Virus record (IMG/VR): IMGVR_UViG_3300037459_000161
Coordinates: 1 to 59,721 of that record
DNA length: 59,721 nucleotides
Reading direction: 5' to 3' (one strand)
Origin: a virus
Taxonomy: Duplodnaviria; Caudoviricetes
A program made the translations under genes and the position numbers. Below the pieces are notes generated by a model. It was given only the letters and a program-made list of their open reading frames with translations, searched no databases and had not been told where the DNA came from. Positions 1 to 59,721 of the stretch are shown here, one piece after another (position 1 is the stretch's first letter; every line of letters starts with the position of its first letter).

Positions 1-127
1 AATATCAACTTCACCATTTTCTACAGCGACACTAAAATCGTCCGCCCTATCTTCCTTATCTCCTGTCGGTCTGTCTAGCTCCACTCGCCTATTCACTAAC
101 CTTCTTTGTGTACCTTCTGCGCTTTCT
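1..127. repeat. 127-bp terminal direct repeat (assembly overlap; genome circular or permuted, ~59,594 bp)
   Basis: 1-127 is identical to 59595-59721, and the terL reading frame continues across the junction. Confidence 0.97.
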
Positions 128-1335
128 TTACCACCGCTGCCCGGTTCTTGTTCTACTACTATCCATACCTTCTTACCATCTGCGTTACTTGTTTGCATTA
201 TGACTTGTTCACGCTTCCCACTACTCCATTGCCCTCTCCTAATATCGTCTATGAAATACTTCGACTTTCTCTCTTTACCGTTCTCGTCGAAAGTGCCATT
301 TTTCCTCGGTACTCTGTATCTTCCCATCCTTAACCCGACGGTATATGCCCCTCCACCCGCTGTACCTGCTTTGTCCCAAGATCGCCATCTCTTCTTTACA
401 TTCATTTCTCTAATTTCGTTTACATAGTTAATTTCATCTATCTTGAACATATTTCCTTCGCGCGCGCTAGGCTCTTGTTGCATTTGCCCCGCGTAGCCAT
501 AAGAGCCTAATGCGTGCTTCATATCTTGATTTGCTGTTTTTCCAACTCTATTCTTCCACAGTAATTCATCTTCCTTTGTTCTAGGATCTTCAAAACCGAT
601 CTCTGTAAAACACTTCTTTTTAACTCGAAATTCTAATGGTAATTTTAAATGTGTGTAATTGCCTTTTTCAATTACATGCCCACTTAAATCATATTGGTGA
701 CTACGCTGCATAATGATAACTTTGCCACCCGTCTCTGGATCGTTTAAACGAGTTGACATAGCTTCATCCCACCAAAGAATTGCATTTTTACGAACTACTT
801 CAGATTCAATTTCTACAATGTTGTGTGGATCATCTACGGTAATAATGTGGCCTCCCTCTCCCGTCACAGCCCCGCCAACCGACGTAGCAAGCCGATATCC
901 ACCGTCGGTGTTGTAGTAGCTCGACTTGACGTTTTGATCGCTGCTGAGAGCAATGTGGGGCCAGCGCTGTTTAAACCAAGTTGAATTAATTATCCTTCGT
1001 GATTTAACTGCGTCTCTAATTGCTAATTGATGGGCATATGAACTTGTTAACCATTGCATTCCTGGATTCTGTATCCAACTCCAAACAGGCCAAAACACAG
1101 AAATGATTAAAGACTTCATAAAACGCGGAGGTATATTTACAAGTAAGTTTCTAATTTCTCCGCTTTGTACTGCTTCGCAATGTTCGGCAATTGCTCCTAT
1201 ATGCCAGTTGTTTTTAAATTCTGTTTGTGGTTCTACTACATGCCAAGCTTGTTCAATAAAATTCACAAGATGCCGAGTTGCTAATTCCGTATCTATAGCA
1301 TCAGGCTGTTCTAGTAATTCCTCTACGGAGAGCAA
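1..1335 (-). CDS. terL: Terminase large subunit, N-terminal part (absent from the ORF track; continues across the junction to 59460; ~489 aa)
   Basis: TTG start at 1335 after an AGGGGAGGA RBS; reads MLSVEELLEQPDAIDTELATRHLVNFIEQAWHVVEP...NWHIGAIAEH...LLVNIPPRFMKS (terminase Walker A); in frame with the 59460-59690 ORF. Confidence 0.92.
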   Translation of the reverse strand, partial: MLSVEELLEQPDAIDTELATRHLVNFIEQAWHVVEPQTEFKNNWHIGAIAEHCEAVQSGEIRNLLVNIPPRFMKSLIISVFWPVWSWIQNPGMQWLTSSYAHQLAIRDAVKSRRIINSTWFKQRWPHIALSSDQNVKSSYYNTDGGYRLATSVGGAVTGEGGHIITVDDPHNIVEIESEVVRKNAILWWDEAMSTRLNDPETGGKVIIMQRSHQYDLSGHVIEKGNYTHLKLPLEFRVKKKCFTEIGFEDPRTKEDELLWKNRVGKTANQDMKHALGSYGYAGQMQQEPSAREGNMFKIDEINYVNEIREMNVKKRWRSWDKAGTAGGGAYTVGLRMGRYRVPRKNGTFDENGKERKSKYFIDDIRRGQWSSGKREQVIMQTSNADGKKVWIVVEQEPGSGGKESAEGTQRRLVNRRVELDRPTGDKEDRADDFSVAVENGEVDI

Positions 1336-1934
1336 GTAAAATCCTCCCCTTCAGTAAGTTCTAAAACTTCCTTCTCTGGTTCTTGTGAATTTGATTGAAT
1401 AAGTTCTAGTTGTTTACGTAGCTCTTTAATTGCTACGAGTTGTGCAGTGGGAATTTGTTTCAGTTCGAGTTTAAACGTTTCATCTTCTGTTGTATTGAGA
1501 TCAATAACAACTTTGTCACCATACCTACCTGGATTCATCTTTGACGCTAAGAACTTTCTAGCGTCAATTGACATTCGAGCAGATTCAATACTTCTTTGTT
1601 TTGCGTAAAACTCCGCGCGTTTTATTTCTGAGTAAGTTGCATCAATTGGTAAATTTTCAACTGCGCGTTCTGCTGCAAGTCTTGCAATGTCATCTACGTT
1701 ATCTGCAATCATGATGATATCATGTGCAAAAGAATCAGCTTGGTCTAATCTTGCGCGCGCGTACAAATTCGCCCAAGACCTTTCCGCCCCATTTTCACCA
1801 TTTGTCCAACGCCACACAGTTGTCGAAGTTGGCATATTTGGATCAAAACAAATTTGACGTAAAGTCTCGCCGTTTCTCAATCTTTCTAAAAGTTCATTAG
1901 CTAATGTCTTTTCAAACTGTATAGGTTTAGACAC
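1323..1934 (-). CDS. terS: Terminase small subunit
   Basis: GETLRQIC..MP...TVWRW...YARAR..QAD and 'IDARKFLASKMNPGRYGDK' match Sf6 gp1-like TerS; directly upstream of terL. Confidence 0.9.
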   Translation of the reverse strand: MSKPIQFEKTLANELLERLRNGETLRQICFDPNMPTSTTVWRWTNGENGAERSWANLYARARLDQADSFAHDIIMIADNVDDIARLAAERAVENLPIDATYSEIKRAEFYAKQRSIESARMSIDARKFLASKMNPGRYGDKVVIDLNTTEDETFKLELKQIPTAQLVAIKELRKQLELIQSNSQEPEKEVLELTEGEDFTCSP

Positions 1935-2005
1935 GCTATTTCCTCTTAGTTAGCTACATACAGCACGCTCTTATGTATGTCAATAATCTCAAAACATTTA
2001 CTCCT

Positions 2006-2383
2006 TTATATGTAAGTGGAAGCCCATTCTAAAAACACTTCTTTGTTTAAACGGATATACAATCCATCTACGCCTATCGTTTCAGACGAAATTAAAAATT
2101 CCCACTGTTTGTAGTTTTGTCGAAACATAACAACAGGTATATACAATTTACCCAATGCTTTAAATTTAACATGCACTGTATGAATTTGTATCCACCATGC
2201 ATTTAACGATAAAGTCTCTTGCCGTTTAAACTCCCAAATAAATGGCTTGCTAAATGCATCGGCCCCAAAGAAAGATTGATTGTGTATGCGAGCTACTTTA
2301 AATCGACTTCTATATAGATGTGTTGATAACCAATCGCAAGCTTCGTCTTCACCATCTTTACCTTTTTGTTTTCTGTTAACCAT
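2006..2383 (-). CDS. PD-(D/E)XK Holliday-junction-resolvase-like nuclease
   Basis: N-terminal KQKGKDGE, GAD...WEFKR, PVVMFRQN..W; likely start at MVNRKQ. Confidence 0.7.
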   Translation of the reverse strand: MVNRKQKGKDGEDEACDWLSTHLYRSRFKVARIHNQSFFGADAFSKPFIWEFKRQETLSLNAWWIQIHTVHVKFKALGKLYIPVVMFRQNYKQWEFLISSETIGVDGLYIRLNKEVFLEWASTYI

Positions 2384-3022
2384 TTTCACTTCTAACACAA
2401 TATTCACTACACAATATATTAAATGTATTTTTACTAGTAACAGTTACCCAACCTATGGGCATAACATCTAAAATATCTTGATATACGTCGTTAGTAATAA
2501 CAATTTCTTCTTTAACACAATTATCACATTTAAATTTTATCTCAACCATCGTATTCAACATGCTCCAAACCCCAAAGCATTGAACCAGAATCATTTCTAC
2601 CAAGTTCTATTTTATGTCCACTGTGCATAAACTCAAATTGAATAGCACGTACCATAATATCAACTCCAGCTTCTAAAGTATGTCTTTCATCTTGATGTAT
2701 TGAATAAATAATTTTCTCTTTACAATCGTGACATACAAACATAACTTTAATCATATTTGGTCCTCCTTCAGTGTATTTAACACTATTCGGTTTACAATAA
2801 ATTACTTCCCCATTTACAATCACTTTTGTAATTGCATCAGTAATCACTTTTCAACTTGCCTTTCATATAATTATGATATCCAATAACATGCGCAGCAGTC
2901 ATTTCTTTTTCAGTCGATTCTAATTCATCGAATTGCCAAGGTGGATAATAAACTTTCACTACGACATATTTTCCTTGTATCATTACGATTTTCTTCTCTT
3001 TATATACGCATTTTTCACACAT
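2376..3022 (-). CDS. Three small overlapping hypothetical proteins (2376-2603, 2542-2847, 2837-3022) with CxxC motifs
   Basis: Tightly packed co-directional ORFs with Cys pairs. Confidence 0.55.
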
Positions 3023-3069
3023 GATAACTTTTCCATATAATCATGAGAGTTTGATTAACATGCATAGTT

Positions 3070-3397
3070 TAACTACGCTTACTACGTCCTTACTACCATT
3101 TTACTACCACTTTACTACCTTACTTACTACCTATAACTATATAATATATATACATAATCTTGATTATTCACTCTGTTTTAGGCTTGACCCCGACCCCTCA
3201 AACTCACCCACTCTTTACCTACCCGACACCTACTCTTTACCTGCCCATTTGGCGATCGCCTCCGCACGCAGGCGGGGGTCTTTTCAAGATGCATTTCAAA
3301 TGCTCTATTTACAATTTAAAATCAAATACTTACGGGTAGTAAGAAACGTAGTAAAATGGTAGTAAATGGGTAGTAAACGGGTAGTAAATAGGTAGTA
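3070..3397. repeat. Two mirrored arrays of six TTACTAC/GTAGTA repeats with ~11-bp period; candidate origin or packaging site
   Basis: ACTAC at 3072, 3081, 3092, 3103, 3114, 3126; GTAGTA at 3336, 3348, 3359, 3370, 3381, 3392; lies in a gap between minus-strand genes. Confidence 0.85.
3320..3332 (+). promoter_or_regulatory. IHF consensus site
   Basis: AATCAAATACTTA matches WATCAANNNNTTR. Confidence 0.55.
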
Positions 3398-3407
3398 TTT
3401 TAAGTTA

Positions 3408-6328
3408 TCAAATGATGTTTATGAACCTTTTAGCAAAATTATATTCAACTTCAATTGTCTTAATTTCGCCAACTGAAGAGTGAAATTTTCCTATAATACC
3501 GCCAACCCATCTACCTTTTCCTCTAAATCTAAAATAAATACTAAGATGATTAGCATAGTTAAATGAAATCCAAACCTTTTGATTTTCGTTAAATCTATGT
3601 GTTTTTCTAGTTGATTTGAAATATTGTACTTTAATCATTTCAAGCATCTATCTTTTTCCATCCTTCATCATTTATTTGGTAATGCATACCATAACCAGGA
3701 CAACTAAATAATTCTCTATCCCAGTTAATTGTTGAATTCCAATTTAATGCGCTAAAATATTTTCCAGTTATCTTAATACGTCTACATTTACATAAAAATC
3801 CATTATGTTTATTCATGCAAAAAATTCCAAGTAGTAAACCATCACGATTTAGCACTTTGCGGTGTAAATTGGTTTCATGGTGGCACGTTGTACAGTCACT
3901 CATTATTTAAATATATATGTATAAGTATTCAAAACTAGCGTCATTAAATTGACCTTCTATACCAGCCAATTTGATTTTTGTACGCCAACTATGTTGTTCA
4001 ATATTTACCACTTCATAAACTTCTCCTACTCTACATTCTTTGCTAGGGTCGTCATTGTTACCCCAACTTGTTTGGTTTGAATCTGCTCCTAGAAATCTTA
4101 CTTTAATCATTCTATACAACTCACTTTCAAGTTTCTAACTCCCTGTTTTAATTCTAAACGCAAACCTTGCAATAAATGGGTCAAATTACAGGACGCCGCT
4201 GTTTCTCTACCCTGTTTAGTAAAATTTAAATCTTCAATATGTTGTGGTAATTGTATTTCAAGTATTTCTGCTAGCCATCCAGAGAAAAAATCATTTCTAG
4301 TCTCAATAATTATTTTCATCTTTTTCTCTTTTCCAATTTTTCTACCTTACCTTTCAAAAACACCATATCTGTTTTCAACAGTGTTACATCGTGTTGTAAT
4401 TGTTGCTCTGGCGTTCTACCTTCGTGAGTAACTTTAAAATAACACATACCGCAAATATAGAAATTACAAAATTCTAAACGTTGATGGAATTTATTCTTGC
4501 AAAAAATCGCAGGGTTCTTTTTTATTTGATGATATTTCCATTATTCCACCTATGTTAACGGGTTCTTTATTCACCATTTTATAAACACCAAACCAATTAT
4601 TCCAATTAAAAGTAGTGTTATACCAATTTCAATCATAGCCAAATATCCTTTGCTTGTTCTGCTTCTATTTCTTTGTGCTCTTTCCATCCGTCGTAAATTG
4701 ATTTAATAACTACCTTCATATTAATAAACCATATAGTATTCCTACGAGTAAAATAGTCAAAATCATCATGATCTTTTACAAAACCAACTCTTGATATTGG
4801 GAAGCACAATGGATCATCTTTTAATGAAATTTCACATTGATAAAATTCTGTATATTCATCACAGACTAATTTATATGTAGTATTTTTAAATTCAAAGTTT
4901 GTTTTAAAACTAACTTCCCCATCAAGTATTTCGTGAATCATTTGTGCTGAATTTCTTTCACTCATGCCAATCTGGATTCCTTTCTTTTGCAATTTTTGCG
5001 TATTTTTCAATCATTTCAAGTCCATCTTTTATATCTTCACTAATTAGTGTCAATTGATTTTCTTCATACCAAGCAACCATATTCCACGGTTCGTCATTTT
5101 CGTTAATAAGCATTAAATTGTAACTTTTTATATTATTGCCGCCAAATTTCTGTGCATAGGTATATGAAATTATTGCATCTGTATTACATTCAAAATGGCT
5201 CATACAACTCGGCATTACTTTATCAATTCTTACTCTTTGTCCTCTTAGGAATTTTTGTCCAGGTTGATCCTCTTGAATTGGCATTTGATGCATTACTTGT
5301 GCGTCTGCTAGCCTTACTGCGTATTCTTTCATTTAGATTCCTCTTCTGCTTCTATATTTTTAAGTTTTTGTGTAATAACATTTGCACATAAAACAACACT
5401 TTGTTGTAAATGTTTAAAATCTTCTTCATCTAATTCAAAACTAACCATTTTAACAAAAATCTCTGCCGCCAATTCTCGGCGGAATGCTTTTAGTGAATTG
5501 CTTCCGTTAGCCATTTTTAATCCTATATAAAATCTTTTTCTTGTGGTAGCCTACCAAATTTTTCAACCCACATATCTCCAAAAGTGCAGGCTGCCGAATG
5601 TCTAAACATAAATAAAATTTCATCATTCAGTATTTTATCAACAGATAGACAATCTGAATATGACATTTCTGGGTCTGTATTTGATTTAAAATTAACTTCG
5701 TAATGTTTTGGTTTTCCTGTTGATAATTCATAATGAACATGAATTCCTGTTATAGTAGCTTTCAAAGTTTTCATATTTAAAAATACATTCTCCAATTAAT
5801 TAAAATCAACCATAATCTGTGACAAAATTTACAAGTTATAGGGCCTATAAATAACAATACAACAAACCACCAATTTAAACATTCAAATAAATCAAATGCT
5901 TTACCCAAGCAAATACCAAATATTAAAACTTCTATAAAAACAAGACTATAGTTACGCATGTTTAAACGTAATTCCCATATTCACCGTAAACAATACGGTG
6001 TGCCCAATCCAACATAGTTTCTCCTGCATTTCTAGGTATCTTTTTATAGATTTAAATGTAATTTCAGATCTTTTTTCTCGTTTCATCATTTCTCTTAATT
6101 GTTTTCGTTGCATTTTTGCTCGTTCTCGTTCATGGCTATACATTTCTTCTCAGCCTTTCTCATTATGAATTTGCGTTCTTTTAACAACCATAAATAACCA
6201 GCTAATCCTTCATTAACTGGACGTTTTGCTCCTTCGATAAATACCTGCCTTGATTTTGGATGAAACACATAAACAACTCTTTGTAATAATGGTATATCTA
6301 CAATTAATCTACGCCTATCTATTTTCAT
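3408..6328 (-). CDS. Cluster of small hypothetical phage proteins (3408-3647, 3640-3903, 3907-4119, 4107-4319, 4633-5010, 4958-5332, 5329-5514, 5523-5795, 5777-5959, 5952-6143, 6095-6328)
   Basis: Contiguous, often stop/start-overlapping ORFs; no recognisable family. Confidence 0.6.
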
Positions 6329-6413
6329 TTATCACTTATTTTTACTCCGACGGGATTTTGATATTTACTATTCCTCACAAACAACCATTATTTCAACCCG
6401 ACCATCTAATTCT

Positions 6414-6827
6414 CTAATTCTCGTTGTTAATGAGAATCCCGAGTATTGGTTGGCCGGGCATTCCAAGAGGGATAGGTGTAGGTGTGGGCGTAGGAGTAGG
6501 ATCAGGATCTACAATAACAGAGAAATAAACTTTTTCAGATCGTGGTGACATTGGGCCTTGATTATTCATATCATCGAGAGCAGCAACTTGAACTTCAATA
6601 CGTTCACCATCAACACCAGTAATTGTTGCAGAGTTAATATCAACAATTTGTTCTGATTTCCAAGGTGGGGTATTATTTCGCAAAATTTGAACTACATAAT
6701 TTACAACTGGTCCAGTTGCTGGCGTCCAAATAAATGTTGCTTCTGTACCTATAACTGTGTTGCTGTCATCTTGCGCAAAAGCTGGAGTAGCCAGAAGCAG
6801 AAAAATAACTAGAATTATTCGTTTCAT
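6414..6827 (-). CDS. Secreted fibronectin-type-III-like protein with PT linker
   Basis: Signal peptide MKRIILVIFLLLATPAFA|Q; W..A.GPV..Y.V, 'VQVAALD....GP.S..S', PDPTPTPTPTP; AGGAGA RBS. Confidence 0.7.
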   Translation of the reverse strand: MKRIILVIFLLLATPAFAQDDSNTVIGTEATFIWTPATGPVVNYVVQILRNNTPPWKSEQIVDINSATITGVDGERIEVQVAALDDMNNQGPMSPRSEKVYFSVIVDPDPTPTPTPTPIPLGMPGQPILGILINNEN

Positions 6828-7073
6828 GATCTCTCCTTTATTTCTAAACCTACAATTGGTAAATCAACTTCAAATTCCTTACCACATATTTCATCTTCTT
6901 TTACTAACACAATTATGTAACCTTCTTTCTTTTTCTTACCATCCACTCATACAAACGAATAGCTGTTCTAATGACATTAGCAATTGAAGTTTCGCTTAAT
7001 CTATGTTTAAACGCCTCCAATTCTTTAAAAGCCATTTCTCCTAAATCAAATTGTACTCTCTTTAATTCCTGTT

Positions 7074-8768
7074 TCATTCTAACAACCTTTTGATATCTTG
7101 CTTTGCTAGTGGTTCGTCATCGTCGATCATTTGAATTACAGTTTGAATCTTTTTTAATTGTGTAATTGATTGTCTAATCATTTGTTTGTGTGCGCCTATT
7201 CTATACGAGACCATTTCAGTTTCTACCATATAGTTTAAACCATCAATAAGTTCGTCTAATTCAATCATTTATTTTTCTCTCTTTGAAATTATTACAAGCT
7301 GGTAAATAATTTGGTCCGTGTGGCGGATTAAGATGCTCAAAGTGTAATGCATAAGTGTAACCGCATTCACCGCAAATTGTTCCAATAGGAATTACAACTT
7401 CTGGTTGTATTTCTTTCTCTTTAAACTCACTACAAACTTGAAGTGCCACCCTTTTAGCTGGATAACTATCTACGTGATTTGAATATGTGTTACCACAAGT
7501 ATCGCAAATTGTTTCTGATTTTGGTGCTATTATGAAATTTATACTAATTTTTTCTCCAGGTTCAATATCCCCAATAGGAATTTTAAAACTTGAATCAAAA
7601 CAACTTGATTTTTCTGAATTACAGATACTGCAATTTGCAGCTACATTAGTATGTTCACACAATTCTGGTTCTTTTAATCTACTACGAAAATGTAAATCAG
7701 ATTTTGGTCTACCTACATATCCATTTTCATCAGCAGAAATTTCTTCTTCATTCATTTGTTCGACAATTTCTTTTACTACGTCATAGAATTCTGAAAATGG
7801 CATCCCTTTCGGTGGTTTAAGCCTAACTGTATAAAATTTAATTGGTGACAACAATTTAACAGTCATATTAACGACTATTTTGCCTTCTTCATAATTGCAT
7901 TCTACTTTGATTTCATTTGACAAGATGATCTACCCTCAGTTTCTTTTCCATTTTCATTTTTGCTCTTATAACTAATGCAACACTAGATAAACCAAATGCA
8001 ACACCAGCTAAGAAAGTCAATACATACCAAATCATGTTAATTCTCTAACTTTTTCTTCAAAATCACAGTTACATTTTGATCTACTATCTGATCTAACAGC
8101 ACAATGTAATGTGTGTTTCCCAAAACGCAAAAATGCGTCACGTAGGTTTAAACGGTGTTCATGCTCTGAAATTAGATCGCGTGCTATTTGTGTGATTTCT
8201 TTAGCTTCAAAAAGATCGCCAGCTATAAAATGTGAAACATCCTTAACTCTTTCTATTTTACTAATCACTATCACTCTCCAAATACTGTTTTAGTTTAATT
8301 AATGATAACCAAGTAAGCTCTATATCATTACGACGGTAAAGACCTTCACTAGTCAATTGTGAATCAACATCCCATTCTTTAATTATACTTTTGCATAGTC
8401 TTTCAAAATCTTTTATTTTCTTTTCAAGATCATTAAGACGTTTTACTGCTATATCTTCTGATATTACTTCATTTTCTTCATTATCATACATATAACCAAC
8501 TGAGGTTTCTCTATTGTATTCATATCTATTCGCCATTATCTCTCTCTAATTTACGCGCCGCGTCTCTAAGCATATTAGCAATTTTCATTTTTGGCCCCCA
8601 AAAAGTTACTGCACTTCTATCGTCATCTTCTGGTGTATCATGTAGTTTTTCAGATGAATCAAGATAAATTCTAATCCCAAAAAATACTTCACCTTCTTCA
8701 GTTTTCGTTCTTACTACTTCAAATGGTCTATCGTCGGCCAATTCTTCGGCATAAACATTAACTCTCAT
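7074..8768 (-). CDS. Hypothetical proteins (7074-7268, 7261-7923 with duplicated Cys/His motif, 8032-8274, 8261-8536, 8526-8768)
   Basis: Packed co-directional ORFs. Confidence 0.6.
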
Positions 8769-9003
8769 TATAACTATATCCCTTGATTATCCCTGCTCTA
8801 ACTGCAAACAAGGTTAGTTCTGATGATTTGTGTACATCAAGTCTATGTATCAAATTATTTCTATGTGAATCAATTGTTTTTGTAGTTGTACCGAGTATCA
8901 CACTTATTTCTTTACTTGATTTACCAATTGCAATAAAACCTAAAACCTGTTGTTGCCTAATTGATAATTTATCATATTTTTCCTTATCGTTTAAATTGCC
9001 CAT
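8758..9003 (-). CDS. Stand-alone LuxR/GerE-type HTH regulator
   Basis: LSIRQQQVLGFIAIGKSSKEIS..LG...KTIDSHRNNL..RLDV....EL..FAVRAGI. Confidence 0.9.
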   Translation of the reverse strand: MGNLNDKEKYDKLSIRQQQVLGFIAIGKSSKEISVILGTTTKTIDSHRNNLIHRLDVHKSSELTLFAVRAGIIKGYSYNES

Positions 9004-9670
9004 TAATTTATTAACTCCAATTTTGTAACCTTCTCTTCTTTTATCATACCAACTTTAATCAAAGTTTGTATAACAAAAATAACAGCTTGGCTTGATGCTT
9101 TTTCTGATTTAGAGACTTTTGAAAGTTTACCTTGCAATTCTTTTATTTCTTGTTTCATTTTTTCATTTTCTGCAAATAAGATTGTATATTTTAAAATAAC
9201 CCAATCAAGTCTTTCATTCGGTGACCGTTTTTTTAGATAGATTATTTCTTGAGGGTCAATCGGCATTTTCTTTAAGTTCTCCAGGAGTAATTTCAAATTC
9301 CCTTAAAACAATTTCAAGTTTTTCTGCTCTTAATTCTGATTCATTGAAATCAGAAGTAATATCAACGCAAGCTTCGCATCCATAACAGCGAAAAGTGTAA
9401 TACGCTATTCCATGATTTTCTCTACTAGTAGCAGCAATACACATCATTGTTTTTTTACAGACGGTGCAAATTAATATCATTTTCTTCTTTTCCGTGTTGT
9501 TTTATTGCTTCAACTAAAATTTCAACCTGTTCATTTGATTCCATCAAATCTCTTTCTAATTCGTCAATAACCTTTCCTGCAAATATAAATACTACGCAAA
9601 AACCAATAACAAAACCTACAAGTACTCCTGCAATTACTATATCAAGTGCATATGTTGTATCAAGCCACAT
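9003..9670 (-). CDS. Three small hypothetical proteins (9003-9296, 9256-9480, 9455-9670 with one TM helix)
   Basis: Packed ORFs. Confidence 0.55.
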
Positions 9671-10544
9671 TCTTTAAATACCACGGACCAACAGTTTGTG
9701 AAAAGCCCGAAGCATTTTTGTGTCCACCACCACCATATATTTTTGCAATTTCTGAAACATCAAAATCACCTTCGCTGCGTAATGAATATTGAAATTTACT
9801 ATCTGATTTTTGAAACCATGCCATTGCGTAATCAATTCTATCAACACGTTGCAAAATTTCATGACAGGTTTCACTAGCAAAAGTAAGTGGAGCATTTACA
9901 ATTCCAAGCCGATGTTCTTTTAGAACCATAAAATCCATTTCATCGGCGAGCAATTTAACCTGTTGTTGTGTATAACGTAGAATGTGTTCACCACGTTCAA
10001 TCATTACTGCCATCGGCCAATAATGGAAATTATCCCAGTTTTCAAATGTCATTTCGTAAGATGCCATATATGCATGAAAAGCTTTTGTTCCGCCATAATT
10101 GAATTGCCAAAGATCTCTATCCTCGACACATTCAATCCAATGCGGCATTACAATATTTTCTAAATCATTTACAGTTTGTTTTTTACTGTACACAGAACTA
10201 AAATATTCCCAAGCTAAACCTGCTCCAGAATGTTCAATATCAAAATGACAGAAATCAAGACCTTCACAATCTTTTTGAGCTGAAACATGATGGTCAAGAA
10301 CTTGAAAAGTTCCACCGATTTTTAACATTTGACCAATTTTAATCATTTGTTCTCTTGGATAACTAAAATCAAGAATAAAAACTGAATCTGCTTGTTTGAT
10401 TTCTTCCCAAGGTGGATCATTACCAAATACACCAGAATAAAATGTAATATCCGATTCTGGTCCTTGTAAAAATCTATTTGCAATCCAAGCCGATGTAAAA
10501 CCATCGTAACAATTACCATGATATATAATTAGATATTTATGCAT
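9660..10544 (-). CDS. DHH/DHHA1 phosphoesterase (NrnB/nanoRNase-like)
   Basis: YHGNCYDG, ILDFS, LDHH, SGAGLAW, VEDRDLW, SLRS, GGGGHKNASGF. Confidence 0.9.
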   Translation of the reverse strand: MHKYLIIYHGNCYDGFTSAWIANRFLQGPESDITFYSGVFGNDPPWEEIKQADSVFILDFSYPREQMIKIGQMLKIGGTFQVLDHHVSAQKDCEGLDFCHFDIEHSGAGLAWEYFSSVYSKKQTVNDLENIVMPHWIECVEDRDLWQFNYGGTKAFHAYMASYEMTFENWDNFHYWPMAVMIERGEHILRYTQQQVKLLADEMDFMVLKEHRLGIVNAPLTFASETCHEILQRVDRIDYAMAWFQKSDSKFQYSLRSEGDFDVSEIAKIYGGGGHKNASGFSQTVGPWYLKNVA

Positions 10545-10562
10545 TATTTTACCCCTTCTTAT

Positions 10563-10703
10563 TCAAACTACTTTTTCGCCGCCACATTCTGGACAAACTC
10601 CAGAACCACCGCAATCTTCACATTCATCGTCGAATGTTTCTACGCATTTTAAACAATTTCCTGTCGCCTTACATGCTTCACAAGGAACTTCTTTCTTCGG
10701 CAT
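10563..10703 (-). CDS. 46-aa DnaJ-type zinc-finger miniprotein (not in ORF track)
   Basis: MPKKEVPCEACKATGNCLKCVETFDDECEDCGGSGVCPECGGEKVV; four CxxC motifs. Confidence 0.65.
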   Translation of the reverse strand: MPKKEVPCEACKATGNCLKCVETFDDECEDCGGSGVCPECGGEKVV

Positions 10704-11034
10704 TTATTTGTTCCTTTAATTTTTCTGCGTCATTTGGAGAACATATAATTGTGTTTCCATTCATTATATATGGTCCCATCGGTATAAATTTGTAATTCTC
10801 TTTTCGCTTTCTCCACTTCTTTCTAATTCTCTTTGTCTTTGATTTTGGGAAACGAAATTGAATTGATTTTTGCAAGTAATTACTAACGATTACTTTCATT
10901 CCACCAAAATTAACAAGAGAGTCAATAATACTAGGTTTGTAAGATGGGAAATTAATCGGTAACCCATTTCCAGTTGTAAATGTATTCATTTTTCCATAGG
11001 CGTCTAGAATAGTTTGTTTTGTACATACACTCAT
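10678..11034 (-). CDS. Hypothetical phage protein
   Basis: Basic FRFPKSKTKRIRKKW segment; coupled to the primase stop. Confidence 0.65.
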   Translation of the reverse strand: MSVCTKQTILDAYGKMNTFTTGNGLPINFPSYKPSIIDSLVNFGGMKVIVSNYLQKSIQFRFPKSKTKRIRKKWRKRKENYKFIPMGPYIMNGNTIICSPNDAEKLKEQINAEERSSL

Positions 11035-13307
11035 TATTCTTCCATCAGCAATACAAAATCGTCGGTGACCTTGTAAGCTACTTTCGTTCTAACACCCATT
11101 ATTCTTAGCTTATCTTCATGCACAACTACAATCAAGCCGTTCCGCATCATGTAGTATAACATTTTTTCAACGCCAGATCTAGGATTTTGTCTTTCTGGGT
11201 CGTCGTTCATTCTTCTCAACACTTCGTTGTTTCGTAAACATTGAGATAAATTAGTTGACGTAAAAATTCCCTTACCTTTTAATCCTTTTGGTACAGATTT
11301 CTTTCGATCATTATAACCATTATTCAAGATTTTAGACACAACAGGAGCAATTAAATTTTTTACAATTATCATCATATCATCAGAAGCCCCATAAGATAAA
11401 GCCTCTTCGATAGTTTTGATTTCACCTTCAATAGCTTCTCCTGCCCATTTGTATTCTTGTTGGCCGATACCGTTTAAACCATTCATGATCGACGTTATTG
11501 ATGCAATCTTGATTATCTTTATAAACGATCTTGACGCCATAGCTCGACGTAATTGATCGCCTTCTCTTTTGTATTTATTTTCTATATTAGTCCAGTAATC
11601 AGAATCGACTTGAATATTTATGTTAGACGTATCAACATTAATTATTTTACTAGAATTTTCATTTTGTTGTGGTAAACATTTGCGTATTAGATCCTTAATC
11701 CTAACTAAAATTTTGGGATCAAATTCTTTCCGTCGGTGAGTATTTAATTTTTTCTTGTCACGCATTGAGCGCATAACCCAAATTCGAGCAATGTCCCCCG
11801 AAACAGTTGCATCTTTAGCTTTCAATGCGCGCAAATATGAAAGTGGTGTAGAAACATGCGCGATAGTCAATGCTGGAGAGGGAATAGCTGGAATTGTATT
11901 TTCTGAATTTGAATAACTTTCACCACCAGCATATTCACCAGCTCCAGACGAACTAAAAATATCGAGCATTACACGGGTTAATCCTTTTTGATCCCCCGCT
12001 GTTGATTCACTCATTAAACCCGATTCTTCTAACACGCAAACTCTTGAAAGACCACCAGCCATCATATCAAATAAAGCTTTTGGGCCAGTAAACCTAGAAG
12101 CACCTTTAAAAGATGGGCCACCTTCTAATACGCATTTTTTTAATAGAATTGTGTTGATAGTGTTTTTCAAAACAGCTTTACCAATTCCTGTATCTGCTAA
12201 TAGGGCAACATACAAATTAAGTCCAGTGCCCAACACGTTATAACTACGACCAATAATGCCAGCCACAAGAGCAAACGAAGCCATAAGAGAAACCTCTTCG
12301 TTAGCGTGAGGTGCTGTTTCAAAAATGTTCTCACAAAGAATTCCCATTAATCCGGGTGGGTATCCAGTGTTTAATTGATATTCAACTATTTCAATTTTGG
12401 GAATTTCGATATCTGAGACGAGAGGATTGTCTTTTACGAAACGAATTGCATCGGTAATATTTGCAGAGAGATATTCAGGACGAATTCTTGCTTCCCATCG
12501 TTCGTCTTGAACTTTTGAACGATCCATTATATCATTAATTAATGCAAGTAATTCATCAGGGTTTTTGATACCGCAATTAACCCAGTGATTGAGTAACCAC
12601 AGGATTGAACCGTGAAAATTTGTACCTTCAACGATTGCTTCGCGCGCATCATTGAACGACGCAAATTTTAAATTGACAGCGCCGTTTAAACGCTTTTCTC
12701 TAACACTCTTTGATTTAATGGTATTATCGGGAGGGAAAGAATTTACAATTGTAAGCCAGCTATAAGGCTTTTCGTTAAACACATAAAACGTTGATTCGTA
12801 AGGTTCTTTCTTGTTGTGTTTAAACCCTGGAATACGGAGAACCCGAACTAAATCTTTTGCATTACCGTCAGTGTTGAATTTATTAGCTATGCCATTCATG
12901 ACATAACCCCATTCTTCTATTTCGTCGGTAGTTGTAAGCCAATAATAATGAAATTTCCCTTTGCTTGTTTCAACAACGATGTTCGGTATGATCGGAAAAT
13001 CATTTCTCGGCGTTTCTCTAATTTCGTCATCATCAGCCCATATTGCTCTGATAGATTTGAGCATTGTAGAAGTTCTGTGTCGCTGAGGATCTTTCCGTCT
13101 ATCAATTTCATTGACGCAAAAGAAAATTCCATATTCATTTTCGTTTTTTATCCTTAACTTTGCAAGAATATCATCTCTACTTAATTCGTAACCTTCATGA
13201 TAATGTATTGGTAGTCGATACGGTTTGCGATCTTTGCTTTTATCGTCGATCGCGCAAAAAACGTGGTTCCCTGGGAAGGAACTTAAAAATTCTTTCGCAT
13301 CTTGCAC
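11034..13307 (-). CDS. RepB-type (AEP) primase fused to a DUF3987-like P-loop domain
   Basis: AIWADDD, VETSKGKFHYYW, KDLVRVLRIPGF; C-terminal NLYVALLADTGIGK; GTG start with AGAAGGGG RBS. Confidence 0.8.
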   Translation of the reverse strand: MQDAKEFLSSFPGNHVFCAIDDKSKDRKPYRLPIHYHEGYELSRDDILAKLRIKNENEYGIFFCVNEIDRRKDPQRHRTSTMLKSIRAIWADDDEIRETPRNDFPIIPNIVVETSKGKFHYYWLTTTDEIEEWGYVMNGIANKFNTDGNAKDLVRVLRIPGFKHNKKEPYESTFYVFNEKPYSWLTIVNSFPPDNTIKSKSVREKRLNGAVNLKFASFNDAREAIVEGTNFHGSILWLLNHWVNCGIKNPDELLALINDIMDRSKVQDERWEARIRPEYLSANITDAIRFVKDNPLVSDIEIPKIEIVEYQLNTGYPPGLMGILCENIFETAPHANEEVSLMASFALVAGIIGRSYNVLGTGLNLYVALLADTGIGKAVLKNTINTILLKKCVLEGGPSFKGASRFTGPKALFDMMAGGLSRVCVLEESGLMSESTAGDQKGLTRVMLDIFSSSGAGEYAGGESYSNSENTIPAIPSPALTIAHVSTPLSYLRALKAKDATVSGDIARIWVMRSMRDKKKLNTHRRKEFDPKILVRIKDLIRKCLPQQNENSSKIINVDTSNINIQVDSDYWTNIENKYKREGDQLRRAMASRSFIKIIKIASITSIMNGLNGIGQQEYKWAGEAIEGEIKTIEEALSYGASDDMMIIVKNLIAPVVSKILNNGYNDRKKSVPKGLKGKGIFTSTNLSQCLRNNEVLRRMNDDPERQNPRSGVEKMLYYMMRNGLIVVVHEDKLRIMGVRTKVAYKVTDDFVLLMEE

Positions 13308-13355
13308 CTTAACCCCTTCTCTTGGTGCTTTGTTTCTAACCCCTAATCAAAAAGT

Positions 13356-13400
13356 GGGGCACCCTATTTAAGACTATAGAATGCCTAAACAGAGTGCCCC
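13356..13400 (-). promoter_or_regulatory. 17-bp hairpin followed by a U-tract in the primase leader (attenuator-like)
   Basis: GGGGCACUCUGUUUAGG pairs with CUUAAAUAGGGUGCCCC using three G-U pairs on the minus strand, then ACUUUUU. Confidence 0.6.
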
Positions 13401-13457
13401 GACAAAAGCTGGAAGGGGTTACTTACAGCAATTGCCACGCGCATCAGGCGATCTTAA

Positions 13458-13532
13458 AGTGTAGCATAAAAAATTGTTTAAAGCTAACAAGTGGGCTAGT
13501 GATTAGCTTTGCACAAAAATTTGTGTTATAGT
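13458..13532. promoter_or_regulatory. Divergent extended -10 promoters between the primase and HTH genes
   Basis: Minus: TAGCTT-N17-TACACT; plus: TAGCTT-N17-TATAGT; both have TG just upstream of the -10. Confidence 0.55.
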
Positions 13533-13647
13533 CCGTCAGACCAAAAACAACGCGACACAGAAGGGGTTGATTTCATTACATTATTAATCATGTATGGTTT
13601 GTGCAAACGCTCCATTCCCCTCTCACATTTAAAATAAGGAAATCATT

Positions 13648-13962
13648 ATGGGCGCAACAGCAAGAAAAACTTCTGGTTTTGGAATCGCACATTCAGCTAA
13701 TCGAAATAGAAAAGTCAAAATAGTTGTTATGGGGACTTGGAAAGAGAAGCGTTTAAACTTCTTCAAAAGGAATGTTCGGCTTGCTGCGTCTGCAAAAGCT
13801 ACAAGAACTTCTTTAGAAGTAACACAGGAAGAAATTGCAAAGCATTATGGTGTTACTCAAGGTACAGTTTGTAATTGGGAATCTGGAAAATACAGTTGGC
13901 CCAATGGTGCAGCTGAATTGTTTGAATATTACTCTGTAATTAGAAAGATCGCTGGAGTATGA
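13648..13962 (+). CDS. XRE/Cro-family HTH protein
   Basis: TQEEIAKHYGVTQGTVCNWESG. Confidence 0.85.
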   Translation: MGATARKTSGFGIAHSANRNRKVKIVVMGTWKEKRLNFFKRNVRLAASAKATRTSLEVTQEEIAKHYGVTQGTVCNWESGKYSWPNGAAELFEYYSVIRKIAGV

Positions 13963-14345
13963 TTAATCTAGATCCTAACCTAGTTTTTGATTGGGGAGTA
14001 CAAAAGGCTAATCTTGACAAAGCAAAAGCAGCAGAAATGAGATTGCGTAAAGAAATTTGCAATATCATTTTTGATGGTCAAGAAGGTAAGTTTTCTAAGA
14101 AATACAAAATTACTGTTGATAGTATTCCCCTTGAATTGAAAGCAGAAAGTAAAACAAAACTTAAACTTGATGAAGCTAATTTCAACACTCTAATTTTAAC
14201 TTCTGAAGAGGATGATTGTTTTACACCGACGGTAAAAATGAGTGAAGCAAAAGTAAGAAAACTTCCTAATGATTCACAAATTTGGGGAATTATTACAGAA
14301 GAACCTTCTTCACCCGCTCTTTCATTTAAGAAGGTAAATAAATGA
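13959..14345 (+). CDS. Hypothetical protein of the replication/recombination module
   Basis: ATGA-coupled to both neighbours; 'EMRLRKEI' motif. Confidence 0.7.
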   Translation: MINLDPNLVFDWGVQKANLDKAKAAEMRLRKEICNIIFDGQEGKFSKKYKITVDSIPLELKAESKTKLKLDEANFNTLILTSEEDDCFTPTVKMSEAKVRKLPNDSQIWGIITEEPSSPALSFKKVNK

Positions 14346-15061
14346 CACAGCTACAAACAATTGACGAAGCAATCGGTGAAACAGGAATTAAAATTTGTGT
14401 TTATGGTCCCGCTGGTTCTGGTAAAACTGTTCTTAGTACAACTGCAAATGCCCCAACAATAATTCTTAGTGCTGAAGCTGGTTTACGTTCTTTGAAAAAT
14501 ATTCCTGGAACAAAAAAAGAATTGTGTAGAATTTGGCAAATTAAAAAATTGGCTGATATGCACGCTGCATTTATGTGGTTAGAACAAGAAAAACGTGCAG
14601 ACTGGTTAATGATTGATTCCATCTCTGAAATTGCAGAAGTTTTGCTAGGTATTAAGAAAGGTGAATTAGCAGATAAACGTGCAGCATATGGGAATATGGC
14701 TGATGATATGCTTGACACTATTCGCGCATTGAGAGATTTGCCATATTACAATGTAATGATGACTGCAAAACAAGATCATTGGAAAGACGATCACAGTGGT
14801 ATAACTCGTTTTGTTCCAATGCTGCCGGGGCAAATACTAACTAAATCAATTGCATATTTGTTTGATGAAATGTTTGCTCTTAGAGTAGAACCAAATCCAA
14901 ACTATGACGCGCAAACAATGACAGAAGATCAAAAAGTAATGCGTGTACTTCAAACTGGTTTAGATATTTCATATGAAGCAAAAGATAGATCTGGTTTATT
15001 GAATATGTTTGAGCCAGCAAATATTGCACATATTGCAGCAAAAATTAATGCAACTAATTAA
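14342..15061 (+). CDS. Sak4-like / AAA_24 ATPase (single-strand annealing)
   Basis: YGPAGSGKT, SAEAGL, IDSISEI, YLFDE, AKDRSG. Confidence 0.88.
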   Translation: MTQLQTIDEAIGETGIKICVYGPAGSGKTVLSTTANAPTIILSAEAGLRSLKNIPGTKKELCRIWQIKKLADMHAAFMWLEQEKRADWLMIDSISEIAEVLLGIKKGELADKRAAYGNMADDMLDTIRALRDLPYYNVMMTAKQDHWKDDHSGITRFVPMLPGQILTKSIAYLFDEMFALRVEPNPNYDAQTMTEDQKVMRVLQTGLDISYEAKDRSGLLNMFEPANIAHIAAKINATN

Positions 15062-15072
15062 AAGGTAAAATA

Positions 15073-15720
15073 ATGACACAACTTCCCGCAGCATTTAATC
15101 CGTCTGCTCCTGGGCAAAAAGGAATGACAGATTTTACACCAATTCCTGTTGGCACTTATAAAATAAAAATGGTTGATTCAAATATGAGACCTAATAATGC
15201 TGGAACAGGAGAGGGTTTAAACACTAAATGGCAAGTTATCGAAGGAGAATTTGAAGGTAGATTTCTTTGGTCTTTACTTAACTTGATTAACCCAAGCGCA
15301 CAAACTGTTGAAATTGCACAAAAAGAATTGAAATCTATTTGTGATGCAGTAGGTATTGCACAAGGTTTTGAAGATACAGTAATTTTGCATAATATTCCTT
15401 GTTGGGCAAAAGTTGGTATTCAAGCTGCAACATCACAATATGCAGCAAAAAACAAAATTCAAAATTATGCACCACTAGAAGGTGCTGACGCACCAGGAGT
15501 TGCCGTCGGGGAGATGGCTGCTGCTGCTAATATCCCGCCTACACCCGCTAATCCGCAAGTAGAGGCTCTAGCACCAACACCGACGGCAAATGCTTCTGGC
15601 GGGCAACCTCCGACGCCAAATTGGGGCGGAGCAGCGTCTACTGGTGAAGAAAAGAAAGAAGAAATTTCTGTTGATGAAAGTAAACCAGCAAAGAAAAGTC
15701 CGCCTTGGGTAACTGGTTAA
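15073..15720 (+). CDS. DUF669-like single-stranded DNA-binding protein
   Basis: FTPIPVGTY, GEFEGR.LW..LNL, IAQKELKSIC.AVG; Pro/Ala-rich tail ending PPW. Confidence 0.8.
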   Translation: MTQLPAAFNPSAPGQKGMTDFTPIPVGTYKIKMVDSNMRPNNAGTGEGLNTKWQVIEGEFEGRFLWSLLNLINPSAQTVEIAQKELKSICDAVGIAQGFEDTVILHNIPCWAKVGIQAATSQYAAKNKIQNYAPLEGADAPGVAVGEMAAAANIPPTPANPQVEALAPTPTANASGGQPPTPNWGGAASTGEEKKEEISVDESKPAKKSPPWVTG

Positions 15721-15732
15721 TTTATGAAAACT

Positions 15733-15805
15733 CAGGAGTTAGGATAACTGGAAAATCCATTGGGTTGTGGCCCCGAAAATAAAGGTTCAAGACCTTTACT
15801 CCTGA
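15733..15805 (+). tRNA. tRNA with GUG (His) anticodon and non-canonical acceptor end; no encoded CCA
   Basis: Acceptor CAGGAGT/ACTCCTG; D arm GGAT-AACTGGAAA-ATCC; anticodon arm TTGGG-TTGTGGC-CCCGA; T arm AAAGG-TTCAAGA-CCTTT; U8, A14, G18G19 and A15-U48 present. Confidence 0.85.
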
Positions 15806-15825
15806 TTTACATACAAAGGTAATCA

Positions 15826-16644
15826 ATGGCTATAATTCCGCAAAACCCAAATGTCACATTAGCGCGTTTAAACGCATTAGAATTCCCACAAAGAAATGGG
15901 AATACTGTTGCTATGTCAACAATTGGTGATAGTTGCGATAGAAAATTATGGTTTAATTTACATTGGATTTCCGAACCTGAAATAATCAATGTTCGTATAA
16001 AAAATCTTTTTGCTACTGGTACAAGAGCAGAAGATTTTATTATTAAAGATCTTGAAAAAGTTGATATCAAAATTACAAATAGGCAAGAAGAAATTTGGGC
16101 CGCAATGGGTCATGCACACGGTTTTACCGACGGTAGAGCAAATGATGTACCAGAAGCACCAAAAACACAACATTTACTTGAAATTAAAACACATAATCTT
16201 AAATATTTCAAAAAACTTCAAAAAGAAGGTATAAGAGTAGGTTTCCCAAAACATTACGCTCAATGCCAACGTTACATGAAAGCTTTAAAATTGAAAAGAA
16301 CTTTGTATGTTGGTTACTGCAAAGATGACAGCGCATATTACACTGAAAGACTTCGTTATGATCCTGGTTACGCTGCCGATCTCGTTCGTAAAGAGGAAGG
16401 TATTGTTTTAGCTACTGTTCCACCAATAAACAAATTCCATAAAGGGTGGTTTGAATGTACATGGTGTAGACACAATCAAGTTTGTTACGAGAATAAACCA
16501 GTCGCAAAAAATTGCAGAACATGCTATAATGTTGATAAGGCCAAAGATGGGAAATGGATTTGTACCCTCAATGGTGAACATGAAATTCCGCATGAAGTTC
16601 AATTAACTGGTTGTGACTATCATAAGCCAATAAAAATAGTGTGA
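15826..16644 (+). CDS. Cas4-like PD-(D/E)XK exonuclease
   Basis: STIGDSCDRKLW, GFTDG, LLEIKT, HYAQCQRYM, ECTWC...C, NCRTC. Confidence 0.85.
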   Translation: MAIIPQNPNVTLARLNALEFPQRNGNTVAMSTIGDSCDRKLWFNLHWISEPEIINVRIKNLFATGTRAEDFIIKDLEKVDIKITNRQEEIWAAMGHAHGFTDGRANDVPEAPKTQHLLEIKTHNLKYFKKLQKEGIRVGFPKHYAQCQRYMKALKLKRTLYVGYCKDDSAYYTERLRYDPGYAADLVRKEEGIVLATVPPINKFHKGWFECTWCRHNQVCYENKPVAKNCRTCYNVDKAKDGKWICTLNGEHEIPHEVQLTGCDYHKPIKIV

Positions 16645-17119
16645 GGCAAACTAAAAAGTATAGTTTTATTGAATCTTGTATTAATTCATTTGTTGGGTAT
16701 TTAATAAGTTCAATAGTATGTTATTTTGTGTTACCTGAATTTGGATTTAAAGTAAGTTTTAATAATGCATTATCAATAACTTTTATTTTTGCTATTATAT
16801 CAATTATACGTTCATATATAATTAGAAGAATTTTTAATAATATAAAAATAACTAGGGTAAACCCATGAAAAATAGAAAAGGTAGAGATTCTAAATATTTT
16901 AAAGATACTTCTTCTTTTTGGCAGCCAAGAGCATGGGGAAAACTTAGATTACCCGGTAAATTAGGTAAATCTACAAAGCCATCCTGGTATGGTAAGAATT
17001 ATCCTAATTCGATTGTTGCAAAAACCGTTTTAAAACCGCTACCTAAAGGTAGTAAAGCAAATTCAAGAAAGAGAAGGAAGCGCCGCTGGTATGCAAAACA
17101 CCCTATTGAATCTTCCTGA
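16641..17119 (+). CDS. Small membrane protein (16641-16868) and basic hypothetical protein (16865-17119)
   Basis: First has two TM helices and ends RSYIIRRIFN; coupled overlaps. Confidence 0.55.
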
Positions 17120-18695
17120 ACCTCGCTGGTATCAGACAGAAGCAACAAATGCAGTAATGGATTTGTTAGCTAAAAATGATATTAACATTCATCCTGTTGT
17201 GGTCGCACCGACGGCATCCGGCAAATCTTTGATGATTTGCGATTTGATAGATCAATACATTACACAAAATATTGACGCAAAAGTTTTAGTTCTTTCTCAC
17301 GTTAAAGAAATTCTCGATCAAGATTTTGAAGCATTAAACGATTACTTTTCTGGTAGTGGTGTCGGCCTTTACAGTGCTGGTTTAGGTTTTCGCGACGTTG
17401 ACCAAATTACCGTCGCTGGTATTCAATCTGTTCATAATAAACCAGAACTATTTAAAGATGTAAAGTTAATTATCATTGATGAATGCCATTTAGTAACAAT
17501 TCGTGGAACTGGTATGTACCGAAAGTTTCTTTCTAAGATGAAAGCAAACTATGTCGGTTTTACTGCTACGCATTTTCGTTTAGGGCATGGATATATTCAT
17601 AAAGGTGAAGGTGCATTATTCACAGATATCGCTTATGATATGTCAAAGCCAGAAATTTTTAATCGGCTAGTTCATGAAGGTTATCTCTGTAAATTAATTG
17701 CGCGAGCAACAGATATGCGCTTTGATGCAGAAGGAATCAAACTAATAGCACAAGATTACTCTGTAAAAGAACTAAGTTTAGAATTTGATAGAGACGAAAT
17801 TACAGAAGTTGCTGTTAAAGAAATTGTAAAGTACGGACACAATTACAAAAAGTGGTTAGTCTTTGCAATTGATATCAAACACGCTGTACATATTACAGAG
17901 GCGTTTAAACGGTTAGGTATTAACGCTGCTTGTGTTCATTCAAAGATGAAAGATAGTGATAGAGATAGAATCATCGAAGCGTATAGAAGTGGGAAGTACA
18001 GAGCAGTTGTCAACGTCGATATTCTCACAACAGGCTTGAATGTACCTGATATAGATTTAATTGCTCTCTTACGCCCAACAAAATCGCCTGTATTCCACGT
18101 TCAGTCTATCGGGAGAGGTTTGCGCGTTTTCCTTGGGAAAAATCACACTTTAGTTTTAGATTTCGCGCAAAACATTTCTAGACTCGGGCCAATTAATGAT
18201 GTTGTCGTTAAGCAAAAAGAAAAAGGTAAGAAAGGACAACCGATAATCAAAGAATGCCCATCATGCCAAGCTTTAATCGCACCGGCAGTTAGAATTTGTC
18301 CGGTATGTGGATATGAATTCAAATTTAAAACGCATCTGACAGCAAAACCTGGAACAGATGATATCGTTAAGAAAACAGAAATAAATATTGCAAAATGGCA
18401 TGATGTTAAAAATGTGAAATATCGAATTCACAAGAGGGTTGGAAAGCCAGATATTTTGTTGGTTAAGTATACAGTAGGAATTCAAACTATATCAGAATGG
18501 ATTTGTTATGACTACGAAGGTTATCCAAAATATTCTGCTGATAATTGGGTAAGGTTCCGATCTCCAGAAGGAATGCCAAAGCCTGAAAATGTTGCACAGT
18601 TATTCGAGTGGTCGGAATGGTTGAAGCAACCGAAGAAGATTTTCACAAATATGGGAGATAAATTCCCAAAGATTACAAGTGTAGTTTTTGAATAA
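17091..18695 (+). CDS. SF2 DEAD/DEAH helicase with zinc ribbon (RadD/YejH-like)
   Basis: PRWYQ, APTASGKS, IIDECH, GFTAT, LTTGLNVP, QSIGRGLR, CPSC..CPVC. Confidence 0.92.
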   Translation: MQNTLLNLPEPRWYQTEATNAVMDLLAKNDINIHPVVVAPTASGKSLMICDLIDQYITQNIDAKVLVLSHVKEILDQDFEALNDYFSGSGVGLYSAGLGFRDVDQITVAGIQSVHNKPELFKDVKLIIIDECHLVTIRGTGMYRKFLSKMKANYVGFTATHFRLGHGYIHKGEGALFTDIAYDMSKPEIFNRLVHEGYLCKLIARATDMRFDAEGIKLIAQDYSVKELSLEFDRDEITEVAVKEIVKYGHNYKKWLVFAIDIKHAVHITEAFKRLGINAACVHSKMKDSDRDRIIEAYRSGKYRAVVNVDILTTGLNVPDIDLIALLRPTKSPVFHVQSIGRGLRVFLGKNHTLVLDFAQNISRLGPINDVVVKQKEKGKKGQPIIKECPSCQALIAPAVRICPVCGYEFKFKTHLTAKPGTDDIVKKTEINIAKWHDVKNVKYRIHKRVGKPDILLVKYTVGIQTISEWICYDYEGYPKYSADNWVRFRSPEGMPKPENVAQLFEWSEWLKQPKKIFTNMGDKFPKITSVVFE

Positions 18696-21600
18696 CCTTT
18701 TGTGCAAGATCAATCACATCTCCTTCAATTATACTTTCACAACTAGCAATTTCAGTTAATACATTTAACATCATTTTAAATTCTTCATGATAGCTAATAC
18801 TTCCTGTTGTTCTTTGATCTTCAATGATAACTCTGTTTGTAATATAAATTGCCATTGAGGGTTAACAGCATCAATCCTATTAATATGAACTTTACTTTCT
18901 CCTTCTTTATCTCCATGTTGAATAGTAATTTTCAAGTCATCCATTATACAAAATCCTCCCATGAATTCTTTACATCATAAACATTTTTGCCAGTTGCTTT
19001 GAATCTTGCTCTACCCTCTATATTCAATTGATTTACAAGAGGATACCAAGCTTCGTCCATTGATTTATTCAATCTCATCATGTAAAGAACAGCTTTCTCG
19101 TGAAGAAATTCGCGCGTACTAGAATCTAGACGTTGAAAATGTATGCTACCAATAGTTATATTAATATCTGATTGACTACTTGTAGAAATTCTTACTCTAA
19201 TTTTCCCACTTCTAGTCCCAGTGAAATTAAAAGTAATATGCTCTCCGTTGATTCTCATGACAACCCCAACAAGCTTTTAATATTATCCAATGCATCTTGC
19301 TCTGTATCAAATTGGCCGCACCATTCATGTTTCATTTTATCACTTAACGCATTACTGTTTATACGCCAAAACCAACGTTCTTTTAAATCTGGCATGTGTC
19401 CCATACGGAATATTCGTGTTTCAATTTTTGTCTTGATTGTACCATCACCATTACATTTCGAGCATAGAATGTTATACGTTTTCATTTTACCTCCGTTCGT
19501 TTATTACGCAAAGCAACTAAAGAATTAACACATTTATTAATTGTCTTATTAGGACATACTGCTAGTTGTCTGCGAAGTTTATCAAGTTCACGTATGTATG
19601 CTAAAATCTGTTTATGATTTTTACATAAGCGCCAAGGTTTGAAATTTATATAAATACAATCTTTACATTTTTTTGTTACTGGCCTAAGTTGTTCACGAGT
19701 TAATATCATTTTTACCCACGTTTAAACGTTGTACTTCATTTTCAAGTTCTTTAACTTTCTTTTCTAACTCTTTTATTCTATCTCGATATTCTTTGCATTT
19801 CTTATCAATTTTTTCACAAGCCTTATGAAATGGATCGTTTTCTAATTTGCTGGGAACATATCCTAGTGTCATGTTAATTTATCCCTCCAATCCAGTAACC
19901 ATACACACATCTATTACCATCTCTTTGCGGGTTGTGATTGTCGTGAATTACACCATTGACCACAGCGGTAAAATGTCTACTCACCCTTACCACAAGTCTA
20001 CCTTTCGGTAATTCATGCTCTCTCAAGTGAACCTCGACACCCTTACCCACAAATTTAGTCGGCATCCACGTAAAACCGACAGATTCTAAATACCGATTTA
20101 GCAGAATTCGAGTTACACCAGTTCTAGAATTCGACCGACGTTTGTTTTTGCTTTTCCCTCGAAGAATTTGCTCTCTGGCAAACTTATTGATGCCAGTGTA
20201 AACATCTTTATAAGGTATGCCAGTTGCAATCGAAACTGATCGTACAGCACAGTCATTAGTTTCACCAACGAAGCCAGCGTTTAAACGACCACCATCGTCA
20301 TATATAAATTTCATAGTTTCCATTCTTTTTTAAATTTTCATTGTGCATTCTTACTATGTATGCAGCTAATTCAAAACAACTACACTCAATAATAACTTCA
20401 TTTGCTAAACCGTCAATTATTACAGCATAGTCAATATGATCGTGACCGCGATTATTTCCTCCAACCGCCCAGCGTTTAATTTTTGCTGATTCAAAATCAA
20501 CTATGTTTGTCGGCATTAGATTCACTCTGCTTTAAAATCAACTTACGAAGTTTATTTGCTTCTTTACAATGTCCATTTCCATTAAAAACCAAACGGGCTA
20601 ACTATTGCTTATCTGTTCTATTTGCTCTCAATTCATTTCGAGAATTAACTTCATTGCGTCGTCTTTCTCGCTCTGCTCTACCTTTCATCTTGATTCTCCT
20701 ATTAACTCTATTCAAATTCACATTTGCGCGATAGCTTTCTCGGCTTATGCGCTTTATTCCAAGCTTTACAGTAAGCGATAGCTTCTCCTACTGTCTTGAA
20801 TTCAGGATGTCCAGTATATCGACGTTTACCCATTTCAGGTTCTAGACCATTGGGCCAACCTGGATTTACTCTCCACCAAGTTCTAGTGAAACAGCGATAC
20901 ACGCTACCTCTAGAAAACATATCTTTCATGAATTAACCCCTTCACTCACGTTATTTAGTGTAGCACAAATTAAAAAGTTTTCAATAGTTAATTTTGCCAA
21001 GCATTATCTCTCCATGCATCAGGGCAGTTGATTTCATGGCAAAGAACACCATTCACCATACAAGGGTTGCAACCGTCGCAACCGCAATGTTTTAACCCAA
21101 TCTCATCTCCATTTTCGTAATGTGTTCTCATGTTTGAATACCTTTTAATTCTTTTGCTTTATCAAGCCACTTACGAACATTATCACAATGCTCTTTACTC
21201 ATGCCTTGTGCCATAAGCATAAAACAAAAACTTGAACCAGCATATCCAGTAGTTAGGAACCACGGATAAAATTCATCATTTGTAATATCAGGTATATCAA
21301 CTTCAAATCTACCTTCTCTCAAGCCAAATGTTCCATCTGCATCTTTAAAAGATGCTTTTGGAAATTTTGTTTTAATAATTTCCCTAGCCTCTGGATCATA
21401 TATTAAATCTGTGAACATTTTAATCTCCTTTATTTTCTACTGGAGCAGCCAAATTTTCTTGTGTCCAACCCTTTGACCAAGCTGAAAGAATTTCAATAGT
21501 AGAAGCTTCACCGTCGGGAATTTCAACACTAAAATTTCTACCCTCAATCATTTTCATGATTTCATTGTCATAAATAGGAGCGCATTTTCTCCCATCATGG

Positions 21601-22177
21601 AACGCCTTGATTCCAAGGTTCTTAGCCTTTTCAAGTTGTACATCTCGTTGTGTGATTACTCTTCTAACATGCTTCGCATTTTTGCAAACTTCATCTGCTA
21701 TTTTTCCCCATTCACTCATTTTAAATTTCTCCAATCGTATTCTGATAAACCTTACGATGATTAGTCGAAAATACAAATCCTTCTGATTTATCCTTTTTTC
21801 TATAACGCGGACAGAAATAATTTGCACGAAGAATTTTTTCGCCTTCAGGTAATGCTTCGTGAGCAGCCAACATATCTAACCATTTCTTTTCGATTTCCGT
21901 GGTCCAACCTTCAGTTGTGTTATTGATCCATTTTTCCATTTCAATCTCCCAACACATAAACTTTTCCACCACTAGAATTCCCAGCGTTAGACCAATTTCC
22001 CAAATCGCAGGATTTATGGATTTTGTACCAGTCAATTCCTTGTAAATCTTCACATTTCAAAAACAAACAAGCAACATTAAAAACTGAATGTGGAATTCTC
22101 CAATTGATAGCAAAACGCATTTTTATTTGATCGTCTTGAATCTTCAACCATTTGTGAAATTCTTCTGTTGTCATCAC
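18673..22177 (-). CDS. Cluster of small early-region hypothetical proteins (18673-18855, 18771-18962, 18944-19258, 19255-19485, 19482-19709, 20298-20525, 20708-20929, 20988-21131, 21128-21418, 21420-21827, 21721-22053, 21941-22177)
   Basis: Packed minus-strand ORFs downstream of sigma70-like promoters; several true starts are probably internal. Confidence 0.55.
19874..20323 (-). CDS. Conserved phage protein with DC..R and H motifs (possible Cys-His peptidase fold)
   Basis: YDDGGR, NDCAVRSVSIATG..Y, SRHFTAVVNG.IHD, CVYGYW. Confidence 0.6.
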   Translation of the reverse strand: METMKFIYDDGGRLNAGFVGETNDCAVRSVSIATGIPYKDVYTGINKFAREQILRGKSKNKRRSNSRTGVTRILLNRYLESVGFTWMPTKFVGKGVEVHLREHELPKGRLVVRVSRHFTAVVNGVIHDNHNPQRDGNRCVYGYWIGGIN

Positions 22178-22473
22178 ATCACATCCTTTAGTGTTTTGTT
22201 ATGGAAACCTCTGTCTCGTTCAATACCAATTCCAAGTGGCCCCTTATAACTCTTTAACTCACTAAGGCTGAAGTAACCAAGTTCCTTGCAATGCCCATCA
22301 ACCAAGCCAAAGAAAATATCTTCACCGTCGAATTCTGTTGCGTACCCACTCCAACTTCCGCAAGGATTGAAAAATTTAACAATGATTGGAGTCTCTTCTG
22401 GTTTTTTCTTTTCGGTTGAATATAGAGGCGGAAGATCTTTTCTATTTTGTTTTGTTAGCAACATCATTTTCAA
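22174..22473 (-). CDS. DUF2958-like protein
   Basis: VKFFNPCGSW...ATE, FFGLVDG...ELGYFSLSEL, IERD. Confidence 0.8.
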   Translation of the reverse strand: MKMMLLTKQNRKDLPPLYSTEKKKPEETPIIVKFFNPCGSWSGYATEFDGEDIFFGLVDGHCKELGYFSLSELKSYKGPLGIGIERDRGFHNKTLKDVM

Positions 22474-22480
22474 TTTCCTT

Positions 22481-23059
22481 TCAAAGATCTGTAATCATTG
22501 GCTCGTCACAACTTCCACAAGTCAAACCATAATTATCGAAAGTACTTAGTGCCTGTCGAGCAACATTCGGGCATGATTCACAAACAATCTTAATCAATCG
22601 GCTTCCCTTAGAACCTCTCGTAACAGGCGTAAGCTTCGCGTGAGGATACTTACCCAAAACTTCGCTAATACCCTCAAGAATCTTAACCAAAACTTCACCA
22701 GAGTTAGTTTCTGTCATCTTACCAACAAGACCAACTGAAGTAGCAAGGTGTTTAAACGGTGCTTTGTGCCCTGCTTTAGTTCCAACAATTGCGTGTACCA
22801 TTTCGTGAGTAAGAACACCTAGAACTTCAATCGGATCGACTAGAACGGGTGAAATAAAAATCTCAAAGAATCCACCTTCCGACGAAGCATCAGACCAACA
22901 CTGGCCGATTGCTTTGTTTTTCTTTCCGCGTTTCCCGAGTGGAAAACCAACAGAAACTTTAATCATTTTTGCTTCTACTCCCTGAGGAATAAAAAGCTGC
23001 TTGTTTAATTGTCTTACTGCTTTATTCAACCATTGTTCGCGCGTAATCGGACTAGGCAT
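22481..23059 (-). CDS. SprT-like zinc metalloprotease
   Basis: IGQCW, EIFISP, LTHEMVH, GHKAPFK, C-terminal CxxC..CxxC. Confidence 0.8.
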   Translation of the reverse strand: MPSPITREQWLNKAVRQLNKQLFIPQGVEAKMIKVSVGFPLGKRGKKNKAIGQCWSDASSEGGFFEIFISPVLVDPIEVLGVLTHEMVHAIVGTKAGHKAPFKHLATSVGLVGKMTETNSGEVLVKILEGISEVLGKYPHAKLTPVTRGSKGSRLIKIVCESCPNVARQALSTFDNYGLTCGSCDEPMITDL

Positions 23060-23061
23060 TT

Positions 23062-23492
23062 TTACTCCTTTTCTGCTTCGTTCAAAAGATTTTCAAATTC
23101 AACAAGAGTTAATTTTTCTGCTCCGTTATTAATTCGAATAAGATTAACAGAATTAAAAGCATTTTCGTAATTTCCTCCAAGAGAGCGAGTAAATTTAACA
23201 GACTCAAGTATCGCTCTAGCTTGTCCCAAAGTGACAGCCTTTCCCAAAATCATTTTCTCTCCTTTTCCATTAACCAATAAAACAATTATAGCAACGTTTA
23301 AATAACTTGCAACTATTAAGCGAAAAATAAAAAAGTATATTTCTCAATATCACCATCTTTTTTAGAGGTATCATTGATATAAGCAATATTTCCTGTATTG
23401 GAAAAATATTCTTTCATCTTTTTAGATGCGTCTTTAAAATTCTCAAATGATTGAATTAGTGTTTGATCTTCATCTTTTATTACTTTAAACAT
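23062..23492 (-). CDS. Two small hypothetical early proteins (23062-23277; 23316-23492, not in track)
   Basis: Each lies just downstream of a consensus promoter and has an AGGA RBS. Confidence 0.5.
23285..23312 (-). promoter_or_regulatory. sigma70-like promoter
   Basis: TTGCAA-N16-TATAAT with extended TG. Confidence 0.7.
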
Positions 23493-23529
23493 TTTCTTTT
23501 CCTTTTAAACTCAATCAACCAACTTCTCT

Positions 23530-23557
23530 ATTCTAATCTTTGATCGGAATTTGTCAA
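23530..23557 (-). promoter_or_regulatory. sigma70-like promoter
   Basis: TTGACA-N16-TAGAAT. Confidence 0.7.
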
Positions 23558-23922
23558 TGGATATTTAGCATTTTATTGAAAATAATTGAAAATAATTACT
23601 TTTTTACTTTTTCTCTTTAAAAACGCATATTTAGCAGGTTTCCATATTGATTGGGTTTTCACCCGAAAACAGGCTTGCGAGGATGGTCCCTAATGGTAGG
23701 AACTATTTTTAGCTATCCGATCATAGACACCAATTTTTTAAGGCACCTTAGAAATGATTCTAGAAGCTGCTCTAAAACCCTTTTAAAATCAACTACTTAG
23801 AGATTGATTTTGTACTAAAAACGTGTTCTTTTTGTCAAGTTTGAAAATTAAAAATGCTCTAACTCGTTTTAATAGCGTTTCAGCTATTAGCTAGCAAAAG
23901 TGAAAAATTGTAAAAATAGATA

Positions 23923-23950
23923 TTGACATTTGTTTAAATGTAATTATAAT
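23923..23950 (+). promoter_or_regulatory. Consensus sigma70-like promoter of the rightward early operon
   Basis: TTGACA-N16-TATAAT with an A-rich UP region. Confidence 0.8.
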
Positions 23951-24033
23951 GAAGTTGTTCGTTTTTGGAGAAAAGAGAAATGACGATTTATGACAAAAAT
24001 GATCTTAACAAGTACGTTTAAACGAGGGGTAAA

Positions 24034-24987
24034 ATGGGTTTATATATGAATGGGTTTGCTGAGAACAATCATAAGGCTGCTGTTTTGGCAACCTTAGATG
24101 GTGTTACTGAGTTTATTGATATTGTTCCTGTATTTCTTAAAGTTAAAAGTGGGAATATGCTCATCGCTGTTGTAGAAAATGGGCCTTTTGATGCTGCTGC
24201 TGTTGCATTTAATAAAGATGAATTTAAAGAGTTTACTCGCACAAATGATTTTCGGGCAATACGATATTTTTCTGTTCCTGTAGAAGTAATTAAAGAATTT
24301 GCTCCTGATTTTGAAAAATATGTAAAAGGAGATAATCAAAATGGTTAAGCGAAAATTTGATCGTGCAAAGTGGTTTCCGTATGAATTAATGGTTAAGCGC
24401 CATAAACCATCTGGTGTTCTTTTTGATACAAGTACAGGAAGAAGTTGTTGTTTGGGTTTGGAATTGTTAGCTCGCGGAGTTATTTCTGATAATCTTATTG
24501 GAAAAACAATGCCAGATGAAATTAACCCAAAAGATTCTCCAGGATTTATGGTGAATGATGGAATTGATCTTGATAGAGGTTCTTCACTTTTTTCAAAAGA
24601 AGCTGCAAAAATAAATGATAGTAATGATTCTGTTACTTATCCAACTATCGAAAAGAAAGAAGAAGCAATTATTGAATTGTTTGCAACTGTAGATATTGAA
24701 GTTGAATTTTTTGGTGAGTTGGGAGATGTTGAAGATTTGAGGCTTAATTAGACAAAAGAAAAAATATGGGAAAGAAAAAGAAAAATCTATATGCATGGGA
24801 ATGGAACACTAACGGGTGGTCTGATGCTTGGGCTTTTACCGAGGCTGAAGCATTAAAAATCGCAAAAAACAACGGTGGTGAACTATACAGTACACTCAGA
24901 AATTTTCGATTGGTTGGTATTGAAGGTTCTGAAGAAGTAACAGCGTATCATATTGCCAATGAAGATTCCTGGATGTGTTACGGATAA
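24034..24987 (+). CDS. Three early hypothetical proteins (24034-24348, 24341-24751, 24766-24987)
   Basis: Follow the consensus promoter; GAGGGG and AGGAG RBSs. Confidence 0.7.
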
Positions 24988-24988
24988 A

Positions 24989-25017
24989 TTGGCACTTTTT
25001 GAAAAATCTGCTATACT
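24989..25017 (+). promoter_or_regulatory. Extended -10 promoter
   Basis: TTGGCA-N17-TATACT with extended TG. Confidence 0.55.
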
Positions 25018-25071
25018 TCTTTCGAAGCACAATCGAGTTTTAACATTATTGTGTTATAAAAAGGAAACGTT

Positions 25072-25671
25072 ATGAGTGAAAGTTCAACAGCAACAGAAGA
25101 AAAAGTTCCTACTCAAGCTGAAATTGATTACGAACGAGCAAAGGGAATCATCTCACCACTAGCAAAAGCTGGGAAAGATGAAAATGAAATTGGTAAAGCT
25201 TTAGTTCTTGCAGATTTTACTATCAGTAAGGCTAAGCGATATCGTCAATTGGTTCTTGAAGATCTTGGTATCATTCTTTCAAGTAAGAATCGTTTTGAGC
25301 TAGCTTCCGCACTTTTGGTTAAGGGGGATTTCAAACCTCAAACCTGGGAAGAGGTTGAAAAAGCTTGTGAGTATTTGGCGCAGGAACTTGATGCCACTAC
25401 AGAAAATCAAGCTTTTAAGTCCATCAAGCGATTTTGTAAAGCCAATAGTATCGAGATACCCGATAAGCCGAAGGGTGTTCGTGGGCGAAGTCCTACGTCG
25501 TTTCGTGCTATTTCACTGACTTGGATGACAGAAAATTGCGACAAGTCAATGGATGAATTTGTCGCATACATGAAAGAAGCTGGTAAAGATAGCGAGAGCA
25601 ATCGTCGATACTATGGTCGAATCTTTGAAGCAATTCAAAGTTCTTACAATCAGGGTTTCAATGCTGCTTAA
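25072..25671 (+). CDS. Hypothetical 199-aa protein, monocistronic
   Basis: Own promoter, AAGGA RBS and terminator. Confidence 0.8.
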   Translation: MSESSTATEEKVPTQAEIDYERAKGIISPLAKAGKDENEIGKALVLADFTISKAKRYRQLVLEDLGIILSSKNRFELASALLVKGDFKPQTWEEVEKACEYLAQELDATTENQAFKSIKRFCKANSIEIPDKPKGVRGRSPTSFRAISLTWMTENCDKSMDEFVAYMKEAGKDSESNRRYYGRIFEAIQSSYNQGFNAA

Positions 25672-25677
25672 TTAAAA

Positions 25678-25712
25678 TGTCCACCCTCGAAAGGGGGTGG
25701 GCAATTTATTTT
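25678..25712 (+). terminator. Rho-independent terminator
   Basis: TGTCCACCCTC-GAAA-GGGGGTGGGCA followed by ATTTATTTT. Confidence 0.8.
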
Positions 25713-25739
25713 GACGTTCTATCAACGAAGGGGTTAATT

Positions 25740-25961
25740 ATGGAATTACAAGATTTAGTTACAGATGAATCTTTAGAGATTGGTAAAAAAGCAATTGAAA
25801 ATGCTTTGGTTGATTATCGTGATAGTAAAATATTTACCATACGTAGAAATGGATTAGTAATTGCTGAAAAAGATGGTACTCCATCTAAAATAATTCGTTT
25901 TGGCTCAGAGGTTGCTTTAAGAATTGGTATAAATGCAATTTTCAAAAACAAGAGTGTTTAA
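25740..25961 (+). CDS. Hypothetical protein (start revised to MELQDL)
   Basis: GAAGGGG RBS before ATG 25740; the track start lies inside the terminator. Confidence 0.65.
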   Translation: MELQDLVTDESLEIGKKAIENALVDYRDSKIFTIRRNGLVIAEKDGTPSKIIRFGSEVALRIGINAIFKNKSV

Positions 25962-26118
25962 ACGCATATTAATTATTTGATTCAATGACTAGCTTTTTAT
26001 TAAAGAGTGTGCTATACTCTTAAAGATCATTGCAATAAATTTGCAGTATGTAAAAATAATAATTAATATTAATTTTAATAAATATATTTGGATAGGGGTT
26101 TATTATGATTCTTTAACG

Positions 26119-26229
26119 AATTAAATCATGCATATCAGCATTCTAGTAGTTCTTTGAACGGCGTTCTTGAACTATGTCCAAACTCTCACCCCATCATCAC
26201 ACACAAATGCTGGTATGTATGATTTAGTT
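26119..26229 (+). ncRNA. Candidate structured small RNA with a 24-bp closing stem
   Basis: 26119-26142 pairs with 26206-26229; all three non-Watson-Crick positions are G-U on the + strand; internal hairpin and C/A-rich loop; T-run follows. Confidence 0.6.
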
Positions 26230-26270
26230 ATTTTTTCTTGCCCGTTCTGGGCTACTGAAGGGGTTGTAAG

Positions 26271-26462
26271 ATGATAGCAAGATGTTCGAAATGCAAACAA
26301 ATTTCAAGTAGTTTTGAACCTTGTACTTTGTGCGGTGCGTTAATGAAATCAATTGATGAAGATTTTGATGATGATGAAACTATTCCAGTTAATTATTCAA
26401 GAGATAGACAATTTGATTTAACATCTTTATTTCCATTTTTGCCACTTAGAACACAAAAATGA
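26271..26462 (+). CDS. Small zinc-ribbon protein
   Basis: CSKC...CTLC; GAAGGGG RBS. Confidence 0.6.
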   Translation: MIARCSKCKQISSSFEPCTLCGALMKSIDEDFDDDETIPVNYSRDRQFDLTSLFPFLPLRTQK

Positions 26463-27580
26463 GAATAGCTGTAGACGCTACATACCTGTATAAAATGGGT
26501 TCTAATGACAAACTTCAACAATGGACTATTTCAACTGAAGGTGATTTAATCAAAATTGAGTGGGGAGAATTTCAAGGACGCAAACAATACAAAGAAGAAA
26601 TTGTAGAGTTTGGTCTTGCTGGAAGATCTCATGAGGAGCAATTACTTTTAAGAGTACAATCAAGAGTTAATCGCAAACTTGATATTGGTTATGTTTTCAA
26701 TATGAAAGAAGCGCAAAGTAAACTAAAAACAAATCGGCTAGGTTTAAAAATGCCGATGCTCGCAAAAATATGGAGTAAAGTAAAAGAAATAGATTATGAA
26801 AATGCTGTAATTCAACCAAAATTAGATGGACACAGATGTTTGATTTATTTCGACGGTGAAGATTACATAGCTTATTCAAGAAATGGAAAACAAATCACTT
26901 CTATTACAAATATTTTAGCTGACGTTAGTAAATGTGGTATGCAACCTGGAACTACACTTGATGGTGAATTATACCATCATGGAACTGCATTACAAACAAT
27001 TGGTTCTTGGGTTAGGAGAGAACAACCAAACACTGATAAACTTTGTTACACAATTTACGATATGATTCCTGCAATTGATAGTGTTGTTCATGATTGTGAT
27101 TTTAAAACTAGACTTGAAATGCTGCGATCATTGCGTTTAAACAATAATCTTGGGTTACTTGGTTGCATAGAGAATATAACAGAGAATCAAATACCTGAAT
27201 TTTTAAAAAGTGTAAGATCAATGAAATACGAAGGTTTGATAATTCGCCAAGCTGGTTTTGGTTATCAAGATGGAAAGCGGAATAATGCTTTAATCAAAGT
27301 AAAACAATTTCTAGATGACGAATTTGAAGTGATAGATATTCAAGCTTCTAAAGATAGTTTTTGTATTTTACATTGTAGAACACATAATATACTTAGCACT
27401 ATATATGAAACTGTAACTAAAGTCACAGCACCAGGGACATTCGATGAAAAAGACTTTGTATTGGCTAATCGAAAAGATTATATAGGTAGATACGTTACAG
27501 TTGAATTCGCAGATTGGACATTGGAAGGAAAACTTTTCCATCCGATAGCAAAATGCTGGCGAGAAAAAAATGAAGAATAA
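26459..27580 (+). CDS. ATP-dependent DNA ligase
   Basis: PMLA, QPKLDGHRC (motif I), LDGELY, YD, YEGLIIR, LIKVK, C-terminal OB fold. Confidence 0.92.
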   Translation: MRIAVDATYLYKMGSNDKLQQWTISTEGDLIKIEWGEFQGRKQYKEEIVEFGLAGRSHEEQLLLRVQSRVNRKLDIGYVFNMKEAQSKLKTNRLGLKMPMLAKIWSKVKEIDYENAVIQPKLDGHRCLIYFDGEDYIAYSRNGKQITSITNILADVSKCGMQPGTTLDGELYHHGTALQTIGSWVRREQPNTDKLCYTIYDMIPAIDSVVHDCDFKTRLEMLRSLRLNNNLGLLGCIENITENQIPEFLKSVRSMKYEGLIIRQAGFGYQDGKRNNALIKVKQFLDDEFEVIDIQASKDSFCILHCRTHNILSTIYETVTKVTAPGTFDEKDFVLANRKDYIGRYVTVEFADWTLEGKLFHPIAKCWREKNEE

Positions 27581-28022
27581 TGGATTTTATTGCATTGCTT
27601 TAGATAATCCAAAAAGCGGAGAAAACGTTGGTGGTTCAATGCGTGCCGCTCAAATTTATGGTGCTTCATTAATTGTTTTAGGTGGTAAACGTCCAGAAAA
27701 ATTAATCAAACACCCAACAGATACAATGAAAGCGTTTAAACATATACCATCTGTTTTAGTTGAAGATATATTTGAAGCTTTACCTTTTGATTGCATTCCT
27801 GTCGCTGTAGATTTGATTAATGGTGCAATGCCACTACCAAATTATTGCCACCCAAAGAGAGCATTTTATATTTTTGGCGCTGAAGATGCAACATTAGGAA
27901 AACGGATTACTGATCGGTGTAGGGATATTGTCTTTATTCCAACGCGGAGTTGCATGAATTTAGCTGCCACAGTTAATGTAGTTCTTTATGACAGATTATC
28001 AAAATTAGGGGTTGCAATTTAA
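27570..28022 (+). CDS. Stand-alone SPOUT (SpoU/TrmH/TrmL-like) RNA 2'-O-methyltransferase
   Basis: LDNPKSGENVGGSMRAA, YIFGAED, IPT..CMNLAATVNVVLYDR. Confidence 0.9.
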   Translation: MKNNGFYCIALDNPKSGENVGGSMRAAQIYGASLIVLGGKRPEKLIKHPTDTMKAFKHIPSVLVEDIFEALPFDCIPVAVDLINGAMPLPNYCHPKRAFYIFGAEDATLGKRITDRCRDIVFIPTRSCMNLAATVNVVLYDRLSKLGVAI

Positions 28023-28039
28023 AATGAATCACCTATAAT
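28012..28039 (+). promoter_or_regulatory. Promoter for the RNA array and TROVE operon
   Basis: TTGCAA-N16-TATAAT; predicted start ~28046 coincides with the 5' end of unit 1. Confidence 0.7.
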
Positions 28040-28046
28040 CCTGATT

Positions 28047-28114
28047 GCTCGAATGGCGTATATAACGGTTACTTCATTATAGATAAGATACTGTTATTGC
28101 TTGTTCCTTCGAGC
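28047..28114 (+). ncRNA. Y-RNA-like unit 1
   Basis: GCTCGAA/TTCGAGC stem, TGGCGTA...TGTTCC core, ATAACGGT/ACTGTTAT stem, TACTTC. Confidence 0.75.
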
Positions 28115-28126
28115 GTTTGATTTGAT

Positions 28127-28223
28127 GTTACAATGGCGTAGAATACAGTTACTTCTTTACTGAAACAAAGATAGTCTACCGAAAGGGGACTAACAATTTC
28201 TGTATTCGTTTGTTCCTTGTAGC
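28127..28223 (+). ncRNA. Y-RNA-like unit 2
   Basis: GTTACAA/TTGTAGC stem, same core, GAATACAG/CTGTATTC stem; insert with a CTGAAA loop and a GAAA-tetraloop hairpin. Confidence 0.75.
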
Positions 28224-28230
28224 TTGATTT

Positions 28231-28346
28231 TGTGATGGCGTAGTTAACAGTTACTTCCTCTGCTAAAGGAGAAACCTAGTTAAGAATTTGGCTATCAAGT
28301 CAAATCTAAACCAAGGACTTTGTACTGTAAACGTTTGTTCCTCACA
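28231..28346 (+). ncRNA. Y-RNA-like unit 3
   Basis: TGTGA/TCACA stem, same core, GTTAACAGT/ACTGTAAAC stem; insert TTCCT-CTGCTAA-AGGAG plus a long hairpin. Confidence 0.75.
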
Positions 28347-28358
28347 CTTGATTTACTT

Positions 28359-28439
28359 TGTAGTGGCGTAGATAGCAGATACTTCAGTTCGATCCTGTTA
28401 AGCCTTGGATGGCAAGCCTGTTATCGTATGTTCCCTACA
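28359..28439 (+). ncRNA. Y-RNA-like unit 4 (YrlA-like T-loop)
   Basis: TGTAG/CTACA stem, same core, GATAGCAG/CTGTTATC stem; insert CAG-TTCGATC-CTG and GCC-TTGGAT-GGC. Confidence 0.75.
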
Positions 28440-28461
28440 CTCACAGAAGGGGTTTTCTAAA

Positions 28462-29817
28462 ATGCGTACTAATTTACTTCCTGAATCAATGCGAACACAT
28501 GAAGGTGCAAAAGCTTACACACTAACAACAGAACTTGAATTACGTCGTTCTGTACTTTCATGTTTTCTGTGGGAAGATTCTTTTTACGAAAATGGAGTTT
28601 CTATTGCAGAGCGAATTTCAACGCTTTGTGATTCAGTTGAACCTGAAAAAATTGCAAAAATTGCAATTGAAGCAAGAGAAGTAAATCATCTTCGTCATGC
28701 GCCTCTATGGTTGATTTGCGGTTTAGCAAGAAATCATAGTGGTGATTCACTTGTTTCTGATACTGTAGAACGAGTTATTCAACGAGTTGATGAAATTCCT
28801 GAATTGCTATCTCTGTATTCTCTTAGTGTTGTAGGTGTTAAAACAAAAAATGGTAGAACAAAGAAACTTGGAAAACTTTCCAATGGTATCAAAAATGGAA
28901 TTGCGCGAGCATTTACAAAGTTCACACCCTATCAACTTGCAAAGTATAACCGCAAAGGTGCAATCACTTTGAAAGATGCTTTGTTTGTTTCTCACGCTAA
29001 ACCTATTACGGAAGCACAAGGTAAAGCCTGGAAAGATTTGATTAATGGTGAACTTGCTACGCCCGACACTTGGGAAGTTGCTTTGTCTGGTGGAGCGGAT
29101 AAGAAAGAAACATTTATTCGTTTGATTGCAGAAAAGAAATTGGGAGCACTTGCTTTGCTTCGTAATTTGCGGAATATGGATGAATCTGGTGTACCTATTG
29201 ACGTAATAAAGGGAGCATTGGCGGAAGCTAACGTTTCTAGAGTTTTGCCTTTTCGGTTTATTGCAGCGGCGCAATTTGTTCCCCAATTGGAAGAAGATCT
29301 AGAAAAGTGTATGTTGAGAAGCATTCAAGAACAACCTAAAATTCCTGGTTCAACCGCAATGCTTATTGACCATTCTGGTTCTATGCCTGGGTATCAAATT
29401 TCTGAAAAATCCAAACTTGATCGTTTCGACGCTGCTACTGCGCTTGCAATGATTGCACGAGAAACTTTTGAAAATATTCGTACTTTTGCTTTTTCTGAAC
29501 AAACTGTAGAAGTTCCTTCTCGTCATGGTTTTGCTTTGCGAGATGCAATCGGAAATTGTATGGGTTTTGGTATGACTAGGCTTGGAGCAGCAATTGAGCA
29601 TGTTGGTAAAGTTTATAATTACGATAGAATTATTGTTATTACCGACGAGCAAAGTCACGATCGGGTTGGGCCTCCCAAGGCTGGTTCAAATGGATATATG
29701 ATTAACGTTGCAACCTATAAGAATGGTGTAGGTTATGGTCCCTGGACACATATTGACGGGTGGTCTGAATCTGTACTTAAATTCATTGCCGAACTTGAAA
29801 ACTTCGGCAATTCATGA
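28462..29817 (+). CDS. rsr: Ro60/Rsr-like TROVE + vWA domain RNA-binding protein (451 aa; start revised)
   Basis: THEGAKA, SCFLWEDSFYENG, LRHAPL, YQLAKYNR, PDTWE, ALLRNLRN, VLPFRF, MIDAS DHSGSM, VITDEQ, IDGWSE; AGAAGGGG RBS before ATG 28462. Confidence 0.92.
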   Translation: MRTNLLPESMRTHEGAKAYTLTTELELRRSVLSCFLWEDSFYENGVSIAERISTLCDSVEPEKIAKIAIEAREVNHLRHAPLWLICGLARNHSGDSLVSDTVERVIQRVDEIPELLSLYSLSVVGVKTKNGRTKKLGKLSNGIKNGIARAFTKFTPYQLAKYNRKGAITLKDALFVSHAKPITEAQGKAWKDLINGELATPDTWEVALSGGADKKETFIRLIAEKKLGALALLRNLRNMDESGVPIDVIKGALAEANVSRVLPFRFIAAAQFVPQLEEDLEKCMLRSIQEQPKIPGSTAMLIDHSGSMPGYQISEKSKLDRFDAATALAMIARETFENIRTFAFSEQTVEVPSRHGFALRDAIGNCMGFGMTRLGAAIEHVGKVYNYDRIIVITDEQSHDRVGPPKAGSNGYMINVATYKNGVGYGPWTHIDGWSESVLKFIAELENFGNS

Positions 29818-30350
29818 TCGTCTTTGATACCGAAACAACAGGTTTAATCAAACCTGAAGATTGTTCGATTCACTTGCAACCACATATTACAGAATTTTCT
29901 GGGTTGCAAGTGGATGACAATTTTTTCATACAAAATCAAGTTGATACTTTCGTAAAACCTCCAATACCAATTCCAGATTTTTGCACTCGTTTAAATGGCA
30001 TAAGCGACGAAACTGTTGCTGATGCTCCAGATTTTTTAGATATTTATCCACAATTAGTTGCTTTGTTTTTAGGCGAAACAACTGTAGTAGGACATAATGT
30101 AACTTTTGATTTAGGTGTTCTGTATTTCGAGTTAAAAAGACACGATTTAGAATTTAAATTTCCTTGGCCTCAAAAATGGATTTGCACCGTCGAGAAATCT
30201 ATGCCGATAGAAGGCCATAGATTGACACTGAGCAGACTTTATCAAATTGCCACTGGCAATACCCACGAAGGCGCCCATCGTGCAAAGCAAGACGTTAGAG
30301 CAACGCTAACATGCTATCAATTTCTTCTTAGAAAAGGTTTGATTACTTGA
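29814..30350 (+). CDS. DEDDh 3'-5' exonuclease (DnaQ/epsilon-like)
   Basis: FDTETTGL, GHNVTFD, AHRAKQDV. Confidence 0.92.
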   Translation: MIVFDTETTGLIKPEDCSIHLQPHITEFSGLQVDDNFFIQNQVDTFVKPPIPIPDFCTRLNGISDETVADAPDFLDIYPQLVALFLGETTVVGHNVTFDLGVLYFELKRHDLEFKFPWPQKWICTVEKSMPIEGHRLTLSRLYQIATGNTHEGAHRAKQDVRATLTCYQFLLRKGLIT

Positions 30351-33193
30351 TTCATCTAGCTCTTAGAACTGAATTTAGTTTTAAGAGTTGTTATGGATTT
30401 CTTGATAAACTAACAGAGTTTGCCGACGAAAATTCTGCTTTAGGAATTGCCGATAATAACAGTACGTTCGGCCATATTAAACATCATAAGAATTGCAGAG
30501 AAAAAGGAATCAAACCTATTCTCGGCGTTCGATTAATGGTATGCAATGAATTCATTGAGAAAAAGAAAACTTGGGGACCAATTTACATTTTTATTGCTAG
30601 AAATAGCATCGGGCTTTCTGAGTTGTATGGTTTGGTTACTAAAGCTTATAGCCAATTTTATTACCACCCACGAATCTGTCAAGAGGATCTTAAAAAAGTT
30701 TCGTCTAATATAATTGTTATTGCAAACACATTCAACACATCAAATAGAGTTGATTTTGTTGGTATAGACCAAACAACACCAGATGTTATTGCAACCTGGG
30801 AAGGAATTAGAAAAGTTGCAATCTGTTTAAACTGGTATCCAAAATTCGACGATAGAGGCGTTTACGAATTATTTGTTGGCGACAAATTAATGGAAGCGCA
30901 AACTTACCCACAATTCATCATGAATGAAAGACAATGGATTCATAATTGTGGTGTTGGTAATAAAACATTAATCGCAATTTCTAACACTGAATTAATTGCT
31001 AGTATGTGTGAAAATTATGATTTGCCACAAGCAACGTTAATCAAATACACTGGCAAAGTAAACAGTCTAAGAGAGCTTTGCTACATCGGCGCGCGTGAAA
31101 GGGGAATGAGTTTAAACGGTGCTTATAAAGGAAGATTAGATAGAGAATTAAGCATAATCAACTCGAAAGGGTTTGCAGATTATTTTCTAGTTGTTTCTCA
31201 AATGGTTTCAGAAGCAAAAAAGAAAATGCTAGTTGGTCCGTCTCGCGGATCTTCAGCAGGCTCTTTAGTTTGTTATCTAATCGGAATCACAGAAGTAGAT
31301 CCAATCAAGTTTGATTTATTGTTTGAACGTTTTGTTGATTTAAATCGTTCTGATTTACCAGATATCGACGTAGATTTTCCAGACACAAAAAGAAAGAAAG
31401 TCATTGACGAACTTATAAAACAATATGGTGAAGATCATGTTTCACACATTGCAACTGTATCAACAAAGAAACCTAGATCAGCAATTGCAGATTTTGCTTC
31501 TGGTTTAGGAATTGCACAGTATGAAACAGAAGAAGTTAAAGATGCTGTTTTGACTGGCTTTGCTGGTGATATTCGAGAAAACAGACGGATAGAAGATACT
31601 TTTGAAACGACAATTGTAGGACGAGAGTTTTTAGAAAAGTATCCTGAAATGGAACTTGTTACACGCATTGAAGGCCATTCAAGTCACGCAGGGGTACACG
31701 CAGCGGGAGTAATTGTGTGTAATGAACCTGTATCTACCTATGGTTCAATTAATGCGCGTGTAGGCGCGTTACAGATGGATCATAAAGACACAGCAAATGT
31801 TGGTCTGTTAAAAATAGATTGCTTAGGATTAAAAACTCTTTCTATTCTTGAAGAAGTTGCAACACAAATCAAGATGCCATTTAAAGATTTTTATTCGTTA
31901 CCTCTCAACGATAAAAAAACATTAGACATTTTCAATGCAATGCGTCTATCTGGAATTTTCCAATTTCAAGGACCAGCATTACAATTTATTACTAGAAAAA
32001 TGGGAGTTAGATCTTTTGATGATATTTGTGCAATTACTGCTTTAGGTCGTCCTGGTCCAATGAAAAGTGGTGGCACAAATTTATTTATTGACAGAGTAAC
32101 TGGAGCAAAAACAGTTGAATATTTGTCAGATCATCCTGCTATTAAAAAATATACTGAAGCAACATTTGGTGTAATTGTTTATCAAGAGCAATTAATGCAA
32201 ATTGCGCGCGAATACGCAGGAATGAGTTGGGAAAAAGTTAGTGAACTTAGACGTGCAATTAGTAAATCAAAAGGCGAAGAATTTCTTGCAGTTTTCAAAG
32301 AAGAATTTATCGACGGTGCAGTAAATAATGGTGCTGAATTACAAGAAGCAAATCATATTTGGGAAAACATAGTTACTTTTGGTGCATACGGATTTAACAA
32401 AAGTCATGCTTATGGATATGGTTTGATTTCTTATTGGACAGCCTATTGTAAAGCGCATTATCCAATGGAATTTGCAGTTGCAAACTTAAATCATGCTACC
32501 AAGGAGCAATCACTTAGACTTTTAAGAGATATGGTCAAGTTTGACAATATCGAATATACTGCTTTTGATCCAGATGAATCACTTGAAAATTGGTCTGTAG
32601 TTGATGGTAAACTTTTAGGTGGTTTATGCAGCTTGAAAGGCATTGCACACAAAAAAGCAAAAGACATTTTAGATTGTCGAGCAGGAAGAAAGAAATATAC
32701 AACTTCGATATTTAAAACTCTAGCTAATCCTGAAAGTGTTTTTCAAATTCTATTTCCTTGTTATCATTGGTGGGGTTGTTTTTTTAATGAACCAAATTCA
32801 TTTGGTTTAGAAAATGCTCCTGTAGAAATTCAAGATGTTAATGGATTAGGTCAATTTTTATTCATTGGAAAAATGACAGAACGAACTTTAAGAGATATGA
32901 ATGATGTTCAATCTATTGCTAAACGTGGTGGACAAATTGTATCAGAAAATAGTTTATTCCTAAGAATGAAAGTTGAAGATGATACTGATATAATCCCAAT
33001 CATAATTAACAGATTCAAATTCGAGAATATAGGTAGAGAAATTCTTGAAACAGGCAAAGTTGGGCATGATTGGTATTTGATTAAAGGTGAAATTATAAGT
33101 GATTGGAGATGTGTTTACGTCGAGGAAATTCTTAACTTGAATGTATGGGCAAAACCAGAAGAGTTTGGTCCAGATTACGAACCCCGAGCATAG
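30347..33193 (+). CDS. dnaE: DNA polymerase III alpha subunit (family C)
   Basis: PHP-like N-terminus, RGSSAGSLV, FERF, PDIDVDF, HAAGV, KIDCLGL, VYQEQ, YGFNKSHA. Confidence 0.95.
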   Translation: MIHLALRTEFSFKSCYGFLDKLTEFADENSALGIADNNSTFGHIKHHKNCREKGIKPILGVRLMVCNEFIEKKKTWGPIYIFIARNSIGLSELYGLVTKAYSQFYYHPRICQEDLKKVSSNIIVIANTFNTSNRVDFVGIDQTTPDVIATWEGIRKVAICLNWYPKFDDRGVYELFVGDKLMEAQTYPQFIMNERQWIHNCGVGNKTLIAISNTELIASMCENYDLPQATLIKYTGKVNSLRELCYIGARERGMSLNGAYKGRLDRELSIINSKGFADYFLVVSQMVSEAKKKMLVGPSRGSSAGSLVCYLIGITEVDPIKFDLLFERFVDLNRSDLPDIDVDFPDTKRKKVIDELIKQYGEDHVSHIATVSTKKPRSAIADFASGLGIAQYETEEVKDAVLTGFAGDIRENRRIEDTFETTIVGREFLEKYPEMELVTRIEGHSSHAGVHAAGVIVCNEPVSTYGSINARVGALQMDHKDTANVGLLKIDCLGLKTLSILEEVATQIKMPFKDFYSLPLNDKKTLDIFNAMRLSGIFQFQGPALQFITRKMGVRSFDDICAITALGRPGPMKSGGTNLFIDRVTGAKTVEYLSDHPAIKKYTEATFGVIVYQEQLMQIAREYAGMSWEKVSELRRAISKSKGEEFLAVFKEEFIDGAVNNGAELQEANHIWENIVTFGAYGFNKSHAYGYGLISYWTAYCKAHYPMEFAVANLNHATKEQSLRLLRDMVKFDNIEYTAFDPDESLENWSVVDGKLLGGLCSLKGIAHKKAKDILDCRAGRKKYTTSIFKTLANPESVFQILFPCYHWWGCFFNEPNSFGLENAPVEIQDVNGLGQFLFIGKMTERTLRDMNDVQSIAKRGGQIVSENSLFLRMKVEDDTDIIPIIINRFKFENIGREILETGKVGHDWYLIKGEIISDWRCVYVEEILNLNVWAKPEEFGPDYEPRA

Positions 33194-33259
33194 TTGCCCG
33201 TCTCAACTACACTCGGGGCGACTACATACACGCCCCTCAGTATGTATGCAGTCTAAAAA

Positions 33260-33691
33260 TTAATTCCTATCTGATTTTGCCCATGCTTGTTTAAACGTCT
33301 CACCTTGACGATCAATAATATGTCCTTTATCCCAAGAAATTGGAATTGCTAAATCACATGCAATTGCAATCTTTTTCAAACGTTCCCAAGGCCAATTTTC
33401 ATCCCAATTACTACGTCCAGGAAATCTTATTTGGCGTTTAAATGCAACATCAATTGCGCGTGCGCATGGATTTCCATTTTCTCTAATATTATGCCAACCT
33501 TCCTTGATTTTTGTTACAGGATCTCTATTAAGTTGTACTGTTCTACCTATCGCATACAACTTCAATTGCTTTGCAAGTGAATCATAAGTTCTAACGATGA
33601 AAAGAGGATAACCAAATTGCGCCATTGCAACTTCAACAACTTCATATCTAAATTTTGTTGCAAAATTTAAATCTTCTTTTCTTTTACTCAT
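33260..33691 (-). CDS. Endolysin, peptidase M15 family
   Basis: Q..LYAIGRT, VT....WHN, AIDV, WD.GH. Confidence 0.75.
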   Translation of the reverse strand: MSKRKEDLNFATKFRYEVVEVAMAQFGYPLFIVRTYDSLAKQLKLYAIGRTVQLNRDPVTKIKEGWHNIRENGNPCARAIDVAFKRQIRFPGRSNWDENWPWERLKKIAIACDLAIPISWDKGHIIDRQGETFKQAWAKSDRN

Positions 33692-34041
33692 TCAACATGC
33701 TCCAATTTTGAATCTTCTACATCAGGACGCTTAATGTGTTCAGTTACTCCTGCTGCTTTTAATAATGCATTTAATTTATCTTGTGTCCAACTAGAATCAG
33801 CCTTCAATCCTCTTACTTGTTCATCCAATACAACTTGATTTCTTGCAGATATTACTTGTGCTTTCTTAATGATTGCTATCTCTTCATCATTAGCAGATAC
33901 AGTAGCAGCTAACAAAGGTATTCCAATAATTGCACCAAGAAATGATGCAATACCTAAAGCTAGAACAGTTTGTACAATCCAACCTAAATCAATTTTCTGT
34001 GTACCATCTCCATTATCTTGAATACAAGGCTTCCTAGACAT
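33688..34041 (-). CDS. Membrane-anchored coiled-coil protein (holin- or spanin-like)
   Basis: Hydrophobic segment followed by a coiled coil; adjacent to the endolysin. Confidence 0.45.
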   Translation of the reverse strand: MSRKPCIQDNGDGTQKIDLGWIVQTVLALGIASFLGAIIGIPLLAATVSANDEEIAIIKKAQVISARNQVVLDEQVRGLKADSSWTQDKLNALLKAAGVTEHIKRPDVEDSKLEHVE

Positions 34042-34052
34042 TTTATTAATCC

Positions 34053-34502
34053 TTAACTAGAAGATCCATTTGATAAAAAGAATTTATCTGCAACAACATC
34101 AAAACGCATATATGCGTCGCGCGCAGTTGATAAAACATCAGCACTTAAAGTACTGCCAGCTTCATCAACTATAGTTTTATCACCTAAAGTATTTACATTT
34201 ACAACAGAAGCTCCAGTATTATTATTATTTGGACGCATTCTAACAATCATACCTTCCTTATAAGCAGTTGGGCCTTGAATTCCTGATACTGGTACAGCGT
34301 CGTAATCATCTGCTGATCCTGAGCATACATAAAATGTACTACAAGCAGCATACATATTAATTGCTTCGCCCAACTGATCTAAATTACCAGATGTTAGAGC
34401 TTCGCCAAAAGCAACCATTACATTTTGAATTTCTTGCGGAAGTTGATTCCATTCTGCTGCTGTAATCAAACTACCAGTTGATTTTCCAGTTAAATCTTCC
34501 AT
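34053..34502 (-). CDS. Short tail-fibre paralogue (N-terminal anchor only)
   Basis: Closely similar to the first ~145 aa of 34502-35761. Confidence 0.75.
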   Translation of the reverse strand: MEDLTGKSTGSLITAAEWNQLPQEIQNVMVAFGEALTSGNLDQLGEAINMYAACSTFYVCSGSADDYDAVPVSGIQGPTAYKEGMIVRMRPNNNNTGASVVNVNTLGDKTIVDEAGSTLSADVLSTARDAYMRFDVVADKFFLSNGSSS

Positions 34503-35761
34503 TACGGCCCCTTTGGTGCGAAAGGATCAAACCACCCTGTTATTGCAACATCTAACGCTGTCCAATCAGTATTAAAATTTGAATAATAAAATGATTGTAC
34601 CCCAGGATTAAGTACTGGCAAAATTCCATTTGTATGAACTTCTGATGCAACATCATTATCATCAGCTATTAGCATGAATTGCATGTCATTAGTTCTTACA
34701 TTATTAAACCAATTAAAAGGGGTTTGTATAATATCAAGATTATCTTTTGCAGAAAAACCAACAACTGTAGTTACTCCTATTACACCCTTCCCATATACAG
34801 CTAAAGATATTTTAGTTGCAACTTCAGGAACTTTTGTTGTTACAAGTATTAAACCTGTATCTGCTGCTGTATCAATATCATGATGTAAAACATCTTCACG
34901 ATCATTTATTACATGACACCACCCATCTCCAGGCCAATAATATTCGTGTAAAAATTTATCAGATTTTAGTACATATGAACCTACACATTTCCAAGTAGTA
35001 TTTGTAGGATGATATCCAATTTTATTTCCACCATCATTAGGAGCCCAAATAATAGGACCAGTAACTGATACGTGTTTTGTTAAAACACTAGAAACATTTT
35101 CAAGATACATATAATATGGAGTATTTGCAACTGTTACACCAGTATCTAAATCAACACTTATATCAAAATCTATTGCTGCACTTTGTTTTAAAACTATTCC
35201 ATCAATATTAACTACAATATTTCCACCAATACCGGCAGAAAGTCTAATTTTATTAGCACCAGTTTCAATTAAACTTCCAATATACAAATTTGGACTACTT
35301 AAATTATCTATTGCACCAGAAGATGCTTGCGACAGTCTAAATTTTCCAAGTGAAGTATCATAACGCATTAAAGAGTCACGAGTTATATCTAAATCATCAG
35401 CAACTAAAACATCACCATTATCTCTAACAATAGTTTTTATACCCTTACCATTTACATTAATAGTTGATCCAGAAGTGTTATTTATATTTGGGCGTACACG
35501 AACAATCATTCCATCTTTATAATTTGTTGGCCCCTGCACTCCTGTAATTATGGTTGCTATATATGCATTTACTGGTCCAGTACAGGTATAAAATTGACTA
35601 ACTGCTGAATATAAAGCTATAGCTTCGCCAAGCTGATCCAAATTACCAGCAGATAAAACTTCACCAAATGTAGTAATAACATTTTGAACTTCTTGTGGTA
35701 ATTGATTCCATTCAGCAGCAGATAATGTACCACCGGGAGATTTTCCAGTTAGTAATTGCAT
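34502..35761 (-). CDS. Tail fibre / receptor-binding protein
   Basis: Position after the baseplate genes; AAEWNQLPQE...LDQL; NNT..STINVNGKG.K.I fibre repeat. Confidence 0.75.
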   Translation of the reverse strand: MQLLTGKSPGGTLSAAEWNQLPQEVQNVITTFGEVLSAGNLDQLGEAIALYSAVSQFYTCTGPVNAYIATIITGVQGPTNYKDGMIVRVRPNINNTSGSTINVNGKGIKTIVRDNGDVLVADDLDITRDSLMRYDTSLGKFRLSQASSGAIDNLSSPNLYIGSLIETGANKIRLSAGIGGNIVVNIDGIVLKQSAAIDFDISVDLDTGVTVANTPYYMYLENVSSVLTKHVSVTGPIIWAPNDGGNKIGYHPTNTTWKCVGSYVLKSDKFLHEYYWPGDGWCHVINDREDVLHHDIDTAADTGLILVTTKVPEVATKISLAVYGKGVIGVTTVVGFSAKDNLDIIQTPFNWFNNVRTNDMQFMLIADDNDVASEVHTNGILPVLNPGVQSFYYSNFNTDWTALDVAITGWFDPFAPKGP

Positions 35762-35773
35762 TTTTTCTCCTAG

Positions 35774-36382
35774 TTAAATTGGATCTTCAAAAACTACATC
35801 AACATTCGCTGGCTTTACTTTATCAAATATACAAAGAACAATTCCTAATGTTTTTGTTCCAAATGTTAATGGAAATGTATATATAAAAGTTTCACCTATA
35901 ATTGTTAATGGCCTAACAATTATTGTAAATCTTGCAATTTTTTCGGTTGCATATATTTTAATTGGTAATTCATATGGAAATGTTCCATGTACAGCGCCAC
36001 TTTCAACAGTTACAACTAAACCAAATTTAGCTGCTAATGTAATAAAATCAGAATCAGTTTGAATACCTAATGAAGCTAATTTAACAACAATAGCTAATCT
36101 TCTTTCTATATCAGTTCCACTCCCATCAAAACAACTATCTGGTATCCCAACTGCTTTTTCCCACTCATCTATAAAGTGTTCTGTTTCATCTGGTACAATA
36201 TCAATTCTAAATTTTGAAATTAAAAAATCTGCTTGTAACAATTCATTTGCAAAAGCAAGAAGTAAATTCCTTATATTTGTTCCAGTAACTTTTGCAGCAC
36301 CAAATACTGAACCACCGGGTAAATAATTTGCAATTGTTAATGCTTGTTGCGATTTAGTTAAGACAACAGGTATTTTAATCAT
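35774..36382 (-). CDS. Baseplate wedge protein, Mu gp48 / DUF2313-like
   Basis: YLPGG, IDEWEKAVGIPDSC, ERR, KPA. Confidence 0.82.
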   Translation of the reverse strand: MIKIPVVLTKSQQALTIANYLPGGSVFGAAKVTGTNIRNLLLAFANELLQADFLISKFRIDIVPDETEHFIDEWEKAVGIPDSCFDGSGTDIERRLAIVVKLASLGIQTDSDFITLAAKFGLVVTVESGAVHGTFPYELPIKIYATEKIARFTIIVRPLTIIGETFIYTFPLTFGTKTLGIVLCIFDKVKPANVDVVFEDPI

Positions 36383-37698
36383 GTGTAAGTTATATTCCCA
36401 AGTTTACCAATCTCTGCTGCAAGAATTGTTATATCTCCAGACGGAGAACTAAGTGTAAAACTATCAATATCAACACCATTAACATCAATTGTATTAAATA
36501 TTCCAGCGTTATAAGCCTCTTTAACAATAGTTATATCAACATCAACTCTTTCAGCATAAAATTGTTTCAAACTAGCAGCAATTGCAGTACGCATAGCTAT
36601 TGAATCTGGAGAAATTGCAGAAAAAACATAATTAGTTATAACTGCATTAGGTGCTAAAACAATTGCATCAAGTGTATCTGTATTTGCTGGCTTAATAGAA
36701 TCAACTGCTTCTTTTACAGTTGCAATTTCAGATACACTAGGGATTGGATCGTCATCATTATCTCTCATAAAATAAATTGTAACTTGACCGACACCAGGAG
36801 TAATTTCTTGTACAAAAACACGAGTAACACCACCAACACCTAAAACAATTGCTTCAATTTCAGCAACATTAAAATGTGCAATTGGATTTTGAATTCTATT
36901 TAAAAGTCTAAATCTTATACTCTCATCTACTTCTATATCTGCTCCATTACCTAATTCACCAAAATCAACACTAACTGTATTATCAACATCAGTTATCGGA
37001 CTTTCTAAATCAAGAATAGTATCAAAAAGTTGATTTTTATTTTTACCAAAATCATCTGAAGCAATTGCAATAGAAACAGAAGTAAATGCTAGTAAAATAG
37101 TTCCTGTTGCTGGTGTTGCTGGAGTACCTGTAACTGTAAATGTTAATTTTTTTGCACTAGTAACTGTGCAAGTTGCGCCTGTAACATTATATTCTGTTTC
37201 AACTGCGCCAGTAACAGTAATCTTGATATTAGATGCAATAAAATGATCGTTATCAGTTGTTAAAGTTGCAATACTCCCTGCTCTAGTAATAGATGCAACA
37301 GTTAAAGATTGTAAAACAATTACTCCATCTTCAATAGCTGAATATCTTTTACCATCACTTGAAACCCATGTTGTTAATGTCTCAGAATCTTTTGAAATTA
37401 AACCACCAGCAATACCAGAAACAGCAACATTACCAGTTGAAATTGTTGCTGCATTTTGTGTAATATTCCAAATTGCTGCCCATTGCTTTAAATTCAAAAC
37501 TGCTGTATCTGGAATTGCTTCTAAAAATGCTTGTTTTAAAGCAAAGTAAAGATCATAAACTCTATTTGCAAAAGCAGTTGCAAAAGCACCTACCCAACTG
37601 TTTTTCAAAAAAGGATTACTATCAGGTAATTCTCTTTGAATATCAACTTTAACTCTTTGAACAACTTCTGTAGAGTTTTCGGCTACATTTAATGCCAT
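36379..37698 (-). CDS. Baseplate J-like protein (Mu gp47) with an inserted domain
   Basis: IPDTA, GADIE.DE..R.RLL.RIQNP, GVTRVFV, GVGQVTIY. Confidence 0.88.
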   Translation of the reverse strand: MALNVAENSTEVVQRVKVDIQRELPDSNPFLKNSWVGAFATAFANRVYDLYFALKQAFLEAIPDTAVLNLKQWAAIWNITQNAATISTGNVAVSGIAGGLISKDSETLTTWVSSDGKRYSAIEDGVIVLQSLTVASITRAGSIATLTTDNDHFIASNIKITVTGAVETEYNVTGATCTVTSAKKLTFTVTGTPATPATGTILLAFTSVSIAIASDDFGKNKNQLFDTILDLESPITDVDNTVSVDFGELGNGADIEVDESIRFRLLNRIQNPIAHFNVAEIEAIVLGVGGVTRVFVQEITPGVGQVTIYFMRDNDDDPIPSVSEIATVKEAVDSIKPANTDTLDAIVLAPNAVITNYVFSAISPDSIAMRTAIAASLKQFYAERVDVDITIVKEAYNAGIFNTIDVNGVDIDSFTLSSPSGDITILAAEIGKLGNITYT

Positions 37699-38810
37699 TA
37701 CGCTACCGCCCCATTTATTGTTCCAGTTTGGATATACGTTATTGTGTGTCCGTTAAGTTTAATTGCATCACCTTTTACACCACCTAAACCACCACCACCC
37801 CCACCACCACCTTGACCATTTCCAAAAACTGCCCCTCCATCTCCACCAATAGCACCAGACCCACCACCACCACCACCACCACCACCACCACCAGAAATTG
37901 TGTCATAATTTATTAATGATATATCATGATCTAACTCTATTGCGTACCCACCTTTTATTCCATTTGTTGCTGCAATTTCAGAAGTTGGGCCTGAAGAATC
38001 ACCAAAAACACCTAATCCTCCAACTGTTAATGTACCAGGATTTCCATTTTTTTGATTATTAAAAGAAGTTCCACCAGAACCAAATGGAGCACCACCTCCA
38101 CCTCCACCTCCAAAACTTCCACTTGGTTGTTCTCTACCAGAACCACCAGAACCACCAGTGCCAGCTAACAAACCATGATTAACTAATGTTATCGTAGTAT
38201 CAGGATGCCAAGGACCACCAGTGTAAATTGTTCCTTTAGTTTGTGTATCATTATAAATCCATAAAATATCAAGTGGATGAGTTGGTTGATCCAAAAAATT
38301 AAATAAATTTTGCTCACCAACAATTTCAACTTTTGCATAATTTGGTAAATCAGGGCATTTAACTGCTGTATTATTCCAAAGTGTATAATGGCGTGGGTCA
38401 ACTCTTGAATTTGGTCGTCTAACTATCATTTCAAGATCTACACCATCTGCAATACTAGTAACAACTAGATTATCAATTGAAACAGCAAATTTATCATCAA
38501 CCATCCATATCAAAGATTCACGTAATGCATTTTGCAAACCATTTTTTTCTGTTTGTCTAAGTCTTGATTGTTGAAATAACCAAAGATGCGAACCAATTTC
38601 AAAATTTGGTGTCGCTTCATTACCAATCCAACCTCTACGTTGACTAGAATCAGGAATTTGAGATTTAGTTGCTCTTTTTTCAGCAAAAATACTAACTAAA
38701 ATAGCTGTATCAAAGAAATCCTGGGAAAGAAAATCTCCATTTGAATCAAATTGTATATCATACAAACCACTATCAAGTCTGTTTAAACACAAATCAATTT
38801 TTGCTGTCAT
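37698..38810 (-). CDS. Mu gp46-like baseplate protein fused to a glycine-rich domain
   Basis: TAILVSIFAEKRA, RRGWIG, IGSHLWL, ESLIWMVDD; then poly-Gly runs. Confidence 0.8.
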   Translation of the reverse strand: MTAKIDLCLNRLDSGLYDIQFDSNGDFLSQDFFDTAILVSIFAEKRATKSQIPDSSQRRGWIGNEATPNFEIGSHLWLFQQSRLRQTEKNGLQNALRESLIWMVDDKFAVSIDNLVVTSIADGVDLEMIVRRPNSRVDPRHYTLWNNTAVKCPDLPNYAKVEIVGEQNLFNFLDQPTHPLDILWIYNDTQTKGTIYTGGPWHPDTTITLVNHGLLAGTGGSGGSGREQPSGSFGGGGGGGAPFGSGGTSFNNQKNGNPGTLTVGGLGVFGDSSGPTSEIAATNGIKGGYAIELDHDISLINYDTISGGGGGGGGGGGSGAIGGDGGAVFGNGQGGGGGGGGLGGVKGDAIKLNGHTITYIQTGTINGAVA

Positions 38811-38819
38811 TATCTAGCC

Positions 38820-39398
38820 TCACGTTGGCACACTAGTTTCAACTTGAGTATCAGCATTAGAGTCTGCACCTTGCGCGTGCGTGTGTAGATTCAGACTCTT
38901 ACCAGTTCCACTAACAACGTCTGCTGCTCCTGTTATTTTTCCTGTAAGATCTATAACAGTTCCATTTATATCTGTGATTCCAACTAAATTTATGTTTACA
39001 GCGGTAATATCAACATTTGCTTTTGCATTAACAGATACATCTTTTTGTGAATCAACAGCAATTGTTCCATCCTCTTTCCAATGAACAAAACTTTTTGTTA
39101 AAGGATTAAAAACCAATACCTCACCTTCTTTTAACGGTGTTGGTAGCAAAGAATCAAGTCTTTCTTCTGGGCTACCAGGAATAAAAACCCTACTTTCTGG
39201 ATTTCCACCAACTACAAACATTAATCCTAAAGCTGATTTTCCTGGGTTAGCATGAAAACCCCAAGGATACCAAGCAACACCATCTGCTGTTTTACCAAAA
39301 TAACTAATTTGGTGAATAGGATATTTTTTATCATCGTCACTTAAAGAAGTTAGAACACAATATCTAACTACATTTTTTATCATTTGAATAATATTCAT
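38820..39398 (-). CDS. Baseplate spike (Mu gp45-like)
   Basis: PWGFHANP, LKEGEV, C-terminal SLNLHTH. Confidence 0.85.
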   Translation of the reverse strand: MNIIQMIKNVVRYCVLTSLSDDDKKYPIHQISYFGKTADGVAWYPWGFHANPGKSALGLMFVVGGNPESRVFIPGSPEERLDSLLPTPLKEGEVLVFNPLTKSFVHWKEDGTIAVDSQKDVSVNAKANVDITAVNINLVGITDINGTVIDLTGKITGAADVVSGTGKSLNLHTHAQGADSNADTQVETSVPT

Positions 39399-40564
39399 AT
39401 TACAACATCTGTTTCTACAGTTTGAATACCTAAAACATTTTGAATATCTTTATCACGCTCTGTTTTTGGTTCTGCTTCTACGGTTAAACCTGCTCCAATT
39501 ACATCAGTTAAAATTGCATCTTTAGATAATTCAAGTGTGTAAGAATTTTTATTTATAAATGACAAAACAGTTGATCTACCACCTTCGATATCTAAAACAA
39601 ATTCAACAGCATTAATCAACATTCTTGAATCTATACCTGCATAATCACTATGTACACGAACTATTGTATTTGTTTTCCATATAGCGCCTGTTTGATTTCT
39701 ATATCCCTGTACTGTTGCACTGTAAACATTTCCTCTAGCATTTCTTATATTTTGTTCCCAAATAGCACGATCTCTTAAAGATGAACCAGTATTTTCAGCG
39801 ACTAAAGCTAATTGTCTACCTTTTCTAATTTCATTATCTAAAATTGAAACACTTTGGTGTACCAACTCTTCATTTTTTATATCACCAGCATTAATTATAG
39901 TATTTGGATTTTGTTGAGTTGATATTCTATATACATTATATCTTCCTGTTGAATCATAACTATATGAATAAGACTTTACATTATTTAAACCATTAATATC
40001 TCCAACTCTATGACGTATTGAAGCATCAATTTCATTACCAGAAGATCTAGTTATAACTAAATTACCAAGAGAATTACTAGAAAGTAAAACTTGTTTTTTT
40101 CTAGCTAAACTTTCTATAAAATTCCAAACAGTTTCTCCATCTTCACCAGATTCTAAATCATCAACTTTTTTAAAAGGAGTTGGAGTAAATTCCTCTATAA
40201 CTTCAATTGAACTACCAATATTTATCAAAGCTTTTTCAATTATTATTTTTAATGTAGTTGATGTTGTTACTTCTATTCCTTTTGATAATTTTGAATCTAA
40301 AATATCACCAGTTCTATCTCTACCAGTTAACTCAATATTGTGTGAAGTTGAATCACCATCTACATCTACAACTTCAATAAAGCCTGTCAATACAATTTCA
40401 CCATCAACTTCAACTTGACAATCTTCTCCACCCTTAAATGGAAGTGGTATCCCAGGTTTCTTTACAGCATTAAACGAAAAAGTGTCACTTAGAGCATCTA
40501 ATCTATTAGAAACACTTGCTGTTGACCATCCTCGATACCTTTTATTGTTTACAATGATTTTCAT
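39395..40564 (-). CDS. Baseplate hub (Mu gpP/gp44-like)
   Basis: YRGW, VLTGFIE, GRDRTGDILDS, GETVWNFIE.LAR, G.LVITR. Confidence 0.87.
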   Translation of the reverse strand: MKIIVNNKRYRGWSTASVSNRLDALSDTFSFNAVKKPGIPLPFKGGEDCQVEVDGEIVLTGFIEVVDVDGDSTSHNIELTGRDRTGDILDSKLSKGIEVTTSTTLKIIIEKALINIGSSIEVIEEFTPTPFKKVDDLESGEDGETVWNFIESLARKKQVLLSSNSLGNLVITRSSGNEIDASIRHRVGDINGLNNVKSYSYSYDSTGRYNVYRISTQQNPNTIINAGDIKNEELVHQSVSILDNEIRKGRQLALVAENTGSSLRDRAIWEQNIRNARGNVYSATVQGYRNQTGAIWKTNTIVRVHSDYAGIDSRMLINAVEFVLDIEGGRSTVLSFINKNSYTLELSKDAILTDVIGAGLTVEAEPKTERDKDIQNVLGIQTVETDVVI

Positions 40565-41805
40565 GTTGTAAGTATATTTATTTTTCCTGTATGATATGCA
40601 TAATCATACAGATTGTTTAAACGTGCTATATCCTCTGCTGTGTCAGAAGATCCATAATAAAGATACACTAAATTTCTAACTGACATAGGATTAACATCAA
40701 CTTCAATTATTTTGCTAGCATTTAATTTCTTTTTATCAAAAAATCCCTGCGAAGCAGTTCTTAAATCAGTCAATTTTTCAATAACATCAGTTGGTGTACC
40801 AGGATCAAGTGCAATTTTTTGAAATTGAATTTCTAAATCTGAAACTGTTGTTACAATTTCATCAACAGTTAAGAAATCTATTATTGCAGCAGCTAAATAT
40901 GCATTAGCTAATGCATTAATTTGAACAGCAGCTTTAAAAACATGATTATTTTGATTTTGTCTTGACGAACTAGGCGTTGAATGATTTGAATCTGGCAATA
41001 AATCATCAAAATCAAACAATTTTTTAAAAGCTTCTAATGTTGCTTCTGCTGTTTGATGTAAAGCACCAATAGTAGAGAAAGAATCTCTAATACTATCTGC
41101 TAAATCTGTCGGTGTAAGAACTAATTGAGAAGCATCAGCAGCAAAATCATTTAAAAACTGGTTATATTTGTTGATTTCATTTGCTAGTTCTGTAACTGGT
41201 TTTACTTTTTCTCTCATTTCATCAATAAAACTATTAACCCTATCTATAGACTTTTTTAATTCACCAGAAAATGTAGGATCAACTTTAAAAAGATCACCAA
41301 AAGCATCTTCAAGGGTTTGCAATGTTAATACAACATGCAATTGCATACCAAAGAATTCATCTTTTTCAACTATTGGTGTTATATTTGTATTTGAAATAGC
41401 AAAAACAATTGTTATTCTACCAATACCAACTTCATTCAAATTTTCTGTGATATTGAATGATTTACATACAATATTTTTAATTGGCCCATACCATGGATGA
41501 ATTAATTCACCAGGACCACTACCATCTTCTAAAGCATCAAGCAATCCATCTCTTATATTTTTATATGATGTAATAATTTTACCTTTTTCAGAAAATCTTG
41601 GAGCAATGATACAATTTAATGAGTATTCTCTTTGTTTCAAACCCATATCTTCAATAAATTGCCTATCAGAATCAGCTATATCATGATGTGCTTGTTTTCT
41701 TCCACCGTCGATACCAGACGATTGAACAAAAAATGGAGCAAGTTTATATGATGCTTCTTCTAATGTTTCAAGCATCGCTAGTAAAACTTCATTTTCAGTT
41801 GACAT
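40561..41805 (-). CDS. DNA circularisation / tail protein (Mu gpN-like)
   Basis: ASYKLAPF, GGRK, EDMG, GPGELIHPWYG, C-terminal YYG...IARLN. Confidence 0.87.
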   Translation of the reverse strand: MSTENEVLLAMLETLEEASYKLAPFFVQSSGIDGGRKQAHHDIADSDRQFIEDMGLKQREYSLNCIIAPRFSEKGKIITSYKNIRDGLLDALEDGSGPGELIHPWYGPIKNIVCKSFNITENLNEVGIGRITIVFAISNTNITPIVEKDEFFGMQLHVVLTLQTLEDAFGDLFKVDPTFSGELKKSIDRVNSFIDEMREKVKPVTELANEINKYNQFLNDFAADASQLVLTPTDLADSIRDSFSTIGALHQTAEATLEAFKKLFDFDDLLPDSNHSTPSSSRQNQNNHVFKAAVQINALANAYLAAAIIDFLTVDEIVTTVSDLEIQFQKIALDPGTPTDVIEKLTDLRTASQGFFDKKKLNASKIIEVDVNPMSVRNLVYLYYGSSDTAEDIARLNNLYDYAYHTGKINILTT

Positions 41806-43364
41806 TACGGAAATCCATGAATCATATTAACACCAATATCAGCAGCGTCTGGACCACTAGTTTTAGTTCTAACATTTGCGCTTGTTCCTGGGTTTGCAGT
41901 TAATTCAACAGCAATTCTTGCTTCTGATTTTCTCATGATTTCTGCTTGTCCACTTACACTAAACTTTTTAGCTTTATCACTAAAACCAAACCAACCTTTC
42001 ACTACATTCCAAACCTTAATAACTTTATCCCAATTCATAGCTAAAAATGATCCGAGTGCAGCAACAATAGCTACAATTGCAATCGGCCAACCAACTAAAG
42101 CAGCACCTATGCCAGCAATAATAGAAACACCAGGAGTTATAAAAGCAAGAAATGCACCAATAGTCGCAAATAATGGAGCAATAACTGCTGCTAAACCTAA
42201 AATTACAGCAACAGTTTGTTTGATATAAACATTCCAACTCTTAAACCATACAACCAAAAATCTAATTGTTTTACCAATTGCTTTAATTACTGGTGCAAAA
42301 AAAGATCCAAGTTCTGCTCCAAGTAATGTAATTGCACCCCAAGTTTCTGAAACTGATTGATTAAGTGTTTCCATCTGCAATGCTACAGCTTTATCAAGTA
42401 AACCAGTTCCCATTTTACCAATTGATTTAATTATTTTCTTTACAGATGTATCAGTCAAAGCCATTGCAGCACCAGAAGCTTCAATGCTTGGTATAGCTTT
42501 TTTCAAATGATCTATATTTTTTTCACCCATAATTGCAAGATTTTGAAGTGTTTTAGTCCAACCAATTGTTCTAAGTTCTGAAGCTGTTGTTGCAATTCCA
42601 TATTTTTTCAATAGTGGAATAGCTTCTTTACTTGGCGCAGTAAGTGAATTAATTAAAGCCTTAATACCAGTCATTGATTCTTCTGTTGAAAATGACTGTG
42701 TAAGTTCGGCAGTTGTAGCTAAAAGTTCTTTATATTCAATACCAACAGCACTAGCAGTTTTTGCAACTTTACCAATATTTCTAGCAAGTTTTTCAACATC
42801 TGTTGTACCACCTAATTGTGCTACAAAAAATGCATCTGTTACATCTGTTGCATCTAACATCTGATCTTGATAAGCGTTCATAACTCTAGCAGTACCTAAA
42901 GTTGCAACTGCTAAATTTGAAGCGCCACCAATAGCTAATTCTTGTGCGGCAGTAAAAGCGTTAAATGTTGATTCACTTGCACCTAATGCAGATATAGTAT
43001 CAAATAATGCTTGATTAGCTTCGTCCATTCCAAAACCCATTAACAAGGAATTTTCAGCTAATTCTTTAACTTTCTTTCCATATTTTTTTATACCATCTCC
43101 TTCTACCAATAACGTTAAAACATTTGTAACACCCTTTTCCATATCTCCAAATGCTTTTGCAGATGCAGCAATAGCAGCAGCAGCGGCTAAAGACATATTT
43201 CTTGTAGCAGTTCCAATTGCTTTCATTCTTGATGCTGTTCTTTTCATTGTAGCGTTTACTTTTTTGAAATTCGTTTGCATCAATTTGGTTTTAGAATTAA
43301 TCTTATCAGCAATTCTACTGAATTTATCTTTTGCGTAAAATGACCACCCTACTTGATTCGCCAT
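41805..43364 (-). CDS. Tape measure protein
   Basis: Ala-rich helical protein with TP901-like core and hydrophobic C-terminus; follows the chaperones. Confidence 0.88.
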   Translation of the reverse strand: MANQVGWSFYAKDKFSRIADKINSKTKLMQTNFKKVNATMKRTASRMKAIGTATRNMSLAAAAAIAASAKAFGDMEKGVTNVLTLLVEGDGIKKYGKKVKELAENSLLMGFGMDEANQALFDTISALGASESTFNAFTAAQELAIGGASNLAVATLGTARVMNAYQDQMLDATDVTDAFFVAQLGGTTDVEKLARNIGKVAKTASAVGIEYKELLATTAELTQSFSTEESMTGIKALINSLTAPSKEAIPLLKKYGIATTASELRTIGWTKTLQNLAIMGEKNIDHLKKAIPSIEASGAAMALTDTSVKKIIKSIGKMGTGLLDKAVALQMETLNQSVSETWGAITLLGAELGSFFAPVIKAIGKTIRFLVVWFKSWNVYIKQTVAVILGLAAVIAPLFATIGAFLAFITPGVSIIAGIGAALVGWPIAIVAIVAALGSFLAMNWDKVIKVWNVVKGWFGFSDKAKKFSVSGQAEIMRKSEARIAVELTANPGTSANVRTKTSGPDAADIGVNMIHGFP

Positions 43365-43547
43365 TTATTTTCTCGATCTCTCTTTAGCAATTCTTTGACA
43401 TTGTTCTTGCAAAATCATAAATTCTGGAATAGGCATATCTCTTAAAGTTTCATAACTAATTGCGCCTTCAAAGTTAACCATTACGTTTGTGAATCCTTTG
43501 ATATATTCTTCTTCGCTTGCCCCAATGAAAACGCTAGTGTGAAATTT
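43365..43547 (-). CDS. Tail assembly chaperone -1 frameshift extension (gpGT-like)
   Basis: Slippery A-AAT-TTC at 43547-43541; -1 frame open to TAA at 43365, next to the TMP start. Confidence 0.7.
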   Translation of the reverse strand, partial: KFHTSVFIGASEEEYIKGFTNVMVNFEGAISYETLRDMPIPEFMILQEQCQRIAKERSRK

Positions 43548-44002
43548 ACAAGATATTCTCCAAGCATATTTTCAAAATCATCAACACTCATTCTATTAAT
43601 TGTTTCTTTATTCAACTTGATTTCACCATTAATCATTGCAATCCCAGTACCAGCGAATAACAACCTTGCAATATCTAAAGTATCTGCAAGATTTACATTT
43701 CTTGAAATTGCAATTAATTGCATAACATCTGGACCTTTGATATCAGTTGGATCTTTATCTTGAACATTTAATTTTGTTTCAGAGCTATCTTGTTGTTCTT
43801 GCATTGATCGAAAAAAAGCTTGCTTTAATTCGCAACACTCGCGCGCGTGCCTAGAAGTAGGAGCGTGAAGTTCAATATACTTTGCATCATCTTGTGCTGA
43901 TCCATTTGCAAATTTGAATTTAGTTGTAATATCAAAAGTAAATTTTGTCTTGATTTCAGGGACTTCTTCAATTTCATTTAATTCTTCAATTCCATTTTCC
44001 AT
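43481..44002 (-). CDS. Tail assembly chaperone
   Basis: Between the tube and tape measure genes. Confidence 0.75.
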   Translation of the reverse strand: MENGIEELNEIEEVPEIKTKFTFDITTKFKFANGSAQDDAKYIELHAPTSRHARECCELKQAFFRSMQEQQDSSETKLNVQDKDPTDIKGPDVMQLIAISRNVNLADTLDIARLLFAGTGIAMINGEIKLNKETINRMSVDDFENMLGEYLVNFTLAFSLGQAKKNISKDSQT

Positions 44003-44019
44003 GACGGGTTTCCTCTTTA

Positions 44020-44409
44020 TTAAATTGCTGAATTGCCCATAAATTCAACATTGATAACACCTTCTGTTGCAATTTCAATTTCTGGATCATTAACCATTGC
44101 CGCTGCTATTACAGTTCTAGTTAAATCACCTTCTGCTGTACTTCCAGCAATACCAACAACATTTTGATTTCCTTTTGATTTCCATCCACGAGCACTTTCT
44201 GCATTTTCTGGTGTAGTATGCAAATCAAACATTACCTTACTTAAAGCAGTTTCAACATCTCTTGAATAAACCTGTTCTGTTTTTCCATTACCAAGAGATG
44301 CAGATCTCATATTTTGTTCGCCAAAACCCTCTGTGAATTTTAGACTATTAGGAACAATTGCAAGAATAATATCATTTACCATTACCGTAGCGTCAGCTAG
44401 TTGAATCAT
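44020..44409 (-). CDS. Tail tube protein
   Basis: 129-aa beta-rich protein right after the sheath. Confidence 0.75.
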   Translation of the reverse strand: MIQLADATVMVNDIILAIVPNSLKFTEGFGEQNMRSASLGNGKTEQVYSRDVETALSKVMFDLHTTPENAESARGWKSKGNQNVVGIAGSTAEGDLTRTVIAAAMVNDPEIEIATEGVINVEFMGNSAI

Positions 44410-45972
44410 TTAATCCTCCAATGAGAAAGCAATTTTAATAGTTGCTTGAATAACTCTCAATTGTGTAATAATAGGAAGGAACATCGTAATTGTAACCTTG
44501 CCATTTTCTAGATCTAGAACAATTGTGATGTTCTTTTTGAAATAAACAAATGCATCCTCCCCATCTTGAACCAAAACAAAATTTACACCAGAAAGATCTT
44601 TATAAAGTTGCTCTGTATATTGTATAATAATAACTGCATTTGCCATCTCTCTACCACGAGAAACATTACCAGTTGTTAGTCGAGATTGAGCAAATCGTTT
44701 TTTATAATTATTGAAAAAATATTCTCGACAATTACTTGTTGTATCAACGTAATTCAAGAAACTAAATGTAGCATCTACATTTGAAGCAGCATCAGTTTTA
44801 TACGTTGTTACAACTTCACCAACTAGTGCATTCGTTCCAGTAATATTTCCACCCATTACTGAAATACCAGAAGCTTGTAGAGTACCAATTTGAACAGCAG
44901 TGAAACCCCTACCAGAAGCAACTACAGGAAGTTGAGGGATTATTGTGTTGAAATAAGGTAGTGACGCTAAAGCGGGTCCACCAAATTGATCCAAAGAAGC
45001 AGCACTTGTTAAATACTGTGCAATAGCAGCACCCTCTGTTAGTCGCAAAGAACGAACTGCTGCAAAGTAAGCACATTTGATATATGATGCTTCATTTTGT
45101 GATGGTCCTTCATAATTTGCTTCGCTAATAATTTTATCACCAAATAAAACCAAGCTTTCAGAATTTTCTGCATCTCCATCTGTAATCAAAGCAGAATGTG
45201 TATCAACATTCATACAAAAACCAACACCATCTTTGATATCATTTGCAATATTAAATCTAGGATCTAAAAACAAAAGCAAAGTATCAAGTTGTGTAGCACT
45301 ACCATAAGGCCAAAGAACAGTTTGATATCTTTCTGTTGCAACCGCTAACGTAGCTGTTAAAACAGGATCAACAGAACCAGCAACAGTTTCTGCAACCAAG
45401 AAACTAGTTACACCAGCAATTGTACCACTAACTTCAAAACCATGTGAATTAGCAACTGTACCATCATTATCTGCTGTAAAAGTAACTACACCAGCAACAT
45501 TTGAAGCTGTAAATGGATTATCAAGATCCAAATTAACCTTTGCAACAATTGCTGCTGCAATTACAGTTTCGCTATCTCCATCAGCAACAGCAATTTCATA
45601 ACGGTGCAACTTTTCAGAACCAGCAACAACAACTAGTGTACCAGCTTCGGTTGCTGTAGCTACAACTGTAATTGTAACTAGTCGCGGAACACCAGAACCA
45701 TCATCATCAAGTGGAATTGCATCAATTTGAACAAGTGGATTAATTTTTCTAAATGCTCTAATCGCACCAGCAAGTTGAGAGTTTACTCCAAACAAACCAT
45801 CTTCAGGAGAACCAGAACTTAGAATATTAGTTTCAAGTAAATCTACAGTAGCAGTACCAGCAGTGACTTTTTGCCCTATGATTAAAGCCTTTTGTGCTTT
45901 ATTGCTGACTTCTCTATCTGCATTCGCCAGCGTAATAGACACATCAGGTTGTTTGATTATTGTTTGTGCCAT
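44410..45972 (-). CDS. Contractile tail sheath (Mu gpL-like)
   Basis: KALIIGQK, LFGVNSQL, VTTYKTD....D. Confidence 0.9.
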   Translation of the reverse strand: MAQTIIKQPDVSITLANADREVSNKAQKALIIGQKVTAGTATVDLLETNILSSGSPEDGLFGVNSQLAGAIRAFRKINPLVQIDAIPLDDDGSGVPRLVTITVVATATEAGTLVVVAGSEKLHRYEIAVADGDSETVIAAAIVAKVNLDLDNPFTASNVAGVVTFTADNDGTVANSHGFEVSGTIAGVTSFLVAETVAGSVDPVLTATLAVATERYQTVLWPYGSATQLDTLLLFLDPRFNIANDIKDGVGFCMNVDTHSALITDGDAENSESLVLFGDKIISEANYEGPSQNEASYIKCAYFAAVRSLRLTEGAAIAQYLTSAASLDQFGGPALASLPYFNTIIPQLPVVASGRGFTAVQIGTLQASGISVMGGNITGTNALVGEVVTTYKTDAASNVDATFSFLNYVDTTSNCREYFFNNYKKRFAQSRLTTGNVSRGREMANAVIIIQYTEQLYKDLSGVNFVLVQDGEDAFVYFKKNITIVLDLENGKVTITMFLPIITQLRVIQATIKIAFSLED

Positions 45973-46214
45973 TATTCTTTCTCCTCATTACGACTACACC
46001 TATCAAAAGAATCAATTTGTTTTTCTCTAATAGGTTTAGTCTTTTGTTTTGGTGCTGGCGAACCAACTATTTCACAGCAACCATCAATCTTTGCATCGTT
46101 TAAACGGTCTTGCCAGAAGAAATCGACGGGTGTTCCTTTTTCATCTGTTACTACATTTACAACTTGCCCCTCAACATAGGGAGGCATTTTTCTATTTACT
46201 TTAATTTGAATCAT
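45972..46214 (-). CDS. Small pre-sheath protein (Mu gp38/DUF2635-like)
   Basis: FWQDRLND; position. Confidence 0.6.
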   Translation of the reverse strand: MIQIKVNRKMPPYVEGQVVNVVTDEKGTPVDFFWQDRLNDAKIDGCCEIVGSPAPKQKTKPIREKQIDSFDRCSRNEEKE

Positions 46215-46226
46215 TTTTATTACTCC

Positions 46227-47318
46227 CTATAATGAGGTATCATCTAAATCAACTGTACCACTCATGAAATTAACTTGTGTTCCAAAATCAAGAAACAATT
46301 TAAAATCAATATCATTAAGCCTTACATCTAAATCATGACCAACTGTATCTTCTTCATAAATATCAGTCATTTGTTCAAACGCAAATTCATGAACATACAA
46401 AGAACCATTATAATTATATAGGCTATGACCAGTAAAACTAACTGGATTCAATTGGCTAGCATACAAACCAGTATCAAATTTAGTAAATAGTAAAGATCTA
46501 AAAAGTGGTCTAGAAATATCATGAATTACGTCTCTAGCTTTTCTAGCTGCAATTTCAGTTTCTGCCGGTACAAATATATATACAGCAAAAGTTTCTATAA
46601 CTTGTTGACGATAATTTGAATTTTTAGTTTGTATAGAAATTGCATCTGTTTCATGTGTTCTAGCAACTGAAGCAACAGTACCACCCATAACAACTACAGC
46701 CCAAAGATCATCTGTTTTTTGTTTTGTATATGCTTTCATTGCTATTTCAATTTCAATTGCTGTACTTATTCTTGGTTTTGTTCTAGCAATAATTGTTCCT
46801 TCTGGATCTCCAAGTGTTGTAACTGTATGAATAAAATTAAAACTTGAATCACTTAAAATTTCAGAAACAGGATAAGTTGAATTATAAGTATTCAAATCGC
46901 CGTGTGCATCTCTTAAAACTGGTGAACCTGTTGCATTTGTGGGGCCAGAATCTGTCATTGTAAAAGTAATTGTTTTTCTATTGTCAATGTTTAAACGAGT
47001 AAATGTTCCATTAAATTCAGCTTCCGTTGCACCAGCGATTCTAATTGTTGTAGCAATACTATTTGATAAATCATGATTAATTGCACAAATTAATGTACCT
47101 ATCGCGCCCGCGCGCGTAAGAGAATTAATTACAATCGGAACATCACTAGCAGTAAAAGCAACTGCTTCATTTATCTTTAAACCATGTTTTTCTTTGCATT
47201 GCACAGTAATAACTGTTCCACTTCTAATCATAGATTCAACATTAATATCATTAGTAAATTTATCAGTTAGTTGTGGAAGCAAAGTAAACATTTGATTTAC
47301 GATATCAGAGGCTTTCAT
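46227..47318 (-). CDS. Tail terminator/completion protein with inserted beta-modules
   Basis: Position before the sheath; C-terminal LYVHEFAFE. Confidence 0.6.
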   Translation of the reverse strand: MKASDIVNQMFTLLPQLTDKFTNDINVESMIRSGTVITVQCKEKHGLKINEAVAFTASDVPIVINSLTRAGAIGTLICAINHDLSNSIATTIRIAGATEAEFNGTFTRLNIDNRKTITFTMTDSGPTNATGSPVLRDAHGDLNTYNSTYPVSEILSDSSFNFIHTVTTLGDPEGTIIARTKPRISTAIEIEIAMKAYTKQKTDDLWAVVVMGGTVASVARTHETDAISIQTKNSNYRQQVIETFAVYIFVPAETEIAARKARDVIHDISRPLFRSLLFTKFDTGLYASQLNPVSFTGHSLYNYNGSLYVHEFAFEQMTDIYEEDTVGHDLDVRLNDIDFKLFLDFGTQVNFMSGTVDLDDTSL

Positions 47319-47800
47319 TACAATCTCTTGAATTCAATTTTTAATTTTGACATAAACATAGAAGCTTCTTTTTCTTTAGTAGCTTTTATTGCATTTTCAA
47401 TACTAGGTCTTGCTGCAACTTTTCTTTTTGTACTTCCTTCTTCTACTGTCAAGCTATAATCAGGATCTTTTTTAATTGCAAAACCATAACCAAAATCCAT
47501 TCTTGACGAACCATGAACTTTGAAACTAGTTGCTGCTCTTAATCTACCAGTAAGATTTGCGTGAGTTTCGCCAGGAGCAGAAGCAATATGTTTAATAATT
47601 CTACCTCTAACGCGAATGTAATATGTTTTACCTGCTTTTGGTTTTCTTGCCATTTCTTTTCTAGCTTGAAGTTCCATTGTCTTACCAAGTAAAAACCAAG
47701 ATTGTCTAATCGCTCGTCTAGTTTTGAAACGCATTTTACTTATCTTTTTAAACTCTTTAGAATTTCTAATATCAGCTTCAAAACCAATAATTCCACTCAT
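47318..47800 (-). CDS. Neck/tail-completion protein (HK97 gp10-like)
   Basis: HIASAPGE....TGRL, EEGS..VAARP. Confidence 0.75.
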   Translation of the reverse strand: MSGIIGFEADIRNSKEFKKISKMRFKTRRAIRQSWFLLGKTMELQARKEMARKPKAGKTYYIRVRGRIIKHIASAPGETHANLTGRLRAATSFKVHGSSRMDFGYGFAIKKDPDYSLTVEEGSTKRKVAARPSIENAIKATKEKEASMFMSKLKIEFKRL

Positions 47801-48180
47801 ACCTGTGATGCTCCGAGATCTTTATCACCCTTATCTACGCATCTCAAAATCATGAAATTATTTTCTTCATTCCAATTTTCTACATCAACAATTTTCAAAT
47901 TTCTATTTTTTAATTCAACCCACGTTTCAGAAGTTACAGTTGATTTATATCTAATTACAATTTCGTGTGTCAAAGAAATATCACTTCCAATTCCTTTGAA
48001 AAACATTTTTCCACCAGCCGTATTCACTTGAGCCCAAATTTCTTCACCTTTAAAATCTTCTGTAAAATCAACACCATTAAATATAGGTGGTGTTAATGTT
48101 CTAACATGCAAAATAATTCTATCTTGCATATTCCCAAGTTCGGGTTCTTTTCTTATACGTTTAAACGATTCCTTAATCAC
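47797..48180 (-). CDS. Head closure (head-tail adaptor) protein
   Basis: GNMQDRIIL, IWAQV, THEIVIRY, LRC. Confidence 0.82.
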   Translation of the reverse strand: MIKESFKRIRKEPELGNMQDRIILHVRTLTPPIFNGVDFTEDFKGEEIWAQVNTAGGKMFFKGIGSDISLTHEIVIRYKSTVTSETWVELKNRNLKIVDVENWNEENNFMILRCVDKGDKDLGASQV

Positions 48181-50063
48181 ACAAACTACCTTTGATTGTA
48201 TAGCAAAGAACGTCTGTTGAAATTAGACCAACACCACCATTCATAATTACTTCAACATCAATATCAAGTTCATCTCTAGATCTAACATCTAAATGTGCAG
48301 CTTGATTATTTAATAATGTTCCTTTATAACCCCAATCTCTTTTATCAATATTTGCAGTTCCAAATTCATCCATCGTAACCAAGACACCTAAAATTGCTCT
48401 TACTCTATTCCCTTTAGCAGCACTATCGGTAATTGAATCTGCAATTGTGATAGTACCTGCAACTGTGTCAACTGCATTAACATTAGAAGGTGGGTGAATT
48501 GTTCCATCGTCTAATGTTACTTCTACATCATAACCTGTAACAAACAAACCAGTATTAGTTACACTTAAAATTGTTTGTCCACTAGCTTCTAATACAGAAA
48601 TTGATTCATCAATACTTGGATCATAAACTTTAAAAGAACAACTTGCACCGGCAGCATCATTCAAGACAACTCGATTTTCAGGATCAATAGGAGAAATAGC
48701 AAAAATTGTTTCGTCAGAATTTCTCTTGATTATCATTCTATCCATCAGTGAATCCCCGGCGAAACAATAATAGACGGTTTTGATTCAATGTCTACATCAA
48801 TAGATTTAGAACCTTCAGCACTAAATAAAATTGAAGGTGTTGATTTAATGTCTGCAAGTATTGATTTCCTACTACCAAAATCTACATAAACTGCATTTGA
48901 AGTTTTTGTTTTAAAATCAAGTGCAGTTTGCGCAGGAGGGTTACCAGGAATTACATCAACAGTAATTTCTGGAGTTTGCGTATAAAATTCTAATGGGTCA
49001 TTGCCAGTAAGATAAATTCTAAATTTCAATCTATCATCCTGAACCAAAGTAGGATCTATAATTTTAATTGAAAATTCAAGTTCAACTTCTGTTGCTAACT
49101 GAAAAGTAATATTGCCAGTAGTTGCTGGCACAGATTCCATTTGTCCAGTATTAGATGCAACATAAACTCCATCACCAAGCCTACCAAAAAAATCTGTAGT
49201 TGGATCATGATGAACTAAAACTCTATTCTCAGTTAATCTTGCAAGAGCACTCAATGCAGTAACACCAATATAACTTCCATCATTAAAAGATCGCCTAAGT
49301 GCAAAATCTTTTGTAGTACTTCCAGCACCCAACCATTGAATCAAAAATCTTAATCTAAGACCTCTAACGTCACCAATAAAACCAGGACCAGAAGCAGACC
49401 AATTAAAATTTTGATTTAAATTATTAATCCAAAAAGTGTTATTGTGTTCTGGAGCCCAAAAATATTTTGCACGCCAACGAAGTTGACGAAAATTATCTCC
49501 TGGTTGACCTACGATCATCATGATATGCTACCGCTATTCAAAGATTCCCTAATTGCATTTTCTAAATCTGTAGTTCTAATATCAGTTGCAAAATTATATT
49601 GCCTTCCCATTTCAACAATTTTTTCCATTATCAATCTAAAATCACCAGTTGAAGAAGCAACTAAAATTTGTCCTCTCATTTGTTCAAAACTTACGCGTGC
49701 GCCATAAAAACGATTATCATCTCTTTGTTTATCCCAAGTAAATTGGAACCTACTGTTAGTAATCTCGCGCGCGTAGAACGCAACAAAATCCATATCAGCA
49801 TCTAAACGCTGTTGAACAGTCCGCTCAGTTGCCCCCTTGAATACTGCTGTACTAACTTCATAAACATAAATATCTTCATCAGTAAGAATGGCAGTACTAT
49901 TTGGGCCATCTGTCCAATTGATTCCTTGAACATGTAATTTTTCAAGGTTCCAAGGAAAATCATCTGTTTCCGACCATTCCCAATTTTTAATTTCATCTGC
50001 ATAATAAATTGTAAAAGGAGGCACTCTATCCATTTCTGTTTGTGTTCTTTGTCTACCCATCAT
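48173..50063 (-). CDS. Three accessory virion or hypothetical proteins (48173-48745, 48745-49521, 49518-50063)
   Basis: Coupled ORFs inserted between the connector and closure genes. Confidence 0.7.
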
Positions 50064-50626
50064 ACTCTCACAATTCTATTTTGATTATAGAAAAAAGCAG
50101 CACCAGATTTTTTCGCTGCATCTTCAGTAGTAATGTCACCACGATTTTGATAAAGATATGCAATATGTTTTAGCATAGCTAATTTATATCCATCAATTTT
50201 TTCTGGGATTTTAGTTACAAATACAATTTCAATTGTTGCTTCTTTAACTTTGTCATCACCATCAGTCGGCCAAGATTTATCATCTTTCAATAAAATTTCA
50301 CTAAATTGCGTACCTATTTTCAAGTAATAAGTTGTAGAAATAATTGTTGTTAATACAGTTGCAAGTGTATATTGAACAGTAGTAACAGAGGCTACACGAG
50401 ATTTTTTTAAACAAATTCTAGTTTCAAAAGAATCAAGAAAAAGTTTCCATGTGCGCGCGCGTAAGTCTACTCCCATGTAGCCTTCTGCATACTGTTGAAC
50501 AGCAGAAATCATAAGTTGAATTAAACCATTATCCTCATCAGGTGGATCTTTCAAATAAGGTTTAACTTCCTTTGTAAGATCCAAAGCAAGATCGCCAGTA
50601 GTTACGATTTCATACCGTGTTGACAT
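50060..50626 (-). CDS. Head-tail connector (gp6/gp15-like)
   Basis: VKPYLK, LI..MISAV...AE.Y, K.AMLKHIAYLYQNRGD. Confidence 0.85.
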   Translation of the reverse strand: MSTRYEIVTTGDLALDLTKEVKPYLKDPPDEDNGLIQLMISAVQQYAEGYMGVDLRARTWKLFLDSFETRICLKKSRVASVTTVQYTLATVLTTIISTTYYLKIGTQFSEILLKDDKSWPTDGDDKVKEATIEIVFVTKIPEKIDGYKLAMLKHIAYLYQNRGDITTEDAAKKSGAAFFYNQNRIVRV

Positions 50627-50844
50627 TACGATTTTTTACTCTTCATAAAATCTACAAAACTACTACTTGATTTGTCAGATTCTTCTTCAATTTCTTCTTC
50701 ATCTACATAAACTGCATGTTTATTATGTTCAACAATTCGCGCTGCTTGATCGTCGGGCAATTCTTTTATTTCATCTTCTTTATAACTAAAATTGTAAGAA
50801 CCAAAATATTGACGACCCTTGCGATTAAATTTAATTTTTCTCAC
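50626..50844 (-). CDS. Small hypothetical virion protein
   Basis: GAGGT RBS; position. Confidence 0.6.
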   Translation of the reverse strand: MRKIKFNRKGRQYFGSYNFSYKEDEIKELPDDQAARIVEHNKHAVYVDEEEIEEESDKSSSSFVDFMKSKKS

Positions 50845-50868
50845 TTGAATACCTCAAATTAACGGGTT

Positions 50869-50904
50869 AAAAGTTGGGGGCGAATTAACGCCCCCAACTT
50901 TTTT
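50869..50904. terminator. Bidirectional rho-independent terminator downstream of the capsid genes
   Basis: AAAAGTTGGGGGCG-AATTAA-CGCCCCCAACTTTT. Confidence 0.85.
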
Positions 50905-50905
50905 C

Positions 50906-51319
50906 TTACGTGATTTGTGCGGCAACAGGCTTGATTACAGGGTTGCTAAGAATGCAAACAGCACCATGAATCATAGAAGTCCATGCAGCAGTTTCAATAT
51001 TTTGCAAACGCAAAAACCGTTTCTTGCCTTTATAACCAAATCTGAAAACTGCATCATCTTCTCCAGCAAGAACTGTCGGTGTCGATCCAATTAAATCGCC
51101 AGCAGCAACATCGTTTTCTTCTCCACCAAAAGTAATCACATCGGATTCCTCAAGTTGGAAATCAATAGTTCCAGTACCCAAGGTTCCAGAAAAGATTGCA
51201 AAAACAACCGATTCAAAACCAAGAGTATCAATTACAGAACCATCAGCAATTGCAGTAGCAGCAACCGGAGTAATTGCCATTGCAATTTTTACTTCTGAAT
51301 TTAGATCAAATTCTGCCAT
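50906..51319 (-). CDS. Putative capsid decoration protein
   Basis: IDTLGFES, LEESD, GYKGKKRFLRL; right after the MCP and before the terminator. Confidence 0.65.
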   Translation of the reverse strand: MAEFDLNSEVKIAMAITPVAATAIADGSVIDTLGFESVVFAIFSGTLGTGTIDFQLEESDVITFGGEENDVAAGDLIGSTPTVLAGEDDAVFRFGYKGKKRFLRLQNIETAAWTSMIHGAVCILSNPVIKPVAAQIT

Positions 51320-51337
51320 CTTGATTATTCCTTTTTA

Positions 51338-52606
51338 TTAAGCTGTGAGCTTCAGCAGTTTGATTGCTTCAGGCAAATTAACCAAACCTGTTACCCATCG
51401 GTTCATAGTAAACTCAATGATTGCCTTTTTCTTAAGTGTAAATTCATCTCGAATAACACTCAAACCAACTCTATCAACAATCGTATAACCACGTCGGAAA
51501 TCACCATAAGCAAGTGCAAAAGCATCTGTTCCTTCTTCTGGCATAGAAGGAGCAAGAATGTACCGACTACCAGCAAGTGTATTTGCTTTTGGTCCATTCA
51601 ACCCAGGTAACCACAAATACGAACCAGTTGTTGATTTCTTTAGTCTAATCTGTGCAAGTGTTTTTCGAGTCATAACAAACACAGGATTGTAACCAACTTT
51701 CAATTCACCTTGAATTTCAATAGGATCATCTTCATCAATTATACTAGAACCAGCACTATCCAAAGCGGCAGCTTGAAGAATTGCATCAACTGTAAATCCA
51801 GCAGGTTGTTTATGTCCAGTTCCGGCAACAAATCCATTACCTTCACCGAATGCAAAAGCTTCGCCTGCATCACTAGTAATTTCGGATTCCATATCGAATT
51901 GCGAATCCATTAGTTGATCTTTTGTAATCGGAGTTGTAAACGTTTGTCGGAACGGAGTCACCGTGATAGATTCATAACTTGAAGTTGAATCTCCACCTTC
52001 TTCCGCTTCACCTTCAAACGTTGCAATAGGAATTGTATTCCGAATTGCCATTTCCATAGATTTACCACCAATAGAACGCACACGCGCGACACCACGAATT
52101 GCGTCTATTTCAGTAATCTTTTTTACAATGATATTATCAAGTTCCGTCGGAACAAGAATTCCACCATCAACAGCAGAGTCAGAACGAAGTAAAGCTTTTG
52201 TTTCAACAGTCAATTCATTGTCAGGAGTTTTACAAAAAGTATTAATTGCTTTGTACTCTTCTGTTTCCTTAAATGCATCAGGATCAACTTGAGTCAAACG
52301 TTCATGACCACGAGCAATCTCTGTTTCAAGATCATCAATTTGAGTTTTGACTTCTTTTGCTCGTTTCTCGTCTGCTTCTTTTTCTTCTACTCGAAGAGTT
52401 TTAATATCTTTCAAGTCTTGTTCAAGATTTGCAGAAGCTTGCTCAAGAGCAGTAAACTCTGCACTCTTCTTTTCATATTCATCACATACAGCAGTAATTC
52501 GTTTTTCTTTATCCTTATCAAACTGGGGAGTGTTCCCCTTTGTTTCAAAGTCTGAGCGAAGTTCGGTAATAGCAGTCATTACCTCTTCGTTTGTAATTTC
52601 AGGCAT
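51338..52606 (-). CDS. Major capsid protein, HK97 family
   Basis: Coiled delta domain, DGGILVP, F..GTG..QP.G, G.YLW.P, AYGDF.RGY.IVDR. Confidence 0.95.
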   Translation of the reverse strand: MPEITNEEVMTAITELRSDFETKGNTPQFDKDKEKRITAVCDEYEKKSAEFTALEQASANLEQDLKDIKTLRVEEKEADEKRAKEVKTQIDDLETEIARGHERLTQVDPDAFKETEEYKAINTFCKTPDNELTVETKALLRSDSAVDGGILVPTELDNIIVKKITEIDAIRGVARVRSIGGKSMEMAIRNTIPIATFEGEAEEGGDSTSSYESITVTPFRQTFTTPITKDQLMDSQFDMESEITSDAGEAFAFGEGNGFVAGTGHKQPAGFTVDAILQAAALDSAGSSIIDEDDPIEIQGELKVGYNPVFVMTRKTLAQIRLKKSTTGSYLWLPGLNGPKANTLAGSRYILAPSMPEEGTDAFALAYGDFRRGYTIVDRVGLSVIRDEFTLKKKAIIEFTMNRWVTGLVNLPEAIKLLKLTA

Positions 52607-52689
52607 TTTATTTTCCTTATTAGTGGGTTTAAGTTTTGTATCGCTGAATCAGTATCGCACCGACCCACATAGCAGGATCACCCTGCCGT

Positions 52690-53727
52690 TTAAACATGAA
52701 TTTTTTTCAATTCATCTAAAATGTTTTCTGTACTTACATGCTCTCTTAAACCAGTACATTGACTGGTAATAAATTGAGCAGCACCTTTAGAAAATGCGCC
52801 ACAATCTTTCAATGCATTTTCAAGATCTCTTTTGTCAAATGTTTTTACTTCAATAGAATTAAAAAACGCTTTTGAATCTGATGCAAAAGGAGAAACAATT
52901 CCCATTTTTGCATAGTACCTTTCTATGTGTTGAATAACTCCAGCCCTATCTGCTTCAGGTAAACCATCACTTTTATCCAACATTGCTTTTGCAGCCTTGA
53001 AAATTGCGCGTGGATTAGCTTGTATTTTTCCATCGACAACATCAGCAATTAAAAATTTGTAACTATCAAAAGTTTCTTGCTTATCAGAGTTAAACCAAAG
53101 ATACGCATTCTTGAATTCAGTAGTTGGAACTTCATTTGAATTTGTTGTTTCTTTAATTCTAGAAGTTGCTGCACTAGGATTCCATATAGCCATTCGATCC
53201 ATTAAATCAAGATCTTGAAAAGGTACAACTGCTTTTAATTCAAATGTTGCATCTCTATGTAATGGTTCTGGTGTATAGCTACCCTCAATAATAGTTGCTT
53301 CAAAAATTTCTCTAACACCTTTTGTAATTTCATCTTTTGTAGCAATAAATCCAATTGATAAATCTGTAAGTACACCTTGTCTACCGAGAGCAAAAGCTTC
53401 TCTACCTAACTGAGTTTCAAGATTAATTTCTCCTATAACTTTCAACCCAACTAGATCTTCTACAACATGCTCAATCGGGAAACCACCAACGAGACGACCA
53501 TGATTATCATTCATTCTAATCATTCTATTGTTTCTGCTTTTATGTTCTTGAATAGAATTTTTAAATGCCCCAACATGAAATCTATCAGGAATTCCAAAAC
53601 GCCCACCTTGATCTGGTGTCCATCTCGCTAAATAACCTTCAAGAATTCCTAATTCAACTCCATCCCTATGAAGAGACTTGATTTCATCAGCAGATCCGCC
53701 GAAGTTTTTAGTTTCCATTACAGACAT
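52690..53727 (-). CDS. Prohead protease (HK97 family) with C-terminal extension
   Basis: GAFKNSI, NH, EDLVGL, DLSIGF, EGS. Confidence 0.85.
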   Translation of the reverse strand: MSVMETKNFGGSADEIKSLHRDGVELGILEGYLARWTPDQGGRFGIPDRFHVGAFKNSIQEHKSRNNRMIRMNDNHGRLVGGFPIEHVVEDLVGLKVIGEINLETQLGREAFALGRQGVLTDLSIGFIATKDEITKGVREIFEATIIEGSYTPEPLHRDATFELKAVVPFQDLDLMDRMAIWNPSAATSRIKETTNSNEVPTTEFKNAYLWFNSDKQETFDSYKFLIADVVDGKIQANPRAIFKAAKAMLDKSDGLPEADRAGVIQHIERYYAKMGIVSPFASDSKAFFNSIEVKTFDKRDLENALKDCGAFSKGAAQFITSQCTGLREHVSTENILDELKKIHV

Positions 53728-53736
53728 TTTAAATCC

Positions 53737-55710
53737 TCAATCCCACGGGATTTCGATTACTTTACCATCGCGCGCCATTTGATTTACTTCCTCTGTAATA
53801 CTCGCGCGTAAATTTTTTCTTGCATCTGATTCATCTTTAGGACCACGAACATCAAGAACAACTTCCAAATAAATATTAATTGTCTCTGCGCTAGGAACAG
53901 CACGAACTATTGCTTTAATTTCTATACCCCTTCCCTTTGCAATAAAATCATCCCACAATTGTTGATTCTTAATTACTAATTTACCTTTTACTGTTTCAGC
54001 TATTGTAATTGGCGGTTGCCCTTTACCAAAAACTAAACGGAAAGAATCAAAAACATCTCCATCTTTTAATATTTGTTCAGTTGTTCTTGAAACATTTGCA
54101 TGAATAATTTTAATAACAGATTCATCAATTTGCCTACCGATTTTTGCACCGCGAATTTTTGCGCGTACTAAAGCAGTTTCAGTTTCTACAGTTACGTAAT
54201 TTGCATTGATTACATAACCTTCATCCATAAATGATTTCAATTTATTTCTAAATTTACTTACTGAATAACCACCAGTTTGATCTAGTGTTGCATTCGCACG
54301 TAATTTTGTAGTTCTTGCAATAATTTCTTTTCCTATAAAACTTGATTCTTCATGTGCCATCCCAGCGGCATTTCGATTATTAAATACTCCAGTCTTTTTA
54401 CCTTTTACAGCACCATTTCTAAATTCAGGAAGAAAACCTTTTATTTCGTCAATATTAATTTTTACAGAACGATGTAAACGTTGTAAACCAAGGCTAGACT
54501 TACCAGAAGCACTACCACCACCAATTAACTGAAGTTCTGGAGTAACACCTTCAGCAACTGTTCTAGCGCCTCTCATAACTTCATCTATGATTTCTTTATG
54601 CAAAGCTTGCCTTTTTGCTGTCCACTCACCCCAAATTGTTTCGCCTCTTTCATCGACACCAACTTTATGACGAAACATTTCCATTGTTCCATCTCTACCA
54701 ACATCTTGAGGTTTCACTAATCGTTCTTGAATAAATGTTTGTGGATGTGCATCATCTATTAAATTTCGAGTTAATCCCTCTCTACCTGTATCAAAAATAT
54801 CTCTTTCTCTTACTGAGCGAATATCTTGTGCAGCTTCTTTGATATCGTAAGTTGCACTACATCTACATTCAGCAACATTACCAATTGAAGCACCTAAAGA
54901 AGTGTCAGCAGGAAACATTAACTTTTCACCACTAACAATAAAAGGTTCATGACTAAATACTCTCTGTTCAGCCAATAAATGATTAAACTTACTTCGTTTA
55001 TCAAGTGGTGTTCTTACATCTGAGTCACTAATGTTGTGCCACTCTTTAAAAGTTTTAGAAGTTTTGCCGCCAGTAATCGAAGGTTCTTCACCTCGCATAA
55101 TTTGAATTTGAGTAAGTTTCGCAGTTTCGGCGGTAGCATTTGTGTTTAAACGAGCTATTCCTTTCGCGCGCCCATTAACTTTAATTCGAAAAATTGTACC
55201 AGTAGCCTCAGCAATATTTAATTCTTCAACTTGAACTAATGACGTTACATCTGCACTTTCCTTTGCTAGTCTTAATGCAAGTGCTGCTTGTTTTTTAGAA
55301 GTGTTAGTAATTCGCCTAGCTTGATCTGCTGCTCTTAACCTGAAATTTCTCGCGACAACCAAAGGTACACCCTGAGTAGTCGCAGCTTTAATTTCAAGCA
55401 CACTTTTCGTTTCACCCAAATCATTAATTGCATCTTCAACCCTATTTATTGTTAATCTTGTAAAAATTTTACCAACTGTCAAAAAATGATCGTTCAACAT
55501 TCTTTCAAGTTCTGGCGACATAGCATTTAAGTTTGGAATTCTTCCATTCCTAGCTACACCACGAACAATAATAGTTGTCTGTTTTTGTTCGAACCGATTC
55601 CATCGAACAAGAAATTCTTTTTCAAGTCTAAGTTTGAATTGCCGATCTACTTTTATTTGAGTTTCTGTGCTGTAACTAGGCATCAGGATTCTCAATAAAA
55701 TCAGGATCAT
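53737..55710 (-). CDS. MuF/SPP1-gp7-like minor head protein fused to a zeta-toxin-like P-loop kinase
   Basis: KEW...SDSDVR..H, PF.VSGE.LMFP.D, NVAECRC; then GGGSASGKS, INIDEIK, AHEESS, LDQT, TAL.RA..RG...GR. Confidence 0.82.
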   Translation of the reverse strand: MILILLRILMPSYSTETQIKVDRQFKLRLEKEFLVRWNRFEQKQTTIIVRGVARNGRIPNLNAMSPELERMLNDHFLTVGKIFTRLTINRVEDAINDLGETKSVLEIKAATTQGVPLVVARNFRLRAADQARRITNTSKKQAALALRLAKESADVTSLVQVEELNIAEATGTIFRIKVNGRAKGIARLNTNATAETAKLTQIQIMRGEEPSITGGKTSKTFKEWHNISDSDVRTPLDKRSKFNHLLAEQRVFSHEPFIVSGEKLMFPADTSLGASIGNVAECRCSATYDIKEAAQDIRSVRERDIFDTGREGLTRNLIDDAHPQTFIQERLVKPQDVGRDGTMEMFRHKVGVDERGETIWGEWTAKRQALHKEIIDEVMRGARTVAEGVTPELQLIGGGSASGKSSLGLQRLHRSVKINIDEIKGFLPEFRNGAVKGKKTGVFNNRNAAGMAHEESSFIGKEIIARTTKLRANATLDQTGGYSVSKFRNKLKSFMDEGYVINANYVTVETETALVRAKIRGAKIGRQIDESVIKIIHANVSRTTEQILKDGDVFDSFRLVFGKGQPPITIAETVKGKLVIKNQQLWDDFIAKGRGIEIKAIVRAVPSAETINIYLEVVLDVRGPKDESDARKNLRASITEEVNQMARDGKVIEIPWD

Positions 55711-56962
55711 TATCTTCGATTGAAACGTCTGTACCGACGGGGATCAAACTTGCTTGTTTGTAAATTTGATCTCCACCTTCATAACCTTCTCTATTAATCA
55801 AGGCTCTCAATTCATTATCAGATTCAATCGCCAAAGAAGCACGAACTTTCAATTCTTTATTCCGTCTTGAAACTAATGCAGATACTTCGTCAGGGTCAAA
55901 TGTTATACGCGCGCGTTTAGGATCAATTCCATATCGAGGTAAAAGATCCATACCAATAGCGCCGAAAATTCGTCTTGATAACGGAATAACTGCATCATCA
56001 TATAATGCTACTTTACCTTCTTGATAGTTATTCAAAGTTTGTCTTTCGTCAGTAACAAGAGGTAAAGGAACATTATATTGTAATGCTACAGCTTTGATTG
56101 CCATCTTTTGCAAGTTCGCAAAATCCATATCTCGATTATTAATACCAACTTCTTTAATTGTCAGTTCACCACCGGCAGTAACTGCAATTGTTCCTGCTTC
56201 GTCTGCGCCTGAATATTGTGACTTAACTCGATTTTTAGTGATATCAAAATCTTCTTCGTCCATATCTTGTTCATAGTGAAAAATTAACGACAACCTTCCA
56301 CCTTTTTCAAGTAACGAAACATTATGCCGCCCACCTAAAATGTGTTGCCTGATTTCTTTCGACGCTGCAAGTAATGGAGATTGACCGTTTAAACGCGCGT
56401 TACTTTTCGTCGAATACATTCTAATGTGTGCTAAGTTTCGCAATCCACCATCGGAATATCTAAGAATACCATTCTTGATATTTGGTTTATAAACGCCGGA
56501 AAGTGTATTCCCCGAAACGTTCATACTTGTAGGTATTCCTCCAGGACCTTCTATGATTGAAACGTTTTTCATACTAATCGGTTCAATTGCTAACGGTGGT
56601 CTACGAAAACCTCCCAAAGTTATATACGAACATTCTCCTGTGATTAAATATTCTTTTGCTAGAAATTCTAATAACAATTCCTTAGAAAAATAAGGCGAAG
56701 GTTTATTTATCAAGTCAATTACAGGATGATCTTTTATCACTTTGTTATCAATTAACAACATTGGTTCTAATACAGAAAATGGATTTGTAATCATCCCTAT
56801 AGGTACACTAACAGACGTAGACTGTTCAAATAAAGAAAGAGCAGAAGAAGCACTAATAGCTGTGCCACTACCAAGAGAAAAGAAAGAACCAAGTTCTATA
56901 GACTCACCTAGAACACCAGATTTTCTTTCAACTTTTTGATTTTGATATCCGAACCATCCCAT
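55676..56962 (-). CDS. Portal protein, HK97 family
   Basis: HPVIDLINKPSPY, LITGE.Y, GQSPL, RDMDF, YNVP, NELR. Confidence 0.93.
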   Translation of the reverse strand: MGWFGYQNQKVERKSGVLGESIELGSFFSLGSGTAISASSALSLFEQSTSVSVPIGMITNPFSVLEPMLLIDNKVIKDHPVIDLINKPSPYFSKELLLEFLAKEYLITGECSYITLGGFRRPPLAIEPISMKNVSIIEGPGGIPTSMNVSGNTLSGVYKPNIKNGILRYSDGGLRNLAHIRMYSTKSNARLNGQSPLLAASKEIRQHILGGRHNVSLLEKGGRLSLIFHYEQDMDEEDFDITKNRVKSQYSGADEAGTIAVTAGGELTIKEVGINNRDMDFANLQKMAIKAVALQYNVPLPLVTDERQTLNNYQEGKVALYDDAVIPLSRRIFGAIGMDLLPRYGIDPKRARITFDPDEVSALVSRRNKELKVRASLAIESDNELRALINREGYEGGDQIYKQASLIPVGTDVSIEDNDPDFIENPDA

Positions 56963-57058
56963 TAAATAAACTCAATCACCTTTTTAAATCTTCGCCTCCA
57001 ACGATCTTTTAAAAATGCGTATCTTATACCCGCGCGCGCGCTCGCGCGTATGTACCAT

Positions 57059-57262
57059 TTATGCGTTTTTTGCTTGGCCATTATTTTGTCCCACTACATT
57101 AACTGTATCTAGAATAAATTGAACAACTTTGTCATCGTTTTTATTTGGTGTAAACTGCGCAGCAATTGCAAATGCACCAATAAATTCAAGTACAACTAAG
57201 TAATTAGTAGATATCCAATTAAATGTACCTGTAATGAATTCCATCTGTTCCCCTAAATCCAA
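57059..57262 (-). CDS. Small membrane protein (holin-like)
   Basis: Hydrophobic helix followed by TP..NDD. Confidence 0.45.
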   Translation of the reverse strand: MDLGEQMEFITGTFNWISTNYLVVLEFIGAFAIAAQFTPNKNDDKVVQFILDTVNVVGQNNGQAKNA

Positions 57263-57862
57263 CCAAAAACTACGTCGGCGGAATAAGTCATTGATTCTAC
57301 ATCTGCTACATCAAGCCAAATTCTTAATGGTGTACCAAGATAACCTCTTGCGTTCTGTCCATCTATATATCCAGCAACAGCATCAGGTTGTCCGAAAAGT
57401 ATATTTAAAGTATCTGCACCAACTGGGGTAAATGCTGATTCTGAAATTCGATTAATCCAAGCAAGATTTGGTTCAGCAGCCATTCTAGGCCCAATCCCAA
57501 CTTTATGTTCTTGGAGTCGAACAATCATTGATGGTGTACCAGCAGCAGTTACATTTAAATATAAACTAAACCAAGAAATATCTTTTGGTAAAATAAGAAA
57601 TTGTTCTGTTATTCTTGCTGCTAGAGGTAACCATGCAAAACTTTCTGTTCTAGACATTAAAAACTCCTTAGTGTAACCAAATTTCTTCGAAGTAAATCAT
57701 CTCACCATTTTCGTCATTGAATATAACTAGTCCAGTTGAAGTTGGGCCAGCATCTGCATTAGCAGAAGCACATGAAACACAAACTCGTTTACGCATAATC
57801 GAATTACATCGAATGCATAAATCTTCATAATGATCGACTACTTCGTTAATCGGGACTAGCAT
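57253..57862 (-). CDS. Hypothetical proteins (57253-57657, 57668-57862)
   Basis: AGGAG RBS; packed ORFs. Confidence 0.6.
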
Positions 57863-58151
57863 TTTCTACCTGTGGAACATCTACAGTAGTTCCAGCTAAA
57901 TCATGTGTGCAATCAGAAAGAAATTGTATTTTTCCTTCTTTAACAAATGAGTGGCATCTTTGGTTATCAAATCGAACTAATAAAGATGGACTAAAAGTCC
58001 CAAGAATTAAATCACCATCCCATTTCCAAACTGGTTTATTAGGCGGTGTACATCTAGTTCTAAATGAATGTGCAAAATCACAACCAGGACAATGAAATAC
58101 AATATGATCTTCATTATCATGTTCGTGTTTTTGAAAACGCGCATCACCCAT
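57846..58151 (-). CDS. DUF6527-like Cys/His protein
   Basis: FHCPGC...H, W.WDG, TFSPSLL, RCHSFV..G.IQFLSDCTH.LAG. Confidence 0.75.
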   Translation of the reverse strand: MGDARFQKHEHDNEDHIVFHCPGCDFAHSFRTRCTPPNKPVWKWDGDLILGTFSPSLLVRFDNQRCHSFVKEGKIQFLSDCTHDLAGTTVDVPQVENASPD

Positions 58152-58213
58152 TATGTATTCCGATGCCTATTTAGACGAATCCAAATTGTATATTTCAATT
58201 TATCAACTGTCAT

Positions 58214-58655
58214 TTATCCAAACCTAATAGCTAAAATTCCAGCAATCAAACATGCAGTTGCCCATAACCAAATTTTACCAATACTTGCACGAGTCTTGAA
58301 AATATCTGCTAACAATGCAGCATTTAATTCATCTTCTCTACCAATCCATAAATCGGGTCGATATTTACTAATGCCATTAATACTCATTTTGGAAATCCTA
58401 TTCGCAAAAGAAAATTACAAAAAATATTTACGCAGCGATTCCACACACGAATGAGTTCAAACATATTAAATCTGATTACATACTTACAGGACCACATACA
58501 CCACCCCAGTTGGGATAGACCCCCTTGAACCAGCACCCGAACGCCTCGGGTACTTTATCGTCAGAGATTTCGAGCACGTCGCAGTAATGATCGAAGTTGG
58601 CGAAATCCCCGGTGTGGCAACCAAGACATATAAACGGATTTGCTAAAGCACTCAT
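58214..58655 (-). CDS. Two small ORFs below the track cut-off (58214-58387, 57 aa with a TM helix; 58476-58655, 59 aa Cys-rich)
   Basis: Hand translation: MSINGISK...AIRFG and MSALANPFICLGCH...PVSM. Confidence 0.45.
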
Positions 58656-58678
58656 TATACTTCCTTCATTTTATAAAA

Positions 58679-58813
58679 TTAATCACCAGTAATTAAATCA
58701 ATAGTTCTACATTTCCATGTTCTATCTTCTGCTAATTCTTTTTCACAATCCTTGATCGTACTTGCACAGCCAATGAAAAATAAAAGAAAAATTAAAATTG
58801 CAATTACTTTCAT
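58679..58813 (-). CDS. 44-aa lipoprotein (not in ORF track)
   Basis: MKVIAILIFLLFFIG|CASTIKDC...; lipobox; AAAGGA RBS. Confidence 0.65.
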   Translation of the reverse strand: MKVIAILIFLLFFIGCASTIKDCEKELAEDRTWKCRTIDLITGD

Positions 58814-58918
58814 TTTATATTCCTTTCTATATATCACTTTTATGATTAAAATTTTTCATTGAATTTTTTAACATTATTTTTTCCATTATAATTTAGAACG
58901 CACCAAAGACATTTAATT

Positions 58919-59254
58919 TCAAATCCTATCTATTGTCGCTCCAGTATTAGACATTAAAAAACAACATCTTGCAGGAGCAACCAATCTATGAATATAATTA
59001 TATTCATCTTTTCGTGTTATAAAAAGTACATGCCCAATTGTGTCACCTTCTACTTTTCTATCTTCGTCAGGTGCTTGAAAATCTACAACAGTAGTAATAC
59101 GAATATCCATATCTTTTACAGTTGCATTTGGTGCATCACAATCTTGAAGTGGATCATCAAAATGTTTTACAATAAAACTTTCAACCAAAATTATTTCACT
59201 TATATGAGTAATCCATTGTGTTCTATCATGAGTACATATTTTTAAAGTTGACAT
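58919..59254 (-). CDS. Hypothetical protein flanked by 18-bp inverted repeats
   Basis: ORF ending FLMSNTGATIDRI; IRs at 58894-58911 and 59278-59295. Confidence 0.7.
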   Translation of the reverse strand: MSTLKICTHDRTQWITHISEIILVESFIVKHFDDPLQDCDAPNATVKDMDIRITTVVDFQAPDEDRKVEGDTIGHVLFITRKDEYNYIHRLVAPARCCFLMSNTGATIDRI

Positions 59255-59459
59255 ATCTTTCTACCTCTCTATCTATTTGTCTTTGGTACGTTCTATCTAA
59301 ATTTTTTCATTAGAATTTTTTTCAAAAAATTTTAGTTCAGAATTTTCTCATAGTGAAAAGAGCCTGGTTCTCTGGCGCAGGCGGGGGTGGCTTGCGAATA
59401 AAAAACCCTATCTTTTTTCCAGCAAATAAACATGTTTAACTCTGCTAGCATTGTTTTAA

Positions 59460-59721
59460 TCATCCGATGTGTATCATACCCTTGACACATAATCGTTTAA
59501 ACGCCATGCTACAACAATCAACTTGATCTTTATATGTCGAAGCTGGGAAATGTTTCAACTCTTCTTTTAGTTCATGCGTCCAACTTGCCATTAAAATATC
59601 AACTTCACCATTTTCTACAGCGACACTAAAATCGTCCGCCCTATCTTCCTTATCTCCTGTCGGTCTGTCTAGCTCCACTCGCCTATTCACTAACCTTCTT
59701 TGTGTACCTTCTGCGCTTTCT
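59460..59721 (-). CDS. terL: Terminase large subunit, C-terminal nuclease part
   Basis: TGDKEDRA, EL.HFP...KDQVD. Confidence 0.9.
   Translation of the reverse strand, partial: ESAEGTQRRLVNRRVELDRPTGDKEDRADDFSVAVENGEVDILMASWTHELKEELKHFPASTYKDQVDCCSMAFKRLCVKGMIHIG
59595..59721. repeat. 127-bp terminal direct repeat, second copy
   Basis: Identical to 1-127. Confidence 0.97.

Follow-up and report, generated by a model that had tools for sequence, protein, structure and literature searches.

Tandem putative Y-RNA units beside a phage Ro60 gene carry a stem-loop resembling a tRNA anticodon arm

Four tandem units lie upstream of a phage Ro60/Rsr gene

The window analyzed in this study is a 59,721-nucleotide stretch of DNA from a virus of the Caudoviricetes (IMG/VR record IMGVR_UViG_3300037459_000161). 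On its plus strand, positions 28048-28439 are occupied by four tandem Y-RNA units located directly 5′ of a phage Ro60/Rsr gene (Table 1). The rsr gene has the same orientation and starts, at 28462, 23 nt past the end of the array, which agrees with the rule that YrlA genes lie within about 4 kb of a Ro60/Rsr gene of the same strand. The closest solved structure to the Rsr protein of the window is the Ro60 of Thermus phage phiLo (9L5Y/9KOP, E 1.7e-22), and its relatives show 38-53% identity. A megablast search of positions 27000-30000 against GenBank phages gave no match. A consensus scan of the region 27900-28600 returned six promoter-like sites, the best of which is the site 5′ of unit 1. We consider the array to consist of four YrlA-type Y-RNA genes, which are probably transcribed from this promoter and run on into Ro60/Rsr. 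Transcription of the units, their processing and their binding by Ro60 would be expected from this arrangement, and the TTGATTT motifs that follow units 1, 2, and 3 are candidate processing sites. Among sequencing runs listed as containing the stretch, there was one DNA run, from marine sediment and possibly the origin of the window sequence, and no RNA run.

Table 1. Features of the array and its surroundings, with positions in the window.
Feature	Position	Strand	Basis
Sigma-70-like promoter TTGCAA-16-TATAAT	28012..28039	+	10/12 consensus positions; consensus match only
Y-RNA unit 1 (minimal)	28048..28113	+	Repeats, fold; model R1 41.3 bits, E 7.8e-8
Unit 1 hairpin CUU(C)A-UUAUAGA-UAAG, weak anticodon-arm-like version with bulge	28072..28087	+	Sequence reading; outside 5/7/5
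Spacer motif TTGATTT after unit 1	28117..28123	+	Repeats
Y-RNA unit 2	28127..28223	+	R1 50.3 bits, E 6.4e-10; fold -24.1 kcal/mol, z -2.54
Unit 2 hairpin UCUUU-ACUGAAAC-AAAGA, degenerate, 8-nt loop	28154..28171	+	Sequence, fold; outside 5/7/5
Unit 2 second hairpin, GAAA tetraloop	28172..28192	+	Fold
Spacer motif TTGATTT after unit 2	28224..28230	+	Repeats
Y-RNA unit 3	28231..28346	+	R1 42.5 bits, E 4.1e-8
Unit 3 hairpin UUCCU-CUGCUAA-AGGAG, clean (C32 U33 GCU A37 A38)	28255..28271	+	Sequence; within 5/7/5
Spacer motif TTGATTT after unit 3	28348..28354	+	Repeats
Y-RNA unit 4, minimal, tRNA-elbow-like, without anticodon-arm-like hairpin	28359..28439	+	R1 36.1 bits, E 1.3e-6; fold z -2.09
Unit 4 T-arm-like hairpin CUUCAG-UUCGAUC-CUG(UU)AAG, right after AUAC	28382..28402	+	Sequence reading
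Unit 4 hairpin CUUG-GAUGG-CAAG	28404..28416	+	Sequence reading
Ro60/Rsr gene, 451 aa, Shine-Dalgarno-like GAAGGGG 5′ of start	28462..29817	+	Pfam TROVE E 3.3e-13, vWA_Ro60

The four units differ in what they carry. Unit 1 comprises a basal stem (CUCGAA/UUCGAG), UGGCGUA, a helix, UUAC-UUC, a weak bulged hairpin, and the 3′ motif UUGUUCC. In unit 2, the Ro-binding module is joined by two hairpins, one with a loop of 8 nt and the other capped by GAAA, and the combination of the first hairpin with a tetraloop hairpin also occurs in units of other phages (e.g., L064, L048, L093, and L080). In unit 3, the Ro-binding module is followed by an anticodon-arm-like hairpin and a long irregular hairpin. 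The first hairpin of unit 4 appears to be T-arm-like, since its loop fits the T-loop pattern UUCRANN, and the second may be D-loop-like, having GG in its loop; Rfam gave no match at the former. When the Rfam YrlA and tRNA models were run over the window at E up to 10, no match was obtained in the array, and a tRNA-His gene was found outside it. An Rfam match to HSR-omega across units 3 and 4 was rejected as spurious (25.7 bits against the 80 needed).

The array belongs to a YrlA-type subfamily

A covariance model, R1, was built from 35 full-length units, all of other phages. Searched over the whole window with E up to 10, R1 matched the four units (E 6.4e-10 to 1.3e-6) and nothing else. In the R1 alignment, the CUGCUAA of unit 3 falls on the family consensus cUguuAA. 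The subfamily is described by the pattern UGGCGUA-N4-RCNG-WUACUUC ... CNGY-N4-GY-WUGUUCC, and its 5′ motif was found in 89 viral and at least 120 bacterial stretches. A homologue of Rsr is present at 84 of 101 viral and 47 of 120 bacterial loci. The full-length relatives scored 29.6-49.8 bits with the Rfam YrlA model (RF02553), under its gathering threshold of 69 bits.

The units were also compared with published features of YrlA RNAs. The 5′ motif is GGCGUAG in units 2-4 and GGCGUAU in unit 1, with U as the fifth base where the published GNCGAAN0-1G has A, and it varies among relatives (GGCGUAG, GGCGAAG, and GGUGAAG). The YUAY element appears as UUAC in units 1-3 and, with R for Y at the first base, as AUAC in unit 4, which we counted as a match. 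T and D stem-loops with an acceptor-like stem were not found together in the window units: units 1-3 are without a T or D arm, and unit 4 has a T-loop-like UUCGAUC and a GG loop but lacks an acceptor-like stem, although all three elements are present in many relatives in the same arrays. The 40 full-length units extracted were reduced to 35 by leaving out five of seemingly atypical layout (L021, L042, L054, the second unit of L036, and the first of L096). The 35 were aligned with MAFFT and folded with RNAalifold, which yielded the Ro stem, the acceptor-like stem, and the T and D arms, with compensatory changes. A BLAST search of the remaining parts of units 2 and 3 against 221 loci returned nothing beyond the shared motifs except for one match, in which the 5′ part of unit 3 including its hairpin aligned with a full-length L036 unit (86% over 37 nt).

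Each unit is built, in order, of a basal stem, a Ro60-binding-type UGGCGUA(G/U) opposite UUGUUCC, a covarying helix of 8 bp, and WUAC-UUC. The hairpins discussed below start in the UUC of WUAC-UUC and are the window copies of a module found throughout the subfamily.

The flagged hairpins occupy equivalent positions, and that of unit 3 has an anticodon-like loop

A sequence-only reading had flagged the hairpins of units 2 and 3 as anticodon stem-loop mimics, and both sequences are exactly as it described. In DNA letters, positions 28154-28171 read TCTTT-ACTGAAAC-AAAGA, with five pairs and CUGAAA inside the 8-nt loop, and positions 28255-28271 read TTCCT-CTGCTAA-AGGAG, with five pairs (one U.G) and a 7-nt loop. 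Both begin within the conserved WTACTTC (28149-28155 and 28251-28257), so that they hold equivalent positions in their units, again as proposed. Hairpins were scored as 5/7/5 when a loop of 7 nt was closed by a stem of 5 bp in which at least 4/5 positions pair, and unit 3 alone among the four units of the window has such a hairpin. Of the two flagged hairpins, only that of unit 3 is a clean copy; that of unit 2 is a rare, degenerate form, as 8-nt loops account for 7 of the 150 best hairpins in the family and have no common sequence. The weakness that had been ascribed to the loop of unit 1 was borne out, its stem being bulged. Units 1-3 have no T arm after the hairpin, whereas their full-length relatives have one.

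Short AU-rich hairpins with U at the second loop position might arise easily at the base composition of the window, which raises the question of coincidence. The folding energies taken alone are marginal (unit 2, z -0.76; unit 3, z -1.02), 44 of 200 and 27 of 200 shuffles, respectively, fold as well or better, and RNAfold prefers a different register in unit 3 (CUCU/GGAG with a 6-nt loop); the 8-nt loop of unit 2 and the bulged stem of unit 1 point the same way. However, the hairpins sit at a homologous position in all units, and the loop CUGCUAA of unit 3 recurs in seven distinct viral units, including the canonical YrlA units of L023, L029, L036, L015, L046, and L098. The flagged hairpins are more than chance because their homologues show both the pairing and the loop signature, as detailed below, with an enrichment over controls that was replicated. 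A chance origin is highly improbable overall. It is contradicted for unit 3, and in units 1 and 2 the resemblance to an anticodon loop may be accidental.

The loop signature is enriched in two collections of homologous units

In the viral units, the best 5/7/5 register was fully paired in 51 of 155 (33%), versus 5.5% of shuffled tails. Since 35% of shuffles reach at least 4/5 pairs, sets defined as "4/5 or better" include false hairpins. The signature YU-NNN-RA was found in 18/40 loops with 5/5 pairs and 34/87 with at least 4/5 pairs in the viral units, and in 14/26 and 36/65, respectively, in a bacterial replicate. For comparison, it occurs in 377 of 15,667 control genomic 5/7/5 hairpins (2.4%) and in 113 of 210 real tRNAs from the same loci (54%). 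The anticodon-loop signature is thus 16- to 23-fold commoner in family loops than in control hairpins, and the prediction that homologous loops would be enriched for Y-U-NNN-R-A, the triplets varying, held in both of the collections, which are independent of each other. These counts are not independent because the units are homologous, and after single-linkage clustering at 70% identity the enrichment falls to 18-25% (signature in the majority in 9/36 clusters, p 1.4e-7; 5/28 singletons).

The hairpin is not universal, being missing in this register at 4/5 pairs or better from about 40% of family units (63/150). RNAalifold did not predict it from the MAFFT alignment, in which the stem is set in two registers one column apart. 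The hairpin also occurs in canonical tRNA-like YrlA units of other phages and of bacteria, where it lies between the Ro-binding stem and the T arm. With this location, two elements of the sequence-only reading are not supported, namely that the hairpins are payloads peculiar to units 2 and 3, and that the tRNA mimicry of YrlA RNAs is confined to the D, T, and acceptor arms and leaves out an anticodon loop, a premise that fails for this subfamily.

In full-length units, the hairpin and its linker are colinear with a tRNA

The family-wide stem-loop after WUAC-UUC looks like a tRNA anticodon arm. As judged from sequence, the module would have a 5-bp stem and a 7-nt loop, with a frame of C/U32, U33, R37, and A38 around three little-constrained positions. 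The anticodon arm of tRNA (RF00005, positions 27-43) shares this stem length, loop length, and frame (Y32, U33, R37, and A38); with the full-length subfamily units, it also shares the variable triplet and the 4-5-nt variable loop followed by the T arm. In 34 of 48 viral units and 39 of 47 bacterial ones, the T stem begins 4-5 nt after the hairpin, AGGTC being the commonest linker. When the Rfam tRNA model was aligned with units of L017 (29.5 bits) and L023 (30.2 bits; gathering score 29), the hairpin was placed as the anticodon arm, AGGUC as the V loop, and the T arm as the T arm. Moreover, ARAGORN called 20 Y-unit 5′ halves tRNAs, 17 of which use the stem-loop as the anticodon arm. Loop signature, pairing, linker, Rfam tRNA model, and ARAGORN all favor the proposed anticodon-arm look-alike. 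The hairpin is unlike tRNA in that WUAC and the Ro-binding stem, not a D stem, lie on its 5′ side, and its 5′ stem strand is nearly invariant. The likeness is one of sequence and denotes a structural mimic, with no decoding, modification, or aminoacylation implied. Because ARAGORN takes these halves for tRNA genes, some phage "tRNAs" beside Ro60 genes may be Y RNAs.

On this basis, full-length units would present the module, then a variable-loop-like linker of 4-5 nt (AGGUC, UGGUC, or AGAC), and then the T arm, so as to mimic a whole tRNA. The anticodon arm and V loop, the T arm, the closed acceptor stem, and the D arm would all be represented, and the Ro-binding stem would join on between the D arm and the anticodon arm. 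The window units would be reduced versions, in which the module is clean in unit 3, degenerate in unit 2, weak in unit 1, and lacking in unit 4, which would instead retain a T-loop/D-loop-like pair. We regard it as likely that the array encodes Y RNAs and that the flagged hairpin is a family module that is both a homologue within the subfamily and a mimic of the tRNA anticodon arm.

A different reading is that the hairpin is a plain variable-arm hairpin, serving as a structural spacer of the tRNA-like domain as in the drawing of Chen et al. (2014; PMC4201824), in which case the loop would be a relic or a generally stable heptaloop that nothing reads. Its topology, between the stem after the D arm and the T arm, is that of the variable arm of a class II tRNA; the Rfam YrlA consensus treats the hairpin as an insertion, and Salmonella YrlA, in the available account, does without it (Wang 2018). 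Reverse complements of the loop 4- to 6-mers within the unit were not enriched relative to loop-swapped controls (largest excess 55 vs. 44.5 +/- 4.8), as would be expected of a loop without a pairing partner elsewhere in the unit. On the other side, conservation of the loop frame across phyla equals that of the rest of the RNA, with drift at positions 34-36, the loop is kept in short units without any other tRNA-like part (13 of 39 viral units without a T arm have the signature), and the 4-5-nt linker of the AGGUC type suits an anticodon arm plus V loop and does not suit a variable arm. A mere spacer is unlikely in our judgment.

The loop frame is constrained, and the triplet positions change faster

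Among 164 pairs of units at least 75% identical, positions 34-36 showed 0.39 differences per site, and the loop frame, like the stem and the remainder, 0.21, so that changes in the triplet are about two times as frequent as in the frame. This twofold rate is what is expected from lack of constraint, and it does not demonstrate diversifying selection. The triplets are biased, with G34 in 72 and U36 in 75 of 152 units; UUU occurs once and CUU six times. UUU is the anticodon of tRNA-Lys, the target of PrrC, RloC, and PARIS. The 5′ stem strand, (C)UUC, is nearly invariant across the family, which argues against mimicry of many different tRNAs.

The module would be displayed at the effector-binding end of the Y RNA to a tRNA-binding partner, and two kinds of partner were considered. 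In the first case, Ro60-stabilized anticodon stem-loops would act as decoys or competitive inhibitors that soak up or block PrrC, RloC, colicin-like enzymes, VapC, or PARIS AriB during infection, and an array would offer several loops at once. The match to the loop frame, as frequent as in real tRNAs, and the faster change of the triplet are consistent with such a role, as is the variety of triplets within arrays (GCU in unit 3 and, among the degenerate units, GAA in unit 2 and AUA in unit 1; likewise in other arrays). The possibility that a YrlA tRNA-like domain competitively inhibits an anticodon nuclease was raised for Salmonella YrlA in the available text of Hughes et al. (2020; PMC7790460), and the system is present in phage genomes too. 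However, real tRNAs vary at positions 27-31, where the Y-RNA strand hardly does; the triplets tend toward GNU, with the scarcity of UUU and CUU just noted; the module is common in bacterial chromosomal units, where phage counter-defense does not directly apply; and lack of constraint suffices to explain the rate at 34-36. We hold a decoy role to be very doubtful.

In the second case, the loop would be a substrate or bait for anticodon-loop modification enzymes, being modified at position 37, or at 34 or 32, and the modification would stabilize the Y RNA or tether or titrate the enzyme. The 36/37 combinations co-vary as in tRNA (among 152 units, U36-A37 67, G36-G37 25, and A36-A37 20) and follow known determinants, those of t6A37 (U36-A37), m1G37 (G36-G37), and i6A37 (A36-A37-A38). 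A SPOUT (SpoU) methyltransferase gene ends 25 nt 5′ of the region of the promoter-like -35 box of the array, and two enzymes of tRNA modification, TruB and DusA, act on Salmonella YrlA (Chen et al., 2014; PMC4201824). Against this reading, SpoU is not a conserved neighbor, as a homologue was found at none of the 101 viral and none of the 120 bacterial loci. SpoU has a single PDB match and thereby its closest solved relative, the TARBP1 methyltransferase domain (2HA8, E 0.005), which we take to be of the Gm18 (D-loop) branch and not an anticodon-loop enzyme, and the NCBIfam matches to RlmB, TrmJ, and TrmL are far under their cut-offs. A role of SpoU as an anticodon-loop enzyme is thus unsupported by either result. 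In tblastn searches for the neighboring genes, the 101 viral loci gave SpoU 0, ligase 0, and DEDD exonuclease 1, and Rsr alone was found at the 120 bacterial loci; none of the three was retained as a conserved partner of the array, as they do not co-occur with it. A modification substrate seems to us quite unlikely.

Returning to the anticodon-arm mimic, its broadest functional form would be that Ro60-bound Y RNAs of the subfamily display an anticodon stem-loop with a conserved frame and a drifting triplet, and that phages carry arrays of full-length and reduced versions which, protected by Ro60, would serve as decoys for host anticodon nucleases, inhibit these competitively, or bait anticodon-loop enzymes. 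This remains speculative, and we think it quite improbable as a whole; if true, it would amount to counter-defense by an RNA mimic, not by spare tRNAs or repair enzymes.

The proposed mimicry has several implications for Y RNAs. Published YrlA work describes a mimic of the T, D, and acceptor arms without an anticodon loop, whereas the subfamily in phages and many bacterial phyla shows anticodon-arm features, and the stem-loop persists even in units stripped of all else that is tRNA-like. The list of possible partners of the tRNA-like end would widen to anticodon-loop nucleases, enzymes modifying positions 37, 34, and 32, and perhaps the ribosome, and the published idea of an anticodon-nuclease inhibitor becomes testable with defined short RNAs. 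The finding also agrees with the proposed origin of YrlA from a tRNA dimer, of which the anticodon arm of the first tRNA would still be visible.

Comparison with known Y RNAs

The statements on published systems below follow the available portions of the papers cited. Like the window units, the YrlA-type Y RNAs (RF02553; S. Typhimurium YrlA, M. smegmatis YrlA/YrlB; Chen et al., 2014, PMC4201824) are encoded next to Ro60/Rsr in the same orientation, and a locus has several of them. The Y RNAs of M. smegmatis lie 5′ of rsr, as in the window, and are made from a single precursor (PMC4201824). The window shares YUAY (here UUAC/AUAC) with YrlA RNAs and has a 5′ motif akin to GNCGAAN0-1G (here GGCGUAG, with U for the published A), and its full-length relatives share the T and D arms as well.

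The stem-loop that follows WUAC-UUC upstream of the T arm was named "V" by Chen et al. (2014; PMC4201824), whose model treats it as the variable arm and places the Ro stem in the position of the anticodon stem. What is new here is that the stem-loop called V has, as read from its sequence, the length, loop frame, and spacing of an anticodon arm, a feature absent from the passages of Chen 2014 and Wang 2018 at hand. In the literature passages searched, we found no account of the YrlA V stem-loop as an anticodon-arm mimic.

The Ro60 of Thermus phage phiLo (PMC12135203) resembles the window in that two Y-RNA-like genes (Yrl1/Yrl2) lie 5′ of the phage Ro60 gene. Yrl1/Yrl2 were identified by a CGAA motif and predicted folds, the word "anticodon" has no occurrence in the available text, and the authors proposed that Ro60 hijacks the host PNPase (PMC12135203).

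The crystal structure of S. Typhimurium YrlA (bioRxiv 10.1101/312249; PDB 6CU1) is like the subfamily in its tRNA-like L of T, D, and acceptor-like stems, in the conserved UA (in YUAY) at the junction, and in the Ro-binding stem that leaves the tRNA-like core. The solved RNA has no hairpin of the kind described here (Wang 2018; bioRxiv 312249): it "lacks the anticodon loop" and has the Ro stem at the position of the anticodon stem, whereas the subfamily has a separate hairpin just 5′ of the V loop.

Organization of the Y-RNA array

The record is a complete 59.7-kb IMG/VR phage with direct terminal repeats, in which four tandem repeats on the + strand lie between a SpoU-family methyltransferase gene and a Ro60/Rsr gene, the closest solved relative of the encoded Rsr being the Ro60 of Thermus phage phiLo (E 1.7e-22). 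The first 11 nt of the SpoU gene lie within the end of the ligase gene, and the SpoU gene itself ends just 5′ of the promoter-like site of the array. No terminator was found between unit 4 and rsr. TTGATTT lies directly 3′ of units 1, 2 and 3, and these spacers may mark processing sites. The TTGATTT of 28117-28123, combined with TAGAAT-like bases that fall within UGGCGUAGAAU, has a weak promoter score (28117-28144, 9/12); its use as a promoter seems unlikely, because transcription would begin inside the Ro-binding motif. The rsr gene and the Y RNAs are embedded in an apparent replication module, and the genes downstream of rsr (29814-33193) have overlapping stop and start codons. The layout is that of bacterial Y-RNA loci in the available text of Chen 2014 (PMC4201824), where YrlA and YrlB of M. 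smegmatis are encoded 5′ of rsr and derive from a single precursor, and where the 5′ motif is GNCGAAN0-1G with a YUAY motif after the stem.

Features of the window around the Y-RNA array
Feature	Position	Strand	Remarks
tRNA-His (GTG) gene, single	15732-15806	+	ARAGORN; Rfam tRNA 55.5 bits
ATP-dependent DNA ligase	26459-27580	+	upstream of array
SpoU/SPOUT methyltransferase gene	27570-28022	+	150 aa
Sigma-70-like site, TTGCAA-16-TATAAT	28012-28039	+	promoter-like, good match
Unit 1	28048-28113	+	repeat comparison
TTGATTT after unit 1	28117-28123		
Unit 2	28127-28223	+	repeat comparison
TTGATTT after unit 2	28224-28230		
Unit 3	28231-28346	+	repeat comparison
TTGATTT after unit 3	28348-28354		
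Unit 4	28359-28439	+	repeat comparison
Ro60/Rsr gene	28462-29817	+	Pfam TROVE and vWA_Ro60 domains
DnaQ-like DEDD exonuclease	29814-30350	+	downstream of rsr
DNA polymerase III alpha-type polymerase	30347-33193	+	downstream of exonuclease

The units share one plan: a short basal stem, UGGCGUA, an 8-bp helix (N4-RCNG paired with CNGY-N4), WUACUUC, a variable middle and a 3′ GY-WUGUUCC. The basal stems vary between units with complementarity kept (CUCGAA/UUCGAG, UUACAA/UUGUAG, UGUGA/UCACA and UGUAG/CUACA).

Family membership of the units

Used as a pattern, the 5′ motif matched 89 stretches of viral contigs and at least 120 stretches of bacterial and archaeal genome contigs from many phyla. An Rsr homologue was present in 84 of 101 viral loci and, among the matches listed, in 47 of 120 bacterial loci. 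The viral set comprised 156 distinct units in which the 5′ and 3′ motifs were both present, 44 5′-motif matches without the 3′ motif within 400 nt being left out, and their lengths fell into three main groups of ~50-60 nt, 70-110 nt and, a large one, 115-126 nt. Units of the long group are canonical YrlA and have a T arm (GGTTCGAATCC), an acceptor-like hairpin and a D arm (TAGCTCAGTTGGTAGAGC). The Rfam YrlA model scored them at 29.6-49.8 bits, under its gathering score of 69, and does not reach the window units. A covariance model trained on 35 long units, all from other phages, gave exactly four matches in the whole window, namely units 1-4 (E values 6.4e-10 to 1.3e-6), which places the window units, as judged from sequence, in the YrlA-type, Ro60-linked Y-RNA subfamily.

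The 5′ motif also occurred on contigs of MAGs labelled archaeal (loci L116, L133 and L170; Marsarchaeota, Bathyarchaeota and Saliniplasma), which may be archaeal loci, viruses or binning errors. In the MAFFT alignment of 35 full-length units, columns ~105-119 hold a single-stranded A-rich segment, often AAAAUYU, that bridges the D arm and the 3′ strand of the Ro-binding helix; it lies opposite the conserved WUAC, with which it may make up a conserved internal loop or junction. Several arrays adjoin phage tRNA gene clusters, as in L015, L023 and L063 (1104-1697, −): L015 had 20 ARAGORN calls, one itself a Y-unit 5′ half, several tRNAs were found in L023 and in L063, and L063 also had a group I intron match below threshold (34.7 bits versus 50).

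A hairpin module common to the family

The sequence-only reading had taken two hairpins, at 28154-28171 and 28255-28271, for anticodon stem-loop mimics carried as payloads by units 2 and 3. Both sequences are exact in the window. The version in unit 1 is weak, as that reading had stated; its stem is also bulged, and it fails the pairing criterion. Both hairpins start inside the conserved WUACUUC and therefore occupy an equivalent position. The same hairpin stands in the long canonical units immediately after WUAC, starting in UUC (UUCA-CUGCUAA-UGAA, UUCGA-CUGUUAA-UCGAG and UUCGC-CUUGUAA-GCGGG), so the payload framing was wrong: by position and sequence, the two hairpins represent a constant module that the Y-RNA family shares, rather than elements special to units 2 and 3. 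The module corresponds to stem-loop V, described as less conserved in the available text of Chen 2014 (PMC4201824), and the Rfam YrlA consensus treats it as an insertion.

The hairpin of unit 3, UUCCU-CUGCUAA-AGGAG, is a clean copy. Its loop recurs in seven distinct viral units, canonical ones among them, and is aligned by the covariance model to the family consensus cUguuAA; the remainder of unit 3 had no BLAST relatives among 221 loci. The 8-nt loop of unit 2 is a rare, degenerate form (8-nt loops in 7 of 150 best hairpins, with no common sequence), followed by a second hairpin with a GAAA tetraloop, a combination found in units of several other phages. Folded alone, the hairpins of units 2 and 3 are weak (z −0.76 and −1.02), and RNAfold favours a 4-bp/6-nt register in unit 3. 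Unit 4, a very small Y RNA, has neither the anticodon-arm-like hairpin nor an acceptor-like stem; a T-loop-like hairpin (UUCGAUC) directly follows AUAC, then a 4-bp hairpin with loop GAUGG (GG inside), and we infer that it might be a stripped-down elbow mimic. A T arm directly after WUACUUC was also seen in units of other phages (L043, L091 and L096).

Anticodon-arm features of the module

The best 5/7/5 register (five pairs closing seven loop bases) was fully paired in 51 of 155 units (33%), versus 5.5% when the sequence after WUACUUC was shuffled. With stem starts limited to three expected offsets and T-loop-like loops removed, the anticipated enrichment of homologous loops for YU-NNN-RA was borne out in counts that rest on homologous, non-independent sequences: 18/40 viral units with 5/5 pairs, 13/39 without a T arm and 34/87 with at least 4/5 pairs, the last set certainly including chance hairpins since 35% of shuffles reach 4 of 5. 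Among the matches listed, an independent bacterial set from 125 new distinct units gave 14/26 and, at the same chance-bearing threshold of at least 4/5 pairs, 36/65. The signature was present in 377/15,667 (2.4%) other perfect 5/7/5 hairpins and in 113/210 (54%) real tRNAs called by ARAGORN in the same loci. The enrichment survives single-linkage clustering at 70% identity but is smaller, the signature holding the majority in 9 of 36 clusters (p 1.4e-7 versus 2.4%) and occurring in 5 of 28 singleton units.

Where a T arm is present, the hairpin lies 4-5 nt from the T stem in 34 of 48 viral and, among the matches listed, 39 of 47 bacterial units. This is the length of the class I tRNA variable loop, of which the commonest linkers (AGGTC, TGGTC and AGAC) are also typical in sequence. 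The Rfam tRNA model matched the 5′ halves of units in L017 (29.5 bits) and L023 (30.2 bits; gathering score 29), aligning the hairpin as anticodon arm, AGGUC as variable loop and the T arm as T arm; four further overlaps with units scored 24.9-29.1 bits. ARAGORN called 20 Y-unit 5′ halves (L009, L013, L015 to L218) tRNA genes, assigning anticodons that include tgt, gtt, gct and gat and using the stem-loop as anticodon arm in 17 (exceptions L018, L128 and L130). These calls and the two units at the Rfam gathering score raise the possibility that ‘tRNA’ genes annotated beside Ro60 genes, in phages and bacteria alike, are Y RNAs.

Across 164 non-independent viral unit pairs at least 75% identical, differences per site were 0.39 at positions 34-36, 0.21 in the frame (32, 33, 37 and 38) and 0.21 in the stem and rest of the unit. 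The combinations at positions 36 and 37 follow those of tRNAs (U36-A37 67/152, G36-G37 25/152, A36-A37 20/152). RNAalifold did not recover the hairpin from the MAFFT alignment, owing to a register split of one column; the case therefore rests on register scans, shuffles and two tRNA detectors (Rfam tRNA and ARAGORN). At the sequence level, these results show that the unit hairpin is a homologue of a module with tRNA anticodon-arm features, in which a conserved loop frame surrounds a drifting triplet. The structural part of the earlier interpretation is supported and extends across viral and bacterial units.

As to function, action of the hairpins as decoys on anticodon nucleases has a precedent in the available text of Hughes et al. 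2020 (PMC7790460), where the YrlA tRNA-like domain is a possible competitive inhibitor of an anticodon nuclease and YrlA is not cleaved. The present data neither support nor exclude such action, which we consider quite unlikely: the module is also frequent in units of bacterial chromosomes, and a panel of decoys for different tRNAs is hard to square with a nearly invariant 5′ stem strand, triplets biased to G34 and U36, and the rarity of UUU (1/152). That the hairpin attracts modification enzymes would suit the 36-37 pattern of the loop and the fact that TruB and DusA modify YrlA (Chen 2014, PMC4201824, available text), but is likewise improbable, as the neighbouring SpoU gene has no conserved association with arrays, was not found beside them in other loci, and encodes a protein whose sole solved relative is the TARBP1 methyltransferase domain (E 0.005); NCBIfam matches to RlmB, TrmJ and TrmL were far under cut-offs. 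No complement to the loop was enriched within units, so the loop of the module is probably free.

Proposed working and comparison with known systems

The array would be co-transcribed with rsr from the upstream promoter-like site and then cut into separate RNAs, the UGGCGUA/UUGUUCC stem of each serving as a predicted Rsr-binding site and the distal end possibly being presented to a tRNA-binding partner. No RNA run containing the stretch was found. Full-length units may thus be read as a whole-tRNA mimic with the Ro-binding stem inserted between D arm and anticodon arm, a reading of order along the sequence that would allow either an anticodon-arm position or a variable-arm-like projection in three dimensions.

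A Ro60 gene with YrlA-type Y RNAs is a known kind of system. What appears to be new is the phage array of four reduced Y-RNA units and the family-wide anticodon-arm mimic, of which no prior description was found in the literature examined. In the available text of Wang 2018 (bioRxiv 312249), Salmonella YrlA is without the hairpin and has the Ro stem in the anticodon-stem position, in which the subfamily described here differs. The same text cites a tRNA-dimer model for the origin of YrlA, in which the first tRNA supplied the T arm. The order seen here, with anticodon arm, V loop and T arm collinear, fits this model, to which it would add that the anticodon arm of the first tRNA is still present.

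Follow-up and report, generated by a model that had tools for sequence, protein, structure and literature searches.

Described Y RNAs and phage Ro60 systems

Y RNAs are encoded near the Ro60 gene, within about 4 kb and on the same strand, and bind Ro60 via a helix of their 5′ and 3′ ends, tethering it to PNPase (Chen 2014 PMC4201824). The Ro-binding motif has been defined as GNCGAAN0-1G (Chen 2014 PMC4201824). Each species has at least one Y RNA with a tRNA-like domain, which in YrlA follows the order T arm, acceptor-like hairpin, D arm, and the tRNA-like RNA is accompanied by long-hairpin Y RNAs such as YrlB and Yrn2 (Chen 2014 PMC4201824). The accessible part of Wang 2018 (bioRxiv 10.1101/312249) places the YrlA elements at 33–49 (TSL), 50–64 (AS) and 67–81 (DSL), and there, as in Chen 2014 (PMC4201824), the conserved D- and T-stem sequences, or the YrlA elbow, are the proposed effector site.

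Yrn1 and RNAs a/b of D. radiodurans retain a T arm but have no full D arm (Chen 2014 PMC4201824); several such RNAs lie in tandem upstream of rsr and arise from a polycistronic precursor. The Ro60 of Thermus phage phiLo binds two upstream Y-like RNAs (Yrl1 and Yrl2) as well as the host PNPase, according to the portion of PMC12135203 available.

The Ro60 locus and its four-unit array

The window, i.e. the whole stretch of DNA analysed, spans an entire IMG/VR virus record (59,721 bp), a complete phage genome bounded by direct terminal repeats, and encodes a Ro60/Rsr orthologue with 46–55% identity to Ro proteins of phages and Acidobacteriota. Upstream of this gene lie four direct-repeat units (28042–28445), the array ending 20 nt before the Ro60 ORF, and the last of them, unit 4, contains the flagged 29 nt (28385–28413) considered here. 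The features of the locus are listed below, where R1 is a covariance model built from relatives.

28012–28039, plus strand: sigma-70-like promoter TTGCAA-16-TATAAT just upstream of unit 1 (consensus scan, 10/12 matches, a pattern match alone)
28046–28115, plus strand: Y-RNA-like unit 1, short hairpin type (R1 38.4 bits, E 2.3e-7; repeat family D1/D3)
28126–28224, plus strand: Y-RNA-like unit 2 (R1 41.1 bits, E 5.5e-8; fold z = -2.44)
28228–28349, plus strand: Y-RNA-like unit 3 (R1 46.4 bits, E 3.1e-9), with an anticodon-arm-like hairpin at 28255–28271
28356–28442, plus strand: Y-RNA-like unit 4, holding the flagged 29 nt (R1 35.9 bits, E 9e-7)
28462–29817, plus strand: Ro60/Rsr orthologue (TROVE + vWA), 451 aa (Pfam TROVE E 3.3e-13; Ro60 vWA E 1.2e-4, below its cut-off)

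In all four units the 5′ half (UGGCGUAG ... YAGNUACUUC) and the 3′ half (CUGU ... UUGUUCC) are conserved. R1 derives from alignment A1, which comprises 33 canonical YrlA units of relatives, each with a T arm, an acceptor-like hairpin and a D arm; from A1, RNAalifold recovers all four helices (Y stem, T, acceptor-like and D), and 22 of the 28 pairs show compensatory changes. Applied to both strands of the entire window (59,721 bp × 2) with filters off, R1 returns the four units and no other match at E < 0.1, aligning in each the Ro-binding helix and the UACUUC motif alone and skipping the inner 33 nt of unit 4 as a local end. Canonical YrlA-type units of relatives score 78–104 bits and no window unit comes near this range; the window thus contains no canonical YrlA. 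An HMM of the 5′ half, which has 251 matches in 79 sources, finds exactly the four units in the window. Rfam gives no match on the array at gathering thresholds or at E ≤ 10, bar a spurious HSR-omega, and this silence is uninformative, as Rfam also misses the canonical YrlA units of the relatives.

The relatives comprise 12 viral, 80 metagenome and 39 genome Ro60 loci, the last mostly from Acidobacteriota, and most of them carry arrays of like units upstream of Ro60. R1 detects 31 units at E ≤ 0.01 in 11 of the 12 viral loci, all on the Ro strand, with 28 of the 31 in the ~900 nt before Ro and three further upstream. The phage contigs L004, L007 and L005 have no Y unit directly upstream of Ro60 and carry a promoter-like TTTACA..TATAAT there, and a weak R1 match (27.2 bits) is present at L004/L007:361–477, ~2.5 kb upstream of Ro60. 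Scanned at the protein level, the viral, metagenome and genome contigs contain no close homologue of the phage Ro60 (at most 52–55% full-length identity), tblastn of phage records gave Ro identities under 60% throughout, and blastn of 27000–30000 against 50,697 phage records gave no match. A strict DNA pattern had no match either; a loose pattern hit at least 119 stretches, all of them chance among the 80 matches listed, with no R1 match in 710 kb.

The array is flanked by genes for an ATP-dependent ligase, a 150-aa SpoU-family methyltransferase, a DEDD exonuclease and a DnaE-type polymerase. The methyltransferase gene (27570–28022) encodes a minimal SpoU/SPOUT 2′-O-methyltransferase with a weak match to RlmB and ends 24 nt before unit 1. 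None of the four proteins has a tblastn match at 1e-4 in the 131 other Ro loci; no SpoU homologue thus stands beside Ro60 there, and among these loci the window alone has a methylase next to the array. ARAGORN identifies one tRNA in the window, tRNA-His at 15732–15806, and no other.

A conserved spacer motif, YUUGAUUU, follows each of units 1–3 (28116–28125, 28223–28231 and 28348–28356), and a terminator-like site is called after unit 1 (28098–28115 plus TTTGATTTGA). Judged by sequence, the spacer motifs might serve as 3′ tails, as sites of processing or as leaky terminators. Unit 4 has no such spacer and continues into the Ro60 ribosome-binding site.

Anatomy of unit 4

The elements of unit 4 are as follows.

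28364–28371, plus strand: 5′ strand Ro-binding motif UGGCGUAG, a variant of GNCGAAN0-1G conserved in the four units and in relatives (A1)
28371–28378, plus strand: 5′ strand of the inner Y stem, pairing with 28418–28425 (8 pairs verified singly; equivalents covary in relatives)
28382–28384, plus strand: CUU, candidate 3-bp helix P1 with AAG at 28414–28416, closing a three-way junction (pair probabilities 0.74–0.82, from the ensemble alone)
28385–28397, plus strand: T-loop hairpin with 3-bp stem CAG/CUG, loop UUCGAUC and G-C closure (sequence, census)
28398–28401, plus strand: UUAA linker, at the site of the YrlA acceptor-like hairpin (against alignment A2)
28402–28413, plus strand: second hairpin GCC/UUGGAU/GGC, proposed as a D-loop mimic, the most stable element of the isolated module
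28427–28439, plus strand: 3′ strand of the Ro-binding helix, UAUGUUCC, then CUACA pairing with 28359–28363 (repeats, R1)

The unit ends 20 nt before the Ro60/TROVE start codon (ATG 28462), well within 4 kb and on the same strand, and its paired ends form a bulged helix (UGGCGUAG/UGUUCC; R1 E 9e-7) whose Ro-binding motif, GGCGUAG, differs by one letter from the published GNCGAA. Unit 4 is identified as a Y RNA because the Ro60/TROVE gene lies directly downstream on the same strand, because R1, which is derived from the covarying stems of relatives, picks the four units alone in the window, and because tandem Y arrays upstream of Ro are the rule in relatives. The first-pass annotation had placed CAG-UUCGAUC-CUG at 28385–28397 and GCC-UUGGAU-GGC at 28402–28413, in unit 4 of an array and with no acceptor-like stem between them; the letters and coordinates prove exact, UUAA alone separates the hairpins, and the array is a Ro-associated one of Y-RNA type. 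Its statement that the T arm precedes the D arm in YrlA agrees with Chen 2014 (PMC4201824) and with the accessible part of Wang 2018 (10.1101/312249).

Unit 4 shares with YrlA of S. Typhimurium, M. smegmatis and mycobacteriophages its position beside Ro60 on the same strand, a GNCG-type stem motif, a YUAC-type motif before the module, and a T-loop 5′ of a GG-containing hairpin. Unlike YrlA, it has neither the acceptor-like hairpin between T and D, which in relatives has 6–7 covarying base pairs, nor the conserved D arm UAGCUCAGUGGYAGAGC: where YrlA carries a nearly invariant D stem-loop (UAGCUCAG..GG.AGAGC), 28402–28413 is a 3-bp stem with a 6-nt loop. The YrlA T stem has 5 bp of nearly invariant sequence and a UUCRANY loop; the unit 4 loop and its G-C closure fit, whereas the stem has 3 bp, of other sequence. 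The module measures ~33 nt against ~80 nt in YrlA, and the YrlA models built here leave it unaligned.

By the sequence evidence, unit 4 may best be described, at a probability of about 0.6, as a reduced YrlA-type phage Y RNA, whose paired ends would be the Ro60-binding bulged helix and which would have kept the T-loop hairpin together with one 3-bp hairpin. That the unit lost the acceptor-like hairpin together with the conserved D arm and 5-bp T stem is, on the same comparison, somewhat probable. In favour of this reading, the best array-local match of R2, a covariance model of the tRNA-like module, is the unit 4 T loop. A Y unit reduced to a T arm is plausible since short T-arm units occur in the related loci L017 and L003 and T-arm-only RNAs in D. 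radiodurans. Counted against it are the 3-bp T stem, the weak R2 score, a T-stem pair probability of ~0.04, the V register discussed below, and a search for homologues that gave none closer than ~55% Ro identity. A different candidate, an attP site or tRNA-gene fragment, was ruled out: the 13-nt hairpin lies inside a complete Y unit and has no acceptor 3′ strand.

The T-loop hairpin

T-loops also occur outside tRNA, in RNase P, rRNA and riboswitches, where five nucleotides make a U-turn-like loop that has a 1-5 reverse-Hoogsteen pair and takes an intercalating purine from a distant element. The loop UUCGAUC fits the T-loop consensus U54 U55 C56 R57 A58 N N; U28388 and A28392 would be able to form the 1-5 reverse-Hoogsteen pair, and G28387-C28395 closes the loop. 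Compared with T-loops outside tRNA, unit 4 fits by sequence alone; for the purine that would intercalate between loop positions 4 and 5, the candidate donor is the GG in the hairpin that follows.

Chance rates were estimated from 200 first-order Markov simulations. G-closed TTCRANN-C loops with a stem of at least 3 bp occur four times in the window on both strands, against 2.0 ± 1.3 expected, one of them being tRNA-His. On the minus strand, 12595–12620 can form a T-loop-like hairpin (UCACGG/UUCAAUC/CUGUGG, 6-bp stem) that has no other tRNA or Y-RNA feature around it; it is probably chance, as 2.0 such motifs are expected per window. For the 404-nt array on one strand the expectation is 0.007.

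A census of the relatives and the window covers 234 units with a registered 5′ motif, for 206 of which the 3′ partner strand was found, some 3′ ends being still mis-set. The T-loop motif is present in 138 of these 206 units and absent in 68. Its stem has 5 bp in 111 of the 138, 4 bp in 12, 6 bp in six, 7 bp in one, 3 bp in three, 2 bp in three and 1 bp in two, which places unit 4 among the eight with 3 bp or fewer, and its stem sequence differs from the conserved GCRGG/CCYGC. The loop UUCGAUC occurs in five census T-loop hairpins, unit 4 included. By census boundaries unit 4 measures 81 nt, and no shorter T-loop-bearing unit has a credible 3′ boundary; ‘T’ units of 61 nt (L012), 69 nt (L053) and 77 nt (L078) and an 82-nt unit (L025) were left out as short units, being by eye apparent truncation artefacts. 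Among sources with at least three units, 44 of 45 have a T-loop unit; the window counts via unit 4, its sole T-loop unit, which leaves 43 of 44 others, in a set of non-independent sources that includes many near-identical Acidobacteriota loci.

R2, a T-acceptor-D covariance model from 34 sequences of relatives (alignment A2), has no match at unit 4 at E ≤ 10 when run on the whole window. Run on the array alone (411 nt), its best match is the T loop plus closing pair of unit 4 (28387–28395; 2.2 bits, E 0.38). The alignment to a YrlA model that the first-pass annotation had proposed as a check thus recovers the T loop at this low score and leaves the GG hairpin unmatched.

Given the chance expectation of 0.007 and the T-loop units in 43 of 44 other arrays, the T-loop of unit 4 is probably real rather than a chance likeness, as far as sequence can tell. 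It is nevertheless an atypical T-loop hairpin, with a 3-bp stem, no conserved stem sequence and a pair probability of ~0.04.

Folding of unit 4

Within the full-unit ensemble, the T stem has a pair probability of ~0.04 and the GG hairpin ~0.06, and both the MFE and the centroid structure form one hairpin in which GUUCGA (28387–28392) pairs with UUGGAU (28405–28410). The 29-nt segment alone is no more stable than its shuffles (z = -0.06), and the MFE of the isolated module is the GG hairpin (-4.9 kcal/mol). With the Y stem fixed, the T stem gains ~0.8–0.9 kcal/mol and the GG hairpin ~5. The modelled energies express no preference for the two-hairpin fold.

The single predicted hairpin bears on an improbable reading in which the T-loop likeness is incidental: unit 4 would be one irregular YrlB-like hairpin, or the V arm of a Y RNA with its T, acceptor and D arms deleted, and hence, without any mimicry of tRNA, either an ordinary Y RNA that binds Ro or a copy in decay. 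Long-hairpin Y RNAs of this kind exist (YrlB, Yrn2; Chen 2014 PMC4201824), a third of the census units (68/206) do without any T-loop, and the hairpin sits exactly in V register. Against this stand the G-U pairs that make up three of the six pairs of the alternative stem, the motif expectation of 0.007 per array, and the presence of a T-loop unit in 43 of 44 other arrays, where the window would otherwise have none.

The second hairpin

The first-pass annotation had read 28402–28413 as a D-loop-like hairpin and had proposed a contact between its GG and the T-loop. When the 20 nt 3′ of the T hairpin are shuffled, 26.6% of the shuffles contain a hairpin with at least three Watson-Crick pairs and a 5–11-nt loop containing GG, as do 12.1% of random 20-mers of array composition; at a chance rate of 12–27%, the GG hairpin is no commoner than chance. 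The D-arm part of R2 has no match to it, the sole overlapping match in the array-only search scoring -2.9 bits.

The likeliest counterpart of unit 4, on sequence grounds, is the Ro-proximal last unit of L003 (2825–2932), a low-GC phage contig whose Ro is 50% identical. It has the same GUUCGAUCC in the same place, followed by a 5-bp hairpin with the loop UGAAAUU and no GG. The 88-nt unit L017:1306–1393 combines a GCC-GAAA-GGC mini-hairpin with a 5-bp T arm. The combination of a T-loop hairpin with a single mini-hairpin on the Y stem thus recurs in relatives and the GG does not, and the second hairpin is treated here as a generic structural hairpin, D-arm identity being unsupported.

These results also bear on the tRNA elbow. 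In an unlikely reading, unit 4 would be a minimal elbow, where the T-loop (28388–28394) receives G28407/G28408 as equivalents of G18/G19, with a G19:C56 pair and G18 intercalated between 57 and 58, so that 29 nt without acceptor or anticodon arms would recruit elbow-reading factors. The order of T then GG hairpin is that of YrlA, no element of the isolated module is more stable than the GG hairpin, and the CUU/AAG helix (p ~0.8) would close a neat three-way junction with both hairpins. By eye, UUAAGCC...GGCA loosely resembles U8-A9-G10-C11...C25-A26 of the conserved D arm in A2, and 3-bp D-arm variants appear in non-canonical units of relatives, e.g. CCC/UGUCGGUA/GGG in L013. However, a GG-loop hairpin arises by chance in 12–27% of trials, the D-arm part of R2 is unmatched (best overlap -2.9 bits), and neither the L003 counterpart (UGAAAUU) nor the L017 mini-hairpin (GAAA) has a GG. 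The D- and T-stem sequences given for the effector site in the accessible part of Wang 2018 are absent from unit 4. A three-way junction with zero-nucleotide linkers and 3-bp arms is unlike tRNA and could not simply copy its perpendicular geometry, which makes a literal elbow copy doubtful.

From the first-pass proposal, the T-loop thus stands as unlikely to be chance (0.007 per array), while its pairing with a D-loop-like hairpin lacks support (12–27% chance, no R2 match). The proposed T-loop/GG contact finds none either, as R2 does not include the GG hairpin, the energies are neutral and the L003 counterpart has no GG.

Register of the hairpin and tRNA features across the array

Counted from the UUC of UACUUC, the unit 4 hairpin has the 5 + 7 + 5 register of the V arm of canonical YrlA, which is anticodon-arm-like. 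The register is exact (UUC + 2 nt, 7-nt loop, 5 nt), as in unit 3 and in the 29 of 173 non-redundant units that have at least three contiguous pairs in it, 20 of the 29 with YU...R. loops. The unit 3 hairpin at 28255–28271 (UUCCU/CUGCUAA/AGGAG) has all five pairs in V register, with U at loop position 2 and A at positions 6–7. Unit 2 carries a similar hairpin at 28157–28174, with a UCUUU/AAAGA stem and an 8-nt loop.

TTCRA loops are found in two of the 29 V-register hairpins, unit 4 and a canonical L019 unit, against ~0.06 expected (29/512), which again argues against an incidental T-loop. The canonical YrlA-type unit L019:760–898 has two T-type loops, one in a T-like V arm (UUCGC/UUCGAAU/GCGGG) and one in its genuine T arm. 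By its position, the unit 4 hairpin may be a V arm with a T-type loop, not a relocated T arm; given the V register, it may not descend from a T arm, and the loop is T-like either way. The earlier suggestion that the array splits tRNA features among its units therefore holds in part: unit 3 has an anticodon-arm-like hairpin, but the unit 4 hairpin is in the same V register and may itself be a V arm.

A fuller version of this suggestion is very doubtful. It would have a phage tRNA elbow cut to ~30 nt, in which a 3-bp T arm and a 3-bp GG hairpin sit on the CUU/AAG junction atop a Ro60-binding stem, with the look-alike parts split between anticodon-arm-like units 2 and 3 and an elbow in unit 4. 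If it were true, one Ro60 could be steered to different tRNA-handling host factors during infection, and the neighbouring SpoU methyltransferase (27570–28022) could act on the unit loops.

Other possibly tRNA-shaped units in related loci

L003 also encodes two RNAs (2304–2436 and 2537–2666) in normal, non-permuted tRNA order, with a 7–10-bp acceptor stem from both ends, a D arm and a T arm, and with a long hairpin carrying the Ro-binding motifs UUUGAUC ... UAGCGUA ... AUACUUC in place of the anticodon arm, so that a loop closes what is usually the open end of a Y RNA. For L003:2304–2436 the MFE is a cloverleaf-like fold (z = -2.44), and ARAGORN calls no tRNA in either RNA. By these predicted folds, the pair could represent a class of Y RNAs that are shaped like tRNA and leave their acceptor ends free.

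The units L022:838–968 and L055:731–866, and similar ones in L021, L080, L081 and L093 (1334–1466), have a tRNA-like part that by eye is apparently broken in the D loop. After UACUUC they run ..GGUAGAGC (the 3′ half of the D loop plus stem), a mini anticodon-like hairpin, a T arm and an acceptor-like hairpin, and GUAGCU(C) stands just 5′ of the 3′ Y strand. The Y stem would then emerge from the D loop, with a putative long-range D stem.

Comparison with reduced and phage-borne Y RNAs

Unit 4 resembles D. radiodurans Yrn1 and RNAs a/b in being Ro-associated and tandem and in having a T arm without a full D arm; Yrn1, compared by description only, differs in the other orientation of its T and D elements and in its anticodon-like arm. 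As in phiLo, a phage Ro60 gene has tandem Y-like RNAs directly upstream; in phiLo, by the accessible part of its source, these RNAs bind the phage Ro60 and the host PNPase. The phiLo array has two units versus four here, and the term ‘tRNA-like’ has no occurrence in that part of PMC12135203, from which phiLo is compared by description only.

Closest in layout are L017:1306–1393 and L003:2825–2932, which share with unit 4 a Y stem with a small junction, a T-loop hairpin plus one mini-hairpin, and the want of both acceptor and D arm; like unit 4, the L003 unit is Ro-proximal, and its UUCGAUC loop is identical. They differ in T stems of 4–5 bp and mini-hairpin loops without GG, and in L017 the hairpin precedes the T arm. 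No description of an acceptor-less Y RNA with a T arm plus GG hairpin was found in the main texts of the papers searched on YrlA/Y RNA and on phage Rsr/TROVE.

Proposed function and significance

The reduced-YrlA reading starts from what is observed, i.e. the sequence and position of unit 4, the homology of its Ro-binding stem and a non-random T-loop, and it predicts expression, Ro60 binding, the T-loop fold and a partner. The array would be transcribed from the promoter-like site at 28012–28039, perhaps together with Ro60, and the transcript would be cut into four RNAs, each of which may load onto the phage Ro60 via the conserved helix. The differing distal modules could then give the Ro60 particle different partners or stabilities, and the unit 4 T-loop might act as a compact nuclease-resistant cap and/or as a handle for host readers of the T arm, such as TruB-type enzymes or PNPase.

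tRNA-like Y RNAs are already known, and unit 4 would be a reduced variant of them, closest in its working to the T-arm-only D. radiodurans RNAs and the L017 and L003 units. The elbow, with its conserved T and D stems, is the proposed effector site of the mimicry. If unit 4 is a decayed copy, it is ordinary. If it is functional, the acceptor arm, the D-arm sequence and the T-stem sequence would be dispensable for the mimic, and the unit would offer a very small construct for work on phage Ro60 binding and structure. The locus adds a four-unit array without a canonical YrlA to the few described phage Ro60 systems.
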